From a virus (Duplodnaviria; Heunggongvirae; Uroviricota; Caudoviricetes): a stretch of 64,000 bases of DNA. Below, one piece after another: positions 1-64,000 of this stretch; positions within the stretch are counted from its first letter, which is position 1, and each line of letters begins with the position of its first letter. A model generated the notes under the pieces. That model did no database searches. It saw only the letters and a program-made list of their open reading frames with translations, and was not told the DNA's origin. A program made the position numbers and the translations under genes. The stretch lies in IMG/VR virus record IMGVR_UViG_3300028585_000514. One strand, given 5' to 3'.

Positions 1-108
1 GATGGCGACATGTATGACAAATTAGCTGAAGAACTAGGTCATGATATAATCCATGTAACAGCCGAGTTCGACGAGAAGTTCACCAAAATCTGGGCAACCA
101 CGAAATAA
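1..108 (+). CDS. 3' end of an upstream hypothetical protein (truncated by window edge)
   Basis: Open frame 1 (DGDMYDKLAEELG...WATTK) ending TAA at 106-108, just before the RBS of the next gene. Confidence 0.55.
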   Translation, partial: DGDMYDKLAEELGHDIIHVTAEFDEKFTKIWATTK

Positions 109-117
109 GGAATAAAC

Positions 118-540
118 ATGAAACTAGCATCAATCCTGAATAGCAATGACAAGTTGAAAGAGTCTGATGACTCTGAAGAATTCGGCTACGAGAACCATGT
201 CCTCGACATGCTGAAGAAAGATTTCGCTGGCAAAGTTGAAGTCAAGAAAGAAGTAAAATTTTCAGCGAAGTCCGTCGAAGGTACTGACGATGTAGATGGC
301 GGCGACCTAACCATCGAACTCGATAATGACGATACCATCGAACTGACTTGGGAATATAGCACGGGCTATTCATCCGAAGGCGCCATCAAGAACTTCAGTA
401 TGGAAGTCAATGGTCAACGCGTCAGTTGTGATCCAGAGCGTAACGGCAAAGGCGATGCCGCTGACATGCGTATCCTTACCGCGGTGGAAGCTGCGTACAA
501 GGAACACATCCAAGAAAACCTCGCAGACTACCTCGAGTAA
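118..540 (+). CDS. acidic hypothetical protein, candidate internal head protein
   Basis: AAGGA RBS; N-terminus MKLASIL...LKE resembles other putative capsid-targeted proteins in the window. Confidence 0.7.
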   Translation: MKLASILNSNDKLKESDDSEEFGYENHVLDMLKKDFAGKVEVKKEVKFSAKSVEGTDDVDGGDLTIELDNDDTIELTWEYSTGYSSEGAIKNFSMEVNGQRVSCDPERNGKGDAADMRILTAVEAAYKEHIQENLADYLE

Positions 541-601
541 TTTCAACTGATTCTTCTTGGACTGCGGTATAATTACGTACACGCTGCCCAAGAAGAATAA
601 T

Positions 602-1042
602 ATGGAATTCAAACGCCTCTCCCTAGACGAAACCTACCTTCGTATGGCGCATTTGTGGGCACATGATCGCTCACACTGCGTACGCAAAAAAGTCGGTGCA
701 CTGGCTGTTAAAGATGGCCAGATTATCGCTGATGGCTACAATGGAATGCCTAAAGGTTACCCAAACACTTGTGAGCTTCCTGATGGCAACACCAATCCCC
801 TCGTACTTCACGCTGAATCAAATCTCCTAGCTAAGATCGGTAAGTCGACTTCATCCTCCGTTGGGGCGACTCTGTACATAACCTTGTCGCCATGTATTGA
901 TTGCGCGAAGATGATTCTTCAACATGAAATCGCACGAGTCGTGTATGCCGAGGAATACCGCATCACTGATGGGCTAGAATTGCTCCGCAATTCTGGCGTC
1001 GAAGTCTCTCACGTTCCGGTGAAATTTCCAGTTTACAACTAG
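602..1042 (+). CDS. cd: dCMP deaminase
   Basis: HAESN and SPCIDC zinc-deaminase motifs, C-x-R-K-K-V-G-A and GYNG motifs; ATG at 602 preferred over TTG at 557. Confidence 0.93.
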   Translation: MEFKRLSLDETYLRMAHLWAHDRSHCVRKKVGALAVKDGQIIADGYNGMPKGYPNTCELPDGNTNPLVLHAESNLLAKIGKSTSSSVGATLYITLSPCIDCAKMILQHEIARVVYAEEYRITDGLELLRNSGVEVSHVPVKFPVYN

Positions 1043-1051
1043 TGGAAATAT

Positions 1052-1083
1052 AGTTATGATGTCATTACTCCATCATAACTTTT
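1052..1083 (+). terminator. hairpin AGTTATGATG/CATCATAACT with short T run
   Basis: 10-bp inverted repeat directly after the dCMP deaminase stop. Confidence 0.5.
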
Positions 1084-1096
1084 ATAGGAACAATAC

Positions 1097-1390
1097 ATGA
1101 GCACTCAAGCTTCCGTACTGCAACTGCCGCCAACCGTCCAGTTCGATTCGAACAACAAGGAACACCGGACGGCGTACGTGGACTTCCTGAATACGGGCAA
1201 GTGGAGCATGCGCTTCACCCTGGAGCATCCGTTCCAGTCGATCCCGAACATGATCATGTACAAGCTGGCTATCCTGGCCTGCGCAGCTGAAGGTACGGTC
1301 GACACGAGCGCGATGCTCGCCAAGTCCGCCATCCTCCCGACCGAGAAGGCGGTAGCAGTCAACAACGAACAGGTCGAGAAAGCCGCATGA
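1097..1390 (+). CDS. hypothetical protein
   Basis: AGGA RBS, GC-rich host-like codons. Confidence 0.75.
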   Translation: MSTQASVLQLPPTVQFDSNNKEHRTAYVDFLNTGKWSMRFTLEHPFQSIPNMIMYKLAILACAAEGTVDTSAMLAKSAILPTEKAVAVNNEQVEKAA

Positions 1391-1395
1391 TCTAA

Positions 1396-1938
1396 ATGTC
1401 ACAATTCAAGACGGACCTTAGCGATTATACGCTTTGGTTCGACGGTGTGATTGAAGTGGACCCTCAGAACATCGAGGGTCTATTCCTCAAAAACATCCCT
1501 CCCTCCCGCATCGCAGTATCCGAACTCACTCCAGACCTTGTACGCTACAATCGGCTAGCTAAAGACAAGATCACCACCAAAGAAGAAATCGACGCTGAGA
1601 AGATTTCCTTCGACTGGAACATCCCACCTGAATATTTGGCATTGAACGTTGAAGAACGAGTCTGGGCTGCCTTTTGGAAAAAACAACCTAGGAAGTCCGA
1701 GAAGGACACAAACGCTAGGACTGAAAGGATAGCCAGAGAATTATATGAGTACACCTCTCGTGGGCTCCTGGACGTTCTGCGAGTACTGATCTACGTTGTC
1801 GACACCTTCAAAAAGAATAATGTCGTCTGGGGCGTAGGCCGAGGTTCGAGCTGTGCATCTTACATCCTCTATCTCCTTGAGGTTCATTCAGTTGATCCGG
1901 TGAAGTACGACATCCCACTGGAAGAGTTTTTTAAGTAA
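1396..1938 (+). CDS. DNA polymerase III alpha (DnaE) N-terminal palm fragment
   Basis: WGVGRGSSCASYILYLLEVHSVDPVKYDIPLEEFFK corresponds to DnaE GPGRGS.AGSLVAY.L.IT..DPL...LLFERFL; stops just before the DxD motif. Confidence 0.85.
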   Translation: MSQFKTDLSDYTLWFDGVIEVDPQNIEGLFLKNIPPSRIAVSELTPDLVRYNRLAKDKITTKEEIDAEKISFDWNIPPEYLALNVEERVWAAFWKKQPRKSEKDTNARTERIARELYEYTSRGLLDVLRVLIYVVDTFKKNNVVWGVGRGSSCASYILYLLEVHSVDPVKYDIPLEEFFK

Positions 1939-1952
1939 AATCGAAAGCCAAC

Positions 1953-1960
1953 TATAAATA
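1953..1960 (+). promoter_or_regulatory. T4-like late promoter TATAAATA
   Basis: Exact T4 gp55 consensus upstream of 2019. Confidence 0.7.
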
Positions 1961-2018
1961 ATCTGTTTGTTGGCGGCCAGTCAGCAAATTCCAAAAATAA
2001 TAATAGGAGAAAAAACGT

Positions 2019-2249
2019 ATGGGTAAAATTGCACGCAGTGCTCGCGGCGAAATCGTCGACTTCGATCTAATCGCAATCCGTCAGCAGCTAGCTAGCGCAC
2101 CACCACCAGTTGAAGTGTCCGCTCGTCGCGAATACATCGACAACAAAGAAGCTGGTCGTCCAATGAAGGACACCATCCTAAATCCAATCAGCATCTCCGG
2201 CGAAGGTGACGGCGATGATGAGTTCGAGAACCCAAACCTCGACGAGTAA
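2019..2249 (+). CDS. small late hypothetical protein
   Basis: AGGAG RBS; downstream of late promoter. Confidence 0.75.
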   Translation: MGKIARSARGEIVDFDLIAIRQQLASAPPPVEVSARREYIDNKEAGRPMKDTILNPISISGEGDGDDEFENPNLDE

Positions 2250-2318
2250 CACCATCCCACCCATAGTCTCGGCATAGCGTCCGAGACTATCCATAACCAT
2301 AATACATAGGAAATATCA

Positions 2319-2636
2319 ATGAAGCTTAAACCACTAGGCAAGAACATTCTATTCGCATTTCTTGACCGCGTAACTCAAGACGGCTTTATCCCGAGCTCAG
2401 GCGGTTCCATCATTCTGACTCAACAAAACCTTGACCACAACCGTACCCCAAAGTGGGGCGTGGTTCTACTCACTGGTCCTCAAGTTCCTGCCAACGACAT
2501 CAAAGTTGGTGATTACATCCTAATCGAACCCCTCATGTGGACGCCCGGCTTTGAAGTCGAAGGTGTCAAAGCATGGAAGACCGATTCGGACAAAGTGATG
2601 GTTGTTACTTCAGAGGCGCCAGACATTTCTTTCTAA
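2319..2636 (+). CDS. GroES-like co-chaperonin (capsid folding)
   Basis: MKLKPLGKNILF start, GGSIILT mobile loop, GVVLLTGP, IKVGDYIL are Cpn10 hallmarks. Confidence 0.85.
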   Translation: MKLKPLGKNILFAFLDRVTQDGFIPSSGGSIILTQQNLDHNRTPKWGVVLLTGPQVPANDIKVGDYILIEPLMWTPGFEVEGVKAWKTDSDKVMVVTSEAPDISF

Positions 2637-2648
2637 CCTGGATTTTTC

Positions 2649-4364
2649 ATGACTTTAATTCTTTTACTTTTCTTAGCAGCACTCTCGCTAGAAGGTATTG
2701 GAACTTACATTTCAGTCATTGGCTTGGCAGCGACATTCGCTGCCGATCCCATCATTCTGACAATGGCCGTAGTTCTAGACTTCTGCAAAATCATCTCAGT
2801 AAACACCCTTGCAAAATCGTGGCCTCGACTGACTAAAACAGTTCGTACCTACCTTGTTGCTTCCACTCTAGTCCTTTCAATCATCACCTCGGCTGGTGTC
2901 GCTGGTTACCTTTCGAATTCGTTCCAAAAGGCCATGCTACCAACTCAAGGCAATGACATTGCGCTAGTGAGCCTAAAATCTGAACAAGAACGCCTACTTG
3001 CTCGCAAGAAGGAAATCGATACTCAGATTTCGCAGCTACCACCAAACCAAGTTCGCAGTCGTCAACGCTTGATGACCAGCTTCAAACCAGAAACTGATCA
3101 CATCAATACCCGCTTGATTGCAATCGAAGCTGAACTACCAAAACTCCAAACCACCAAAGTACAAGCGCATACCGAAGTCGGTGCCATCATGTACCTTGCT
3201 GAAATTGCTGGCATCACTCCAGGTCAAGCCGTCGGTATCATCATTGTGATGATCATCTTCGTGTTCGACCCTATGGCGATCGTCTTCTTGATCACAGCAA
3301 ATACCTTGCTACGATTCCGTAAAGAGGAGAAAGAGGAGAAGAAGCCAGAGCCAATCGTCATCGACGAGAAGGACGTGATCGATCAACCCATCGTGGATGA
3401 AGTCCTTGATCCTGAAGTCGTAGACGAACCTGAACCCGAGCCAGCTCCTTCGATTCTTGAAAAGCTTCCTGAGGTAGAAGATCAAGCAACGATCATCTAT
3501 CCTGTTAAGCGCCTTCCAAACATCACGATCGACATGACCCAAGTGCCGAAATCGACGCTTGCTATAGTTGAGCCTGTTGCGGAGAAGATCAATGCTGAAG
3601 TTGTTGTTGAAGAGCCAGCAATCGAAGAACCTCCGATCATCGTTCCAGAATATGTTCCGGTAGTCGAAGAGGAAGATACGACCCCGTATCCTTTTCCGCT
3701 AGTCGCACCGACTGAAGAACGCCCAACCGAACGCTATGAGGAAGAAGTTCATGAGAGCACCGAGAAGCTAGCCAAAGCACTAGATGGCGAACCACTCGTT
3801 CTGACCTCGCCATTCGAAGGCATGGATCAACCATGGACCGAAGAGAAGATCGCTGAACTGGATGCTGCACTTGCTCCTTATGAGACAGAGCCAGAACCGA
3901 CCTTCACGACAGACGTTGAAGTTCTTCACATTGGCGAACCAACTCCGATGCCGCTTGAAGAAGGAATGGAACTACTCAAGCAAGCTCTCGATCCAATTCG
4001 CAATGAACTTGCTGCTAAGGAAGAAGAACCACATCTCGAAGAAGTGCTTCGTGAAATCCTTGCTGACAAAGAAGGTCCACTGACCGATGAAGAACGTATT
4101 CGTCTTGATCGCGCATTAGATCGAATCTTTGCGAATGATCCTCAAAGGGAACACTCAGACGAGCCAGAAGACGAGGAAGCTGAAGATCATCAGCCAGTCG
4201 CCGAAAACGTCCCTGACGCCGTTCCTACCGAGCCTGAAGTTCAATACGCCCCGTCCACCCTGGACAATCCAAACCTAGACTCCGTCAAAGGTTCAGGCGT
4301 TCAATACGTAGGCCCAGTATTTGTCAACCCGACAGTGCTGGAAACCTACGCTGCAAAATCGTAA
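2649..4364 (+). CDS. membrane protein with coiled coil and long acidic Pro/Glu-rich tail
   Basis: Three N-terminal hydrophobic helices, coiled coil, fourth TM (IIFVFDPMAIVFLI), then ~350 aa low-complexity acidic tail. Confidence 0.8.
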   Translation: MTLILLLFLAALSLEGIGTYISVIGLAATFAADPIILTMAVVLDFCKIISVNTLAKSWPRLTKTVRTYLVASTLVLSIITSAGVAGYLSNSFQKAMLPTQGNDIALVSLKSEQERLLARKKEIDTQISQLPPNQVRSRQRLMTSFKPETDHINTRLIAIEAELPKLQTTKVQAHTEVGAIMYLAEIAGITPGQAVGIIIVMIIFVFDPMAIVFLITANTLLRFRKEEKEEKKPEPIVIDEKDVIDQPIVDEVLDPEVVDEPEPEPAPSILEKLPEVEDQATIIYPVKRLPNITIDMTQVPKSTLAIVEPVAEKINAEVVVEEPAIEEPPIIVPEYVPVVEEEDTTPYPFPLVAPTEERPTERYEEEVHESTEKLAKALDGEPLVLTSPFEGMDQPWTEEKIAELDAALAPYETEPEPTFTTDVEVLHIGEPTPMPLEEGMELLKQALDPIRNELAAKEEEPHLEEVLREILADKEGPLTDEERIRLDRALDRIFANDPQREHSDEPEDEEAEDHQPVAENVPDAVPTEPEVQYAPSTLDNPNLDSVKGSGVQYVGPVFVNPTVLETYAAKS

Positions 4365-4439
4365 TTCCTCCAAACTGGCGTAGTACAATTTCAACTCGAA
4401 GTTGTGCTACGCTTCTACAAAACAAAAATAATAATCCAA

Positions 4440-4883
4440 ATGGCAAATACTAACGTAGATGTACCATACATTGTGGTCGTATCCACTAACATGTATGCAG
4501 GCAGTTTTGAACGCGATATGACTGCGTATTGCACCGGCTCTTATGGTGAATGCGGAGTTGGCGACGACCAAGCCGAGCTCTTCCGTGAAGAAACTTCCGA
4601 AGAAATCCAAGCGTTATTTGAAGACGCCTTGTCACAACAACCGGATGATCGTGGCTGCCACCGTCCATGTTCGATCTGGAACCTAGGCAAGAACACTGGC
4701 TACAACGATGTTGCTATGTTCTTTGACTGTGAAGTAACGCAGCAAATGCTGGAAGCCATCAAAGACCGTGCTGTTGAATTCTCCAAGGAAGGCAGATACA
4801 ACGGTAAAATGCAAATCAAATCAGTCACGCTGATTGGTCGTACGGTAACCACCGTCGACACCATCCTCTCCACCCTCAAGTAA
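4440..4883 (+). CDS. hypothetical protein
   Basis: Operon-like position; ATG at 4440. Confidence 0.7.
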   Translation: MANTNVDVPYIVVVSTNMYAGSFERDMTAYCTGSYGECGVGDDQAELFREETSEEIQALFEDALSQQPDDRGCHRPCSIWNLGKNTGYNDVAMFFDCEVTQQMLEAIKDRAVEFSKEGRYNGKMQIKSVTLIGRTVTTVDTILSTLK

Positions 4884-4917
4884 CACCCTCACTTTTCACT
4901 CCTTACTTTACACACCT

Positions 4918-5841
4918 ATGTCTAAGATCAAACAATTGTGGGTGCGCAAGCACGCTCCTAAATCGCTGTCCGAAGTCGTCTTCCAAAACGAAACTCAAAA
5001 GCGCAAGTTCATGAAGTACCTAAGCGATGGTGAGTTCCCGCATCTGCTTTTGTCTGGTGTGCAAGGTTCGGGTAAATCGACTATCTCGAACGCGTTGGTC
5101 AATGACTTCAACATTGAAAAGATGGATGTCATGCGTATCAACGCTTCGAAAGAAAACAGCGTCGACACCATGCGTGAAAAGATTTCGAACTTCGTTCAGA
5201 CCTTCGCGACAAGCAAGTTCAAAGTCGTTCAGCTCGAAGAGATGGATGGCCTGTCCCATGCTGCACAAGCTGCACTGCGCGTGATCATGGAAGACTACTC
5301 GGACTATGTCCGCTTTATCGGCACCTGCAACTACGCAAACAAGATCATCCCCGCGCTGAAGTCGCGTATGACTCACTACGAGTTCAAAGCGCCTTCGTTC
5401 GAAGACACCGCAGTCCTGGTCGCCACGATCCTCGTCACCGAAGGCGTCGACTTTGAACCTGAACTGCTCGAGAAGTACATTGCCGCATCGTACCCAGACA
5501 TTCGCGCGCTGATCAATGCGGTGCAAGACAATTCGGAAGGCGGCAAGCTGACTGAACCAGAATCGGTCAACGGCTCTGACTACAAGTTCCAAATTCTCGA
5601 TATGCTGGAAGCCGGCGACATCCGAGGCATTCGCAAGCTGGTCTGCGAGAACGTTGGTCGCGAAGAGTACGAAGAAGTATACCGCTTCATGTACGAAAAC
5701 ATCCACAAGTGCAAAGGCTTCGATGCAGACAGCAACGAAGCAGCAATCGTCCTGATCGCCGACTATCTGTACCGCCATGCGGTCATGGCTGATCCCGAGA
5801 TCAACTTCGCCGCGCTGTGCTACAAACTGGTGAAGCTGTAA
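4918..5841 (+). CDS. clamp loader AAA+ subunit (T4 gp44/RFC-like)
   Basis: LWVRKHAPKSL, Walker A GVQGSGKST, INAS, Walker B LEEMD, ALKSR sensor. Confidence 0.93.
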   Translation: MSKIKQLWVRKHAPKSLSEVVFQNETQKRKFMKYLSDGEFPHLLLSGVQGSGKSTISNALVNDFNIEKMDVMRINASKENSVDTMREKISNFVQTFATSKFKVVQLEEMDGLSHAAQAALRVIMEDYSDYVRFIGTCNYANKIIPALKSRMTHYEFKAPSFEDTAVLVATILVTEGVDFEPELLEKYIAASYPDIRALINAVQDNSEGGKLTEPESVNGSDYKFQILDMLEAGDIRGIRKLVCENVGREEYEEVYRFMYENIHKCKGFDADSNEAAIVLIADYLYRHAVMADPEINFAALCYKLVKL

Positions 5842-5844
5842 TCT

Positions 5845-6462
5845 ATGTCACGCGAACAATGCACCTATGAACGTGTACTTCGCGATGTGGCTGAACATCA
5901 ACTGACTGTCATTCGTGATGATGATGTTCACCGTCATATTCGTCTCTCGCGTCCAGGCTCATCCGACTATTACTTCGACATCATCACATGGCCAGGCAAT
6001 CTGATCATCAGCGGCGATATGGGTGCATACTCATTCAATCGTCTCACTGATATGTTCGAGTTCTTCCGACATGAAGGCGGCTTCATTAATCCTGGCTATT
6101 GGGCTGAGAAGTTGACGTCGGCCGGTCGTGAAGGTTACGAAGAATTCGACGGCGATCGAACGCGTGAAGTCATCGAGCAGTATTACAATGAATGGCTCGA
6201 AGAGAATGGCCTCACCAAAGAAGAGGACATGGAAGGCAACGAAATCTGGGGTGAGATTAAGCGAGAAATCCTGGACTACATCGATGCCGGTGATGAACAC
6301 CGTGCCTTGACTGGCCTCTACGACTTCAACTACGAAGACTTTGAATTCACCGACATCTTCGAGTACCGGATGAAGCGGTACACCTTCCACTACATCTGGA
6401 ACTGCTACGCAATCGTGTGGGCAATCGAACAATACGACAAATACAAGAAGAACAATGGCTAA
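5845..6462 (+). CDS. hypothetical protein inserted between clamp loader subunits
   Basis: 205-aa ORF tightly coupled to neighbours. Confidence 0.8.
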   Translation: MSREQCTYERVLRDVAEHQLTVIRDDDVHRHIRLSRPGSSDYYFDIITWPGNLIISGDMGAYSFNRLTDMFEFFRHEGGFINPGYWAEKLTSAGREGYEEFDGDRTREVIEQYYNEWLEENGLTKEEDMEGNEIWGEIKREILDYIDAGDEHRALTGLYDFNYEDFEFTDIFEYRMKRYTFHYIWNCYAIVWAIEQYDKYKKNNG

Positions 6463-6916
6463 AGAATTCGCACTAGACATCTTCCACTTGCTCGGCCAAA
6501 TCGACAAGAAGGACACGATGTTCTACAGCAAGCTTACCGATGAACAGCGCAAGGCATACAGTCCACTTGTGTCCATGCGTTGGATGTCTGGCACTAACGA
6601 TGAACGCCAAATCATTTACTTGAATGAGCTGGTCAATCGTTTCGTGTTCAACATCGGCGAGCACAAGGAACTGCTGTACAAACTTCAATGCGCCGCAAGC
6701 TCCGGCACTCCACGCCGCTACAATTGGATGGCCGCCAAGACTGCTGCCAATAAGAAGAACAAAGGCCTAGACATCGTCATGCAATACTGCGACTATGGCG
6801 TTCGTGAAGCAAAGTCGGTGATGCCGCTTCTCGGCAGCGAAGACATCCTCGCGATGGCTGAAGAGCTTGGTTTCCAAAAAGAAGAACTGGCTAAGCTCAA
6901 GAAGGATTTGAAGTAA
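6455..6916 (+). CDS. probable clamp loader small subunit (gp62-like)
   Basis: DIFHLLGQI...YSPLVSMRWMS pattern and position after the gp44-like gene. Confidence 0.6.
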   Translation: MAKEFALDIFHLLGQIDKKDTMFYSKLTDEQRKAYSPLVSMRWMSGTNDERQIIYLNELVNRFVFNIGEHKELLYKLQCAASSGTPRRYNWMAAKTAANKKNKGLDIVMQYCDYGVREAKSVMPLLGSEDILAMAEELGFQKEELAKLKKDLK

Positions 6917-7311
6917 TGGTCAAGAAATATCGCCCTCCAAAGCGTAAGGTCGTCACTCCACCGTTGGATGAAACCCAATGGCAGTTCAAAAAGGGCATTG
7001 CTGCGATCCAAACTGCAATCGGCGCTCTTCAGCAACAGCTTGACACTGAACTCGAGAAGTGTCCTCATGCAATCGCGTATGAGGTCGAATACTCCGCTTG
7101 GTGTGAGATTTGCGGTGAAGATTTCGGATGGCACTGTCCAGTAAGTCCAGATCACGCTTGCCATTACTACTCGGAACGAAGTGCGCCCGGCATGGAGCCA
7201 ATCGTCAAACTCAACAATGGCGGCATTGCTTACCTATCATCCGACTACGAAGGTGATTGGGAGACTGACGACTGCTGCATCTTCTGTCACCAGCCAAACG
7301 AAAGAAAATAA
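6916..7311 (+). CDS. Cys-rich hypothetical protein
   Basis: CEIC, CPVSPDHACHY, CIFC; TAATG coupling. Confidence 0.75.
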   Translation: MVKKYRPPKRKVVTPPLDETQWQFKKGIAAIQTAIGALQQQLDTELEKCPHAIAYEVEYSAWCEICGEDFGWHCPVSPDHACHYYSERSAPGMEPIVKLNNGGIAYLSSDYEGDWETDDCCIFCHQPNERK

Positions 7312-7314
7312 TCC

Positions 7315-7983
7315 ATGGCATATGAATGCAAGTTCTGTTTGAAGAACTTCGTACGCGAAGGCTCCTTCATGAAACACCGTTGCGCCGAGATGAAGCGTGC
7401 GGAAGACATCGGTACCACGTCCGGCCAAGCAGCTTATGCTGCCTATGCATCTTGGATGCGGGCAATGAACCGTAAGGTCCCACCAATCGAAACGTTCTCG
7501 ACTTCGCGGTACTTCAACACGATGGTCAAATTTGTTGAATGGTGCTGGAAGGTTAAGCTACCATCAATGGAGAACTTCATCAAGCTGATGGTGTCGAGGA
7601 ACTTGTCGCCTATGCTGTGGTGCCGCGATGAATGCTACTCGCTGTATCTGGAATGGATCGACCGAACGTCCGACCCGCTGGACCAAGCAGCCATCACTAT
7701 CGATACGCTTTACAAGATGGCCGATGCTGCTGAGATGACGGTTGGTGACGTGTTTGGCCTGATTACTCACAGGGAAGTGATGCAGCTCATCAGGCAACGT
7801 TTGTTGAGCCCATGGCTATTGCTTTGCTCCAGACGATTCAAAACGTTCCTGACGGCGCTAGAGCCACTCGACAAAGACGAATTGATGTCATTGATCAACT
7901 ACAGCTATTGGGCTGAGAAGTTCGATGCCAATCCAAAGATCGTCGAACAAATGAAACTACTGGCCGGAGAGATGGGCATATGA
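7315..7983 (+). CDS. protein with N-terminal zinc finger
   Basis: YECKFCLKNF...MKHRC C2HC-type finger. Confidence 0.75.
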   Translation: MAYECKFCLKNFVREGSFMKHRCAEMKRAEDIGTTSGQAAYAAYASWMRAMNRKVPPIETFSTSRYFNTMVKFVEWCWKVKLPSMENFIKLMVSRNLSPMLWCRDECYSLYLEWIDRTSDPLDQAAITIDTLYKMADAAEMTVGDVFGLITHREVMQLIRQRLLSPWLLLCSRRFKTFLTALEPLDKDELMSLINYSYWAEKFDANPKIVEQMKLLAGEMGI

Positions 7984-8315
7984 TTGAAATATCGCAAGAC
8001 ACGATCGATGACGTACATGAAGTGCTTGGTGTGCTAAGCGATGGCATTGCTGGTGATTTGGAAGTTCAAGACACCATTGCAAAGGTACGTGAAAGCTTGC
8101 CCCAGCCGTCATGGTTCTCAACAGATGATGAGCCGCGCAAAGGTGAGCGATCGGCACACCAAATTGCGTATAGCATTTTGCAAGATCATTTGATCAGTGA
8201 GGACGAATGCAACAGCGTCGACTTCGAAGTGATCTATGGTCGCAAGACGTTGATGGAACTACTAGAGGAAATCGAAAGGCGCGTCAGCAGCTATGAAGTA
8301 CTACCATGGCAGTAA
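7980..8315 (+). CDS. hypothetical protein
   Basis: ATGA overlap with upstream gene. Confidence 0.7.
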   Translation: MIEISQDTIDDVHEVLGVLSDGIAGDLEVQDTIAKVRESLPQPSWFSTDDEPRKGERSAHQIAYSILQDHLISEDECNSVDFEVIYGRKTLMELLEEIERRVSSYEVLPWQ

Positions 8316-8691
8316 TGCCGATTACGATTTCCCATCGATTGAAGTCATACAGTCAGCAACAGAAGATAGTGATGTAGCAGCAAAAGCGGTGGTTGGCTAT
8401 TACGTTACTCCAATGCGCGACTTTGCCGAGCGCATTGGAAAGTACGTATACGAAATAGTGCTCAAAGAAGATGCAGTTGTAGAGGACCTTACTCTGTCGA
8501 ACATGGTCTCAATCTATGAACGAGAAAATGCTCTGTTGGAGTGGGATGATCAAGCCAAGAATTATAAAAAGCTTCGACTTGAATACCTGGCAAAAGGCGT
8601 TGATATGGTAAGCATCATCGAACATAATGGCACTTCCGGAGAAAGCTTTATCGTCAACCTCGACGCAATCGCCACCTTTACAAAACTATGA
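8293..8691 (+). CDS. putative ADP-ribosyltransferase-fold protein
   Basis: YYHGS...GYYVT...A...GKYVYEIVL...E pattern of small phage ART domains. Confidence 0.5.
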   Translation: MKYYHGSNADYDFPSIEVIQSATEDSDVAAKAVVGYYVTPMRDFAERIGKYVYEIVLKEDAVVEDLTLSNMVSIYERENALLEWDDQAKNYKKLRLEYLAKGVDMVSIIEHNGTSGESFIVNLDAIATFTKL

Positions 8692-9335
8692 TGATTGAAC
8701 AACTACTTGATGCTCTGCCAAATGGCTCAACCTTGTATCCGTACGGGTCCCGAGTCTACGGTACAACAACAGAAAACTCCGATCACGATTTTCAAATCAT
8801 CCTCGCAGATAAAGACTTTAAGCGAGAAGATTGGCGCAATGAACTTGCCGCAACTGGGCTTGATCTTCATGTGTGGAGCCATTCACAATGGGTGGATGCT
8901 TTGAACGATCATCGAGTGTATGCGTTGGAATGCTTTTACCTTCCTAAGGATAAGCAAATCAATAATTCGCTACACCTAGTCCATAAAATGAACACTATGA
9001 AATTCGGCTTCACTCTCAACAAAGCAAAGCTTCGTGAGGAGTTCTCGCGCGTGGCCTCGAACTCTTGGGTGAAGGCAAAGAAGAAGCTGATAGTTGAAGC
9101 AGACTACAACGAACGCATCGCTAAGAAGAGCATCTTCCATTCATTCCGCATCCTGGATTTCGGCGTGCAAATTGCTACTAAAGGCCGCATCGTGGATTAC
9201 AATTCAATGAATGGTATCTACTATGAAATCATGAGTCTTCCTGCTGATTGGGAGACGATTGACGCAACACTAAGAGGACGACACAATGCTCTAGCGTCAG
9301 AGTTTCGAAATGTGTGTCCCAAGGAAAAGATATGA
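8688..9335 (+). CDS. Pol-beta superfamily nucleotidyltransferase
   Basis: YGSRVYGT...SDHDF signature. Confidence 0.8.
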   Translation: MMIEQLLDALPNGSTLYPYGSRVYGTTTENSDHDFQIILADKDFKREDWRNELAATGLDLHVWSHSQWVDALNDHRVYALECFYLPKDKQINNSLHLVHKMNTMKFGFTLNKAKLREEFSRVASNSWVKAKKKLIVEADYNERIAKKSIFHSFRILDFGVQIATKGRIVDYNSMNGIYYEIMSLPADWETIDATLRGRHNALASEFRNVCPKEKI

Positions 9336-9541
9336 GATGGGATAACTACCAAACTCGCTTCGCTAAAAGACTTGCTAAGGTGAATTTCTGGCATTTGTAT
9401 TTTGCTTGTTATCCAATTGAAATCAGTGGCCGGATATACTGGTTGGAAAAGATTTGGCGCAAAGGTCGCGAAGATCGATTCCGAAATGAAATCAACTACG
9501 ATTACCGCGCATTGGAGGATGATCCATATGCCAAAGTTTAA
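9332..9541 (+). CDS. hypothetical protein
   Basis: ATGA overlap, AAGGA RBS. Confidence 0.6.
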   Translation: MRWDNYQTRFAKRLAKVNFWHLYFACYPIEISGRIYWLEKIWRKGREDRFRNEINYDYRALEDDPYAKV

Positions 9542-9851
9542 TCCAGTTGGTGCGGTCGATCCATACCAGAATACGTACAAACCTTTGTGGGCAGTGTATG
9601 GCATCGCTGCCTCGTATCCTCAAATGCGCGCACTGTGTCTGAACGAAATCAATGGCACTGTCAATGTTTGGGGTTACAGCGTTTACCAACGCAAGCCCGG
9701 TTATCGCACCGATGGCATTGCTCTGTGTGTTTGGATTGAACGAAATCGAGGCAAGGACTTTGAACCAACGTTCTTTGACTCTTTGCCTAACGCATTAGAC
9801 TATATGCGACAGCTGATGGAACCGAAATGCGAGCCGCTTAAGCAACGTTGA
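9528..9851 (+). CDS. hypothetical protein
   Basis: GGAGG RBS before ATG 9528. Confidence 0.7.
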   Translation: MPKFNPVGAVDPYQNTYKPLWAVYGIAASYPQMRALCLNEINGTVNVWGYSVYQRKPGYRTDGIALCVWIERNRGKDFEPTFFDSLPNALDYMRQLMEPKCEPLKQR

Positions 9852-9867
9852 TTTTTCACACGTGGGG

Positions 9868-9875
9868 TATAAATA
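9868..9875 (+). promoter_or_regulatory. late promoter TATAAATA
   Basis: Exact consensus upstream of 9926. Confidence 0.65.
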
Positions 9876-9925
9876 TCTATGATCGTTTTGATCAATACAA
9901 TTTATCCCACTCATTGGAGGTTATC

Positions 9926-10081
9926 ATGTCTGCTGGTAAAAAAGAACATCGCCTAGAATCCAACATCGAGCAGTTGAACGAAATCATCAACACGCTCGTG
10001 GAAGAAAACCACATGCTTAAGGTATTGCTACAGCAGTACCAAGGAACAACCTCCAATGGTCAAAAACGAAAAAAGAACTAA
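9926..10081 (+). CDS. small coiled-coil protein
   Basis: GGAGG RBS; heptad-like LESNIEQLNEIINTLVEENHMLKVLL. Confidence 0.65.
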   Translation: MSAGKKEHRLESNIEQLNEIINTLVEENHMLKVLLQQYQGTTSNGQKRKKN

Positions 10082-10105
10082 TCATCTTTCACAGGAGAGA
10101 TTGAC

Positions 10106-10684
10106 ATAGATATCGATATTGACTTGCGATCGGATACGCCGATCGCTAAGATTTTCTCTCACTGGCCTCTTGCAATGCAGGTCGTCAATAACCGAGCTAT
10201 GAAACACCCTTGCGGAATCTACCCGCAAGCGATCCCAACCGATCCGTTAACCGGCTTTGCAGCTATCCCTCACCGAGAAGCTGCAACGCTGGGTTACTTC
10301 AAGATCGACATGCTTCATAACTCTGTCTACAACCACTTCGAGTCCAAAGCTGAAATCGACGCTCTACTCGAACTCGACCCACCTTGGGAACTCCTCCGCT
10401 CCGCTTCAATCGTCAAGCAACTGTTTCAAATCTCTAAGCACTTCGACCTCATCAAACAACTCCAGCCAAAATCAGTCAGTGACCTTGCTGATGCGATTGC
10501 GTTGATCCGTCCCGGTAAACGCCACATGGTTGAGAAGTATTTGACCCATAAGGAACAAGTTCGAGCGCTGCTTTACGATTACACCGCTGAGGACTATTCG
10601 TTTAAGAAAGGCCACGCGATCGCCTACGCCCAAGTCATTGTTCTTCAGCTTCACCTAATTTCATTAGGCGTGGACATCGAATAA
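10106..10684 (+). CDS. DNA polymerase III alpha (DnaE) catalytic fragment, probable ATA start
   Basis: In-frame DIDID upstream of the annotated TTG, then KHPCG, GYFKID, ALIRPG, YSFKKGHAIAYA; AGGAGA RBS 7 nt before ATA at 10106. Confidence 0.82.
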   Translation: MDIDIDLRSDTPIAKIFSHWPLAMQVVNNRAMKHPCGIYPQAIPTDPLTGFAAIPHREAATLGYFKIDMLHNSVYNHFESKAEIDALLELDPPWELLRSASIVKQLFQISKHFDLIKQLQPKSVSDLADAIALIRPGKRHMVEKYLTHKEQVRALLYDYTAEDYSFKKGHAIAYAQVIVLQLHLISLGVDIE

Positions 10685-10708
10685 CACCATACCAAAAAAA
10701 AGAATAAT

Positions 10709-11731
10709 ATGGAACACGAAAGAAAAGATTTGCAGGGTCGCACGACTCTGTTCAAGACCATGTTCGGGTCCCGCCTCTACGGCACGAACACTCCGCAATC
10801 GGACATCGACTGGAAGGAAATCTTCCTTCCAAAGAAGAGCATGCTCCTCACTGGCCGTCAAGTGCGTAACGTCGTCATCACTACTGGTGGTGACAAGACT
10901 CGCAACACCAAAGACGATGTCGATCAAGAATTCATCCCAATCCAAATCTTCGCCAAAGACTTCATCGGCGGTCAAACCTATGCCGTCGAACTTGCCTTTG
11001 CTGTTCTAGCCGAGGAGCACTCAGCAGGCCAGGAAGTGTATGACCTACAGTTCTTGGATTTCGTTCACGAGTTGTCTGAGAAGTTCCTGACTTCGAACAT
11101 CAAAGCGATGATCGGCTATGCAATGAACCAAGCACAAATCTACGGCATCAAAGGTACGCGTCTGGCCTCCGTCCGTAAGTTCACTGATAAGCTTCGCGAA
11201 GAAGTCGCTATGGGCCACTATCGCCTTGACGACAAACTCGACGTGATCGATCCGTGGTTGATCGGCAACGAAGACAAGTACTTGTTCAAGACTACGTACG
11301 AGAACATGGACAAGAAGCATCCTGGCGTTAGTGTGCTAGAGAAGGTGTACCCATATTCGATCACGATCGAAGAAGCGATCCAACGCACTGAAGTCCTCAT
11401 GAGCAAGTATGGTTCACGCGCTGCTGAAGCTGAGGCTGCAAATGGCATGGATTGGAAGGCAACGAGTCACGCCATCCGCATCACTCAACAAGCAATCAAA
11501 CTGCTACGTGAGCATCGTCTTCAGTTCCCATTCCCTAAAGAGAATGTCGAACAACTGCTATCCATCAAGCGAGGCGAACGCAGTGTTGATGAAGTGAAAA
11601 CGTTGCTTGAGTCGTTGATGGACGAACTTGATCAAGTCAAAGACACTACAACCCTACCTTCGCGTGATGTGAAGATGGAGCAAGAGTTCGATGAATGGCT
11701 CGAAGAATGGATGCAACGCTTCTACGCGTAA
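10709..11731 (+). CDS. nucleotidyltransferase, T4 NrdC.11-like
   Basis: FGSRLYGTNTPQSDIDWKEIFLP and DWKATSHAIR motifs. Confidence 0.85.
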   Translation: MEHERKDLQGRTTLFKTMFGSRLYGTNTPQSDIDWKEIFLPKKSMLLTGRQVRNVVITTGGDKTRNTKDDVDQEFIPIQIFAKDFIGGQTYAVELAFAVLAEEHSAGQEVYDLQFLDFVHELSEKFLTSNIKAMIGYAMNQAQIYGIKGTRLASVRKFTDKLREEVAMGHYRLDDKLDVIDPWLIGNEDKYLFKTTYENMDKKHPGVSVLEKVYPYSITIEEAIQRTEVLMSKYGSRAAEAEAANGMDWKATSHAIRITQQAIKLLREHRLQFPFPKENVEQLLSIKRGERSVDEVKTLLESLMDELDQVKDTTTLPSRDVKMEQEFDEWLEEWMQRFYA

Positions 11732-11828
11732 TCTGTATCTTTTAAGTCACAGCAAAATAGTTGTTTACACATGAAACCTTCTTGAGTTATAGTTGCAACA
11801 TCAGCTAAAACTTAATGGAGGTTTCAAA

Positions 11829-13043
11829 ATGTGGATGTCCCGTACCCGTCGTACCGCTGCCTTCATGGTGGCAGCAATTCTCCTCTCCGCATGTGGCGGT
11901 GGCGGTGGTGATTCCAATCCGGCTCCGGTTTCGAATGCGCCGCCTATTGCGGTTGTGCCGGAACCAGTGAAGAAGGACCCGATTCCAGTCCTGAAATCCT
12001 CCTTCGAAAACAAAGCAGTTGCCGGCAAAGCACTCGGTTCGGTGAACATGCCAGCTGAAGTGAACCTGTCGAATACGGTAGCGTTTGCCGACTTCTTCCA
12101 GGACGGTACGTACTCGATGGTCACGCATTCGCTGATCTACAATCGCGACGACCCTAAGACCGCTGGCATGATCGGCGCCGTCCGTTTCTACAAGAACGTC
12201 AATGGCGCCTGGGTCGACAATACATCGAAGCTCCTTTCCGATACTGCCGGATGCATCCATCCGCGTAAAGCGGTGGTGGCAGATTTCAATGGCGACAGCA
12301 AGCCTGATGTGTTCATCGCATGCCATGGCTTCGATGCGCCACCATACGTCGGCGAGAAGCAGCATATGCTCCTGAGCCAGAGCGATGGTACCTACAAAAA
12401 CACGACTGTTCCGTTTACATGCTACTGCCACGGCGCTTCCGCTGCCGACGTGAACGGAGACAACTTCGCTGACATCCTCGTCACCGACAATCAAGCCAAT
12501 GAAACGGTACCATTCTTCTTGATGAACGACAAGAATGGCGGGTTCGTCAAGGACTTCAGTCGTCTGCCATTCCAGCCAAAGGTGTGGAGCAGCCCGAACA
12601 TCACCTACACAATGAATGTTTCGTTCACTGCTGAACTGATTGACTTCGACAGCAAAGGCCACTACGATGCATTCCTTGCCGGCACCGAAGCTCCTGATGA
12701 CGAGGCAGGCATCCCGCCAACCATCTTTAAGAATGATGGCAAAGGTGATTTCAAGAACAAAGAGACAATCATCACGTTCGGCACCAACGCAAAATACTCG
12801 ACGACACTCGACATCGCTTATGCCTGGCCATATGTCTATCTGAACCGTGTCGAAACTAAAGGCGGCTTGTATGGCTTCAGCGCCATCGAGAAGATCGACC
12901 TTCGTGATCATAAAGTGGCCAATACGATCTATACCAACTCGAACAACTTCGCGAACGGTTCGACCTGGCTGAACTGGATCATGTTGTACCAGGACAAGGT
13001 CGTTAGTCAGAACGCAGTGTTCAACGTGTCGGTCAAACAATAG
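11829..13043 (+). CDS. FG-GAP/VCBS-repeat lipoprotein
   Basis: Lipobox LLSAC followed by GGGGG; ADFNGDSKPDV, ADVNGDNFADI repeats; GGAGG RBS; own promoter at ~11764-11793. Confidence 0.85.
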   Translation: MWMSRTRRTAAFMVAAILLSACGGGGGDSNPAPVSNAPPIAVVPEPVKKDPIPVLKSSFENKAVAGKALGSVNMPAEVNLSNTVAFADFFQDGTYSMVTHSLIYNRDDPKTAGMIGAVRFYKNVNGAWVDNTSKLLSDTAGCIHPRKAVVADFNGDSKPDVFIACHGFDAPPYVGEKQHMLLSQSDGTYKNTTVPFTCYCHGASAADVNGDNFADILVTDNQANETVPFFLMNDKNGGFVKDFSRLPFQPKVWSSPNITYTMNVSFTAELIDFDSKGHYDAFLAGTEAPDDEAGIPPTIFKNDGKGDFKNKETIITFGTNAKYSTTLDIAYAWPYVYLNRVETKGGLYGFSAIEKIDLRDHKVANTIYTNSNNFANGSTWLNWIMLYQDKVVSQNAVFNVSVKQ

Positions 13044-13059
13044 ACGATCACACCAAAGC

Positions 13060-13087
13060 AAAAAGGGAGCCATTGGCTCCCTTTTTT
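13060..13087. terminator. bidirectional intrinsic terminator
   Basis: AAAAAGGGAGCC-ATT-GGCTCCCTTTTTT between convergent genes. Confidence 0.85.
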
Positions 13088-13148
13088 GTCGTCTGCAACT
13101 CCTATTGGGCATTTCAATTTGATGTCCCTGGCGGCGTCCTGATCATTC

Positions 13149-13244
13149 TCAATAGATAAATGGATCGGACTTACCGTTGCGCTTCTTCTTGAGTAGACTC
13201 TTCTTCTTCCACGACAGAAGTAAATCTTTAAAGAACTTCAACAT
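13149..13244 (-). CDS. 31-aa basic peptide MLKFFKDLLLSWKKKSLLKKKRNGKSDPFIY (not in ORF track)
   Basis: AAGGA RBS, ATG overlapping the end of the SGNH gene, TGA before the terminator. Confidence 0.6.
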   Translation of the reverse strand: MLKFFKDLLLSWKKKSLLKKKRNGKSDPFIY

Positions 13245-14082
13245 TTAGTTTTTCCTTTACGAAATTATGGAGTGTCTTACCCCATGAATAGTGTGCATCT
13301 TCTAGCGGATGAAGGCCTGTTCCTTGTTTAAAACCATGATCGATCGAATGTGAGTAGAATGAAATACGGGAGAAGAAATCGATAAACGTTTTATAATCCT
13401 CTACCCTACCTTGATACCATTCATTAAAGAACCAACGATCGTTCATCACCATCTCATATAAGTCTTTGAGTTGATCGTTATCCTGAATTTTCTTAATATC
13501 CGATTCTTCAAAAGAATGTTCTAGGTGATTCGACAATCCATAGCTGAAGACATAGTCCACTCCAACCGATTCGAGATAATTCTTCAGGTGAAGAATGCCC
13601 ATCAAATGCGAAGTCATGCAATGAAGCAAATCAGTACTCGCCCATTCAGCATGAAGCTTAGCCAAACGAACAAATCCTGATGGTAGCGTAGTATGCTTGA
13701 TGTGGCCTGGTATAAACTGCGCATATCGATCGTACATCATATATTCAAATCGATCGACGGTAGTCCATCCAACCACAACCAGAATTTCCTCTGGCTTGTG
13801 CGTCTTAAGCAAATTATTTACACCAAGAATCGTTGTTCTGACGATTCTCGAATTACTACCACCGCCTTCGGCGTCATTCACAATATTAGGTATTCCCAAT
13901 AATTCCTTAGCGATAAAGGAATAATTGTGAGTCATCATATGCTCAATATGCTCAGGTGAAGGCACATTGAATGTACGAGAGATGTTTGGTGAAAACTTAC
14001 TCTCGTCATAGTTGAATTTCTTATTGCCAAGTTCCGACCCTTCAGTCATAGAACAGCCATTGGCGTATAACACCGAATACAT
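13228..14082 (-). CDS. SGNH/GDSL-like hydrolase
   Basis: NGCSMT block I, GGSN block II, C-terminal HP. Confidence 0.7.
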   Translation of the reverse strand: MYSVLYANGCSMTEGSELGNKKFNYDESKFSPNISRTFNVPSPEHIEHMMTHNYSFIAKELLGIPNIVNDAEGGGSNSRIVRTTILGVNNLLKTHKPEEILVVVGWTTVDRFEYMMYDRYAQFIPGHIKHTTLPSGFVRLAKLHAEWASTDLLHCMTSHLMGILHLKNYLESVGVDYVFSYGLSNHLEHSFEESDIKKIQDNDQLKDLYEMVMNDRWFFNEWYQGRVEDYKTFIDFFSRISFYSHSIDHGFKQGTGLHPLEDAHYSWGKTLHNFVKEKLNVEVL

Positions 14083-14083
14083 T

Positions 14084-15364
14084 TTAAATCTCCAAATAAT
14101 TTAGAAGCCCTGCCATATTTTCACCGCGAATAGTGTCTAACTTAGCGGTAACCTTTTTGAACTCTTCAAAGTTCGCGCTATCGTCTTTTTCGTACATATA
14201 TGTTATGAGATTCTCAAAACCATCACCAATGATACCGTGATTAACATCTAGCCATTCGATATGTTTTCTAATCTTCTCTGCTGCCTTATCCTTGATGTGC
14301 ATTGGCAAAGCTTGGATATTGTAGTGGTCAGGATAAATCAACGGATTGATCATAAACACATCCGAATAATAATTTTCAGGATCAGTCTTCAATCCATCTT
14401 TGATGATGTACTTCCTGTTAAGAAGAAGTTCATGCAAATCAGTGATATGGAAAATGTTCAATATGCTAACCGTAGGATGGATGCGATACTTGATGTGTGC
14501 CATGCGTGGATCATTAGTCAGAAGCTCGAAGTTCTTTTCGACGTCAGCCCAATTGCCACCTGAGCGAATCAAGTCAAAGTATTCACCGAAGCCATCAACG
14601 CTGATTGATAGAGTGATGTCGCTGAAGTTCTTCCATAGCTCAGGTACCTCAATTCCCTTATACTTCATCACTGTGAAGTTTGTGGAATAAAGAATTTCTA
14701 AATCGGTATTGCCTTCCTCTAGGAAGCGGTTGATCATACGGTAGTGTTCATCCATCAACAGTGGTTCGCCGCCAGCAAAGTGAATGCTTTCGACGTGCGG
14801 GTACAACGGATCGATCATGTCCCAGAATTGATCCTTGTCCTCTACGATTTTGAGGAAGCGACCTTTACCATATTGCGCCTTATCGATATTATGGACAGCT
14901 AAGAAATCATCGTACCATGGAGTGGAGAAATCAGGACCACATGTTCTGCATTTGAGATTGCAGATATTAGAGAATCTGAAGTCCCAATGGACGATATTAA
15001 GCTCTGGAACAGAACCATCTACTTCTGTTGATTGAACCACATCGTAGTATTTCTCGGCATACTTTGCATTGAGGCCATCACGTAACGTAGAGAACTTGTT
15101 TGTGCCTTTTGAATAGCAGCGATTGCAGACATCTGGTGTAGGGACATCGTTCAGCATGTTGCGTCGAAGTTCGCGCATCTTTTCGCTGTTCCAAACTTGG
15201 ATGATTGATTCTTTTTTGAGGTTGCCTACGTTGGCCTCAAAAGGGGACAAGCAGCATGGAATAACATCGCCGGTAGGTAGACCATGAAGGTGTGTCCACG
15301 GGCTCATACAAAACACTTTAGAATGCTGTGTATAAAATTCCTTAGTGTTCATTTCCATTTTCAT
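14084..15364 (-). CDS. radical SAM enzyme with N-terminal SPASM/twitch-like domain
   Basis: CNLKCRTC, FAGGEP, N-terminal CMSPW..PCC..CNRC; ATG 15364 follows ATAAATA and AAGGA RBS. Confidence 0.9.
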   Translation of the reverse strand: MKMEMNTKEFYTQHSKVFCMSPWTHLHGLPTGDVIPCCLSPFEANVGNLKKESIIQVWNSEKMRELRRNMLNDVPTPDVCNRCYSKGTNKFSTLRDGLNAKYAEKYYDVVQSTEVDGSVPELNIVHWDFRFSNICNLKCRTCGPDFSTPWYDDFLAVHNIDKAQYGKGRFLKIVEDKDQFWDMIDPLYPHVESIHFAGGEPLLMDEHYRMINRFLEEGNTDLEILYSTNFTVMKYKGIEVPELWKNFSDITLSISVDGFGEYFDLIRSGGNWADVEKNFELLTNDPRMAHIKYRIHPTVSILNIFHITDLHELLLNRKYIIKDGLKTDPENYYSDVFMINPLIYPDHYNIQALPMHIKDKAAEKIRKHIEWLDVNHGIIGDGFENLITYMYEKDDSANFEEFKKVTAKLDTIRGENMAGLLNYLEI

Positions 15365-15409
15365 ATTAGTGTCCTTTATAAAGTCATATTTATCTTTTGC
15401 CAAAAAACA

Positions 15410-15434
15410 AAAAAGGAGACCGAAGTCTCCTTTT
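15410..15434 (-). terminator. intrinsic terminator with cUUCGg loop
   Basis: GGAGAC-TTCG-GTCTCC-TTTTT on minus strand; identical stem-loop at 24551-24577. Confidence 0.85.
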
Positions 15435-15436
15435 CA

Positions 15437-16984
15437 TTAAGCGCCTACCTTTGGTTCTACAAAGTCCTGTGAACCCGGATTCGCAGCAGAAGGTTCAAGA
15501 ATCCATCCTTCTTTGTTTGCTCTTTCAACAAGCTCATCAACATGCTTCCAACCTTTAGTTGAATCACCACTCACCAATTTGATTGGAATCATAGTGGTCT
15601 TAGGCAACGATTTAAACCAGTCAGCTAGCATCGGGAATGTCTCGCAGAAGTTCTTGCTACGACGTTGATCGTACTGGTCGAAGAAGCTACGGAAGTCTCG
15701 TTGACGTGACTCCATGCTCGACGTATAGCTATGGCCTTCTTCCACTTCACGAAGATATGCGATCAAACGTTCGATGCCATCGTGTTCCATCTGGTGCAGC
15801 AAGCCACGACCATTGTTGGTCACTGGTTCGTTATCCCAATGTGCCGCTAGCCATTTCTCAAGATGATCAGCACGCTCAGCACGAATATCAACCGGCAGAG
15901 CCAATGCACTTTGGAAGCTAGGGAAGCGCAGAATGTTGAAGCTCATCATACATTGATGCCGTCCATATTGCTTCTTGATATTCAGCATCTCATCCATGAA
16001 CTCGGTGATGGAGAACAAGCACAAGCTGTTGATGGTCATCATCATGTGAACCATCTTGACATTGCCCTTCTCGATCATCATCTTCACGTTGTTGATCCAT
16101 GTATCCCAGATCAGCCCGTCGCGAATGTATTCAGCGTGTGCACCAAACGATTCGTTCGACGTATAGAGGTGGAAGTCTTTGAAACTATGTGACACATCAC
16201 ATAGACGTTCGATCAATGATTGCTTAGCACCAAGGTTCGAGTTCACTGCCAACTGCACGTTACACTCTGGATGCTGTTTCCACCAGTCCATGAGCTTCCA
16301 AAAGTCTGGACTCATAGTTGCTTCGCCGCCAGTAATGCGCAGCTCTTTCAGCGAGTGTTGAAGGTCATTCTCCCACCATTGCATGAATGCAGCAACGTAT
16401 GGATTACCTTCATTCTTCAGGCCGTATGGCTGTGCCCATGAGCCGTCTTGTTGGAAAGCACCAGCGCCATCACTGACGAGATTTTGGTATGGGCCATCGA
16501 CTCGAATGTCCTTCATCCACGTGGTCGAGAACGATGGGTTGCAGTATGAGCAAGCGAAGTTACACGTTGCGTCAAATGCAATCTCCAGGGTCTTGAGGTC
16601 GACGTCACCTGTTTCCTTGTGAACGGTTGCAGCATCGATCAGTTCCTGATCGGAGTAGATGATCGACTTGTAGGTGCGGTCGCTGACTTTGTCTTTGCCA
16701 AGGTCTTCGATCTTCCAGCAGTATTCGCATTCAGCCGGGCGTTCACCATCCAGCATCTGCTTACGAACCATCTTCTTGTACTTGGTATTGTGCAGAGCCT
16801 TGTAGCTTTGCTCAAGTTCTTCGAGCGGAATCTTGTGTGCTGGAGGGTGGTGGCACGATGCAGTGGTACCACTACCGAGCCAAACGGTAGCGTTGTACCA
16901 TTTAGCTCCGCAGAAGCTCGGGCTGATCGAATCGATCATGCGGTCCCGATACTCCTGATAAGTTTCGCCTTGAAGTTTTGGCAT
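15437..16984 (-). CDS. radical SAM enzyme with twitch-like domain
   Basis: CNFACSYC, ITGGE, N-terminal CGAKW..SCHH..CEYCW. Confidence 0.9.
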   Translation of the reverse strand: MPKLQGETYQEYRDRMIDSISPSFCGAKWYNATVWLGSGTTASCHHPPAHKIPLEELEQSYKALHNTKYKKMVRKQMLDGERPAECEYCWKIEDLGKDKVSDRTYKSIIYSDQELIDAATVHKETGDVDLKTLEIAFDATCNFACSYCNPSFSTTWMKDIRVDGPYQNLVSDGAGAFQQDGSWAQPYGLKNEGNPYVAAFMQWWENDLQHSLKELRITGGEATMSPDFWKLMDWWKQHPECNVQLAVNSNLGAKQSLIERLCDVSHSFKDFHLYTSNESFGAHAEYIRDGLIWDTWINNVKMMIEKGNVKMVHMMMTINSLCLFSITEFMDEMLNIKKQYGRHQCMMSFNILRFPSFQSALALPVDIRAERADHLEKWLAAHWDNEPVTNNGRGLLHQMEHDGIERLIAYLREVEEGHSYTSSMESRQRDFRSFFDQYDQRRSKNFCETFPMLADWFKSLPKTTMIPIKLVSGDSTKGWKHVDELVERANKEGWILEPSAANPGSQDFVEPKVGA

Positions 16985-17013
16985 GTTATTCCTTATGTGT
17001 TATGAGAACTTAT

Positions 17014-18429
17014 TTATTGGCCGATTCCGTCATAGGCATTGCGGCAATCTTCATAGAACGGAACCAGCTCGGGGAATGTTTCGTAGAAGTTCGTATCACG
17101 ACGTTCGTCGTACTGTTCGTGGTAGATGAAGAAGTTCTTCATGTTCACGATACGTGCTTCCTCTTCACCATTCATGAAGTCAATCAAGCGTTCCACTTGG
17201 TCAATCTCTTCTAGGTAGAAGCGGCCAGCTTTAGTTGGATCGGCTTGACGAGTGCGAGCCATCACAGTATCACGCCAGATTGGACCATACTTCTCTTTGA
17301 TGTCCTTTGGTAGATTGCGGATGTTCAGGTAATGCGGCCAGCGAACATAAGCGATCATCATCGGGATACGATTCTCTGCATCAGTCTCATTGAACTCGGT
17401 GCGGAGGGTGTACACGAACTTGAGGAACTCATCGAACGTGGTCACGCTTAGAAGGTTGGTTGCAACCATAAAGTGCAAACGCGTCTCGGTGTTCTTGAGG
17501 AAGTATCGGCAGTTTTCAGCGAACTCGTCGTAGGTCATGCCATAACGAATGTACTCTGCTTGCGCACCGGTCGCTTCGAGGCTGGTGTACACTTCGAACG
17601 ACTTAACTTTGCCTTTCAGCAGATTGCTGTACTCAACGAGTTTGTCAATCAATTTTCGTGGCACGTTCATATTCGTGTTCACTGCCAACTCCAAGTCTGG
17701 ACGCGGGTTAGCAATCAGCTCATCAAACACTCGCCACGTGTGCTTCGATAATAGTGGCTCACCACCAGTGATGCGGAACACCTTGAGTGTTTGAACAAGC
17801 TCTGGCCACCATTTCCAGAATGCTTCAACATATGGATTGTAATCATCACGTTTGATTGGAAAACGCCCAATCGACTTTAGCCAGCCATGATCATGAGCAG
17901 TGCCTTGCGCAAGTTGGTATGGGCCATGACGTTCAATCTCTTCCGTCCATTTCGACGATACGTCCGAGGTGCAGTATGTGCACTTGAAGTTGCAGGTATT
18001 TTCGAATGCAACCTCGAGGTAGGTCGGGTTGATGTCGTTACCAAGCCCGGACGCCTTCACGACGTCCAGGGACTCCATAGCCCATGGGCTAGTGGATTTA
18101 TATGTCCGATCGCTTAGGTGATCCCCAGGGCCGTTCTCAATGTTCCAGCAGTATGTACATTCGGGTGTTTGGATGCCTTTCAGCATGTCCTCACGTGCAA
18201 CGAATTTGATCGGGGTATTGTGAAGCGCCTTAGGATTCGCTTCAACTGCTTTCGGATCGACTTTATGGGACGATGGGTGGTGGCAGCTATGGGTGTACCC
18301 ATTCCAAAGGTAGATGGTCGATTGCAACCATTTTGCGGTACAGAACGTTGGTGAAATCTTATTGATTACTTCATCACGAAGGCGATAGTTCTCCTCCATG
18401 ATGATTTGATTGCGACTTTTTTCTGTCAT
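17014..18429 (-). CDS. radical SAM enzyme, paralogue of 15437-16984
   Basis: CNFKCTYC, ITGGEP, CTAKW..SCHH..CTYCW. Confidence 0.9.
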   Translation of the reverse strand: MTEKSRNQIIMEENYRLRDEVINKISPTFCTAKWLQSTIYLWNGYTHSCHHPSSHKVDPKAVEANPKALHNTPIKFVAREDMLKGIQTPECTYCWNIENGPGDHLSDRTYKSTSPWAMESLDVVKASGLGNDINPTYLEVAFENTCNFKCTYCTSDVSSKWTEEIERHGPYQLAQGTAHDHGWLKSIGRFPIKRDDYNPYVEAFWKWWPELVQTLKVFRITGGEPLLSKHTWRVFDELIANPRPDLELAVNTNMNVPRKLIDKLVEYSNLLKGKVKSFEVYTSLEATGAQAEYIRYGMTYDEFAENCRYFLKNTETRLHFMVATNLLSVTTFDEFLKFVYTLRTEFNETDAENRIPMMIAYVRWPHYLNIRNLPKDIKEKYGPIWRDTVMARTRQADPTKAGRFYLEEIDQVERLIDFMNGEEEARIVNMKNFFIYHEQYDERRDTNFYETFPELVPFYEDCRNAYDGIGQ

Positions 18430-19352
18430 TAGATGCTCACGAGAATTTCTTTTTCGAGACGTACGGAATATTCCTGATTTGGATGCTCATACACTTGTTT
18501 GAAGAACTTGCTTTGAGCTTCATCAAAGTATGCCAGATTGAGTCCCATGTGCTTGTTGATCGAATCGCCTAGTTCATAGACCTTGTCGATCATATCGCCT
18601 TCAGACTTAAACTGATCGAGGTAATCGTTACCGAACTTCTTAAACCAATCGTAGTCACTGATGTTTGCGAGGCTGAAGGAAGTATCGATGTTCGCCATGT
18701 AAATGCCCAGGCGCGTTCCTAGGATGGATTCGATACCGTTTTCGACATCGGCGCCGACGCACGCCCAAATCATCAGGCGACGGAGGTTTGCATCATGGAT
18801 AATGTTCTTGACCTGGACCTTGTCAAGGCGATTGCCCTGGTCTAGGGTCATCTTCACGCCTTCACGGAAGCCAGCACGGAATGCTTGGAATGGCGAGCCG
18901 TTTGTGTATGTGGTCGAGAGGACGGAGTTCAATTGTAGGTACTGATTGTCCCAGCAAAAGTCAAGCTTCTCAGCTTCAGTCTCTGCTGCTTCATGAGTAC
19001 GCATGCCAAGCACAAAGTCTTTGGTCCAAAGCTTAACACCGCCATTGCCGTAGATCAGACCGTTCACTGCGTTTACTGCGTTCCAGCTCAACGATGCTTT
19101 GGCGTATTTTTCTGGGATGTCGATGACCATATCGAACACTCGAGGATCGACGATGTTGTCACCATCAATGGTGATGAAGCGATCAGTCTCGCTTTGATTG
19201 GCGCATGCTTTGTGAGCAGCGTCAAAGCCCTTAACGCCATGAACACGTTTGGCCCATGGCGCTTTCTCTAGAAGGTCTGCCCAATTCTCTTCACACTTCG
19301 GTTCGTCGTATGATAGGTAGAATAGGTCAAATTCACTCATCTGTTGCTGCAT
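18429..19352 (-). CDS. glycosyltransferase-like (GT-A fold) protein
   Basis: FITIDGDN DxD motif, YGNGGVKL. Confidence 0.6.
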   Translation of the reverse strand: MQQQMSEFDLFYLSYDEPKCEENWADLLEKAPWAKRVHGVKGFDAAHKACANQSETDRFITIDGDNIVDPRVFDMVIDIPEKYAKASLSWNAVNAVNGLIYGNGGVKLWTKDFVLGMRTHEAAETEAEKLDFCWDNQYLQLNSVLSTTYTNGSPFQAFRAGFREGVKMTLDQGNRLDKVQVKNIIHDANLRRLMIWACVGADVENGIESILGTRLGIYMANIDTSFSLANISDYDWFKKFGNDYLDQFKSEGDMIDKVYELGDSINKHMGLNLAYFDEAQSKFFKQVYEHPNQEYSVRLEKEILVSI

Positions 19353-19377
19353 ATTTGTTATCCTTTATTGTCTTGGA

Positions 19378-19407
19378 AAGCAACGCATGAACTATGCGTT
19401 GCTTTTT
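19378..19407. terminator. hairpin/terminator
   Basis: AAGCAACGCAT-GAACT-ATGCGTTGCTT inverted repeat with T run. Confidence 0.55.
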
Positions 19408-19418
19408 GTATGTTTTAT

Positions 19419-19970
19419 TTATGGGATGATTTTCAATCCATATGAGTCAAACACCTTGCGAGTGAAGATGCTAACTAAACGCGGATTATGCACGAAGCCG
19501 AACTTCTCTTCGCCGGTCGAGATCAAGCGTTTCATATCCACTGACAAAACAGTAATCAGCTTGTTCGGATCATTCTTTTCAGACACATAGAATAAAGTCT
19601 GCGCATCATCGATGTTTGCGAACAACGTCATTGCATACTGAATGAGTTCGGGCTTGATCGTAACAACGAGTTGTTCGTTGTCAATCGTTAGAAGGACGTC
19701 TGGATTTTCAGTGCCTTCCTTGATCATCACCGGAGAGTAGTAGAACGGCACCAGCACTTCGTTTGTCTTGTCCTTCTTGACAAAGTGTGTCGTGGCACCA
19801 TCGTGATAGACGACGTAGTCGTTGATCGTGTGCGGCTGATCGATGAATGAGATGCCAAGCTCTTGATTGATGCGGATAACGTGGAAGTCATCTGCACCAT
19901 CTAGAACAGGAGAAACGCGACAGACTGTCATCGTTTCTTTGTCAACGTAGAGATACCAATTGTCAGTCAT
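19419..19970 (-). CDS. hypothetical protein in glycosyltransferase cluster
   Basis: Overlaps upstream GT stop. Confidence 0.75.
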   Translation of the reverse strand: MTDNWYLYVDKETMTVCRVSPVLDGADDFHVIRINQELGISFIDQPHTINDYVVYHDGATTHFVKKDKTNEVLVPFYYSPVMIKEGTENPDVLLTIDNEQLVVTIKPELIQYAMTLFANIDDAQTLFYVSEKNDPNKLITVLSVDMKRLISTGEEKFGFVHNPRLVSIFTRKVFDSYGLKIIP

Positions 19971-20830
19971 TTTACACCTAGCTTTCGTTCCATTGTCGCG
20001 ATCATCTCATCCGTCACGAAGTCTTTCACGTGGTAGTGGAAAGGCAGCGTTTGGCGGTAGTTGCCGATGTTCAGTTCACAATCGTTGTTGAAGTACACTT
20101 GAACCACTTTGTTCCACTCCTCGGGAATCGGAGGAGCATTTCGATCCAAGTGCCACTTTTGGAGTTGCGTCTTCATGTGGACAAAGGTCGGAACAGGAAT
20201 GTGGGGGTTCATATTTAGCGACTCAATGTCCAGAATCTTTGCAGCGATCGCGAAGACTACGTCAGTACTGACAAACGCCGGCCGATGTTCTGCTTCAAGG
20301 AACTCAAAGAAGTATCGCTGCCAGTTGTTGTAAATGTGTTCAGCGAGTTTGAACAGCTCGTGAGCAGCATCAGTCTTCTTGAAGTAGAAGAATGCGGTGT
20401 ACACGTTTGGCAGATTGTTCTGCGTGAACACTTTGCGGTAGTAATCCGAATCGACCTTCTCATTGCGGTAGGTCGATGCTTCGGTGCAGAAGACGACTTC
20501 AGATTGTCCCAACACGCTCCACCATTCGCTGAGGTCGGAGTTGAAGATCATATCTGCATCGAGTTTGATCGTCTCATCGTAAGGCGACATGTAAATCGCC
20601 TTCCATTCGTTCTCAAGCTTCCACGAGGTATCAGCCGCAGCATCACCCCATGGAATCTCAACGATTGCATCGAATGCGTGAGCATACTCCTCTGGAACTT
20701 TGTAGCCGGGCGTGATACCGATCGCAAGCTTCGAATGTTCTTTCTGGCTTAGCTTTAGGGATAACGCCAGGGCATAGGCATAACGTACGTATTGATCGCC
20801 TTGTGCGATTGTGAAATAGCCCTTAGACAT
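19967..20830 (-). CDS. glycosyltransferase (GT8-like)
   Basis: SPYDETIKLDAD DxD motif, YALALSLK, HYH. Confidence 0.75.
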   Translation of the reverse strand: MSKGYFTIAQGDQYVRYAYALALSLKLSQKEHSKLAIGITPGYKVPEEYAHAFDAIVEIPWGDAAADTSWKLENEWKAIYMSPYDETIKLDADMIFNSDLSEWWSVLGQSEVVFCTEASTYRNEKVDSDYYRKVFTQNNLPNVYTAFFYFKKTDAAHELFKLAEHIYNNWQRYFFEFLEAEHRPAFVSTDVVFAIAAKILDIESLNMNPHIPVPTFVHMKTQLQKWHLDRNAPPIPEEWNKVVQVYFNNDCELNIGNYRQTLPFHYHVKDFVTDEMIATMERKLGVK

Positions 20831-21110
20831 TTGGGCTCACCCATTCAGGAAGGCCTAGGTCGGCCAGCGAACCTTCCATCACATAAGCGATAGCGTACCA
20901 CGCAACCCCCGCATCAAGTTCAGCCATTAGTATTTCGCGACCCCAGCTCGGAGTGCGGCTATATGACAAACGGTGAAAACGCGGATCAGCAAGCCAAATG
21001 TGTTTTACGTAATCTAGGTTGTTCAGTTCGTCGATCGTTGTGATTTCCACCGGCAATTTCTCACTCGGGTCAGCGTCAACGAAATTAGGAAAACGGCGTG
21101 CTAGTTTCAT
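20823..21110 (-). CDS. hypothetical protein inserted between GT genes
   Basis: Overlaps both neighbours. Confidence 0.6.
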   Translation of the reverse strand: MKLARRFPNFVDADPSEKLPVEITTIDELNNLDYVKHIWLADPRFHRLSYSRTPSWGREILMAELDAGVAWYAIAYVMEGSLADLGLPEWVSPNV

Positions 21111-22003
21111 TTTTTGTAAAGTCCTATAAACTCATCTACGAACTTCTGCAAAGACATTTTGTTCATGATGTGAACGTTGTGGCCTTTGACTTTCGTGATG
21201 TAGAACGCATGTTCATGGTTCTGGTGTTTCATGCCCATATCATTGAACATGACGGTGATGCTATCCAATCCAACTTTGTGGATATGATCGCGGTCGGTGG
21301 AGGTGAGGATAAACGGCGTTGGCAACTTCTTGAACTCTTCATTCTCGATGAAGCCATTGAGAATGTGAAGTGCAATGCTGAAGGCAAAGTCGTTGCGGTA
21401 AAGGTATCCACCAAAACCGTACAACAGCTTGTAGTAGTCCCATCTCTCCTTGATGAACGACACTAAGTCAAATACCATTTTTGCGCGTTCAGACTTTTTG
21501 AAGTAGATCGCGGTGGCCCATACCATCTTGATGCCAGTTTGGTTCAATCGGAATTCCTCACCATCTAGAGGAAGATGATCCAACCCAAGTGCCGAATCGT
21601 TGATCAGGAAGTCCTCAGCACATCCCCACACAGCGTTCATTGAAGAATCCATCATGAGGAAGTCCACGTCAAGGAGAAGCGTCTCGTCGTACGGAGAAAT
21701 GTCGTATGCTGAGTTTCTATTGCCGTTGATGAATCGATCTTGTACCGAGTAGTATTGCGTGTCCGAGTAACGTCGAAGATTATCAGTGCCAGTAGTCTTG
21801 TCATCAACGATGATCTTATCGAAGACTGCTTCGATTTCATCCTTGATGTCAGCATTCCAATCAAGACTTTTTGTGGAGGTGACTACGGTGATCTTCGTGT
21901 CCTCACCTAGATTTTTCTTGCACATGTATGCGTTGAGCAGTGCAATCTTCAAATAGTTGACGTTGTCATTATTCGAAGCGAAGAATAGAATGCCTCTTGA
22001 CAT
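21107..22003 (-). CDS. glycosyltransferase (GT8-like), paralogue of 19967-20830
   Basis: SPYDETLLLDVD DxD motif, RNDFAFSIA. Confidence 0.75.
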   Translation of the reverse strand: MSRGILFFASNNDNVNYLKIALLNAYMCKKNLGEDTKITVVTSTKSLDWNADIKDEIEAVFDKIIVDDKTTGTDNLRRYSDTQYYSVQDRFINGNRNSAYDISPYDETLLLDVDFLMMDSSMNAVWGCAEDFLINDSALGLDHLPLDGEEFRLNQTGIKMVWATAIYFKKSERAKMVFDLVSFIKERWDYYKLLYGFGGYLYRNDFAFSIALHILNGFIENEEFKKLPTPFILTSTDRDHIHKVGLDSITVMFNDMGMKHQNHEHAFYITKVKGHNVHIMNKMSLQKFVDEFIGLYKK

Positions 22004-22004
22004 G

Positions 22005-22376
22005 TTACCACTCCATCATTGGAGCCGTCTTACGAGACGATTGAATCTTCTTGAAATCGATGAGGAAGGCGTTGGTCGCTTGGTAGTATCGGTCGTTGAT
22101 TTCGTCGTAGAAGTCTGCAAGCTTTTCGATAAGGATTGGATTGCCATTTACGTCGATTAGAATCGATTGCTCCTGTTCACGATTGATCAGAGCAGCAACG
22201 AATGAGATTAGGGTTTGGTCAACGTGGAACACGCCACCATTTTTTGAGAAGGTCAACGCTTGCTTAAACTTTAGCTTGCTGTTTTCCTTTTGGTTGTAGA
22301 GAGTAACGCGGTACTTCGCTGCTTCGAGAGCACGTTCTAGACGCTCGTCTAGATACTTTTGGGCGTCGTCAGACAT
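22005..22376 (-). CDS. hypothetical protein leading the GT operon
   Basis: GAGG RBS; GGTATAAT -10-like element upstream. Confidence 0.75.
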   Translation of the reverse strand: MSDDAQKYLDERLERALEAAKYRVTLYNQKENSKLKFKQALTFSKNGGVFHVDQTLISFVAALINREQEQSILIDVNGNPILIEKLADFYDEINDRYYQATNAFLIDFKKIQSSRKTAPMMEW

Positions 22377-22478
22377 GATGAACCTCTATTATTTTTGTTA
22401 TGGTTATGCGGGGTTATTATACCACAAACCCTAGAACGAGTCTAGGGTTTGTTTGGTAAGACCTGTTGACTTTATTTA

Positions 22479-23801
22479 TTAAGCCAATGCAGTTGAAGCC
22501 ACCGTAGGGTAAGCCATAACCGGCGATTTTAGAACGTTTGCACTTGGGCGAACTAGGGTCGATGCTGAAGTCAAAGTACCACCAACACCGCCATACAAAG
22601 TACCAGGATCAGTGAAGACAATCTGGAATCGGACGATGCGGTTTGACTCGATGCGAGCATTAACGGTGAACACTTGCTGCGAGTTGTTCGGGTTTGCAAG
22701 AGCAAAGATCGGCTGATACGTCGCGGTTAGATCGTAGAAGCCTTTTGAGTTTGCACGATTTTGTGAGTCCACTGAGCCGGTTGCGCTGAACTTCACGGTG
22801 CCGATGTTCACTAGGAAGTCTCTCCACTGGAAGTCACGTAGAGTGCCTGGGTTACCGAGTGTCGAAACAAATTGGAACTGACCGCCGGCGTTAATGTATG
22901 CTTTCAGTGAAGCTGCATCAGCGAAGGTTGCGGTTAGTTCGCGGCTGATTGATCCGGTCCAAGTAGTTGAACGTGAAGTGGTACCAGATGCAGGCGATGA
23001 TGACTCGAGTGAAACCAAAGTTGGTTTGAAGCGAGTAGTACCAGCCGACAACGCATTCAACGCGGTTAGGGTTAGATTGTACTTAGCAAGCATAGTGACC
23101 ATGCCGTAAGGAATGGTATTGCCTTGTTCGTAGATAAAGCCTTCAGCTGAGATACCAGTCGAGTCAACACCTAGGAAGTTGCAGATTGCGGTTAGCTTGC
23201 TTAGCAACGCGATCCACTTTGCGTTGGTCAATGTGTAGATTGACTCATTCGCGATAGTATCGGTTTGACCATAGCCGAACGCGTCAGCCAAGGTGGTGCC
23301 AGTTGGAGCGCCAATGATCTTGTTGAGCGTAGCAGCCATAGCGTTGTATTCTGTAACGAACGCAGCTTTTTGCACAAGGGTGTTTGGCATTGGGTAAATC
23401 TGAACCCATGCTGAACCATCCCAAATCTTGAGCATGCCGCCAGTGGTGTCAAACCATTGGGTGCCAGTTTTTGGATTTGATGGCGCTGTTGTGCCAGAGG
23501 TGACGCCACCGCCGGCCGAACCAGCCCATGCGTTCTGTGGATCAACGGTTGCATCATAAATGCGTAGAACTTTATTTGTGGTGTCGTACCACAATTGACC
23601 AGTCACACCATTTGCTGGTGGAGTTGGCGCAGCGAAAGTCTCTAGCATCTTCAACAAGTTTTGCTGAAGGTCACGACCCCAATTTGGGCTGCCGCGGCCA
23701 GTCAGAACTAGCGAAGTGTGAGTGGTGTCTTTCGTCTGAGGTTGAACGGTGAAGCCTGGCTTATTAGCAATGCTCCAACCAAAATCGTATTGATCGCTCA
23801 A
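22479..23801 (-). CDS. virion structural protein (fibre/baseplate-like)
   Basis: Follows tail tube; repeated GQLWYDT..VLRIYD / GTQWFDT..MLKIWDG motifs; Thr/Gly/Ser rich. Confidence 0.75.
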   Translation of the reverse strand: MSDQYDFGWSIANKPGFTVQPQTKDTTHTSLVLTGRGSPNWGRDLQQNLLKMLETFAAPTPPANGVTGQLWYDTTNKVLRIYDATVDPQNAWAGSAGGGVTSGTTAPSNPKTGTQWFDTTGGMLKIWDGSAWVQIYPMPNTLVQKAAFVTEYNAMAATLNKIIGAPTGTTLADAFGYGQTDTIANESIYTLTNAKWIALLSKLTAICNFLGVDSTGISAEGFIYEQGNTIPYGMVTMLAKYNLTLTALNALSAGTTRFKPTLVSLESSSPASGTTSRSTTWTGSISRELTATFADAASLKAYINAGGQFQFVSTLGNPGTLRDFQWRDFLVNIGTVKFSATGSVDSQNRANSKGFYDLTATYQPIFALANPNNSQQVFTVNARIESNRIVRFQIVFTDPGTLYGGVGGTLTSASTLVRPSANVLKSPVMAYPTVASTALA

Positions 23802-23889
23802 TTACTTCTCCTTACGTGCCGGCTCACGAAACGGATAACCCGCATCGCCGGTATCGTGATGCGGGTTATTATGCTTATGAAACTATGGA

Positions 23890-24471
23890 TTACAGAGTGC
23901 CGCCAATCGCAGTACCTAGACCTAGTTGTTCTAGGACTTGACGTGCGTGGTCGAAACGAACTTGTAGAGTGATAGTCACTGCTTCTGCGGTTGAGTAGTC
24001 TAGATCGCCGAAGTCTGAACCAGCGATGAAGCAACCTTCTAGTAGCCATTGTTCGACAACAGTTTCGTTACCGTCTAGCTGTTCTAGCTTCATACCAAAC
24101 TTATACGCAGATGCGGTAGCTGCAGTTGCCAACCATGGACCATCAGCACCGATCAACTTTTGCTGAGCTTCTAGTTGATTGCGGATAATGCCTGATGCTT
24201 TACCAGTGATGTCATCCTGAACGACCAAGTTGCATGGTTCCCACTCGTGCTTACCAGCGATGTACGCTGACGAGTTGTAACGGTCAAGTTTGATTTGTTC
24301 GAAGGTTAGGTTTGGACGAGTAACAGTAACGGCTTGCATGGACAAGTCAGCGGAATTGCCACCAGCCGAAGCACCGATACCAACGAAAGTAACACGCCAT
24401 CTGTTCTTTAGCTTTGGCATCAAGATACCATTGCCGACGCCAGGAATACCAGCTTGTGATAGTGTAGCCAT
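23890..24471 (-). CDS. tail tube protein (gp19-like)
   Basis: Downstream of sheath; WLLEGCFI..DFGDLDYS..VTITLQVRFD. Confidence 0.85.
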   Translation of the reverse strand: MATLSQAGIPGVGNGILMPKLKNRWRVTFVGIGASAGGNSADLSMQAVTVTRPNLTFEQIKLDRYNSSAYIAGKHEWEPCNLVVQDDITGKASGIIRNQLEAQQKLIGADGPWLATAATASAYKFGMKLEQLDGNETVVEQWLLEGCFIAGSDFGDLDYSTAEAVTITLQVRFDHARQVLEQLGLGTAIGGTL

Positions 24472-24519
24472 TTAAATCTCCTTTGTTGTACTTACTTAAA
24501 TAGAAAGTATTTCTTCTGA

Positions 24520-24527
24520 TATTTATA
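24520..24527 (-). promoter_or_regulatory. late promoter TATAAATA
   Basis: Exact consensus upstream of tail tube. Confidence 0.7.
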
Positions 24528-24550
24528 AAGAAAGGGGGAATTACGGCCAC

Positions 24551-24577
24551 AAAAAAGGAGACCGAAGTCTCCTTTTT
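24551..24577 (-). terminator. intrinsic terminator with cUUCGg loop
   Basis: GGAGAC-TTCG-GTCTCC-TTTTTT after sheath gene. Confidence 0.85.
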
Positions 24578-24597
24578 ATTTATTGCTTAGTGCCTGA

Positions 24598-26229
24598 TTA
24601 AGGCATCTTAGCGCCGGTTGAAAGAACGCGGACTGGGATGTAGATAAATTCAGCAGCTTTCACTGGCTTTAGAGCCACATCGCACCATAGTTCGTTGCGA
24701 TCGATTCGAGTTGCGGTGTTGTTTGAAGCATCGCACAGGGTGACGAAGTCATACAAACCACGCTTAACAAGAATGTCACCTAGGAAACCATCGACCGAAG
24801 CCTTTAGGTTGTCACGGGTGATTTGATCGTTCGGTTCGAATAGGAACGGGAACGCACCTTTACGTAGAGCACGCTTGATGTACATTAGTAGACGAGCCAC
24901 GTTAATACGATCAAGTGAAGATGCAGCTGGAGCTGAAGTCTTCTGACCGAACACAACGAAACCACGGCCTGGGAAGTACGCGATTGGGTTGATGTTGGTG
25001 TAGTACTGGTACAAGTTGTCGCGCTGACCTTGGTTTAGGTTCACTTCAACAAACTTGGTTGGGGTACCTAGGGTACCGGTCACGTAACCAGTGGTGCTGA
25101 TGCCAGTCACTAGACCACGACGGACACCTGCTGGAGCGAACCATAGTTCTGCAACACTGTCGGAGTAAGCGATGGTACGTAGTGCAATACCCGATGATGC
25201 GACGAACACATCGATACCGTCTAGGTTTGAAGCTAGAGCGTGTGGGTAGTAGTATGCAACTGACGAGCCGTTCTTACGAGCAGTGGTCTTACCCCATAGA
25301 GCGACATCATCTGCATTCTTGTCGAATGGAGTATCAGCGATAACGAATGCTTCGTCGTTGATCGACTGTGATAGCGCTAGCATTTCATCCACAACTTCGT
25401 GGTAGCCTGGGCATAGGATTAGGTTGTATTCGTAGGTTTCGGAACGCACTTCTTGGTTGCTGTTGATTTCAGCTTGTAGAGCGGTCACGATAGCAACGCG
25501 CTTAGCAGCATCATTAGCACCTAGCTCTGAACCAACAGTTGATTCGACTAGTTGAACTTCGAAATTGTCGCCAACTTCAAAATCGGTTTCGCCACGAGTG
25601 ATCTCGAATGAAATCATACCGTTGTCGTATAGACGACCAGCGCGAGCTTGTAGATCGCTAACGCCGGACACTGAACCGGTCACGCTGAATTCTTCGATGC
25701 CGTCGCCGGTCGAGATGCAGGTTAGGTTCCAGATTTCAGCAGTCTTATTTTCGCCGTTAACAGCGAAGTCGACCAAGTCACCTTTTGGTAGTTCGGATGC
25801 GCCAGAAACGCTAGTGAAAGTTGCATCGCCAGCGACGATCGCGGTTAGCGGTTTGTCAGCTAGGTCAACATCTGCACGAACTGCGTAGCATAGGTTACCG
25901 ATACCCAAGAACTGGGTCATAGCCATTAGGCCATATTCATTGCGTGCATCGCCGTGTAGCTGACGACGTTGTGAAACTGGTAGAGTCGAATCTTCTGCCG
26001 CGGTACGGAAGGCAGGCACGCCATATGACTGGGTCAATTGGCCGATTGACGTAATGGTGCGAACAACTGAATGTTCGTTGGTGTATGCGGCTGTTGACAC
26101 GCCATCTGGTTGCTTCTTGTTCGCTTGAGTTGCGATAAAGAACAATGGCACGGTAGGCGCGGACACTGGGATGAAAAAGCTTTCATCAATGATGGTCACG
26201 CTTACGCCAGCACTTACTAAAGTAGCCAT
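24598..26229 (-). CDS. tail sheath protein (gp18-like)
   Basis: LVSAGVSV start, WFAPAGVRRG, INPI, FGQKT, RINVARL, FEPND, KPVKAAEFI. Confidence 0.95.
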   Translation of the reverse strand: MATLVSAGVSVTIIDESFFIPVSAPTVPLFFIATQANKKQPDGVSTAAYTNEHSVVRTITSIGQLTQSYGVPAFRTAAEDSTLPVSQRRQLHGDARNEYGLMAMTQFLGIGNLCYAVRADVDLADKPLTAIVAGDATFTSVSGASELPKGDLVDFAVNGENKTAEIWNLTCISTGDGIEEFSVTGSVSGVSDLQARAGRLYDNGMISFEITRGETDFEVGDNFEVQLVESTVGSELGANDAAKRVAIVTALQAEINSNQEVRSETYEYNLILCPGYHEVVDEMLALSQSINDEAFVIADTPFDKNADDVALWGKTTARKNGSSVAYYYPHALASNLDGIDVFVASSGIALRTIAYSDSVAELWFAPAGVRRGLVTGISTTGYVTGTLGTPTKFVEVNLNQGQRDNLYQYYTNINPIAYFPGRGFVVFGQKTSAPAASSLDRINVARLLMYIKRALRKGAFPFLFEPNDQITRDNLKASVDGFLGDILVKRGLYDFVTLCDASNNTATRIDRNELWCDVALKPVKAAEFIYIPVRVLSTGAKMP

Positions 26230-26334
26230 GTTAAATCTCCTTGTTTATGTTTCGCACATTAGGTGCACGAATTCTCATTACTCTTTCATTCTATTTATTA
26301 AATTACAAGAATTCGTGCACGAATTAGCGGTAGA

Positions 26335-27090
26335 TTATGGTATGTTGCCGTCAAGCTCCATTGATCCCCAAACCTCACCAGAGAATGGCATAAGGTCGCC
26401 GGATGAATCGTATTCGTTCAATGCAAAACCATCGAGATCACCAAAGCGCATAACGATCTTCTTGACGAGATTTTCTTTCAAATCCATTGGTGGAGTAATC
26501 CACGATTCCATGCGGAAGTTCAAAGTCCAAACGATCATTCGTTTCTCTGTACCGATTGGATAATTCTCCTCTTGCTGAACACTCAAGAGTTCCACATTAG
26601 TTTGACGTGACCAGTCATATGGTGAATCGTTCGTCTGAATCTGTAGCGTCGGATCAAAGATGATCAGAATCTGTTCAAGAATCTGGAACATTTGATCCAT
26701 GTTCGACGAGTAAATTGCCAACTCAAAGGTCAAGTTGTACGGGATCGGCATGTAGCGTTCCATGACTTTCAAGTCTTGTGGATACACGCCGCCTTGTGGC
26801 ATGATGGTTTTACGCTCGGTCATGCCAACGCCTTTGCGACGTTCTGGGGCCAACTCAACCTCCAACAAGTATGTTGACATCACTGGGAGAGTCAACATCT
26901 TGTTTTGGGTAAAGCCATTTGATACTGCAGCCACCACGCGGTCGATTGAACCATAGCGAACTGGTACCTCTAGCGCGTGACGTTCACCATCTTCACGAAC
27001 ACCAGTCAGAACTTGTAAGCCTGAAAAGATGGACGAGAACTGTGTGATGGCTCTCTTAAACTGCTCGTTGTAGTAGTAGGATGTAATCAT
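26335..27090 (-). CDS. tail terminator/sheath stabiliser (gp15-like)
   Basis: VPVRYG, PIPYNLTFELAIY, FQILEQILIIFDP. Confidence 0.85.
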   Translation of the reverse strand: MITSYYYNEQFKRAITQFSSIFSGLQVLTGVREDGERHALEVPVRYGSIDRVVAAVSNGFTQNKMLTLPVMSTYLLEVELAPERRKGVGMTERKTIMPQGGVYPQDLKVMERYMPIPYNLTFELAIYSSNMDQMFQILEQILIIFDPTLQIQTNDSPYDWSRQTNVELLSVQQEENYPIGTEKRMIVWTLNFRMESWITPPMDLKENLVKKIVMRFGDLDGFALNEYDSSGDLMPFSGEVWGSMELDGNIP

Positions 27091-28586
27091 ACTTTCTCCG
27101 TAATGTCTCTCTTAGTTGTTGATTCTAGTTTCGCACGGATCGAAGGACGATACGACGATTGCTCCATTCGGCGATCAGTCTCGAGGTAAATCCAACGATT
27201 CTTCACGTGGTTCCATTGGAATAGTTTTGGCGGCAAGCGGTGATCATCCGGATAAGTCATGCGATGGAAGTCATCATTCTTTGGCTTCTCTGGGAACTTA
27301 GGTCCTTCGGTGAATGGTGCATTGTTTGGCGGCATACCATCTTCGACACCATAGTCGCGGCCGTCGTAGGAACCCTTCTCGTTGAACAAGTTCATGCCGC
27401 TCTGCAACTCACTGGTATCAGCACCAGTCTCTGGCACATCGTCAATAGCCTTCTTGAAGATCGCTTCAGTCGACTCTTGACCAAGCATATTCAACGGCGA
27501 ATCGTTTGCCATAAAGTCAGCATCAACCAAAGTGTCGTAGCCTTTGTTTGACTTGAACAAGTCCATATTCTCTTGGGACGCAATCGCTGGGGTTGCAGTA
27601 AAGCGGAACAAAATAGGCTTCCAACCTGGCGCATAGCCATCAATCGCCCACGTGGTATCAATGACTTCAAGCCATTTGCGAACACCATTCAGCTTCGCGT
27701 CGTATTGCATTTCGTTAGGCAGTTCGATGATGTCACCCATGACCACAGGACGTCCTAGGAGCTCCACCATGCGCGCGAACGAAACAGTGAAGATGTATTG
27801 CTGAGGAAGATCGATACCGAACTTCGTGAGCTCTGTTTGAACGTCGATCAAGTCATAGTGAGCACGCAATTGGATTGAGATGTCTGCATAGTCTCGATCA
27901 CGATTCTCCAAGAAGATCATGTCTTGGATGTTGTCCAAATTGGTTTGGGTGTAGTTCATGAATTGTAGGTGAACAACCTCCCATGAATCGGTAGGGCCGC
28001 CAGCAAAGTAGATTGGGACGATACGCCAGATTTGGGATGGCGCAGATTGGCGCAGGGCGATCGTCTCGAGCTCGCCCGAGTTAGGCAAGTTGAATACGTC
28101 TGCCCTCTTCCAAGTCACCCCTCCGTCGTCTGAACGTTCCAGGCGTGCTTGCAATACACGCTTTGCCGGATCAGCGCTCTGCTTGATACGAAGGGTCGTA
28201 ATCTCTTGACGAACGGGTGCTGCTGGTGCATAGCGTTCTGTACCCATCAAGTTCTTCTTGGTGCCGAAGTTGTAACCAAGGAATGATTGAAGAACTTGTT
28301 CGCCGGTTTGTGCCGATGCCCAAGGTGCATCGTTAGCGTTGAATGCATCGCCAACCAAAGTGCCTGGCGTAGAGCCGGACGAAATTGGATTACCTGATCC
28401 GGTCAGGTCTTGTAGTTGGCCTTGCTCGTGGACGCCAAGCATACGGAAAACATTGACCTTAGCACCAGAGATTTCTAGTGCTTGCGCAGCCACGTTTTCC
28501 ATATAAGCGGTATCTCTACCGCCACATGCATCCGAGTTAAGGTCCCAAGTACCAAGTTCAATTGTAGGTGCTTGATATTGAGTCAT
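27087..28586 (-). CDS. neck protein (gp14-like) with extra domains
   Basis: FLENRDRDY, LTKFGI, GDIIELP; position between gp13-like and gp15-like genes. Confidence 0.7.
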   Translation of the reverse strand: MTQYQAPTIELGTWDLNSDACGGRDTAYMENVAAQALEISGAKVNVFRMLGVHEQGQLQDLTGSGNPISSGSTPGTLVGDAFNANDAPWASAQTGEQVLQSFLGYNFGTKKNLMGTERYAPAAPVRQEITTLRIKQSADPAKRVLQARLERSDDGGVTWKRADVFNLPNSGELETIALRQSAPSQIWRIVPIYFAGGPTDSWEVVHLQFMNYTQTNLDNIQDMIFLENRDRDYADISIQLRAHYDLIDVQTELTKFGIDLPQQYIFTVSFARMVELLGRPVVMGDIIELPNEMQYDAKLNGVRKWLEVIDTTWAIDGYAPGWKPILFRFTATPAIASQENMDLFKSNKGYDTLVDADFMANDSPLNMLGQESTEAIFKKAIDDVPETGADTSELQSGMNLFNEKGSYDGRDYGVEDGMPPNNAPFTEGPKFPEKPKNDDFHRMTYPDDHRLPPKLFQWNHVKNRWIYLETDRRMEQSSYRPSIRAKLESTTKRDITEKV

Positions 28587-28596
28587 TTTGTTTCCT

Positions 28597-28947
28597 TTAT
28601 TTTGGGAGTCTTACCATTTCAGGCCATGTCGTTTTTTCGAATCCATTCTTCCGGTACAGTGAAACTAGACGATCAAAGTCCGTATCCTCATCAGGAAGAA
28701 TATTCAAACGCAGCTTGTAGCCATGTTCGTCTGCATACTTAGTGACAGCGGCCATCAACTCTCGAGCGCCGCCTTGACCACGAGTGTCATCTGGAGTTTC
28801 CACATTTGTCAGCAACATGAATTCGCCTTGATCGACTAGCTCCGCAGTGGAGCCAGTCTTATCATGCTGAAAGTATGTTCGGTCTTTGTGTTTTGTACCT
28901 GGTCTGATTGTCACCGATTCAAGAAGTTCAGCAAGCTTCATGATCAA
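28597..28947 (-). CDS. GNAT acetyltransferase, candidate internal head protein
   Basis: RGQGGA motif A, LYRKNGF motif B; N-terminal MKLAELLES. Confidence 0.8.
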   Translation of the reverse strand: MIMKLAELLESVTIRPGTKHKDRTYFQHDKTGSTAELVDQGEFMLLTNVETPDDTRGQGGARELMAAVTKYADEHGYKLRLNILPDEDTDFDRLVSLYRKNGFEKTTWPEMVRLPK

Positions 28948-30422
28948 CCCATCATGAATGAGTAGTTACCGAATGTTGCACCACCGTTACCAACTTCGAA
29001 GTCCATGATTTGGCGTAGCAATTCCGTTTGGTCCTCACGAGCTTCAGCTAGAAGTTCAGAGCCATTTAGTGATACGCCACCACCAGCACCCGGCAATGAT
29101 TGATATTTAGCGCGAATGTGTCCAAGCATCATCTTGACTTCGGATGAAGCCCAACCTTGTAGCCACTGAGTTGCATAACGATCGACTAGCAATTCTTGTT
29201 CAGTACGTTCGCCGACGCATTCGATTAGTAGACGTTCATCAGCTTGTAGGCGACGCAGTAGTTGCATTTGGCGTGAAGCTTCATTCCAACGGAAGCCAAT
29301 CTCACCAGCGAAGATTTGTGAGAACTGTTCCGCATATGCGTTGACCAAGTGGATCGATGTTAGATCGACAACGCCAGGTGCATACATTTGCTGCAAGAAT
29401 GATTGGCCGTAAATGCCATCTTGACCAGCAGCGATTAGGCCTAGACCAGAGACACGGTGAACCTTGATGATGTCGACGATACGATTGGTGCCAGTGACTG
29501 GATCATTTAGGTAGTAAATGTCTTGATGCTTCTTTGCTGGGATCGTGAAGTAACGAAGGTTATATGCGTTGTCGCAACGGCGACGGAACTCTTCAAGAGC
29601 ATTGTCGATAGCAAGTTGGAAGCTGCCTTCATCCAGCTCGACGCACAGAGTTGGCCAACCCATTTGGCGCTTGACGTTATTGATCAGCTTAGCACGTTCA
29701 TCGCTCGAGCCATCGGTGCCGGCTGGCTTTTGGGTTAGTGGCAGACCTTCGTTTGCGGTGTTCGCTTGATTGAACTTGGTGCCATCGAAGCAGTAAAGCT
29801 TTTCGGTGATCTTGTTGTAGAAGAATTGGCCGACCTGTGCGTTCTTTGGTTCTTCATTTGCAACGATGGTAGTACCGACGCCAGCCGGAACCCATGTGCC
29901 ACCGGCCCACATCGTTACCTTACCGGTCTGGGTGTTGTAGTACACCTGACCCATGGTTGGATTTAGAGGCGGCAGGGAAGCGGACGGGATGTCGCCTGAG
30001 AAGGTGCTAGTAGTCTGCTTCTGAATGAAGCTAGGGCGGCCATTAGTGAAGTACTGGAGTGTATTCGTAACAGCATGTCCCAACGCAAAGTAGACATCGT
30101 CCGGGTCAAGGTTGATGACGTTGACCGAGTTGGTGATCTTGTCGCCGTAGAGAGCACAGACAACAGGCGCATTGCCGATCGAATCATTAAGAGCTACAAG
30201 ATTTTGGGATGCAGTGTATCGCTTTCCGTCTACCGGAAAGTTTGATGGTGTTTGTGCTGAAGTCTTTAGGGTGGCGACGAAGCCGTCGTACCAGTACAAG
30301 TCTTTTGGGAGATTCCAGCTGATGGTGCCGGTGGTAGGAGAAGTTCTAGTGAATGTAACTAGAATGTCTGAACCTTCGATGTTTAGCGAATCTTCGTCCG
30401 CATTCTTTTCTGGATCGATCAT
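28944..30422 (-). CDS. neck protein (gp13-like) with N-terminal extension
   Basis: QMGWPTLCVELD, IRAKYQSLPGAGGGVSLNGSEL, C-terminal FMMG. Confidence 0.8.
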   Translation of the reverse strand: MIDPEKNADEDSLNIEGSDILVTFTRTSPTTGTISWNLPKDLYWYDGFVATLKTSAQTPSNFPVDGKRYTASQNLVALNDSIGNAPVVCALYGDKITNSVNVINLDPDDVYFALGHAVTNTLQYFTNGRPSFIQKQTTSTFSGDIPSASLPPLNPTMGQVYYNTQTGKVTMWAGGTWVPAGVGTTIVANEEPKNAQVGQFFYNKITEKLYCFDGTKFNQANTANEGLPLTQKPAGTDGSSDERAKLINNVKRQMGWPTLCVELDEGSFQLAIDNALEEFRRRCDNAYNLRYFTIPAKKHQDIYYLNDPVTGTNRIVDIIKVHRVSGLGLIAAGQDGIYGQSFLQQMYAPGVVDLTSIHLVNAYAEQFSQIFAGEIGFRWNEASRQMQLLRRLQADERLLIECVGERTEQELLVDRYATQWLQGWASSEVKMMLGHIRAKYQSLPGAGGGVSLNGSELLAEAREDQTELLRQIMDFEVGNGGATFGNYSFMMG

Positions 30423-30452
30423 ATGTTCCTTCTTTCGGTTTTAAGTCGTTGG

Positions 30453-30467
30453 ATAAATAATATTTAT
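30453..30467. promoter_or_regulatory. adjacent ATAAATA late promoter motifs on both strands (ATAAATA-A-TATTTAT)
   Basis: Palindromic GATAAATAATATTTATC between divergent genes. Confidence 0.65.
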
Positions 30468-30505
30468 CGACAACATACTTAAACGGCGAGAGCCATGGAG
30501 ACAAT

Positions 30506-31144
30506 ATGAAACTAGAACTAATGATAGAGCTTCTAAGCGAAGCCGCGCAAGAAGCACGCTCGTTTGACATCCAAGAAATCGTCAAGACCTTCAAAAACAA
30601 GGCTGACATCGAGAAACACCTACGTAAGCTATGGGGCAGCAAGCACCTAACCTTCCGTGGTCAACCATTCTTCGCGAATGATCAAGACGGCGCAGTGATC
30701 AAAGGCGCTAAGAAAGCAGTCGATCGCGAACTCAAAGGTACGATTGACATCGACCTAGAATATAAGTCTGAGCAAGACGTTTTCGACATCACGGTTGATG
30801 AGGTCAAACTAGTTTACATGGGTTACTCACAGAGCAACGATATGCTTTACCTGGGCTACGACGTCTGGATGAATGGTGAAGAAATCGAAAATGCTTTTGA
30901 CAAGCTTTACGAGAAAGAGACTGGCGAAGAGTTCAACATCGACGATCCAGAAATGGAAAAGGAATTTATGGCTTGGCGCAAGAAGTACGATGCATTCTTC
31001 GGCGCTCTAGTTGAAGTTCGTTCGGATGATGGTAAGAGATTTGAGGCCGACCTACTACACGCAGACGCTGGTGGATTCTACAAAGGTATCGCCAAAGGAT
31101 ACCAGTACAAGTCGATGAAGCTGATCGACCTAATGAATTCCTAA
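30506..31144 (+). CDS. acidic hypothetical, candidate internal head protein
   Basis: Late promoter; MKLELMIELLSEA N-terminus. Confidence 0.75.
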   Translation: MKLELMIELLSEAAQEARSFDIQEIVKTFKNKADIEKHLRKLWGSKHLTFRGQPFFANDQDGAVIKGAKKAVDRELKGTIDIDLEYKSEQDVFDITVDEVKLVYMGYSQSNDMLYLGYDVWMNGEEIENAFDKLYEKETGEEFNIDDPEMEKEFMAWRKKYDAFFGALVEVRSDDGKRFEADLLHADAGGFYKGIAKGYQYKSMKLIDLMNS

Positions 31145-31158
31145 TTCTTAGGAGAAAC

Positions 31159-31190
31159 AAAAATGGGACCCACTGGGTCCCATTTCTTTT
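31159..31190. terminator. bidirectional terminator
   Basis: AAATGGGACCC-ACT-GGGTCCCATTT. Confidence 0.75.
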
Positions 31191-31206
31191 TGTCGGACGA
31201 CTTGGC

Positions 31207-31869
31207 TTATGCTGCTGCCGACGCTTCCGGTGCGTTGGCTGGCTGGGTCGCTTCTGGTGCTGCCACCAGACCGAAGCCGTTCGGGAAGTGCTTGGCGATT
31301 TCCGGCTTCATCGGGGTGCCGTCCTTCGGCTGGAACTGGAAGGTCTTGGCATCCTTGTCCTTGACCAGGTTCATGACGAAGCGGTCGTTCTGGGCGCGGA
31401 GGATCGAGATGTACTGGTGGGCGATCTTCTCGGTCACGTTGCACTTCTCCATCAGTTCCTTGACGGTGTAGATTTTGAAGGCGGAGCCGTCTTCGGTCTT
31501 CTCGAGGAAGGCACGCTTCATTTTCTGCAGAGCCGAGTCGCGCTCTTTACGCGGTGCCGGGTCCTTCTTGGCAGCTTCGGCGAGCTTGGCCTGTTCGGTT
31601 TCGTCGAGCTGGACCAGCTTGGTCACGTCCATGGCTTCCAGGGCGGCCATCACCTTTTCGATGGCTTTGTCCTTGGCGATCGAGAACTTCTTGTTCTCCT
31701 TGCCGGTCGCGTTGTTGTAGATCGTGGTGAGTTGCGCCAGGCTCAGCGCTTCCATGTCCTTGCCGGTCTTGACGGCGATCGCATCATTCAGCTGGATGTT
31801 CTTCACGTTGGCGACGATGCCGCTGATCGAACCGGTTGCCGAGATGATGAAGGTGGTTGCTTTAGCCAT
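31207..31869 (-). CDS. early protein with possible winged-helix domain
   Basis: YTVKELMEKCNVTEKIAHQYISILR HTH-like segment; AGGAG RBS; GC-rich codons. Confidence 0.75.
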   Translation of the reverse strand: MAKATTFIISATGSISGIVANVKNIQLNDAIAVKTGKDMEALSLAQLTTIYNNATGKENKKFSIAKDKAIEKVMAALEAMDVTKLVQLDETEQAKLAEAAKKDPAPRKERDSALQKMKRAFLEKTEDGSAFKIYTVKELMEKCNVTEKIAHQYISILRAQNDRFVMNLVKDKDAKTFQFQPKDGTPMKPEIAKHFPNGFGLVAAPEATQPANAPEASAAA

Positions 31870-31934
31870 GGTGAAACTCCTTAAAAAGATTTAGATTTGG
31901 ATTCGAACTTGTTTTTGTTTCAGATCATGTTGTT

Positions 31935-31963
31935 ATAGTACCATGACCTTTTTAGCTTGTACA
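31935..31963 (-). promoter_or_regulatory. early promoter TGTACA-N17-TACTAT
   Basis: Same architecture as other early promoters. Confidence 0.7.
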
Positions 31964-32041
31964 CTGCTTTTTGAAACTTTTCTCACCGCACTTTTTTGAT
32001 ACAGGTTGAAGTCATCCCCAACCCATATCTTTACGCATTAC

Positions 32042-32401
32042 TTAGCTCGTGACTTTCAGCTGGTCCAGGGTTTTGCCATCGGCCAGGGCAGCGTTCACCC
32101 ATTTCGGGCGAGCACCGCGGCCGGTCCAGGTTTGGGTTGCGTCGGTTGGGTTGCGGAACTTGACTTCGGCCGCTGCACGGGATTGGGTCACCGCCTTGGT
32201 GCCGAGGATTTCGGAGAGTGGCAGGCCGATGCGGTTCGCGATTTCACGGATTTGTTCACGGGCCTGGTTCACTTCACGAACTTCGGCTTGGGTGATGCGC
32301 TGGTCGATCATCATGCGGAGTTGCTTCAGATCGGACGAATTCAGCGCCAGGGTGTCGAGGTTGGAAGCCAGTTGTGCTACCGCTTGCGACGTTTGTGTCA
32401 T
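32042..32401 (-). CDS. hns: H-NS family nucleoid-associated protein
   Basis: KFRNPTDATQTWTGRGARPKWV signature; N-terminal oligomerisation helix; AGGAG RBS before ATG 32401. Confidence 0.9.
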   Translation of the reverse strand: MTQTSQAVAQLASNLDTLALNSSDLKQLRMMIDQRITQAEVREVNQAREQIREIANRIGLPLSEILGTKAVTQSRAAAEVKFRNPTDATQTWTGRGARPKWVNAALADGKTLDQLKVTS

Positions 32402-32446
32402 TTCGCTTCTCCTATTAGATTCATCATTTGGTTCGACGTTCATGTT

Positions 32447-32487
32447 GTCGATGTAGCTATATTATCCAGTCGTTTTCATTCTGTACA
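32447..32487 (-). promoter_or_regulatory. early promoter TGTACA-N17-TAATAT-AGCTACATCGAC
   Basis: Matches repeated early promoter including downstream CTACATCG. Confidence 0.75.
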
Positions 32488-32498
32488 CTGGAAAATGC

Positions 32499-32530
32499 AA
32501 AAGGCCCTTAAATTTCTTTAAGGGCCTTTC
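32499..32530 (-). terminator. intrinsic terminator
   Basis: AAAGGCCCTTAAA/TTTAAGGGCCTTT inverted repeat. Confidence 0.7.
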
Positions 32531-32550
32531 TTGTATCTATATAGACACAA

Positions 32551-32748
32551 TTAGTACAGAGTGTCTTCTTTCAGGTTCGACTGGTCGTAGGCGATCATCA
32601 TCAGAAGGATCGGCCAGATCAGGACAACAGCGAAGTTGTCTTCACAGTCACGAGCCAGCTTACAATGCTTGACCCGCTTGAAGATGCGCATCACTCCATA
32701 GCCAAGTGACGCATGCATGAATGCCCAAAGGACTAGAAACAGTTCCAT
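32551..32748 (-). CDS. small membrane protein
   Basis: MELFLVLWAFMH..., two hydrophobic segments. Confidence 0.6.
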   Translation of the reverse strand: MELFLVLWAFMHASLGYGVMRIFKRVKHCKLARDCEDNFAVVLIWPILLMMIAYDQSNLKEDTLY

Positions 32749-32749
32749 A

Positions 32750-33808
32750 TTAACCTTGATTGTTGTATTTCTCGATATACCACTTACGAGCTTTGTTGGC
32801 GATAGGACCACCAAGCTTCTTCGGGTCCAGTTGGTTTGCCACGATGGTATCGGTCTCTTCTTTCACCACGTCATTGAAGACCCAGCGAATGAAGTCACCC
32901 ATCGAAGTCATATCGAATGGCTTCAGCTGTTCATTGACCAAGTTCTGGAGACCTTGTTCCAGGCGAGCTTCGGTCACTGCCATCTCGACAAAGTCTTCCA
33001 TCTGCTTGATGGCTTCGACATCGACTGCCGCCAGGACCTTGACCTTCGAAGCCGAGTGTTTCTCACCCTTGACCTTGAACCAGTAGGTCGACTTGCGCCA
33101 GCCTTCTTCTTGACACGACCAAACGATGCCTTCGCCGACACCTTCCTTACCGAAGTACTTACCAGCTGGGCAGGCTTCTTCGACCTTCATGGTCATCTCG
33201 ATCAGCCGGTTCTGGACTTCATGTGGCTTGGCAAAGTCGATTTCAGCTTCGAATGAACCAAACTCGAGCACATTGTAAATGTGATCTTCATGGGACACGA
33301 TGTCCTTGACGGTTTCCAGGTCGATCCACATTGCGCCGTTGCCATCTTCATCTTCGCTACCGAAAATGAACTTGACAGCAAAGATCACAAACATCTTTGG
33401 AAGACCAGAGATGGCGATACCTTTCTGGATGTTGCTGCCGCACCATTCACCGAAGATCACGACCTTGGTCGGCTCGGTTTCCAGGTTGGAGCGAACGACC
33501 ATGTGATCAGCCATATGCCACAACGCTTCTTTCTTGCTCTCCATATAGAGAGCGAAGCCGGCATTGTCCGAGGTAATCGTCAGTTCACGTTCACGAGATT
33601 GGAACGACAGTTCGCGAGATTCACGATCGACGACGATACCCGAGTTGGTGCCGTGAAGCTTAACCGTACCACGAAACTTCAGCTTCGGTAGAACGGCATC
33701 GCGATTGAAGACCGGTTCGCCAGCCGCATCACGACCGGCCCACTGAGCGCGGTGAGTAACGTTCTTAATGACGTTACGGAATTGTTCAATAGAAGGGAAA
33801 CGAATCAT
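32750..33808 (-). CDS. RNA ligase, Rnl2-like
   Basis: Motif I KLHGTN, FGEWCG, FAV, GEGIVW, FKVK. Confidence 0.9.
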   Translation of the reverse strand: MIRFPSIEQFRNVIKNVTHRAQWAGRDAAGEPVFNRDAVLPKLKFRGTVKLHGTNSGIVVDRESRELSFQSRERELTITSDNAGFALYMESKKEALWHMADHMVVRSNLETEPTKVVIFGEWCGSNIQKGIAISGLPKMFVIFAVKFIFGSEDEDGNGAMWIDLETVKDIVSHEDHIYNVLEFGSFEAEIDFAKPHEVQNRLIEMTMKVEEACPAGKYFGKEGVGEGIVWSCQEEGWRKSTYWFKVKGEKHSASKVKVLAAVDVEAIKQMEDFVEMAVTEARLEQGLQNLVNEQLKPFDMTSMGDFIRWVFNDVVKEETDTIVANQLDPKKLGGPIANKARKWYIEKYNNQG

Positions 33809-33879
33809 ATTATTCTTCTTTCTTGTTGTTTGTGCCCCGAAAACGTACCGAGCGCATAGGACACTCGGTACGTGGGGTA

Positions 33880-34113
33880 TTACTTGGGTGCGTTGTGCTG
33901 AGCTTCTTTCGCAGCGAGGATCAAAGCAGTGCCGAGGGCAATCGCAATATCGGGGTCGATGGTGATATCGATTTTGCCCCAGTATTCTTCACTTTGGCGA
34001 TCCGACGTATGGACTCGAACCAAGTCAAGTCCATCGGCATCAGGTCCTACCTCGAGCGATACGCCTTCACCATCCAGCCAAACTTTGCGAATGACATCAG
34101 TGGTAACGGTCAT
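33880..34113 (-). CDS. hypothetical protein
   Basis: Operon-like spacing. Confidence 0.65.
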   Translation of the reverse strand: MTVTTDVIRKVWLDGEGVSLEVGPDADGLDLVRVHTSDRQSEEYWGKIDITIDPDIAIALGTALILAAKEAQHNAPK

Positions 34114-34115
34114 GA

Positions 34116-34355
34116 TTACTTGAAGTAGTCAGTCAGGAAATCGATTTCCAGCTGGATGCGAGCTTGTGCGGTGTTCATACCGGCGCGCTCGAATTCGGAA
34201 TCGGTTTCGAGGATCGCTTCGGACGAGATGTCGTCATTGCTGACACCTTGCTTACCGAGACGAAGCACGTTGCGGTCGAAGGCGAATTGGTACGCCTGTT
34301 CCAGGTAGTCCAGCTGTTCTTTCAGTTGTGCCAGACGTTCATGCGAGATCAACAT
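34116..34355 (-). CDS. hypothetical protein
   Basis: AGGA RBS, operon-like spacing. Confidence 0.65.
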   Translation of the reverse strand: MLISHERLAQLKEQLDYLEQAYQFAFDRNVLRLGKQGVSNDDISSEAILETDSEFERAGMNTAQARIQLEIDFLTDYFK

Positions 34356-34366
34356 AGGGATTCCTA

Positions 34367-35140
34367 TTATTCGAGTGAGTACATCAGATCATTGATGTAG
34401 CCACGGTTTTTGGAGAAGATTGGGATGTCAGTGTCGACAACGAATCGGCCGTTAGCGAACGGGTTCGGCTCATTGTTAACGATTTTCTTCATGCTCTCTT
34501 CATTGATGTCCAGACGAACACAGGTACCACGCTTGGCCCACGTTTCGAAGTCGTTCCAGTTGACGTCCTTTTGGGTGATCAACATGTTCTGTACTTCGTC
34601 AGTGTTCTTGCCATTCAGCTGCTTTTGACTGAAGTGCGCTTGACCAACACCATTGATGCTGTTCCGAGTTGCGTCTTGCTGGCGCCAGATGAAGTAGTTA
34701 CAGACTTCCTCTCGCGGCACGTTGTAGGCACGGCTGTCGAAGATGCCGAAACGCCCACGACGGAGTTCTTTCGGAATGTACTGTGGCGCTAGATCGTTGA
34801 AGATGGATGAAACAAGTGACGCGGAAGTCGACACGATCTTTTGTACCTCGCCATCGAACCAAGCTTGCGTTTTAAACTTGGTCCAATCTTTTAGCATAAG
34901 GCTGATTTCATCGGACTGGGTGTAACCCAAGACGACGGTGTCGATTTCCTCGCACAAATATTTGGTGGACTCAACCATGCAATCGTGCAATGGTTTATAG
35001 AAGGGCCGAGGCATCTTCGACGTGTAGGTATGGAACGCTTTACCGTCCAGTCGAATGATTACGGGAGTACGCCTCAGCAACTGGTTACGAGACACCTGTT
35101 CGTAACCCTTCATGCGGTCGCCCATCGAGGATTTTTCCAT
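34367..35140 (-). CDS. tRNA(His) guanylyltransferase Thg1-like (3'-5' polymerase)
   Basis: IIRLDGKAFHTYT, YTQSDEIS, FDSR, YFIWRQQDATRNS. Confidence 0.93.
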   Translation of the reverse strand: MEKSSMGDRMKGYEQVSRNQLLRRTPVIIRLDGKAFHTYTSKMPRPFYKPLHDCMVESTKYLCEEIDTVVLGYTQSDEISLMLKDWTKFKTQAWFDGEVQKIVSTSASLVSSIFNDLAPQYIPKELRRGRFGIFDSRAYNVPREEVCNYFIWRQQDATRNSINGVGQAHFSQKQLNGKNTDEVQNMLITQKDVNWNDFETWAKRGTCVRLDINEESMKKIVNNEPNPFANGRFVVDTDIPIFSKNRGYINDLMYSLE

Positions 35141-35189
35141 ATTATTTTTGTTATGCGGTTATTATTGTTTTGGGTACTACTGGTGCTGC

Positions 35190-35762
35190 TTACACTGCTT
35201 TGGCGAACTTCGCTTTCAGCTGGTTGATCAGCTCGACCGAACCGAAGTGGAACATGGCACGAGCATTGGTGTTGAGGTCGGACATCGAGTCCTTGGTCTT
35301 GCCGATTTGCTGAGTGGTGCTCAGGCGGGTCAGAGCATTGTCGAAAGCGTATTTGTGACCAGACATTTTGGGCTGCATTGCCACGAAAATATCGAACGCT
35401 TGCTTACTGGTGACTGGATGTTTCAGGCCGTCGAACATGGCCAGGATTGCTGCGTCGATGCCGCTGATCGGAGTCTTGCGACCGTGTTCGTAGTCACGAA
35501 CCGCTTTGCCGAAGGAATCGATGGTCGACGAACGAGTCGACGGCATCGGGACCTTGCCCATCGTGTAGTACTTTTCGATACCCAGGCGTTGGAGCTTGAA
35601 GTAGTTCTTGCTCAGGCCGGTGCTCAGCGCCAGTTGAACATTGGTCCGCGTCATATGCGGATTGTTCAGCATGACATGATCCATCAGCGCGTTGTATTCG
35701 ATCGGCTTGGATTGGCTGTTGATGGCTGCAGCGAGGGCGGCCGACGGTTTGGTGTTCGACAT
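35190..35762 (-). CDS. basic putative DNA-binding protein (tandem winged-helix-like)
   Basis: Helical repeats similar to 35827-36291 (FDNALTRL vs IDSTLFRM). Confidence 0.6.
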   Translation of the reverse strand: MSNTKPSAALAAAINSQSKPIEYNALMDHVMLNNPHMTRTNVQLALSTGLSKNYFKLQRLGIEKYYTMGKVPMPSTRSSTIDSFGKAVRDYEHGRKTPISGIDAAILAMFDGLKHPVTSKQAFDIFVAMQPKMSGHKYAFDNALTRLSTTQQIGKTKDSMSDLNTNARAMFHFGSVELINQLKAKFAKAV

Positions 35763-35826
35763 GAGAGTATTATTTTGTAGGAGTGTACAAAAAGAAGGTA
35801 TCAAAATAATACCTTCCGGGTGGTGA

Positions 35827-36291
35827 TTACTTGGCTTTCTTGGCGCCGCCGTAGACGAACTTGGAAGCGTTGCTGGTCACGTTGCTGTCGGTCATCGGAG
35901 TCTTCGACTTGACGATTTCGCCACGGGCGGCCATGCGGAACAGGGTCGAATCGATGGTCGAGCGAGTTGCACCTGGCAGGACGCTACGGACGACCGTTGC
36001 GATTTCCTGGCTGTCCAGCTTGTCGGTGGTGTTCAGCGATTCCAGCAGGACCTTACGGACCGATGGTGCTTTCTCGACCGAGTACACGAACTTCGACTTG
36101 CCCATGGTGCCGAGGGTCGGCTTCTTCTGGATCACGCCTTGCTTCGAGGCTTGGGTCAGGGTTGCATCGATCGAGGTGAACGAGGTCGATGGACGCTTCT
36201 TCATCACGGCTTGTGCGATTTGCGAGTTGACCATGCCGGTCTTGGATTTCGTCAAGACGTCGACGATCAGTTGCTTCAGGGTGGTACGCAT
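35827..36291 (-). CDS. basic protein with two winged-helix-like repeats
   Basis: Internal repeat SQIAQAV..SIDATL..KFVY / SQEIATVV..TIDSTL..KFVY. Confidence 0.7.
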   Translation of the reverse strand: MRTTLKQLIVDVLTKSKTGMVNSQIAQAVMKKRPSTSFTSIDATLTQASKQGVIQKKPTLGTMGKSKFVYSVEKAPSVRKVLLESLNTTDKLDSQEIATVVRSVLPGATRSTIDSTLFRMAARGEIVKSKTPMTDSNVTSNASKFVYGGAKKAK

Positions 36292-36433
36292 GTAAAGTTC
36301 CTAAAATATTATTTTTGGATGATGTTTCGGTTTAATCGACTCAGCAGTGTGTTCGTCGATAGGTTGAATCATACCGTGTGGAAATATTATAGTGAGCTTT
36401 TTGCAGCTGGAAGGTTTTGTGGTCGTAAAAACA

Positions 36434-36463
36434 AAAATGGAGAACCGAAGTTCTCCATGTTTC
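36434..36463 (-). terminator. intrinsic terminator, cUUCGg loop
   Basis: ATGGAGAAC-TTCG-GTTCTCCAT-TTTT on minus strand. Confidence 0.8.
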
Positions 36464-36486
36464 TTTACGAATTAACGTATGTGATG

Positions 36487-37182
36487 TTACTCTGCTTTCG
36501 GATCAGCTTTCACTGCCTTTAGTAGAGCTTCAATCGCTTTGTCCGACTTCTGATTTGCTTTGAAGTACTTAGCAAAGATAGTGCGGAAACGATTAGCAAT
36601 GCCTTTAAGGACTTTCTCGATGTTCTTGACGACACCTTCCTTAAGTTCACGTTTCTTAGCGTTGGTCACCTGTTTTGGTAGGCGATCAAAGCCAGCACGT
36701 GCTGCAGTTTCAATCTTGGTCATTAGCTCGTCACCAGTCGCATCCTTTAGATCGATCATGAATTTCTCAAGTTCAGGATCAACAACAGCTAGAACATCCT
36801 TGATCGCGCCTGGCGAGGTCACGCTCTTGATGAAAGTTTCTAGGACTTGTTTCTGAGCTTCATTCACCATCTTAAGAGCATAGTCAACAGCCTCTTTGTA
36901 TTTGACAGTGGTGTTACCCTTTTTCTGGGTGTACTGGATGATAGCGCCATCAACGACGGCTTTCTTTTCTGCTTGTTCCTTAATCACTTCTTCGAAATTA
37001 GTTTCGAGTTCAGAGATGCGACCGCTGACGGCCTTAGAAATCTTTTCGATAACGGCGAGCTTCTTCTTAAGCTCTTTCCATTCGGCGACTTGTTGCTTGA
37101 TTGATTCGTCCTCTGGAGACTTAGCTTCATTGATTACCTGGTCAACCAGCTTAGCTTCAAATTCTTTGATCATGTTTAACAT
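36487..37182 (-). CDS. helical late protein, candidate internal head protein
   Basis: ATAAATA upstream (37213-37219), AGGAG RBS, INE-A and LKE-G gp21-like sites. Confidence 0.75.
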   Translation of the reverse strand: MLNMIKEFEAKLVDQVINEAKSPEDESIKQQVAEWKELKKKLAVIEKISKAVSGRISELETNFEEVIKEQAEKKAVVDGAIIQYTQKKGNTTVKYKEAVDYALKMVNEAQKQVLETFIKSVTSPGAIKDVLAVVDPELEKFMIDLKDATGDELMTKIETAARAGFDRLPKQVTNAKKRELKEGVVKNIEKVLKGIANRFRTIFAKYFKANQKSDKAIEALLKAVKADPKAE

Positions 37183-37289
37183 ATGTATACTCCTTTGGGT
37201 ATTGGTACACTATATTTATCAGTTCGCCGTATTGTTCTCCTCTTTTGTTGCTTCTGGAATAAATATTAGATGTAACCAAGGAGTAAATC

Positions 37290-38684
37290 ATGCCTCTAAT
37301 CTTCACGCAACCATATTTCTATACAACGATTTCCAATCCTCTCGCCGGAAATCCAGTCAATACTAAATACACAAACGTTTCTCTACTGATGCACTTTGAT
37401 GGTTCCGGGGTCGACTCCTCAATTTTCAATAACACTAGCTTCAGTAAGACTGGCGGTGTATCTTTCTCTACAACAAATACCAAGTTCGGTACAGCAAGTG
37501 TGTACTTCAACGGTCTAGGTGATTACGCGCAATTGACAAACTCACCGCAATACTCCTTCGGTACTGACGACTTTACTATCGAAGCTTGGCTTTATCCGGA
37601 ATCTCTTGTTGGCACCAACGGCGGATCAACGATCGTTGCTGGCTTGAGTACTAATGGCGATGGCGGTGGATATAACCGATGGTCCTTCACCATCAATTCT
37701 GATGGTTCGCTATCGTTCAACGGCGGTGAATCCGCTGGCGCCGCTAATACGTTCTCAGTGAGAACAGAGGGCGGCGTTATAGGCGTCAATAAGTGGCAGC
37801 ACGTTGCAGTGTCTCGCTCAAACGGCGTTATGCAATTCTTTGTGGATGGTGTCACCAAGCCAGGCGTCACCAAGTCGGGAATGCCAGAATCTGTAGCAGT
37901 CACCTCAAACGGTCCGCTTCGCTTAGGTCGCCTATTCAGCGGCAGCTCCTGGACTCTTCTCTACAAGGGCTACATGGATGAGGTTCGTATCACTAAAGGT
38001 GCTGCACGATACACAACCGATTTCAATGTCCCGTCTGAGCCTTTCGCTGACGAACCAACTGCGCTGTTGCTGCACATGGATGGTGTGTCTGGCACAAACA
38101 AATTTGTTGATGAACGCAATGCGGCTCTTATCGTAACTGCCGGCCCAACCATCTCGAATGCGGCTTCCAAGTTTGGAGGCACTAGTGCTTACTTCAACGG
38201 TAACGGCGGATATATTGCCACTCCAGCGTCAACCATTTATGGCTTGGGCACCGGCGATTTCACAATGGAGCTTTGGGTTAATACTGCAAGGGTCGATGCA
38301 ACGTATCAAGGCTTAATTGATACTAGACCATCAGGTCAAGCGTCCGCAGCAAAGCCGCAACTTATTATCAGTGCGGACACCATTGGCTTCTGGGTTGGTA
38401 CAACGAAGAGATTGTCGACGACTAGAATCCAAGTCAATACTTGGCATCACGTTGCTGTCGTGCGAAAAGCTAGCGTAACAAGCATGTTCCTAGATGGTGT
38501 CTTAACCGGAAGCATCGCAGACACGACGGATTACGGTTCATCGAATGATGTTGTCATGGGTGTTCTTGGTGATAACAGAACCTATTCTCCTGGATACTTC
38601 CGCGGATATATGGATGAGGTCCGCATAGTAAAAGGCGTAGCCATGTACAATGGCAACTTCACTCCTTCAGCATCTCCGTTCTAA
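37290..38684 (+). CDS. virion protein with two LamG/concanavalin-A-like lectin domains
   Basis: Repeated LLMHFDG..KFG..FTIEAW..WQHVAV.R..GYMDEVRI; late promoter at 37259. Confidence 0.88.
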   Translation: MPLIFTQPYFYTTISNPLAGNPVNTKYTNVSLLMHFDGSGVDSSIFNNTSFSKTGGVSFSTTNTKFGTASVYFNGLGDYAQLTNSPQYSFGTDDFTIEAWLYPESLVGTNGGSTIVAGLSTNGDGGGYNRWSFTINSDGSLSFNGGESAGAANTFSVRTEGGVIGVNKWQHVAVSRSNGVMQFFVDGVTKPGVTKSGMPESVAVTSNGPLRLGRLFSGSSWTLLYKGYMDEVRITKGAARYTTDFNVPSEPFADEPTALLLHMDGVSGTNKFVDERNAALIVTAGPTISNAASKFGGTSAYFNGNGGYIATPASTIYGLGTGDFTMELWVNTARVDATYQGLIDTRPSGQASAAKPQLIISADTIGFWVGTTKRLSTTRIQVNTWHHVAVVRKASVTSMFLDGVLTGSIADTTDYGSSNDVVMGVLGDNRTYSPGYFRGYMDEVRIVKGVAMYNGNFTPSASPF

Positions 38685-38688
38685 TCTA

Positions 38689-38711
38689 AGGCTCCTTCGG
38701 GAGCCTTTTTT
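38689..38711 (+). terminator. intrinsic terminator, cUUCGg loop
   Basis: AGGCTCC-TTCG-GGAGCCT-TTTT. Confidence 0.85.
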
Positions 38712-38718
38712 GTGGCCT

Positions 38719-38766
38719 AAAAAAGATTGTACAAACTTGAAGAATCTGGATATTATAGCTACATCG
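38719..38766 (+). promoter_or_regulatory. early promoter A-tract-TGTACA-N17-TATTAT-AGCTACATCG
   Basis: Repeated motif. Confidence 0.8.
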
Positions 38767-38776
38767 GAACACTACT

Positions 38777-39022
38777 TTGGAAATGAAAATGCAAACCACC
38801 TACGACGCCGGCCAAAAAGTTAAGACCATCCACTACTCGAACTCCGGCCTCGTCACCGTGTACCATGATTCCGAAGACCAAGCAATCAAGTTCTCCGGTG
38901 ACTTCGCCGACTCCTATGTGTGCATGCACAAGAAGGGTCGCAATGGCTGGAAAGAAATCTACAAGGACCAGCGTGGCAATCCTCGTGGTTCGACCTTCAA
39001 ACAACTGAAACTCAACGCATAA
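38777..39022 (+). CDS. early hypothetical protein
   Basis: Behind early promoter; true start probably ATG 38783 or 38789. Confidence 0.65.
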   Translation: MEMKMQTTYDAGQKVKTIHYSNSGLVTVYHDSEDQAIKFSGDFADSYVCMHKKGRNGWKEIYKDQRGNPRGSTFKQLKLNA

Positions 39023-39034
39023 TCGGAGCGCGCC

Positions 39035-39448
39035 ATGTCGAAAATTGCTGAAGCCCTTGCTCGTGTCAAAGCCTACTGCGCAATGCGCATCCCCGCCGGA
39101 CTGAAGAGTGACCACATCCATGGGATCGGGATGCGTGTCATGCCGCTTGGTGAACTCGTCGAATCCGAAAACAAAGTGGAGCCGACCCTTCTCGTCTCCG
39201 ACCTGAACGAAATCATCAAGGCGATGGAAGAACCAGGCCGCGTGCTGAAGAAGCGCGAGGAAGATTTGCTGAAGGTTCCGCCGATCGTTTGGGCAAGTCT
39301 GTTTGGCGGATTCCTATTCGCAGTCGATCAGGCGAGCGGTACGCTCCGAAGCGATCCGGACCATGCACAGAAAATCCTCGAAGGGCTCCGTAAGGACCTG
39401 GAAAATATGCGCGAATTTCACGTCGAAGGGGACGTGCAAAAAACTTAA
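39035..39448 (+). CDS. early hypothetical protein
   Basis: GGAG RBS. Confidence 0.7.
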   Translation: MSKIAEALARVKAYCAMRIPAGLKSDHIHGIGMRVMPLGELVESENKVEPTLLVSDLNEIIKAMEEPGRVLKKREEDLLKVPPIVWASLFGGFLFAVDQASGTLRSDPDHAQKILEGLRKDLENMREFHVEGDVQKT

Positions 39449-39494
39449 AAAAGATTGTACAAGTTTCCAGGGTCTGGGTATAATTACTCTATCG
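39447..39494 (+). promoter_or_regulatory. early promoter TGTACA-N17-TATAAT
   Basis: Repeated motif with CTATCG downstream. Confidence 0.8.
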
Positions 39495-39520
39495 AAACGA
39501 AACTTGAAACGGAGATTCAA

Positions 39521-39904
39521 ATGGCTAAAGCACCAAACAAAGTGACCTTCAACGAAAGCATCATCCTCGTCGATGGCAAAGAAGTTGGTCGCATCGATGG
39601 TCGCGGTGAAGTCTATGTCCTCTTCAACGTCGAAGGAGAACCGCGTCCGAAAGTCGTCGCTCGTTTCAAGTATCGTGCAGCAAAGGCCAGCGCCAAGGAT
39701 TGGATCAAGTTCATCCTGAACCGCATGACCACCACTGAAGTCCTGGCTGCTCTGGCCGACTACAAGGAAACGCCGTATGGTCTGGCCGAGAAGTTCGGCT
39801 ATGTTTCGCTGAACGAGAAGTTTGTTGCGAAGCGTAAAGCTGAAGAAGCGGCTCGTACCGAACGCTTCAAAAATGTTACCATCATCCACCATCTGCCAAT
39901 CTAA
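39521..39904 (+). CDS. early hypothetical protein
   Basis: GGAG RBS before ATG 39521. Confidence 0.7.
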   Translation: MAKAPNKVTFNESIILVDGKEVGRIDGRGEVYVLFNVEGEPRPKVVARFKYRAAKASAKDWIKFILNRMTTTEVLAALADYKETPYGLAEKFGYVSLNEKFVAKRKAEEAARTERFKNVTIIHHLPI

Positions 39905-39914
39905 GGAGAACATC

Positions 39915-40121
39915 ATGGCACAAGCAATCGCATTGGTCGGCGCTGTCATCGAATCCCAGAATGGCAGCTCGATGTCCTACTACAAGCGCTGCAACTTCTG
40001 TGGCGATACACCAAACAGCACGACCAGCGGCTCGATCCCGTCGTATAACTCGGTCCTGCACTCGACCTTCCGCTGCAACAAGTGCGGTAAGACCACTGAA
40101 CTCAAAATCAAAGGTGTGTGA
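39915..40121 (+). CDS. small zinc-ribbon protein
   Basis: CNFCG and CNKCG; AAGGAG RBS. Confidence 0.7.
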   Translation: MAQAIALVGAVIESQNGSSMSYYKRCNFCGDTPNSTTSGSIPSYNSVLHSTFRCNKCGKTTELKIKGV

Positions 40122-40456
40122 TGAACGGTAAAACGGTAATCGTCTTCGAACAAGCAATAGCTCCAGCCCTCGACATGAATGATCCTGTTCAGTGTGCTTT
40201 GCGCCAATCGATCCTGGACCCGCGGCGCTATCCATACGTTCGCATGATCGGTCGCAACCTCGGTGCCGTGCTCGATATGGTCGAGCCGGCGAAAATGTCA
40301 CAAGCCGAAATTAAGGTGCGTGACACCTACGTCGAGACCGAGGTGAATCAGTTCCTCACCGAGCTGTACCTTGATCCGGTGGTTGCGCGTCAGCGCATGC
40401 AAGTCCTGTATGACCAAGCCTTCCATGAAGGCCAACGCAGCCGCAACATAAAGTAA
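40118..40456 (+). CDS. hypothetical protein
   Basis: TGATG coupling. Confidence 0.7.
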   Translation: MMNGKTVIVFEQAIAPALDMNDPVQCALRQSILDPRRYPYVRMIGRNLGAVLDMVEPAKMSQAEIKVRDTYVETEVNQFLTELYLDPVVARQRMQVLYDQAFHEGQRSRNIK

Positions 40457-40477
40457 GAAAAATTCGTTTCGATCTTA

Positions 40478-40500
40478 GAGGAGCCTTCGGGCTCCTTTTT
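40478..40500 (+). terminator. intrinsic terminator, cUUCGg loop
   Basis: GGAGCC-TTCG-GGCTCC-TTTT. Confidence 0.85.
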
Positions 40501-40573
40501 GCGTTTCCTTATAGCTTCCTGGATAAATAAGCTGATATTTCCATATCAATCAATTATCTCAGGAGCTAGACAA

Positions 40574-42226
40574 ATGAAGATTTATCAAAGCACCACTACT
40601 ACCGATCCTACTCAACCGCAAGAAATTGCTACCAAGCATTACGTTGATCAGCAGATCGTATCTGGCGCAATCGTTGGAGGCGTGTTCTTTACCGACATCT
40701 CCCCAACCTCTTCTGGTATCGTGGGCAACAAGAAATATGTTGCTAACACCGTCCCAGCAAACAAAGTTATTATCGATGGTACCGCTGACACTCAGAACGT
40801 CCGCGTCTCGCTAGTTGCAGAAGGCGGTTCCGCATTCTACTCCCCGACCATTACTATCACCACCGTTCCTGCACTTCCAGGTTCCCCATTCACTGTTGCC
40901 CTATCCGAAGACACGTATGACAAGCGCATGTTCGCTGGTTATGTGGACCTAGTTGGCGTGACCGTTGACACGGTCGTTACCGCTAAGTCGAGCACCAATG
41001 CGGAAGCAACTTGCATCGTAAAGGTTGCAGAAGTTGGCCCAGCGCTATCAGCTCTAACTATCGGTGCGTACCCTGGTGCTCAGACCGAAGCTAAGAACAA
41101 TGACGTGATGTCAGTGTCTGGCGTTGTTGCTAATGCTGCAACTTATGTTGAAATCGTTGCCGGTGGCGCTTCAAAAGCTGTCTCGATCCTTGGCCTTGGC
41201 GCTGCAGATTCTGCTGGTGCTGGCTTTAAGACTTTCACTGGTACCTTTACCGTCGGTACCGCATCTGGTTCACAGAAGGTTACCGCTCGTGCACGCAATG
41301 CGCTAGGTACTTTCGGTGCTAACTTCCAGTCATCGAATTCGATCACTCTAAACCAGACCTTCCCAACCATCGGTGCTCGCACGATCACCTACCCAGTTGG
41401 TCAATCAGCATTGAAGGGTTCTGAAGCCGCGACCGTTGCAGCAACCGTGACTAACGCGGATACCGTGGCTTACACCACCAGTGCAGACCTGTCTGTTGCT
41501 GATTCAACTACTTACGGTGCTACCAAGACCGTGACTCGTGTTGCTGGTAACTACGTGGTTGGTACTAACAACTACACCATCACCGCAACCAAGGCTTCAA
41601 ACGGCGCAGTGTCTACTGCATCGTCCACAGTCTCTATCGCTAACGCTCCGGCAACCGCAGCAATCTCGATCGTCGGTAACCCAGCTCGTCTAGTGTCCTC
41701 ACCGGATGGCCAGTCATATACCGTTCGCATCACTGCTAACCAGCTATTGAACGCAATCCCTTCATTGGACGCGTCAAGCGGCACTTGGACAGGTTCATGG
41801 ACCTTCTCTGGTGGTGTGTACTCACGCACTCTTGTGATCAAGGATTCCGACGTTGATGGCGCACAGACCTTCAGCAATCTAGTCCTAACCGGCCTAGCAA
41901 ATGTTGTTGGCTCAACCATCACTTCGGGTGCTAACTACACCGTCGGTGGTTTCGTTCGTCGTACCTTGACCTTCCCAGCATTTGCTCAATATGTCGACAT
42001 TGGTACTCCAATCAATGACATTACCAAGGTGAATGCTAAGTACGCAGGTACTGCAAGCAATCTAACCCTACGTAGCGATACCTCGCAGTCCCAGCAAGGC
42101 TTCACCATCACCGATGGCGCCGGCGTTTACAATCCAACTGGTAGCTATCTGTTCATCACTGATGCTGACTTCGCTGGTTCAAACACTTCAGGTACTCTAC
42201 AACTAGAAATTGAAGAGGTGGCATAA
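40574..42226 (+). CDS. virion fibre/Ig-like beta-rich structural protein
   Basis: ATKHYVD fibre motif, very Thr/Ala/Gly rich; late promoter 40523-40529; AGGAG RBS. Confidence 0.75.
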   Translation: MKIYQSTTTTDPTQPQEIATKHYVDQQIVSGAIVGGVFFTDISPTSSGIVGNKKYVANTVPANKVIIDGTADTQNVRVSLVAEGGSAFYSPTITITTVPALPGSPFTVALSEDTYDKRMFAGYVDLVGVTVDTVVTAKSSTNAEATCIVKVAEVGPALSALTIGAYPGAQTEAKNNDVMSVSGVVANAATYVEIVAGGASKAVSILGLGAADSAGAGFKTFTGTFTVGTASGSQKVTARARNALGTFGANFQSSNSITLNQTFPTIGARTITYPVGQSALKGSEAATVAATVTNADTVAYTTSADLSVADSTTYGATKTVTRVAGNYVVGTNNYTITATKASNGAVSTASSTVSIANAPATAAISIVGNPARLVSSPDGQSYTVRITANQLLNAIPSLDASSGTWTGSWTFSGGVYSRTLVIKDSDVDGAQTFSNLVLTGLANVVGSTITSGANYTVGGFVRRTLTFPAFAQYVDIGTPINDITKVNAKYAGTASNLTLRSDTSQSQQGFTITDGAGVYNPTGSYLFITDADFAGSNTSGTLQLEIEEVA

Positions 42227-42630
42227 TGAGTCAATTTGAAACTTTTATCCAGACAGAACTTCCTAAACGTGGTTATCTGGATAGTGACGTTCCTCAAGAG
42301 ACGATCATCGTTCGTCGTGGCGCTGGTCCTCGTCAGTTTGATGCAGTCACTCTAGAAGATGGTCAGGTTCTAGCTCGCGTCAACGGTCAACTAGTTGGTA
42401 TGAATCTTGCTGGTAACGGTATCCGAAAGGCGATTGTTCCGGTGGCTGAAGGTTCGACCGAATGGGTTGTCACTCACAACTTTGATTCCGAGAATGCGAT
42501 TGTTCAATGCTTCGACGATTCAAAATCTGTGATCTTCCCGGACTCGATCAAGATCAATGATGGTGACACCATCACTATCACATTCAACAAAGCACAGACC
42601 GGTACTGCACGTATCGTGTTCCTGGACTAA
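42226..42630 (+). CDS. small structural protein partnered with fibre gene
   Basis: WVVTHNF..VQCFD..ITFN.AQTG.A beta domain; TAATG coupling. Confidence 0.7.
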   Translation: MSQFETFIQTELPKRGYLDSDVPQETIIVRRGAGPRQFDAVTLEDGQVLARVNGQLVGMNLAGNGIRKAIVPVAEGSTEWVVTHNFDSENAIVQCFDDSKSVIFPDSIKINDGDTITITFNKAQTGTARIVFLD

Positions 42631-42651
42631 TCTAGAAATGTTGCTATAAGG

Positions 42652-42682
42652 AAAAGGGTGAACCGCGAGGTTCACCCTTTTT
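42652..42682 (+). terminator. intrinsic terminator
   Basis: AAGGGTGAACC-GCGA-GGTTCACCCTT-TTT. Confidence 0.85.
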
Positions 42683-42720
42683 TGGTTATGATGGCCACCA
42701 AATGATATTGAACTGTTGCC

Positions 42721-43005
42721 ATGTTACGACCGACCACTGCGAAACGTACTGCCATTGCATTATCAAATGACCATACACCAAACTTGCTCTTGTTTATCGA
42801 AGGACGCTTTGATCATGAACCGCTGAAGCTAGAAATCAGTTCGTTGTTGGATCGTGCCTCAAATCGTGCCAACCGAGTTTCTGCGAAGACTCGTTCCGAT
42901 CTTGTCGCCCTCCAGTATTACATCGAACGCGGACATGACTTGAAATATGTTCGGTGGGAGAAGAAGACCTACGCACCATGGGCGACAAGCATTCCCAAAG
43001 GATAA
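42721..43005 (+). CDS. hypothetical protein
   Basis: ORF track; weak RBS. Confidence 0.55.
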   Translation: MLRPTTAKRTAIALSNDHTPNLLLFIEGRFDHEPLKLEISSLLDRASNRANRVSAKTRSDLVALQYYIERGHDLKYVRWEKKTYAPWATSIPKG

Positions 43006-43064
43006 CAGTTTACACGAAGAAACCATAGCAGTATAATCTTTGTATCAACTAATTCTGGTACACT

Positions 43065-43262
43065 ATGACCACTGACTTCTACATACAAGTTATTCTCCTT
43101 ATCTGCATCCTTATAGCTTGCGGCCTGGCAATGTGGGTATGTCGTATCCTCCGAATGGAAAATTACTTTTCCAAAAAAGAGTTGCACGCATTCCTCGGTT
43201 TCAACTTGATGTATTTGTTGGGTACCGCGTGCATTCTCATTTACTTCTCATTTAAGACTTGA
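43065..43262 (+). CDS. small two-TM membrane protein
   Basis: Hydrophobic segments; TTTACA-N17-TATAAT promoter at 43009-43037. Confidence 0.6.
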   Translation: MTTDFYIQVILLICILIACGLAMWVCRILRMENYFSKKELHAFLGFNLMYLLGTACILIYFSFKT

Positions 43263-43909
43263 TGGAAAATCCTACCTACATTCACCTCGAGAGAATTGAT
43301 CTCGGGACAGGCTTAGCTGCCATCCTCGCCAACATCAATGAACAGGTCAAAAAGAATCGTGTCCAGGTCGGTGAGTATATGGTGCACGTGACGAGCCTTC
43401 GTCTTCGTGCGTTCCTCCTGAAAGGAGTGAAGTGCTACATGTGTGGGACCGAAGCAACTCATTTCTCCATCGATAAGTTCCGCCTGAAATCGCAGGATGA
43501 AGCACCACATATGAATATGTGGGGTGTGACTCCTGAAGGTGAAGAACTTCTGTTCACCCACGATCACATACTGGCACGGTCGCTTGGTGGTAAGGATGGG
43601 ATCGAGAATGCAATCACGTGCTGTACAAAGTGCAATGGTGACAAAGCTTTCGTCGAGAACGCGATTCGTGCAGGTCGATGCAAACCTCCGGCATATATTA
43701 CGGTCGAAGGTGGTGAGCTGTTCCAAGGACATCAAGGTCACTGGGCTGATTGCTTCTTCAGCAATGCGACTCGAGATGAGATTGAGAATTACCTTAAGTC
43801 GGATAATCAAGATTATGAAATTCGTGATATGACTTCGGAAGAAATTCTCCGGATGCCAGAAGCAATCCGATTCCATAAGTGGTTGCTCGAGACATACAAA
43901 ACCGCTTAA
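43259..43909 (+). CDS. HNH endonuclease-domain protein
   Basis: CYMCG, THDHILARSLGG..N...CTKCN..K. Confidence 0.85.
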   Translation: MMENPTYIHLERIDLGTGLAAILANINEQVKKNRVQVGEYMVHVTSLRLRAFLLKGVKCYMCGTEATHFSIDKFRLKSQDEAPHMNMWGVTPEGEELLFTHDHILARSLGGKDGIENAITCCTKCNGDKAFVENAIRAGRCKPPAYITVEGGELFQGHQGHWADCFFSNATRDEIENYLKSDNQDYEIRDMTSEEILRMPEAIRFHKWLLETYKTA

Positions 43910-43987
43910 CAATTCATTGTAAAGTTTCAAGGACGCTTCGGCGTCCTTTTGTGTTATTATCTTCCGCATAACAATAAGAAAGAAATC

Positions 43988-44278
43988 ATGAATGAATTCA
44001 ATCAAGTAGCAATGTGGCTACAATGGAATGAGGATGGCTCATTCGAACCCAAATGCAAAATCTTCCCTTCTGGTGAATTGGGCACCGCTCTTAAGTTCAC
44101 CGAGTCTTTACGTCGATCCAAGCATACGCTAGAAGCCGTCAGGGATGAAGATACCGGTGAGCTGTATGGAACCAATGTCACACATATTGCGATTACTGGG
44201 GACGTTCCAGGCAATGTTACTAAACCAGGTGTTGATGTAACCGATTCTTCCTACAACTGGAAGAAACGCCGGAAGTAA
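43988..44278 (+). CDS. hypothetical protein
   Basis: ORF after cUUCGg terminator at 43929-43950. Confidence 0.65.
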   Translation: MNEFNQVAMWLQWNEDGSFEPKCKIFPSGELGTALKFTESLRRSKHTLEAVRDEDTGELYGTNVTHIAITGDVPGNVTKPGVDVTDSSYNWKKRRK

Positions 44279-44372
44279 TCAATTCAAGATGTTCAAATGG
44301 ATTTCCTCTAGGTAAGATACACAACATCAACACATAAGGTGTTGTGTCCCAATAAATCTAATAAGGAACCAA

Positions 44373-46460
44373 ATGGATTTCGCGATTTTCAAAGACGCCG
44401 TGGCGCGTCAGTTCCAACGTATGCAGAAGCATGGCAAGCTGTTCCGCGTCGCAATCGAGAAGAAAGAAATGCTCGAGGCGTACCAAGCTGGCTATCCAGA
44501 AGGAACCAACCCGATCTTCCGCCAGCGTGCTGAACACGACTGCAGCTGCTGCAACAACTTCATCGGCGCCATCGGCAACGTCGTCGCAATCATCGACGGC
44601 AAAATCGAAACGATCTGGGACATCGACGTTTCCAAGAAAGAGCCAGCATACCAAGCCGTCGCCAATCACATGGCAAACACGATCCGCAAGACCAAGCGCG
44701 TTACCGAAGATGGCGTCATCACCGACGAAATCATCGACCGTCCGCTGGCCGACGTGTTCCTGCACTTCGAAAATCGCGCAGGTAACGACTACACCTTCGA
44801 AGACCTGGTCACCGGTGGCCGCAAGCAGTGGAACCACTTCTTCGCAAACATCGATCGTGCTTACGTCGTCGCTGGTAAAGACATCGCCTCGACCCTGGCG
44901 CCGAAGCGTGATGCCAAGAACACCCTGCTGCGTGCACTGAAAGAAATCGACCTCGAATCGGCTGATGTCGTTCTCGAGCTGATCGACCAGAACTCCGTGT
45001 ACCGCGGCCAAGAAAATCGCTGGGCCGTCGCCGAGTTCCGCAAGCTGAAGGTCGCCTTCGACAAGCTGAAGACCGACACCGATCGCGAAATCTTCGCATG
45101 GACCAATTCGCTGACCGTCAGCGGCGCCGTCTCCGGTATCCGCAACAACGCGATCGGTCAACTGCTGCAATGGCTGACCGAAGGCATGGATGTTGACCAG
45201 GCCCTGGACAAGTTCGAACGCACCATCATGGCGCCGGGCAACTACAAGCGTCCATCGGCACCGGTCACCAAGAAGATGATCGAAGAAGCCAAAGCCAAGA
45301 TCGAAAGCCTGGGCCTGACTTCGGCACTGCGCCGTCGCTTCGCTCAACTGACCGACATCAGCGTGAATGACATCCTGTTCGCCGATCGTAGCGCCAAGAC
45401 TGTCATGACCGGCGACGTGTTCGACGACCTGGCAGCATCGACCAGCAGCAAGGTCAAGGTCTCCGACAAGATCGAAGAAATCGGCATCGAGAAGTTCATC
45501 ACCGATGTCCTGCCGCGAATCAGCTCAATGGAAGTCCTGCTGGAAAATCGCCACGCCTCGAACCTCGTCAGCCTGATCGCGCCGGAAGACCCGACCGCCG
45601 GCCAGCTGTTCAAGTGGAACAACAACTTCAGCCTGTCCTACGTCGGCGGTATGGCCGACTCGATCAAGGAACGTGTCAAGGCTGCTGGTGGTTCCGTCGT
45701 TGGCGACCTGTGCTGCCGTCTCGCCTGGTTTAACCACGACGACCTGGACTTCCACATGATCGAGCCATCGGGCTACGAAATCTACTTCGGCAGCCGCGGT
45801 CACACTTCGCCAAGCGGTGGTCGCCTCGACGTCGACATGAATGCTGGTGCCGGTACGACTCGCACTCCGGTCGAGAACATCTTCTACTCGAGCCGTCGCT
45901 CGATGAAGGAAGGCGTGTACCACCTGTTCGTCGAGAACTTCAGCAAGCGTGAAACGCAAGACGTCGGCTTCGAAGTCGAGATGGATTACATGGGTAACGT
46001 CCATCGCTTCGTGTTCGACAAGGCCGTCGCAAACAAGGCCCGCATCACGGTCGCTAAGTTCAAGTACTCGCATGCTAACGGTATCGAGATGATCGAGTCG
46101 CTGCCAAGCACCGAATCGTCGAAGCCGATGTGGAACCTGCCAACCCAAACCTTCCACCGCGTCAACGTCGCCATGCTTTCGCCGAACTTCTGGGAAGGTC
46201 AAGGCGTCGGCAACAAGCACTACCTGTTCATGCTCGACGGCATGTCCAGTGACGACGGCAGCACCCGTGGCTTCCTGAACGAGTTCCTGAAAGACGAACT
46301 CAACCCGCATCGCAAAGTCTTCGAAATGGTCGGCTCGAAGATCAAGGTCTCCGGCGAAGACAACCAACTGAGCGGCCTCGGCTTCTCGTCGACCCAACGT
46401 AACTCGGTGGTGGTCCGTGTCAAAGGCACCCTCACCCGCACCCTGAAAATCACCTTCTAA
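44373..46460 (+). CDS. large early protein with YfaP/DUF2135-like C-terminal segment
   Basis: HDCSCC near N-terminus; DLDFHMIEPSG..IYF..LDVDMN..PVENI; strongly host-like codons. Confidence 0.8.
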   Translation: MDFAIFKDAVARQFQRMQKHGKLFRVAIEKKEMLEAYQAGYPEGTNPIFRQRAEHDCSCCNNFIGAIGNVVAIIDGKIETIWDIDVSKKEPAYQAVANHMANTIRKTKRVTEDGVITDEIIDRPLADVFLHFENRAGNDYTFEDLVTGGRKQWNHFFANIDRAYVVAGKDIASTLAPKRDAKNTLLRALKEIDLESADVVLELIDQNSVYRGQENRWAVAEFRKLKVAFDKLKTDTDREIFAWTNSLTVSGAVSGIRNNAIGQLLQWLTEGMDVDQALDKFERTIMAPGNYKRPSAPVTKKMIEEAKAKIESLGLTSALRRRFAQLTDISVNDILFADRSAKTVMTGDVFDDLAASTSSKVKVSDKIEEIGIEKFITDVLPRISSMEVLLENRHASNLVSLIAPEDPTAGQLFKWNNNFSLSYVGGMADSIKERVKAAGGSVVGDLCCRLAWFNHDDLDFHMIEPSGYEIYFGSRGHTSPSGGRLDVDMNAGAGTTRTPVENIFYSSRRSMKEGVYHLFVENFSKRETQDVGFEVEMDYMGNVHRFVFDKAVANKARITVAKFKYSHANGIEMIESLPSTESSKPMWNLPTQTFHRVNVAMLSPNFWEGQGVGNKHYLFMLDGMSSDDGSTRGFLNEFLKDELNPHRKVFEMVGSKIKVSGEDNQLSGLGFSSTQRNSVVVRVKGTLTRTLKITF

Positions 46461-46477
46461 AACGAAAAGGAAACACC

Positions 46478-46933
46478 ATGAACACTCAAGCTACCGCTAC
46501 CGCCGCAACCAACGAAACCGCTGTCGCAGCGACCGCCATCAACATGTTCGAAGTGGCTTCCCGCAAGAAGCTGCGCTTCGACAACCCGAACGGTGGCCAG
46601 CTGTCGGTCGAAGACCTGTGGGACCTGCCGCTGCAAAGCGAAAACAAGGCAAGCCTGGACAAGATCGCCGTCACCCTGTTCCGCAAGCTGCGTGACAATG
46701 AAGAAATGTCGTTCGTCAGCGAGACCACCTCGACCGACACCACTACCCAGCTGAAGTTCGACATCGTCCGCCACGTGATCGATACCCGCAAAGCCGAGAA
46801 CGCGACCAAGCTGGAAGCATCCGCCAAGGCGACTCGCAAGAAGGAACTGGAACAGGCGCTGGCTGCAGCACGTGCCGGTGACCTGGCTTCGAAGACCCCG
46901 GCCGAAATCGAGGCAATGATCGCTGCCCTGTAA
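46478..46933 (+). CDS. helical partner protein of 44373-46460
   Basis: KLRF..GQLSVEDLWDLPL; AAGGA RBS. Confidence 0.8.
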   Translation: MNTQATATAATNETAVAATAINMFEVASRKKLRFDNPNGGQLSVEDLWDLPLQSENKASLDKIAVTLFRKLRDNEEMSFVSETTSTDTTTQLKFDIVRHVIDTRKAENATKLEASAKATRKKELEQALAAARAGDLASKTPAEIEAMIAAL

Positions 46934-46954
46934 TCCAAGGCAGGTGTAGAATAG

Positions 46955-46978
46955 AAAGGAGGCTTCGGCCTCCTTTTT
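46955..46978 (+). terminator. intrinsic terminator, cUUCGg loop
   Basis: GGAGGC-TTCG-GCCTCC-TTTTT. Confidence 0.85.
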
Positions 46979-46995
46979 GTTATAGGAGAATTGAA

Positions 46996-47205
46996 ATGAA
47001 AGTACGTGACATCAAGAAGAAGTACTACGCATTCCTGCAAAGTCTGGGGCGTCAATGCGACATATGCTTTGGGAAGCGCAGGTGCGTCCGAGGGAACGGC
47101 AATTTGATTCGGAAGGTGATAGTCTGTGACTATTGCTCGTGTGACCCTGAGGTGCATCTGAAGGTTGATGTGATCCGTCAAAAGCGGGATCATCAAAAAA
47201 CTTAA
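46996..47205 (+). CDS. small Cys-rich protein
   Basis: CDIC, CDYC; AGGAG RBS. Confidence 0.6.
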   Translation: MKVRDIKKKYYAFLQSLGRQCDICFGKRRCVRGNGNLIRKVIVCDYCSCDPEVHLKVDVIRQKRDHQKT

Positions 47206-47254
47206 AAAAGAATTGTACATTCTTCAAGTTACTTGATATTATAGCTACATCGAC
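47204..47254 (+). promoter_or_regulatory. early promoter TGTACA-N17-TATTAT-AGCTACATCGAC
   Basis: Repeated motif. Confidence 0.8.
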
Positions 47255-47278
47255 AAATGCTTTAAAGAGGAAACAAAC

Positions 47279-47530
47279 ATGACCACGACCATGCTGAAAG
47301 ACATCACCAAAGCGATCAAAGCCGAAAAAGATGCAGGTGCCTTCAAGCTGCGCCTGATCATGCTGATGACCATCCAGAAGAATGGCCGTGAGATTCCTCA
47401 AGTCACCAATGTCGCCGAATTCGAAACCAGCCACATCCTCCTGAAATCCGGCAAAGTTGCTGGATGGCTGAAAAACACGATTGAAGGCGATTCGAACGCG
47501 ACCTACTTCAAAGTGGAACGTCTCAAATAA
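47279..47530 (+). CDS. early hypothetical protein
   Basis: GAGG RBS. Confidence 0.7.
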   Translation: MTTTMLKDITKAIKAEKDAGAFKLRLIMLMTIQKNGREIPQVTNVAEFETSHILLKSGKVAGWLKNTIEGDSNATYFKVERLK

Positions 47531-47545
47531 TTATCGGAGCTGAAT

Positions 47546-47746
47546 ATGGTAACCTTCAAAGATCGCCAAGTAGAAAAGATTGGTCTCGTGGTCGATGTAT
47601 TCCTGGCCGACGGGAATCGCAAGCCGAAGAAAACCGGCACGATCTATCGCGTACGTGATGGCTGGCAGTACCAGATTTCCAAAAAGCACCTCGGTGAAGT
47701 GTTGCCGACTCTCGATGCAGTCAAACAATCTTTGATCGGCGACTAA
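47546..47746 (+). CDS. early hypothetical protein
   Basis: GGAG RBS. Confidence 0.7.
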   Translation: MVTFKDRQVEKIGLVVDVFLADGNRKPKKTGTIYRVRDGWQYQISKKHLGEVLPTLDAVKQSLIGD

Positions 47747-47792
47747 AAAATATTGTACAGAACTTAAAGTTCTGGATATAATGTCTCTATCG
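47745..47792 (+). promoter_or_regulatory. early promoter TGTACA-N17-TATAAT
   Basis: Repeated motif. Confidence 0.8.
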
Positions 47793-47813
47793 AAACGAAC
47801 TTGAAGGAACATC

Positions 47814-48218
47814 ATGAAAAACCAAAATCGTCTGGCTCGCCAAGTAATGGAAACCCTGGAAAAAGCATTCGGTGCCCCAAATGATGCGATGTTCCACAAG
47901 ACCAATGCTTTGGCTTCGAACTTCTTTAACACCAGCGAGCCTCGCGTCAAGGTCGCGGTGATCACTACTCTGACCAAGGAATGCGATGTCAAGGACATCA
48001 CGGTCACAGTAGCAGTGGAAGAGGAAGATCGTCCAGGCGTCTACTTCGCAATCGGTGATCGTCTCCACTTCGATACCACCAAGCCGATGTTTGCCAAGTT
48101 CGAGTTCCACAAAGAACTGCGTAAGAAGATGTCGACCACCTCGGCAGCTACCGACTTCCCAGCTCCGCTGAAGTCCGATGTCTTGGCCTTCGCCAAAGAA
48201 CTGACGGAGGTGCTGTAA
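47814..48218 (+). CDS. early hypothetical protein
   Basis: AAGGA RBS. Confidence 0.7.
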   Translation: MKNQNRLARQVMETLEKAFGAPNDAMFHKTNALASNFFNTSEPRVKVAVITTLTKECDVKDITVTVAVEEEDRPGVYFAIGDRLHFDTTKPMFAKFEFHKELRKKMSTTSAATDFPAPLKSDVLAFAKELTEVL

Positions 48219-48406
48219 TGAAGAAAGGCTACATGACGGCTGAAGTGAACTTCGGTCGCTACACCGTCGAACTGACTGGACCAAATGCAAAGGTTTGGGT
48301 TGGTCCAGGTGATGCCGAATACGATGGCGAAATCGACGGGATCGAACAAAAATACCCTGATCTGTGGAAACACCTGATCGACAACAAATTCATCAAGTCT
48401 GCTTAA
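48218..48406 (+). CDS. early hypothetical protein
   Basis: GGAGG RBS, TAATG coupling. Confidence 0.7.
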   Translation: MKKGYMTAEVNFGRYTVELTGPNAKVWVGPGDAEYDGEIDGIEQKYPDLWKHLIDNKFIKSA

Positions 48407-48410
48407 TTGA

Positions 48411-48450
48411 TGTACACATCTTCAAGTTCTGTGTATAATGAATCTATCGA
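48411..48450 (+). promoter_or_regulatory. early promoter TGTACA-N17-TATAAT
   Basis: Repeated motif. Confidence 0.75.
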
Positions 48451-48473
48451 CACAGAACTTGAAGGAAAATAAT

Positions 48474-48704
48474 ATGGCACTGTCTGAAATCGAAAAGCAG
48501 AAGCTGATCAAGAAAATGGATCGCAAGCGCGACACGCTGAAGAACGCGACCAAACGCTATCGGACTATCTGCCAGTCAGTGTACCGGGTCGTTGATGCAT
48601 ACGACGATGCCAAGGATCAAATGAAGGAAGCAGGCCTGTGGGGCGACTGGTGCAAGAAGAACGGTTATGCATTTGGTCACGATGCTTCGGACTTCTTCGC
48701 ATAA
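48474..48704 (+). CDS. early hypothetical protein
   Basis: AAGGA RBS before ATG 48474. Confidence 0.7.
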   Translation: MALSEIEKQKLIKKMDRKRDTLKNATKRYRTICQSVYRVVDAYDDAKDQMKEAGLWGDWCKKNGYAFGHDASDFFA

Positions 48705-48719
48705 CTAAAAGGATACGAC

Positions 48720-49025
48720 ATGAAGTGGAATACCCTGAACATCAGTCTCGGCACCAACACCATCGAAGGCGATCGCAATCTGCTGAATCTGCTGACCTTC
48801 GAGAACATCGAGGAGGTGGACCTCGAAGAGTTGCTGGATGATTCCGAAGGCAACGCCGAAGGAACGATCAGTATCTTCCTGAAGACCAATGGCGGCTTCG
48901 ACAACATCAACATCAATGGTGAGCACTTCTCGCCACTGCTGATCGCGTACAACACCTGGAACGCTGATGAGCAGAAGGTGCTGATTAGCGAACTGAAAGA
49001 AAAGCTGGAACGTGAAATGAAATAG
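48720..49025 (+). CDS. acidic hypothetical protein
   Basis: AAGGA RBS; terminator at 49027-49051. Confidence 0.7.
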   Translation: MKWNTLNISLGTNTIEGDRNLLNLLTFENIEEVDLEELLDDSEGNAEGTISIFLKTNGGFDNININGEHFSPLLIAYNTWNADEQKVLISELKEKLEREMK

Positions 49026-49105
49026 CAAAAGGCTCCTTCGGGAGTCTTTTTGCTGTATGGGATACTATTTGATAAATACTAGCATCCCATATTATAGGAA
49101 AAAAT

Positions 49106-49966
49106 ATGAACCTAATTCAAGAACTTCTGTCGTTGAACGAATCCCGTTATGACGATGAAGATGATGCACCAAAAGTCTTTGCTCCGATAGTGGAGAAGGA
49201 CGCGTTCATCCTTTGCAGTGATGATGCCGATGATGCACGTCGCATTAAGCGCATCAACATCGAAAAGCTCACCGAGAAAGATGTCGGCAAGGATGTCTAC
49301 ACGCTGTACAGTATGTCCATCGGCAACTACGCCTTGGTGAAGGGCAAGATTACTAAAATCAATGTCCGTAAAGGCGATCCAAAGGATGCGATGGTGCAGT
49401 ATCGCTACGACAAGATCACTGGCTCGGTTAAGCTGTATAACACCGACAAAAAGTTCGGCAGTGGTGAATATTACATCGACTCCAGCAGTGGCTTGAGCAG
49501 CGGCTACCACGAAGTTGATGACGTCGAAGCGTTCATCGAAAAGATGAACAAAAAGCATAAGGACGATTTCGACTTCAAGAACATCGATCCGAAAATCGCT
49601 AAGGAAGCTGTTGCCAAACTGAATTTGGACAAAGTGTCGCGCGAGTTTGATCTGGATGGGAAGACTTGGGAAGTTTCGGCTTCGGTCAGCGCATCCAGCA
49701 AATACGTTCACCTCGCGGTGCTTCACACTCCTAAAGGCGGTGGCAACATCAAGCATGGCAATCGTATGGAAATCTTCTACATGCCATCTGGTGAAGGTGT
49801 GTTCAAACGTCACTTCGGTTCCTTCGACGTGCCACGTTCACCGCAAGCATGGATGAATCTGAAGACTGAAGTCACTGAGAAAGAAATGGCTGACGAAATC
49901 AAGAAGGCGTTTAAGTTGGCTAAGACCAAAGACGCTGATGCATACCATCGCGAGTTCAGTAAGTAA
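49106..49966 (+). CDS. late hypothetical, candidate internal head protein
   Basis: ATAAATA at 49072; MNLIQELLSLNES N-terminus; terminator at 49983-50008. Confidence 0.75.
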   Translation: MNLIQELLSLNESRYDDEDDAPKVFAPIVEKDAFILCSDDADDARRIKRINIEKLTEKDVGKDVYTLYSMSIGNYALVKGKITKINVRKGDPKDAMVQYRYDKITGSVKLYNTDKKFGSGEYYIDSSSGLSSGYHEVDDVEAFIEKMNKKHKDDFDFKNIDPKIAKEAVAKLNLDKVSREFDLDGKTWEVSASVSASSKYVHLAVLHTPKGGGNIKHGNRMEIFYMPSGEGVFKRHFGSFDVPRSPQAWMNLKTEVTEKEMADEIKKAFKLAKTKDADAYHREFSK

Positions 49967-50045
49967 TACGTTGTCAAGATGCAAAAGGCTCCCGAAGGAG
50001 CCTTTTTTGTTTAGAATGTTCACACCACAATAATAGGAACATTCC

Positions 50046-50225
50046 ATGCAGAACAAACCAATTCGAGGCTTTGACCTCCTCATCGGCGAGACGATCAAGA
50101 AGATCGATGCCACTTCAATCAATGTCGTTACGATTGAGACAGAAAGCGGTAAGAGCATTGAAATCGATTGCGATGAACAACACTACCAAATCGGGATTCT
50201 AAGGTGCCAGGCGGCGTCTGAGTGA
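50046..50225 (+). CDS. 59-aa hypothetical protein MQNKPIRGFDLLIGETIKKID... (not in ORF track)
   Basis: AGGA RBS, ATG 50046, TGA 50223-50225. Confidence 0.6.
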   Translation: MQNKPIRGFDLLIGETIKKIDATSINVVTIETESGKSIEIDCDEQHYQIGILRCQAASE

Positions 50226-50254
50226 ACCAGGCAATAATACGAAAGCAGTAGATG

Positions 50255-50284
50255 CAAAAAAGGCTCCCAACGGGAGCCTTTTTT
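50255..50284. terminator. bidirectional terminator
   Basis: AAAAAAGGCTCCC-AAC-GGGAGCCTTTTTT. Confidence 0.85.
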
Positions 50285-50309
50285 ATTTGTTACCTAACTA
50301 CCTTATCGA

Positions 50310-51515
50310 TTAGATGAAGGATAGGTTAGCCACGTTGATACGACCGTAGTAGTCAGCTGAGTTACCTAGGCTGGTTGCGGTGTCGACGAAGGTCGCTTTA
50401 CCGTAACGAGTCATTAGGCTGACTTGTGGGTTGTAAGTGGTTGGGTCGATAACGACATTGCTTGACATCAATGGGATGTATGGGCAGTAGAAGTAACCAG
50501 TATCCATCTCACCATTGCCACCTTTGTAACCCATCACGATTGGTTCAGTGCCCTGATCGTGGTAGATGTAGGTGTAAACTTTGATCGAACCGTTTAGGGT
50601 ACCGATTAGCTTGGTGTTGTTTGGACCTTCGAACGAACCTTGCACAGCTGGAGCGAACACTGCCTTGCTTGCTGATTGTAGGACTGAAGCAACTAGTGGG
50701 GACACCACGATGAAGTTTGCAGCACCACGACGGGTCTTACGAGCGATTTCCATTGCCACTTTGTTGATTAGCACGCCTAGAACTGCGAAGCGGTCACCAA
50801 CGTAGTGTGGAGTACCAGTGAAGCTGGTTGAAGCCATGTCGAAAGTCTCGACGGTACCAGCTAGTAGACGTAGGTCATTTAGGATTTCGTTGTCGATTTC
50901 CGACACGATTTCTGCTGATAGAGCTGAGGTGATTTCTGCTTCTAGATCAAGACCGTGCTGTGAGCTTAGGTCTTGCATTGCTTCGACTGACCACTTAGCT
51001 TGTAGCTTACGTGAGCCAGCGGTCACAGTTTGCTTCAAGACTTCTAGTTGTAGCTGACGGCCACCGAAAGCTTCGAATTCTGAGGTTGAACCTGCTAGAC
51101 CGGTTGCGGTCTCAACACCACCGACGTCAGCGGTACCACCGGAGTAGAAACGCTTGGTCTTGCTGTTGTTTGCGAATAGTTCAGTACCAGCAGCGATATC
51201 GGTGTGGGTGTCGCCGGTTGCTAGACCTTGCGAGAATAGGAAGCGTAGGGAGTACGCTAGACCCACTGGACCGGACATTGGCTGAACGCCGACTAGTTCG
51301 GAAGCGATGGTACCTGGGATGATACGACGGATCATCGGAATGACGATCTTCTGGAAGTTGCTGATCGCACCAGCGGCGGTAACGCCAGCAGCTGCGGATT
51401 CAATTAGGTGCTGCTTTTGGTTCTCTAGCAGAGGAGCAACGATTGCTTTCTTCTGCTCTGACAAGCCACCAAGAAGTGCTTGTTTAGTTTCTGACCAATT
51501 TTCGAAAAGTTCCAT
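50310..51515 (-). CDS. major capsid protein (gp23-like)
   Basis: IRR..P..IASELVGVQPMSGPVGL, SRKLQAKWSVEAMQDL, YCPYIPL, MTRYG. Confidence 0.97.
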   Translation of the reverse strand: MELFENWSETKQALLGGLSEQKKAIVAPLLENQKQHLIESAAAGVTAAGAISNFQKIVIPMIRRIIPGTIASELVGVQPMSGPVGLAYSLRFLFSQGLATGDTHTDIAAGTELFANNSKTKRFYSGGTADVGGVETATGLAGSTSEFEAFGGRQLQLEVLKQTVTAGSRKLQAKWSVEAMQDLSSQHGLDLEAEITSALSAEIVSEIDNEILNDLRLLAGTVETFDMASTSFTGTPHYVGDRFAVLGVLINKVAMEIARKTRRGAANFIVVSPLVASVLQSASKAVFAPAVQGSFEGPNNTKLIGTLNGSIKVYTYIYHDQGTEPIVMGYKGGNGEMDTGYFYCPYIPLMSSNVVIDPTTYNPQVSLMTRYGKATFVDTATSLGNSADYYGRINVANLSFI

Positions 51516-51544
51516 TTAATTAACTCCTATTTTAACTTTATAAG

Positions 51545-52429
51545 TTATTGTGCTTTAACACCGGCGAGGCTAAGCATTCTGATTGTAGCTAGACCCTGTT
51601 TTGCGACTGGTTCTGCTTTAACTTCCTTAGTACCTTCCTCGAGAGTGTCACCAGTCTTAACGACGTTGGCGGTCTCTTTTGACTCGGTCAAGGTGTTTTT
51701 CTCTTGGACGTCTTCTTTAAGAATACGGCCGACGAAACGGTTGTACGCTTCTTGTAGCTTGCTGGTTTCTACATTTTGTAGAATCAGAGCCATTTGTTCG
51801 CGCTTGACACCTGATAGAGGTGCTAGAACTTCATCTAGTTTCTTAACGCGGTTTGCTTTCTTTTCAGCCTGTTCTGATTCGAATAGACGGGTTTCTGCAT
51901 CTGAAAGCTTGTCTTCTAGAACTGAAATCTTCTTGAAGAGTGAGTCTTCGTCAACGAATGACTTGTTGAATTCGGACATGAAGGATTCGAAAATCTTACG
52001 ACCAAACTGATTTTCTTTGACAACTTCAAGGTCATCCTTGAATTCTGACATTTCTTCTTCGATACGGTACTCGAGGAAGGTGTCTAGCTTGTCAACGATC
52101 TGATCTAGTTCTTCGCCTAGCTTTTCAGCTAGAGCTTTCTTTTCTTCAACTAGCTTAGCTGCCATTTCGACTTCTAGATCGCGGAAAGCTGCGACGTCGT
52201 CTGAGAATTCAGCCATTTCTTCCTTTAGCAAAGCTTCGAGTTTTTCATCGATGCTTTCAACTAGAGCTTCACGATCTTTGGTGTACTGTTCAACTAGCTC
52301 AGCACGGACTTCCAAAGCAAGTTCTTCACGCATCGCTTGAACGCCAGCTTGGAACTGTTCAGTGATTTGAGCTTTAGTGTCTTCGCTAAGGAGTTCAGAT
52401 TCCAACAGTTTGTTTAGAATTTCTTCCAT
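51545..52429 (-). CDS. prohead core scaffold protein (gp22-like)
   Basis: Acidic coiled coil directly upstream of capsid gene; many L-x-E sites. Confidence 0.85.
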   Translation of the reverse strand: MEEILNKLLESELLSEDTKAQITEQFQAGVQAMREELALEVRAELVEQYTKDREALVESIDEKLEALLKEEMAEFSDDVAAFRDLEVEMAAKLVEEKKALAEKLGEELDQIVDKLDTFLEYRIEEEMSEFKDDLEVVKENQFGRKIFESFMSEFNKSFVDEDSLFKKISVLEDKLSDAETRLFESEQAEKKANRVKKLDEVLAPLSGVKREQMALILQNVETSKLQEAYNRFVGRILKEDVQEKNTLTESKETANVVKTGDTLEEGTKEVKAEPVAKQGLATIRMLSLAGVKAQ

Positions 52430-52586
52430 AAAAGTGTCTCCTTTTTCTTATATGATTCGACATGATTATTTATAGAGGTGCGGAAAATTTCTTGTGGATT
52501 TTTCTGGCACCTCACACATTAACAACAATCATGGAACCGTTGTTGTTAAATATTTATAGAGAATCTGAAAATTCTCCTGACATTTT

Positions 52587-52763
52587 TTACTCGGTGACGG
52601 CTTTGTTCGACTCATCAACTTTAGCAGTTGGAGCAGCGGTAGCTGGAGTAACGATTTCACGCATCTTCACTTGGAGATACTGGTGGAAGTCCACAGTTGC
52701 TTCTTCGTCGCGGTCGTGAACCATGTTGGTTAGCATTGACTTGAGGTATTCTTTCTTGTCCAT
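52587..52763 (-). CDS. 58-aa small prohead core-like protein MDKKEYLKSMLTNMVHD... (not in ORF track)
   Basis: GGAG RBS, TATAAATA at 52802-52809, position in head operon. Confidence 0.6.
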   Translation of the reverse strand: MDKKEYLKSMLTNMVHDRDEEATVDFHQYLQVKMREIVTPATAAPTAKVDESNKAVTE

Positions 52764-52833
52764 CTTGATGACTCCTATTTGTTATAGTGTTTGTGTAATG
52801 ATATTTATAGTGCGAAAAAACGCACTATTGTTA

Positions 52834-53403
52834 TCACGAGAATTTTTTCACTTCGACATAGCCCAAGCTATCAAAAAGTTTTTTCAACTTTTCTTTATCC
52901 TTGTTATGGAGTGTGATGATAGTGAATCCATCTTCGCTGAAATAGTCTTCGTCGATGTTCAACGCTTTGATTTTAGCAGCCAATGCAGAAGGCATCTTTG
53001 CCATCTTCAAATCAAACTGAATAGCATCATCGTAATTTTCTACATCGGAATCTTCGATTCTGTACTCGATAGTTCCTGCTTCTGATAGGAATGCTTTGAA
53101 GGTGAGCTTGCGTGGAGCAGCTGACTCTTTCACTGCTTCCTTCTTTTCCTTCTTAGGTTCCTCTTTAGGTTCTTCCTTCTTTTCCTTCTTCGGCTCTTCC
53201 TTCTTTGGTTCGTCGTCTTTGCCGACGACGATCTTCAAGGACTTCAACGCACCATTGACGATACGTTTAGCTTCAGCTGGAGTCGGATGCTCAGGAAGAG
53301 AATCCGCCATGTCGTTTAGGTGACGCACGAGCTTAGCTTTGTCTGATGAGGACAAGCCCTCCATTTCGTCGATCATGCTTCTTACTTTTCCTGGCATCTT
53401 CAT
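52834..53403 (-). CDS. candidate internal head protein
   Basis: EEPKK low-complexity linker, internal LTFKAFLSEA resembling T4 capsid-targeting sequence. Confidence 0.7.
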   Translation of the reverse strand: MKMPGKVRSMIDEMEGLSSSDKAKLVRHLNDMADSLPEHPTPAEAKRIVNGALKSLKIVVGKDDEPKKEEPKKEKKEEPKEEPKKEKKEAVKESAAPRKLTFKAFLSEAGTIEYRIEDSDVENYDDAIQFDLKMAKMPSALAAKIKALNIDEDYFSEDGFTIITLHNKDKEKLKKLFDSLGYVEVKKFS

Positions 53404-53418
53404 TTTCAGTTCCTTAAA

Positions 53419-53691
53419 TTATTTTACTTTGGAGCACTTTTGCAGTGGAACGCGACCGTTGTCCTGAACGTTCTGATCAAACTTAGGATTGGTAGCGCCA
53501 AACTGAATGTGGGCGTAAGCATCGCTCCAAAGGGTTTTGATCTCGCCTTCAAATGTGACTGGCGGCTTCGATTCAACGTCTTGCACTGAAACACGATCGC
53601 CAACTTTGAAGCCGTTTAGTTCGTTGACTTTGGTTGCGGTTGATTCGACTAGGGGGATGCCAGCTAGTTGGCACATACGATTTAGGTTCAT
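53419..53691 (-). CDS. candidate internal head protein with SH3/KOW-like domain
   Basis: RMCQLAGIPLVES N-terminus; FKVGDRV. Confidence 0.7.
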   Translation of the reverse strand: MNLNRMCQLAGIPLVESTATKVNELNGFKVGDRVSVQDVESKPPVTFEGEIKTLWSDAYAHIQFGATNPKFDQNVQDNGRVPLQKCSKVK

Positions 53692-53693
53692 GA

Positions 53694-54320
53694 TTAACGA
53701 CCGGTTAGTGCGGCGATGAACGCAGCGATTTCTTTTGTTAGGTATTTCTGAGCAGCTTGATCGTGAATGACAGCTTCAGCTAGGGTTTTTAGTTCCTTGC
53801 CGTTCTTTGCCATTTCGAGGCTTTCGCGGATTGATTCTGGGTAAGCGTCTGGTGCTGATGGGGTAGCGACGATGTCAACGGTTAGGAAGTTGAAGCCGTT
53901 CACTTTGCCTTCGGTCACTGAACCACTACCGCGTGATGACACGCCTAGCTTTAGACCACCGTCGAGTAGGTTCTTAGCGAGCACACCCATTGGGGTGTTT
54001 AGTAGCTTCATTTTGCCGACAGCGTTGTTGCCGTCCATGCGGATTTCGGTGATGACGTGTGAGACACGCTCAAGGTTGATTTGAAGATCGTTCGGGTGAT
54101 TTAGTTCACCAGCAATGAAGTGACCTTCGGTGATACGCTTCTGCGCATAGTCAACAGCGGCAGCGATCTCGTTTAGAGGATAGATACGGCCGTTGCCGTT
54201 CTGTAGTTCAGCTTGCATGAAGATGCCATTGAGGTAATGGTTCTTACCATCGCTGGTGCTTTCTTCGATGATCTTAGCCTGATTTGGCGCTAGATTTTCG
54301 ATTAGTACGAGTTGGCTCAT
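53694..54320 (-). CDS. prohead protease (gp21-like)
   Basis: GIFMQAE..NGNGRIYP, GELNHP, GVSSRGSG, DIVATPSAPDA. Confidence 0.95.
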   Translation of the reverse strand: MSQLVLIENLAPNQAKIIEESTSDGKNHYLNGIFMQAELQNGNGRIYPLNEIAAAVDYAQKRITEGHFIAGELNHPNDLQINLERVSHVITEIRMDGNNAVGKMKLLNTPMGVLAKNLLDGGLKLGVSSRGSGSVTEGKVNGFNFLTVDIVATPSAPDAYPESIRESLEMAKNGKELKTLAEAVIHDQAAQKYLTKEIAAFIAALTGR

Positions 54321-54389
54321 GTGATATGTCCTTTTGAGTTATAGTTCGGTACTGATATTTATTTCAGTACCGAACTTTTTTCTTTATTT

Positions 54390-56039
54390 TTAGCTTTCTG
54401 CTGCAGCTTTACCAGATGGTGGAGCTGGTTCTTCCTCTGGAGCATCAGTTTCAACGCTGTCGTCTGGTAGACCACCGTCGTCTGAACCGGTGTCCTCTTC
54501 ACCTTCCTCACCTTCCATGTCCATATCTCCTTCACCTTCTTCCGGTGCTTCATACTTCACCGGCTCGCGGTTTTCGTAGAATGCTGGATCGTAGAACATT
54601 TGTAGGTCAGTGATGTCTTCAAACTCTGCAGTTTCAGGCACTTTACGTTCTTGACGTAGCAACGCTTCGTTAGTCTGAATCTTGTCTTCATCCCATCCTA
54701 GGTAGTCACGTAGAGCAACACGTTTGGAAATGAATGGTACTTCTTGGATCGAGTTGAACGTAGCAACAAGGTCAGCGTTAAGTGAAGCCTGACGATATAG
54801 CGCGAAGTTCTGTGGATCAGGTAGTTTCAGCTTAAACAGATTTGGATCAACTTTGATGTTTGAATGTTCTAAGTAAACTTTGAACTCATGATCGAACACC
54901 TTCTCCAACTTGTTTTGCAGACGCTTAACGAAGTTTGCGAAGCGCAATTCTTCGATGTAAGCGATACCGACTTTACCGTCATTGACCTGTGCACCTTGGG
55001 CATCAGCACCCTTCATGTACGAGGTTGGAACACGTAGACCGCGGAACACTTTCTCTTGGAAGTATAGCAAGTCACCGTTCTCACCTAGCTGATCGCCGCC
55101 TGGTAGGGTTTCAACACGTGAACCACGACCATTTGCTGACGTCGAGAAGAAGTAATCTTCAGCTGCCGAAATTGGGTTATAGACTGAGTCAATCGAATCT
55201 TGTCCATCTTGTCCATTCGGGATACGCTTCTGACGAACTTCGTTCTTCACGCTCTCTAGGTACTGCTTCACCTTGTGAGCAGGCATGTTACCAGTATCGA
55301 TGTAGAACACACGACGTTCCGGTGCACGAACCACACGGTAGATAACGATCGAGTCTTCCAACAGACCTAGCTGTTTGAAAGCTTTGGTCACGCTCTGTAG
55401 AACTGATTCACCGAATGGAGCAGATTCACCCATATCGTCGGACAAAGTAAAGTGAACGATACCTTCTTTTGGAATGACTTCGACCTCGTCGTAAGAGCCC
55501 TTCTTGTTATCGTTCTTGCGAAGGTGGTAAGCCACGATTTCGCCTTTGTTGTCCATCTCGATACCAATCACTTCGGTTGGCTCAACGAACACCCATTTCT
55601 TGTGGTCGGAGAACTTACGGAAGAAGCAGTCGCCGAACTTAATCGCATAACGTGCCGTACGGAAGATTCGGTTCTCCAAGTCTTGTACGTCAGCCCAGTG
55701 GCGTAGTGCAGCCTTCACGGTCATGACGATCGACTCTTTAACTTCCTTGTTGTCGTCGTTTTGATAGTGAATGTTGAATGGAAGTTCGGTTTGATCGTCC
55801 TTAGTCGAAATTTCTTCCGCAATGGTATCCAATGCGCGAGAGATGTCAACGTCAGCATCCATCATGTTGTACTGGTTATAGCGAGTCATACGCGTACCAG
55901 CACCCTTCATCACTTGGGTGTACCAGCTGAAGTTTGCAATGGTCGCTTCGTTATTCGCATCATACGAATCGCGAGCGACATATGCATCCTTTGGAGGAGC
56001 TGGCTTAATAATTTTGTAGTACTGAGTCCACTGTCCCAT
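54390..56039 (-). CDS. portal protein (gp20-like)
   Basis: LLEDSIVIYRVVRAPERRVFYIDTGNMP, EDYFF, VETLPGG, ELRFANFVKRLQ. Confidence 0.96.
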   Translation of the reverse strand: MGQWTQYYKIIKPAPPKDAYVARDSYDANNEATIANFSWYTQVMKGAGTRMTRYNQYNMMDADVDISRALDTIAEEISTKDDQTELPFNIHYQNDDNKEVKESIVMTVKAALRHWADVQDLENRIFRTARYAIKFGDCFFRKFSDHKKWVFVEPTEVIGIEMDNKGEIVAYHLRKNDNKKGSYDEVEVIPKEGIVHFTLSDDMGESAPFGESVLQSVTKAFKQLGLLEDSIVIYRVVRAPERRVFYIDTGNMPAHKVKQYLESVKNEVRQKRIPNGQDGQDSIDSVYNPISAAEDYFFSTSANGRGSRVETLPGGDQLGENGDLLYFQEKVFRGLRVPTSYMKGADAQGAQVNDGKVGIAYIEELRFANFVKRLQNKLEKVFDHEFKVYLEHSNIKVDPNLFKLKLPDPQNFALYRQASLNADLVATFNSIQEVPFISKRVALRDYLGWDEDKIQTNEALLRQERKVPETAEFEDITDLQMFYDPAFYENREPVKYEAPEEGEGDMDMEGEEGEEDTGSDDGGLPDDSVETDAPEEEPAPPSGKAAAES

Positions 56040-56095
56040 GTGTCTCCCTATGTATTTGTTATATGGATTTATTTATCAGCTCAAAAATGCCGACA

Positions 56096-59000
56096 TTACA
56101 TCGGCATGTTTAGGAAGGTAGATAACGATGGGGCATAACCATCAGTGCCCATTTGTGGGGTTGTGCCTAAGCGCTGGCGGGTTGAAGTCAGTTTGAAATC
56201 TTCTTGCGCTAGCTTGTAGTTCTTATCTGTGATTTCCACCAACTCGGTCACTTTTGTCAGGATGCTACCCAACAAAGTTTCTTCAGCAGTCTTGGTAGGC
56301 TGGCTTGGAGTAGGTGAACTACCGCTTCCGCCTGAAGCGCCGCCTGGGGCCGCTTGCGGTGCACCAGATGGATTATCAACTGAAGGAGTTCCTGATGAAG
56401 CAGGAGACGCCTGAACGCCTTGAGCAGCCAATTGGTCGCGAGTCAGAGCTTCGCCATGCTGGTTGACCAATCCAAGATTGTCAGTAGCAGGTGTTGGTGC
56501 TGTACCTTGAACAGTTGAATTGCCGTTGCGATCTTCTTCATGCTGATCACTCTTGCTCTTCTTATCACGTGCTGCTTTCTTAGCTTCACGTTCCTTACGC
56601 TTCTTAGCTTCTTCTGGCGTATCAGTGTCGGAGAACTTCGTATCAGTCGATGCGAAGCCAATCAATCCACCATTTGCTGATTCAGCTTTCAACTTAGCAA
56701 AGCCTTCACGAGCAGATTTGCCACCAGCCCAATCAGGAATCAAATTGATCATGCCTTCGATCAAATCGGAACCGACCTTAATAGCACCCTTCATAAGCGC
56801 CGTGCCCATGAACTGAACACCCTTCACGAGGCTGCGTAGGATAGTATTTACGATACCACCATCGCCACCTTCTCCGGTAAACGCTGCGATCCAGGTCGAT
56901 GGGCTCAATGCATCGGTGATTGCGCCGCCAATCCAACCCATGACTGATTTGAACGCGTCGTATAGGGCTGGGATACCGTTGTTGACAATCCACTCAACTG
57001 CGCCTTCAGCATAGTCAGTGATGATTTGTACGCCATCGGTAGCAACGTCGTTTAGCAAGCGAGCTGTACCATCTGTCGGGATCAAACCAAACGATAGTGT
57101 ATTTAATGCACCAGCAATACCAGCAGAAATCTTTTGCGCAGAGGTAAGGGCTGTTTTCTTGGTGTCAACGCCGAAGATTTCTGCAGCACGATTAACGCCA
57201 TCCATTGCACCTTTTAGGCCTTCAATTGCAGCCACCGCAACACCGAGGAATGGAACCGCCTTAGCGCCAAGCGACATGATGCCACCCATAGCTCTACTTG
57301 CTCCACCTGCAACCGCACCTGCTGCTGAACGCGCACCACCAGCGACTGCACCAACTGTAGCTGAACCGGCACGTCCAAGCGCACCAACTGTTCTTCCAGG
57401 TGCTGACTCCATTGCGCGTCGAGTAATACGATCGCCAAAGCCATTGACGCTGTCGACCATTTGCTGACGGCGTTGGGACGATGCTTCACGGACACGATGC
57501 AAAGCGCCTTGAGTGCGGCGGCCGGTACGTTCACGAGCGTCATCAATACGATCAGCAAGAGTGCGAGCACGTGGTGGGGCTGGTGGGCCTTGCAATGCGT
57601 TGTCACGTTCGATACGAGCTTGAACCTTCTTGCGGTTCTCTTCGATCTTCTGTTGAAGTGTTTGCGAACCAATGCTTGTACTATTTTCCAAACCCGCCTT
57701 GCGACGTTCTTTGAACGCCTTATCAGCTTGAATTTGACGGGTTATCTGCTGATGACCTGGCAAACCTGCTTCTTGATATTGCTGCTTAGGCGTCCAACCA
57801 TGCTTCTTAGCAACTTGACCCATTTGCGATGAGAAGCGATCAGGGTCTTGGACTACTGATCCAGGGCGTGCGCCAACTTTGCCGTTACCTTTTTTGCCAG
57901 GCTTCTTATCGCCATCCGCATCAGTGCCACTAGTCTTGTTCTTTTTGTCGGGGCCGTCATCATCGTCACGATCCTTCTTCTTACCAAGCTTAGCGAAGTT
58001 CTTTGCCAAGAGGTAGCCGATACCAAGGACACCAACTAGAATTTTAGTTAATGGACTTTGAAGGATTTGGCCAACAGATTCAATCTTAGCTGAAACGCTA
58101 GCAATCTCTGCAGGGACGCGACCGATTGCCTTGTTGGCTTCTACTTCACCAGGAGTCATGCCGCGATCTAGGTTCGCCTCGCGCATTGAGTCCTTCATTC
58201 CGGTCAGTGCTTGGGATGCTTCATCAGCGTACTCACCTAGGATTTGTGAGTTGAGGTCGCCTTTACCAGCAAGCGCATCAGTCTTTGAGGTTAGCTCGCG
58301 TGAGAAGTCCGCCATGAACTTAGCATTCTCTGGGTCCTTCATCGCTGCACGGCCACGTTGTAGGATCGAAGCTGCCTTCGCGGCTTTTGCTGGGTCCATA
58401 CCAACAGCAGATGCGGCCGCCATAGCGCCAGCGCTAGCATCCAAACGATCAGCTACTTTGCTGTTCTGAATTTGCTGGAAGGTCTTGATGACATTGATCG
58501 CAGCTTCGTTGGTCAAGCCCATGGTAACTAGACGCTTACGTTCCATGTTGATGCTCTGCACCATTTGGACACGCTGTGCCTTATTCAAGCTCGACATGAT
58601 CTTGGTGGAATCGTTGTCCATCAAGATAGCTTTAGTCTGTGCGGCCAATGCTTCGATTGATTCACCGGTCACTGCACGTAGGTGCTCGTAGTCCGCGATC
58701 TGTGCATTTGTCGCTTTTGACAAGGCCGCCTTATCGCGCATATCAACGCCCGTTAGGAACGCGACTTGATTCATCTCAGCACGAGCTTTAGCTGCTTGTT
58801 CGGTGGTGAGACCGAGCTGCATCAACTGTTGCTGCGATTCTTTTAGCGAGTCAGTAAAGCCACGCAGTCCCATCTTACCGACAAGCTTCATGTTAGCTTG
58901 GGTGATGTTGGTTAGCGACTGTAGCGAGATGCCAAGATTGATTGCAGTCATCGACAGTTGGACGAACGCTCCACCAAAACCAGCAGATGCGGTTTCCCAA

Positions 59001-59851
59001 TATTGCTTGTATGCTTCCTTAGCACCAGTAACGATGACCGCCATCGAGCCAGCAAGAGTCGCGGCTTCGTGAGTGATGCCTGATCGGATTGCTAGTGTTG
59101 CTTTTTCCACGCCATCGCGTAGACCATCAGTGACACGTTGTAGGCCACCGAACGAGGTCGAAGTGCGGCGAATGGAGGTACGGATGATGTTTGCGTTACG
59201 AGCTTCATCGTCTAGGGTACGAGCCGCACGAGTGAACTCGTTCTTGCGGATCATCTCCTGGACTTCATCCGACAGGACCATTTCCTTGTTTAGCTTTTGT
59301 AGAGCCTTACGAAGTTTGTCATTATCGGTAATGCTTGATAGGGATTGCTCGCCAATCTCTTTTAGGATTTCGCCGTACTGACCAAGGAACTTGCCAGTCT
59401 CTTCTAGCTTCTCTTCGAGGAATTCTGCTTTCTTACCAGCATTCGCCATGGATTGTCCCATGAACGAGTAATGGCGAATGCTGTTGTTGATCGATTCGAT
59501 AAGGTCTTTTTGTGCCTTCTTCGATAGATCGCCGCTCTTGATCATGCCACGAGTAGCATCATCTTGAGCTTCGTACAGGTCTCTTAGAGTTTTGGTGGTG
59601 TTGCTAAAGCCGCGACGTAGGGCATTAATTTCCTTTTCAACATCCCTAGCGGTGTTGCTAAGATTTTTGAAATTCTTTTGCGCTTCCTTAGTATCTACTT
59701 GATCCTTAGGTTTGGCGCGGCCACCACCAGTGCTAGAGCCAGGACGCCCGCTACCACCAAGATTATCCATCTTGGCGACCAATTGATTAATCGCTTTGCT
59801 CAAGTCACTGATGACTCGGCTCATGTCTGGTGTTCTGTCGGAACTCGCCAT
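56096..59851 (-). CDS. tape-measure-like tail protein
   Basis: 1251 aa, long helical Ala/Gly-rich with central hydrophobic segments; late promoter 59888-59894; near tail chaperone genes. Confidence 0.7.
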   Translation of the reverse strand: MASSDRTPDMSRVISDLSKAINQLVAKMDNLGGSGRPGSSTGGGRAKPKDQVDTKEAQKNFKNLSNTARDVEKEINALRRGFSNTTKTLRDLYEAQDDATRGMIKSGDLSKKAQKDLIESINNSIRHYSFMGQSMANAGKKAEFLEEKLEETGKFLGQYGEILKEIGEQSLSSITDNDKLRKALQKLNKEMVLSDEVQEMIRKNEFTRAARTLDDEARNANIIRTSIRRTSTSFGGLQRVTDGLRDGVEKATLAIRSGITHEAATLAGSMAVIVTGAKEAYKQYWETASAGFGGAFVQLSMTAINLGISLQSLTNITQANMKLVGKMGLRGFTDSLKESQQQLMQLGLTTEQAAKARAEMNQVAFLTGVDMRDKAALSKATNAQIADYEHLRAVTGESIEALAAQTKAILMDNDSTKIMSSLNKAQRVQMVQSINMERKRLVTMGLTNEAAINVIKTFQQIQNSKVADRLDASAGAMAAASAVGMDPAKAAKAASILQRGRAAMKDPENAKFMADFSRELTSKTDALAGKGDLNSQILGEYADEASQALTGMKDSMREANLDRGMTPGEVEANKAIGRVPAEIASVSAKIESVGQILQSPLTKILVGVLGIGYLLAKNFAKLGKKKDRDDDDGPDKKNKTSGTDADGDKKPGKKGNGKVGARPGSVVQDPDRFSSQMGQVAKKHGWTPKQQYQEAGLPGHQQITRQIQADKAFKERRKAGLENSTSIGSQTLQQKIEENRKKVQARIERDNALQGPPAPPRARTLADRIDDARERTGRRTQGALHRVREASSQRRQQMVDSVNGFGDRITRRAMESAPGRTVGALGRAGSATVGAVAGGARSAAGAVAGGASRAMGGIMSLGAKAVPFLGVAVAAIEGLKGAMDGVNRAAEIFGVDTKKTALTSAQKISAGIAGALNTLSFGLIPTDGTARLLNDVATDGVQIITDYAEGAVEWIVNNGIPALYDAFKSVMGWIGGAITDALSPSTWIAAFTGEGGDGGIVNTILRSLVKGVQFMGTALMKGAIKVGSDLIEGMINLIPDWAGGKSAREGFAKLKAESANGGLIGFASTDTKFSDTDTPEEAKKRKEREAKKAARDKKSKSDQHEEDRNGNSTVQGTAPTPATDNLGLVNQHGEALTRDQLAAQGVQASPASSGTPSVDNPSGAPQAAPGGASGGSGSSPTPSQPTKTAEETLLGSILTKVTELVEITDKNYKLAQEDFKLTSTRQRLGTTPQMGTDGYAPSLSTFLNMPM

Positions 59852-59931
59852 TTGTTATGCCCTATTGGAGAAATTAAGTCTATGTCATATTTATTGAATT
59901 TCAGCCATCCTGAAAGTTGATAAATATTCAC

Positions 59932-60345
59932 ATGGCAAATGCAAATCACAAAACATCCGCAAGCAAAGATGGTCGCCTAAAGACGGAAGACTTGGTCTTC
60001 GATCCTAAGAAAATGACCTTCAACGACTTCATCGCGAACAATGCGGTGATGATGCTTCCGGGTATCAGTACGAAGATGCTCACGATGGGAGGATTGCGCC
60101 TAGGGCTACTACCACCATTGGCACAAGAGTATTTCGTCAGATGGTTGTTCGAAGTCAACAGGCGGCGCCTGGAACAAGGCTTGGAGCTGATGGTGACATA
60201 CGACATCATCAAGCAATGTCCTTTGTGGAAGGTTATCCCAATGCCTTACCGCAACATCAAGATGACTAAAGAATCTGTCGCTGCATTGGACAAGCTCATT
60301 CCGCCTGAAAAGAGACTCAAATTTCAGGCCATCAATAAGAAATAA
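59932..60345 (+). CDS. late hypothetical protein
   Basis: ATG 5 nt after ATAAATA (59920-59926). Confidence 0.65.
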   Translation: MANANHKTSASKDGRLKTEDLVFDPKKMTFNDFIANNAVMMLPGISTKMLTMGGLRLGLLPPLAQEYFVRWLFEVNRRRLEQGLELMVTYDIIKQCPLWKVIPMPYRNIKMTKESVAALDKLIPPEKRLKFQAINKK

Positions 60346-60381
60346 ATATAGCAGTCAACTACACAATAAGGAATATTCTCA

Positions 60382-61179
60382 ATGGAACAAGTCACTCCAT
60401 CAGCAAATCCGCTGATGTCCAAAATCAAAATGCCAGGTCGTATCTTCCGACTACCATCTGGTGGCTATCTTTACAAGAATGGCGAGCTAAGCGAGTCATG
60501 CAAGGATGGTGAGGTTCATGTTCGCCCAATGTCGGCACTAGCCGAAATCAAGATGAAGAATCCTGATATGCTATTCTCAGGCCAAGCCGTTCGTGAAGTC
60601 CTAGCAGAATGCGTCGAAGAAATCAAGAAGCCAGATGAACTATTCGGTCGTGACGTTGATGCGCTAATGTGCTTCCTACGTGTGGTTACCTATGGTCCAG
60701 AGTTCCGCATCGAAGCAGACCATGGCTGCCAACCAGATTCAAGCGTGCATGGCTATGTGATCGACATCGAAGGCATCATCAACGCTATTCGTCAACTCGA
60801 CCCAACCACTATCGGACAGCGCTATGCGGTCAATCTGCCAAATGGTCAGGTCGTAACGCTAGACCCAATTCGCTTCAAGACCGTCGTGGAATTGATGCAA
60901 GCAAATAACAAGGACCTACCTACTGCTGAAGACATTCAGCGTAACATGATCCAGAACTTGCTGAACATGATCGCTGACATCGATGGCATCACCGATAAGG
61001 CAATGATTCAGGAATGGATCGTCAGCGCTCCAGCGCCATACATTGGCGCTATCGCTAATGCATTGGATACCTCAAATGAATGGGGTCCTAAGTTTGAACA
61101 AGAAGTCGTGTGCCGTGATTGCGGCCAAAAGATGATTGTTGAACTGCCACTTAATCCAGTAAATTTTTTTTCAGGATAA
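60382..61179 (+). CDS. baseplate hub/tail assembly chaperone (gp26-like)
   Basis: LPSGG, VRPM, DVDALMCFLRVVTYG, C-terminal CRDCG..NFF; late promoter at 60342. Confidence 0.8.
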   Translation: MEQVTPSANPLMSKIKMPGRIFRLPSGGYLYKNGELSESCKDGEVHVRPMSALAEIKMKNPDMLFSGQAVREVLAECVEEIKKPDELFGRDVDALMCFLRVVTYGPEFRIEADHGCQPDSSVHGYVIDIEGIINAIRQLDPTTIGQRYAVNLPNGQVVTLDPIRFKTVVELMQANNKDLPTAEDIQRNMIQNLLNMIADIDGITDKAMIQEWIVSAPAPYIGAIANALDTSNEWGPKFEQEVVCRDCGQKMIVELPLNPVNFFSG

Positions 61180-61406
61180 TTAAAGGCGGGAATGGTGAGC
61201 AAATCGGTTCCTATATTGCTCAATTGGGAAGCGAGACACGAGCCATTCTCCGTTCAGCAACCGAATTGGTGTACTACATGCGAGGTGGCTTGTCATATAC
61301 CGAGGTGATGGCTATGAGTGCAGGTGAGCGAGAGGTAGTTGCTTCATTCATCAATAAGGCAATGAAGAACGCGAAAGATGACCCACGCACTGTGATCATG
61401 CTTTAA
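61164..61406 (+). CDS. -1 frame extension of the chaperone (gp51/gpT-like segment)
   Basis: The -1 frame is open from the T8 run to TAA 61406; LVYYMRGGLSYTEVMAMSAGER resembles tail-chaperone C-terminal extensions. Confidence 0.7.
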   Translation, partial: FFFRIIKGGNGEQIGSYIAQLGSETRAILRSATELVYYMRGGLSYTEVMAMSAGEREVVASFINKAMKNAKDDPRTVIML

Positions 61407-61409
61407 TTA

Positions 61410-62120
61410 TCCAAACGCACAGACGTGTAGATCAGCTCGCTGATAGCACGTCTTTTGTTCGCCAGAACAAATACCAAAAATCCGATAGTGGCTCTCGCAT
61501 AAACTCCTATGTCATATAAGAGCTCTTACTAGGCCTTCTATCGGATTTGTCTCATGATGCATATCTCTGAACGACTCGCTGTCGCTCGTCAGAAGAGGTA
61601 ATTGCTGTCGCACTTCCCTCTTCTTTATTTCCCTATCGGGCTAGTTCTACTACCTATTGGTAGGGTATTCCTCGATCCTCGGGATACTATAGCGCTATTC
61701 AGCGCCAACCCCAAAAGTCTCAGCATCAGAAACTCTTGTTTTGGTTTCACTCTTCAGGATCAAATGTCGATCCAACCTGCCCAGGTACTGCTTTACCAGG
61801 AATTCGAGTGTGTTTGCGGATACAGTGACGCATACCAAGTAGGACTATTAACCAAACAATTCGTCCTACTTCCGTTATCAATCTTGTGATAACATCTGGG
61901 GAATTTATAAGCTTGAAGTCGTAAAATGCTTTTACGCTAGATAGTTTATAAAACCGAGCGGTCGCCATATGGACATTTGGGCGACTCTTCAAAACGACGA
62001 TTATGGTTCCTCTCGCGTTCTCGGGTTTGTTTATGGATTAGCAGCTCATATCCTGCACACCAACGGGCTGGTTAACGATTCACAGACCCCGAATAAATTT
62101 CTGACGTATGAGTGTAAACG
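61410..62120. ncRNA. candidate large structured non-coding RNA (or structured origin)
   Basis: ~700 nt without a credible gene, tiled by at least a dozen hairpins, several nested. Confidence 0.55.
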
Positions 62121-62153
62121 AAAAAAGCGCACGACATTATATCGTGCGCTTTT
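62121..62153. terminator. bidirectional terminator
   Basis: AAAAGCGCACGA-CATTATA-TCGTGCGCTTTT. Confidence 0.85.
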
Positions 62154-62159
62154 GGGCAA

Positions 62160-62405
62160 TTACATGCCTTGTTTGCGAGCTGCCTTCTTCAACTGCTTGT
62201 AAACACCGCGTGCCGAATTCGGATTCACCATCAGGGTGCCTGGTAGGTACTTGATCTGTGGTGGGTTCTCGAGCACGCCTTCCTTAGCTTCAGGAGCAGC
62301 TTCAATGACGAAGCGCTTCGAGTTGCCTAGGTACTTGGTGCTGAATGCTTCGGTTGCCATGGTGGCAGCTAGTTTACGTAGTTTCTTTGCGGTTTTGGAG
62401 TTCAT
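62160..62405 (-). CDS. small basic hypothetical protein
   Basis: MNSKTAKKLRK..RGVYKQLKK; CTA-rich codons. Confidence 0.7.
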   Translation of the reverse strand: MNSKTAKKLRKLAATMATEAFSTKYLGNSKRFVIEAAPEAKEGVLENPPQIKYLPGTLMVNPNSARGVYKQLKKAARKQGM

Positions 62406-62551
62406 TTGAAAAGGTCTCTTTGTTATTTTTATATGTGAGTATGGGCGAATACATTTGCGTACTCAACCCCATGAAACGAACCACAGACATTGCATCTTGA
62501 TTCTTTGTTTCATGGTGATGAATTATACACCGCTTTCCGTCAAGGGACGAT

Positions 62552-63085
62552 TTATTTCATCCAAAAATCTGCGTGTTTGATTAGGTCCTCAAAGTGGCAG
62601 ACTTTGATCCCTTCCAAGATCGTAATGTGCTTCACATCCTCTGGTAGGACGATGTCAGGCTCAACAGCAGCGTAGATAGGAGTGTTGTTGAATTTGAAGA
62701 TAAGGATACCACGCTTATCCACTTTAGCAGCATCTGTCGCCGCCTCTCGCATCCAGGAGTAGATGTGTGACGTACCAAACAGAGCTTCCATACGTTCGGC
62801 TTCTTTGTAGAACTTGCACTCAACGACGAAGTTGAATCGTGGATTACCATCAACACACTCGTTGGTTGGTACAACGTCTCCGGTGAACAGAGCGAGAGTG
62901 AGCTTGCTATAGTCGCCCGCTGTTTTCGCATTCATCCCGCCGACGATTGCGCCTGACATTTGACTCTTCTTGAATTTGAGTGGTGCTAGAGCTGCGGTTA
63001 GAATCTTGCTAACCTTCAGTTCAAATGCACCACCCTTTGCTTTGCCGTTAACCTTCTTCTTTACGGTCTTCTTTTCTTCGGTCAT
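62552..63085 (-). CDS. Holliday junction resolvase (Hjc-like PD-(D/E)XK)
   Basis: GKAKGGAFELKV, GDV, VECK. Confidence 0.8.
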   Translation of the reverse strand: MTEEKKTVKKKVNGKAKGGAFELKVSKILTAALAPLKFKKSQMSGAIVGGMNAKTAGDYSKLTLALFTGDVVPTNECVDGNPRFNFVVECKFYKEAERMEALFGTSHIYSWMREAATDAAKVDKRGILIFKFNNTPIYAAVEPDIVLPEDVKHITILEGIKVCHFEDLIKHADFWMK

Positions 63086-63539
63086 GATCCTTCAGTTCCT
63101 GACAATACTCTTGTACTATCACGATTTCAGGAAGAGCAACACTGATGTCCTTCAAAATGCTCACGTCGTAATCACCAATGTCATACGAGAGAGTAATGTG
63201 AGGAATGTAGGTTGGGAAGTCGTGTGAAGCGCCCTCCCAATTCCTTAGAAAATTATGTCGTCCAATTGCTTCTGGACAATCAATCTTTAGGACCAAACAG
63301 TTCGTGCCACTCTTAGTGCTGAATACGTCAAAGCCAATAGGCCTTGCAATCCAACCAGGAGTAATGTCACGCTGCTTTGGTACATTGGGTAGGTGTTTGC
63401 GGCTATACGCGATTGTGCTGTGATACTCGGCTTGATCAATCAGGTTTGGAACCGCATTAGCAACTCCAAACCCAACCAACTTAGCAACGGTCTCTTCATG
63501 AAATCTAACAGCGACAAAAGTTCCGTTGTTATGTTTCAT
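63048..63539 (-). CDS. acb1: 2H phosphoesterase, Acb1/T4 gp57B-like anti-CBASS nuclease
   Basis: HSTIAYSR and HDFPTYIPHITLSYD twin HxT motifs, LVLKIDC. Confidence 0.8.
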   Translation of the reverse strand: MKHNNGTFVAVRFHEETVAKLVGFGVANAVPNLIDQAEYHSTIAYSRKHLPNVPKQRDITPGWIARPIGFDVFSTKSGTNCLVLKIDCPEAIGRHNFLRNWEGASHDFPTYIPHITLSYDIGDYDVSILKDISVALPEIVIVQEYCQELKDHDRRKEDRKEEG

Positions 63540-63544
63540 GGTAT

Positions 63545-64000
63545 TTATACAACCTCAATTCGATCAATTGCGCTGAATCCATTCTCGAAGCGAACAGTCA
63601 TCTCACGATCAAAACGACCAATACACTCTGGACGGTGACTGATCACCCAAATGCCTAGGTTGTTTTCTTGTGAGGCCTTCAACTTCACCGAACGAATAAT
63701 AGCTTCGACGCCAGGAGCATCCATCGCACCAGCATCCACCTCATCGACGACCAGAATGTTCACACCAGTATGTAGGTGCTGAAGCATGTCGCGGAACGCC
63801 ATGGACAGGGCTAAGTTCAGGCGCTTCTTCTCGCCACCCGATAGATTACCGTAGTCCAACTCACGACCGAACTCTGAGATGGTGCAGGACATGTCAGGAT
63901 TGAACGTGACCATATGAGTCAAGCCCAATGTCTTAGCATGGTAGTGAATCTGCTTATTCAGGAACGGAACAGACTTATTGATGATCTTCTTACGAATGAA
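63545..64000 (-). CDS. Rad50/SbcC-like recombination ATPase (gp46), C-terminal part
   Basis: LSGGEKKR signature, VVDEVD Walker B, VISH; frame open to window edge. Confidence 0.92.
   Translation of the reverse strand, partial: FIRKKIINKSVPFLNKQIHYHAKTLGLTHMVTFNPDMSCTISEFGRELDYGNLSGGEKKRLNLALSMAFRDMLQHLHTGVNILVVDEVDAGAMDAPGVEAIIRSVKLKASQENNLGIWVISHRPECIGRFDREMTVRFENGFSAIDRIEVV

Follow-up and report, generated by a model that had tools for sequence, protein, structure and literature searches.

The gene-free interval and its flanking genes

The window (the whole 64,000-nt stretch of DNA analyzed here) comes from a T4-like jumbo myovirus, as indicated by its gene matches and by portal, prohead protease, and scaffold genes at 51.5-56 kb. 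The nearest cultured match of its hub protein was in Ralstonia phage RsoM2USA (51%), and the phage is a jumbo myovirus and kin of RsoM2USA. Its DNA was present in leaf-litter metagenomes. When gaps were measured between ORFs of at least 100 aa, the longest in the window was 753 nt (61407-62159). The initial annotation had described this gap as by far the longest; it does rank first, but the next gaps were 682 and 566 nt. The following features lie in or beside it.

60382-61179, with a putative -1 frameshift extension to 61406, plus strand: gp26-like baseplate hub gene (PHROG 150), left flank, convergent with the RNA described below
61410-61530, no strand assigned: lineage-specific hairpins, unconserved in relatives
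62123-62153, minus strand: intrinsic terminator of the upstream RusA/81-aa ORF transcript (terminator scan), directly before the RNA 5' end
62160-63085, minus strand: 81-aa ORF and RusA-like resolvase gene, right flank, on the same strand as the RNA

To the right of the gap are the RusA-like resolvase gene, a gene annotated as RNA ligase, and an SbcC-like gene; no tRNA genes were detected in the window by ARAGORN. An ORF of 213-224 aa belonging to no known family separates the RusA gene from the 81-aa ORF in L005, L006, L008, L001, and L127 and is absent from the window (62405-62552). The T4-late-type promoter motif NATAAATA occurs at 23 sites in the window and precedes late genes, for example at 52474, 54363, 56077, 59895, 59919, 60341, and 63549.

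The 3' end of the hub gene (61164-61406, plus strand) contains a run of eight T, after which the -1 frame continues without a stop for 76-82 aa and keeps a conserved sequence; this held in all 25 relatives in which the end motif was found (four of 29 were unmatched and left out). The arrangement resembles the programmed -1 frameshift of tail chaperones, with the annotated 60-aa ORF as the tail of the extension; a literature search gave no account of a -1 frameshift in a hub gene. Five ORFs of 41-95 aa overlap the gap itself. They carry stops or frame breaks where aligned to the closest relatives, which argues against the conserved short protein that had been considered for this region, and the two that were tested had no match in PHROG.

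Folding energy and terminators

The inverted repeats listed in the initial annotation were present at their positions, and nearly all fell within predicted folds. The folding energy of 61410-62155 (746 nt) was -232.8 kcal/mol on the plus strand (z -8.1) and -250.6 kcal/mol on the minus strand (z -7.2), with none of 20 shuffles as low. Because both strands fold significantly, energy does not choose between them. The score of the full interval is also inflated by the unconserved hairpins at 61410-61530 and by the terminator. The conserved part alone (61530-62116, minus strand) gave z -3.1 (0/100 shuffles), a modest value that is expected since much of the fold consists of pseudoknots.

The hairpin at 61421-61453 and its T-run are probably the terminator of the plus-strand hub transcript. 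At the other side, a bidirectional terminator had been proposed as the end of the element. The terminator hairpin at 62123-62153 was recovered, but the terminator scan called it on the minus strand only, which places it on the 5' side of the RNA and not at its end. A similar hairpin with a U-run was found in L005, L006, and L008.

Relationship to EGFOA

No Rfam family matched the window at the gathering cut-off. At a loose threshold, the best match was EGFOA (RF02955) on the minus strand at 61905-61763, with 24.5 bits (E 0.054) against a cut-off of 37.7; the best-scoring jumbo relative, L038, reached 30.4 bits, also under 37.7. The EGFOA motifs CCCAG, CGUC, GGUAAAGC, and ACCUGG were present in order on one strand, with GCGUC in place of CCGUC, and the three-way-junction fold of the family, with loop pairings to two upstream strands, was found in the window. 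The side hairpin of the EGFOA model is missing from the window and present in L038, L062, L074, L078, and L127. Location in a large gene-free region is given as an EGFOA feature in the accessible part of a preprint (bioRxiv 10.64898/2026.07.01.735769), and the 753-nt gap agrees with it. Canonical EGFOA loci reached as much as 43 bits with a covariance model made from the jumbo copies alone, and five loci that exceeded the EGFOA cut-off came out of the first pattern scan.

On these sequence comparisons, we conclude with high confidence that the element represents an enlarged, divergent EGFOA-type RNA on the minus strand, running from about 62114 to at least 61530. Since it scores below the Rfam cut-off, it is classed as an EGFOA variant and not as a plain member. 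The initial annotation had compared it with GOLLD and ROOL; neither model matched at E up to 10, and EGFOA takes their place as the family. No match was obtained with the ARRPOF model or with the ribozyme families of Rfam.

Conserved structure on the minus strand

Covariation across 11 relatives bore out the large, multidomain structured RNA proposed in the initial annotation. Paired positions were left free in the search patterns, and the alignments were made from sequence only. The features of the RNA are as follows.

61530-62114, minus strand: conserved span of the EGFOA-type RNA, from alignments; the 5' end is near 62114, and the 3' end is uncertain and may reach about 61420
61905-62112, minus strand: jumbo-specific 5' domain, in which 62107-62112 pairs with 62045-62050 as a pseudoknot, alongside hairpins, a three-way junction, and, at 61971-61976, a loop of the AUGUCC type
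61740-61900, minus strand: EGFOA-like core
61896-61900 with 61780-61784, minus strand: core pseudoknot PK-B
61823-61826 with 61787-61790, minus strand: core pseudoknot PK-A
61790-61797, minus strand: GGUAAAGC loop of the core
61806-61810 with 61748-61752, minus strand: closing helix of the core
61850-61855 with 61741-61746, minus strand: jumbo-specific pseudoknot PK-C, found by RNAalifold
61692-61706, minus strand: conserved GCGC-closed hairpin, GNRA-capped in several relatives
61605-61634, minus strand: purine-rich arm (26/30 purines), candidate RNA-DNA hybrid zone
61574-61589, minus strand: ColE1-type tandem-GA hairpin CGAGC-N4-GCGAG, in 5/11 jumbo members, candidate single-strand primosome/helicase loading signal
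61535-61550, minus strand: conserved 16-nt motif, in 6/12 members, no partner strand found

The core alignment of 11 sequences contained eight helices, including three pseudoknots, with 96.3% of cells paired (slid controls, 27-38%) and changes on both sides in 18 of 33 pairs, a number reached in none of 500 shuffles. Across 26 loci (11 jumbo and 15 canonical EGFOA), PK-A paired 4/4 in 25 and PK-B paired 5/5 in all, with compensatory changes throughout the family; the one PK-A miss, L026, has a variant anchor that the script did not accept, and PK-B partners were taken as the best upstream match. PK-C showed 6/6 Watson-Crick pairs in 11 of 12 members at a fixed distance of 24-25 nt. The compact nested pseudoknots of the core included invariant unpaired bases. 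In the 5' domain, 18 of 30 pairs had double changes (six sequences); the AUGUCC-like loop was present in 12/12 members, and the 5' pseudoknot in 5/12, with one compensatory change. A pairing between the AUGUCC loop and the stretch that follows the GCGC hairpin was considered and rejected, no covariation being seen by eye. The purine fraction of the arm was 0.57-0.66 in 10 of 11 members and 0.50 in L127. Twelve other viral matches to the 16-nt motif look like chance.

Four-base loops of the GNRA/UUCG type occurred in the jumbo copies 13 times in 50 on the minus-equivalent (GGUAAAG) strand versus once on the opposite strand, and in canonical EGFOA 18 versus 2 times in 75, in favor of the same GGUAAAG strand. 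Together with the EGFOA match and the G-U pairs of a pseudoknot, these loops indicate the minus strand, opposite to the plus-strand RNA behind the chaperone gene that had been proposed. The alignments point, with high confidence, to a conserved multi-pseudoknot fold on the minus strand.

Transcription

Seven metatranscriptome runs were examined as contigs, at a phage depth of 2-5. The X14 RNA library contained two contigs of single-read length over 61832-62114, X4 contained one over 61384-61534, and the other five runs had no contigs listed at the locus. Such contigs carry no strand, ends, or level, so missing coverage was not counted either way, and the three that were found point weakly to transcription of the element. 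A scan limited to sigma-70-type promoters gave no site for the RNA. The sequence TATAAATT at 61909 (minus strand), likened to the late promoter-like motif, was rejected: its last base, in the window as in close relatives, is T and not A, and it forms the 3' strand of a hairpin. Terminator-like hairpins were found by script 284-338 nt past the core in three of 11 members (L062, L074, and L127), and these suit a discrete RNA.

Distribution among relatives

Searches by hub protein and by DNA pattern yielded 11 distinct relatives carrying the element. It lies beside the hub gene in L005, L006, L008, L038, L001 (RsoM2USA), L062, L074, and L127; at another site, upstream of an ORF recognized by eye as topoisomerase II, in L018 and L024; and on a short contig in L078. 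RsoM2USA was reached through its hub protein, and blastn searches of the GenBank phages with the interval, the L062 RNA, or two canonical EGFOA loci as query gave chance matches or none. Four of eight matches in the metagenome pattern scan were unrelated and were dropped before counting, leaving L078 as the only new one; most of the 33 matches in another pattern scan were also unrelated, and only L127/L138 was new. At least 120 matches came from the GTDB pattern scan; among those listed, 91 failed three pairing tests and 29 passed, and L206 and L221 were restored by eye.

The core covariance model found one strong copy in each of eight carrier records among 33 searched. It found none in XacN1, Xoo-sp13, RAS14, or four of five near-complete relatives, one of these four giving a chance-level match (E 0.06). 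Gaps near the same site in XacN1, Xoo-sp13, and RAS14 were rejected as counterparts (z -1.4 to -2.8, no model match). On the hub tree, the nine carriers among 28 rows require at least three gains or losses, and this patchy presence marks the element as accessory.

ORFs matching phrog_5104, HNH-like by eye, lie directly upstream of the RNA in two relatives (L024:1821-2504 and L038:5372-6235) and may mobilize it. Other unusual regions were noted in related genomes. G023 carries long tandem arrays of paralogues of about 200 aa with a common N-terminal motif (280-305 kb and 346-348 kb); RsoM2USA has related ORFs near 65-67 kb, and three other relatives lack them. Multi-kilobase stretches free of ORFs, which could be tRNA arrays, repeats, or other RNAs, occur in G017 (153.9-159.7 kb) and G011 (246.8-250.8 kb).

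EGFOA neighborhoods elsewhere

On viral contigs, canonical EGFOA was found near genes for DNA polymerase, helicase, RNase H, exonuclease, terminase, or portal. Among the GTDB matches listed, 21 loci had flanks, and in seven of these a tyrosine integrase gene lay no more than 2.6 kb away; genes for Rep, ParA, RNase H, or a helicase-like protein were nearby at single loci. Four plasmid records contained EGFOA above the cut-off: one has it between repA and parA, a second just before parA, and a third next to a tubulin-like (TubZ-type) gene, while the fourth is a 15-kb element without an annotated Rep. No protein family was constant beside EGFOA. When gene content was compared between two genomes with the RNA and three without it, 21 common ORFs emerged from the RsoM2USA side, none near the RNA. 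A packaging RNA, considered on account of copies by terminase or portal genes in L011, L027, and L020, was rejected: the loci are too few, and the window does not show this arrangement. One Peribacillus deserti contig has two EGFOA copies 1.6 kb apart (L266 and L267). In gut phages L085-L105, canonical EGFOA occupies a gap of about 1.9 kb between the endolysin and DNA polymerase genes and is followed on the same strand by repeated C-GAA-G mini-hairpins.

Candidate origin signals and skew

The ColE1 record contains RNA I on the minus strand (645-749), so the primer RNA is on the plus strand. That strand has a G-run near 1175, a DnaA-like box at 1271, and then, at 1331-1343, the only CGAGC-N3/4-GCGAG match in the record, a hairpin that we take to be the ssiA/pas primosome assembly site. 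The ColE1 likeness remarked on in the initial annotation therefore stands, and the window motif lies on the RNA's own strand, about 210 nt downstream of the core. Relaxed to GAGC-N3/4-GCGA, the motif occurred at +192 to +226 in 5/11 jumbo loci versus 0.07 expected; six loci, RsoM2USA included, had none, although a GCGAAGCG hairpin takes its place in two of these. In canonical EGFOA, strict GAGCGNAGCGA occurred on the sense strand at +150 to +185 in 5/45 loci versus 0.03 expected, and 1, 0, and 0 times in three control windows. Because the motifs were chosen once the sequences had been looked at, and related loci do not count as independent, the P values are too small, and these counts are a lead and not proof.

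Six Bacillales plasmids and small viruses have further elements past EGFOA on its own strand: a G-tract that hardly varies, a hairpin whose GNA loop sits on varying stems, and a single DnaA-like box or a pair of them (called with the DnaA box consensus). GNA-triloop hairpins numbered 22 in the downstream sense position versus 8, 5, and 2 elsewhere; 29 of 45 canonical loci had none downstream. A G-tract was found in six of 45 canonical loci and in 0/11 jumbo loci, which have the purine-rich arm only, and a DnaA-like box in one of 11 jumbo loci and not in the window. Most canonical loci, those of Actinomycetota above all, had none of these signals. The conserved Bacillales unit of about 450 nt comprises EGFOA, a C-run/G-run hairpin, the G-tract, the GNA hairpin, and DnaA-like boxes, and is carried by Bacillales plasmids and 10-15 kb Zot-ATPase elements (L273:12040-12520, L272:22360-22860, L271:8440-8920, L274:7960-8460, L096, and L100). 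Its carriers include a Paenibacillus durus DSM 1735 element (NZ_CP009289.1, about 8440-8920, minus strand) and a Brevibacillus borstelensis plasmid (NZ_CP144923.1, about 22360-22860). MOB-suite gave no replicon type for the plasmid records carrying it, and the unit is a candidate for an undescribed replicon type.

Skew was computed at fourfold-degenerate sites. In RsoM2USA, the best-fitting switch, modeled as a bidirectional origin, fell on the RNA (rank 1 of 172). In G023, the RNA site ranked 30 of 181, or 90 with majority-strand genes only, and in the RNA-free G017 the best fit likewise lay no more than 11 kb from that site. For four small phages with EGFOA, the analysis gave GC-skew ranks of 13/67, 31/76, 4/49, and 13/47 and TA-skew ranks of 61/67, 50/76, 8/49, and 10/47. 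Cumulative skew in two small plasmids was set aside as uninformative, being monotonic and tracking gene direction. The skew evidence is mixed, and module boundaries could yield the same pattern.

A possible pre-primer RNA and alternative explanations

The explanation that we favor, while rating it a little short of probable, is that the minus-strand EGFOA-type RNA would be a pre-primer resembling ColE1 RNA II, forming an R-loop at an accessory replication origin of the jumbo phage. The oriented DNA signals after EGFOA in plasmids and phages suggest a primer RNA for replication, and comparison adds the fold, the strand, the EGFOA kinship, the single copy per genome, and the same-strand ColE1-type hairpin downstream of the core. 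In ColE1, according to the accessible text of one account, the RNA primer is processed by RNase H and extended by Pol I, exposing a primosome assembly signal (PMC3167613). Here, the RNA would be transcribed leftwards from near 62114. Its folded 5' domain and core would keep the purine-rich 3' arm free, the arm would stay on the template as an R-loop, RNase H would trim the RNA to a 3'-OH primer, and the CGAGC-N4-GCGAG hairpin, laid bare on the displaced strand, would serve as a primosome/helicase loading signal. The combination of RNA-type loops in the core and DNA-type GNA loops downstream is the pattern expected of an R-loop primer with a displaced strand. The replication, partition, and integrase genes near some EGFOA copies and the skew switch on the RNA in RsoM2USA also speak for this reading. 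As in T4, such an origin would be one of several and hence dispensable: the accessible part of one T4 study describes at least five origins, two of them (oriF and oriG) with R-loop primers and near switches of transcription direction (PMC3016281), so patchiness does not exclude an origin role. Against the pre-primer reading, a terminator lies immediately before the RNA 5' end and no sigma-70-type promoter was found; the window has neither G-tract nor DnaA-like box, six of 11 jumbo loci lack the ColE1-type motif, and skew is mixed; other EGFOA copies lie by terminase or portal genes, and one plasmid has its own RepA. A broader proposal is possible but more tentative: EGFOA may be the conserved core of cross-phylum RNA-primed, initiator-independent origins in plasmids, integrative elements, and phages, which RsoM2USA-like jumbo phages would have expanded to a primer RNA of 600-1100 nt with four pseudoknots.

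The main alternative, a real possibility though not a probable one, is an accessory RNA acting in trans. Such a transcript would be stably folded, perhaps oligomeric, and would bind a conserved host factor as a decoy or scaffold; it would be exchanged as cargo and sometimes spread by a neighboring HNH nuclease. Patchy presence with at least three gains or losses, the two members at another site, the HNH-like ORFs directly upstream in L024 and L038, and the terminators that close the RNA in three of 11 members all suit it, as does conservation of the core across phyla, which fits a conserved binding partner. Two short EGFOA RNAs appear as a trimer and a dimer in cryo-EM in the accessible part of the preprint (bioRxiv 10.64898/2026.07.01.735769), but the oligomers were made in vitro at about 3 mg/mL. 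The gene-content comparison gave no partner gene, and an accessory RNA leaves unexplained why a G-tract, GNA hairpins, and DnaA-like boxes follow EGFOA in a set orientation. Compact nested pseudoknots with invariant unpaired bases are the design of known self-cleaving ribozymes, and the EGFOA core could on that ground be a ribozyme or a module for RNA processing, acting by self-cleavage or as a nuclease roadblock to mature or stabilize phage transcripts. We regard this as improbable, given that no ribozyme family matched in Rfam and EGFOA often lies outside operons; the accessible preprint text, moreover, describes complete transcripts purified after 8-10 h in 20 mM Mg and mentions no cleavage there (bioRxiv 10.64898/2026.07.01.735769).

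An origin made of single-stranded DNA hairpins, with no functional RNA, had been put forward in the initial annotation as its alternative. Part of that proposal held, as the ColE1-type hairpin is present on the RNA strand and recurs downstream of EGFOA elsewhere; besides, covariation hardly separates single-stranded DNA from RNA motifs, as stated in the accessible text of PMC5737381. The purely DNA-level version is nevertheless unlikely: the core loops are of the RNA type (GNRA/UUCG), with DNA-type GNA triloops outside the core, EGFOA folds as RNA in cryo-EM according to the accessible preprint text (bioRxiv 10.64898/2026.07.01.735769), and RNA-library contigs, weakly, cover part of the element. 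The RNA and origin readings may instead be two halves of one ColE1-like system. Least probable of all, and largely refuted, is a GOLLD/ROOL-like RNA made from the plus strand downstream of the chaperone gene, or a gene for a small protein. The equally significant plus-strand folding energy and the five overlapping ORFs would allow either, but the strand evidence, the absence of GOLLD/ROOL matches, and the broken ORFs oppose them.

EGFOA has a cryo-EM structure and no known role, and this locus is its largest form in the present analysis, in a clade with a cultured member. The oriented ColE1-like signals after EGFOA sit in small, tractable plasmids. If the pre-primer reading is true, RNA-primed origins with a conserved tertiary fold would reach far past enterobacterial ColE1 plasmids and offer small protein-free replicons, the element would be the first origin candidate for these jumbo phages, and a folded RNA of ribozyme size would start phage DNA replication. 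No statement of an origin or primer role was found in the literature on EGFOA/RF02955, although the supplements of the 2017 paper defining EGFOA and of the preprint may mention plasmids or origins; the accessible text of the RsoM2USA paper (PMC8504454) has no mention of non-coding, intergenic, or origin terms.

Comparison with known systems

The jumbo RNA shares with EGFOA the same motif order on one strand (CCCAG, CGUC-NNNG, GGUAAAGC-NNN-ACCUGG), the same two pseudoknots, and a host range of mobile elements. It is longer, at about 580-700 nt or, judged from the gap, about 1100 nt in RsoM2USA, versus 108 model positions; it has an additional 200-nt 5' domain and two extra pseudoknots, and a GCGC hairpin takes the place of the C-run/G-run hairpin of canonical copies. 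GOLLD and ROOL are likewise large, ornate, phage-borne RNAs of unknown function, and the size is near that of ROOL (581 nt), whereas neither model matched and the window has no tRNA genes.

ColE1 RNA II is about 550-600 nt long, similar to the element, and in both a structured RNA is followed by a same-strand CGAGC-N3/4-GCGAG hairpin (5/11 jumbo members); the Bacillales EGFOA loci also share the G-tract and DnaA-like boxes. In contrast, no sequence homology to ColE1 was found, no RNA I-type antisense RNA was detected here, and the jumbo copy lacks the G-tract and DnaA boxes. The oriF and oriG origins of T4 are transcript-primed and belong to a large T4-like myovirus, and the present element also lies where transcripts converge; there, as far as the accessible text goes, a promoter plus about 100 bp of unwinding element suffice with no conserved RNA fold, whereas no sigma-70-type promoter was found here. 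ARRPOF, a 255-nt RNA of a Fusobacterium plasmid, has no Rfam match at this locus. According to the accessible parts of two reports, it is a multi-pseudoknot RNA in a gene-free region, forms dimers, and is needed for Rep-independent plasmid replication (PMC5737381, PMC12990946), and it thereby sets a precedent for pseudoknotted RNAs in regions that replicate independently of Rep.
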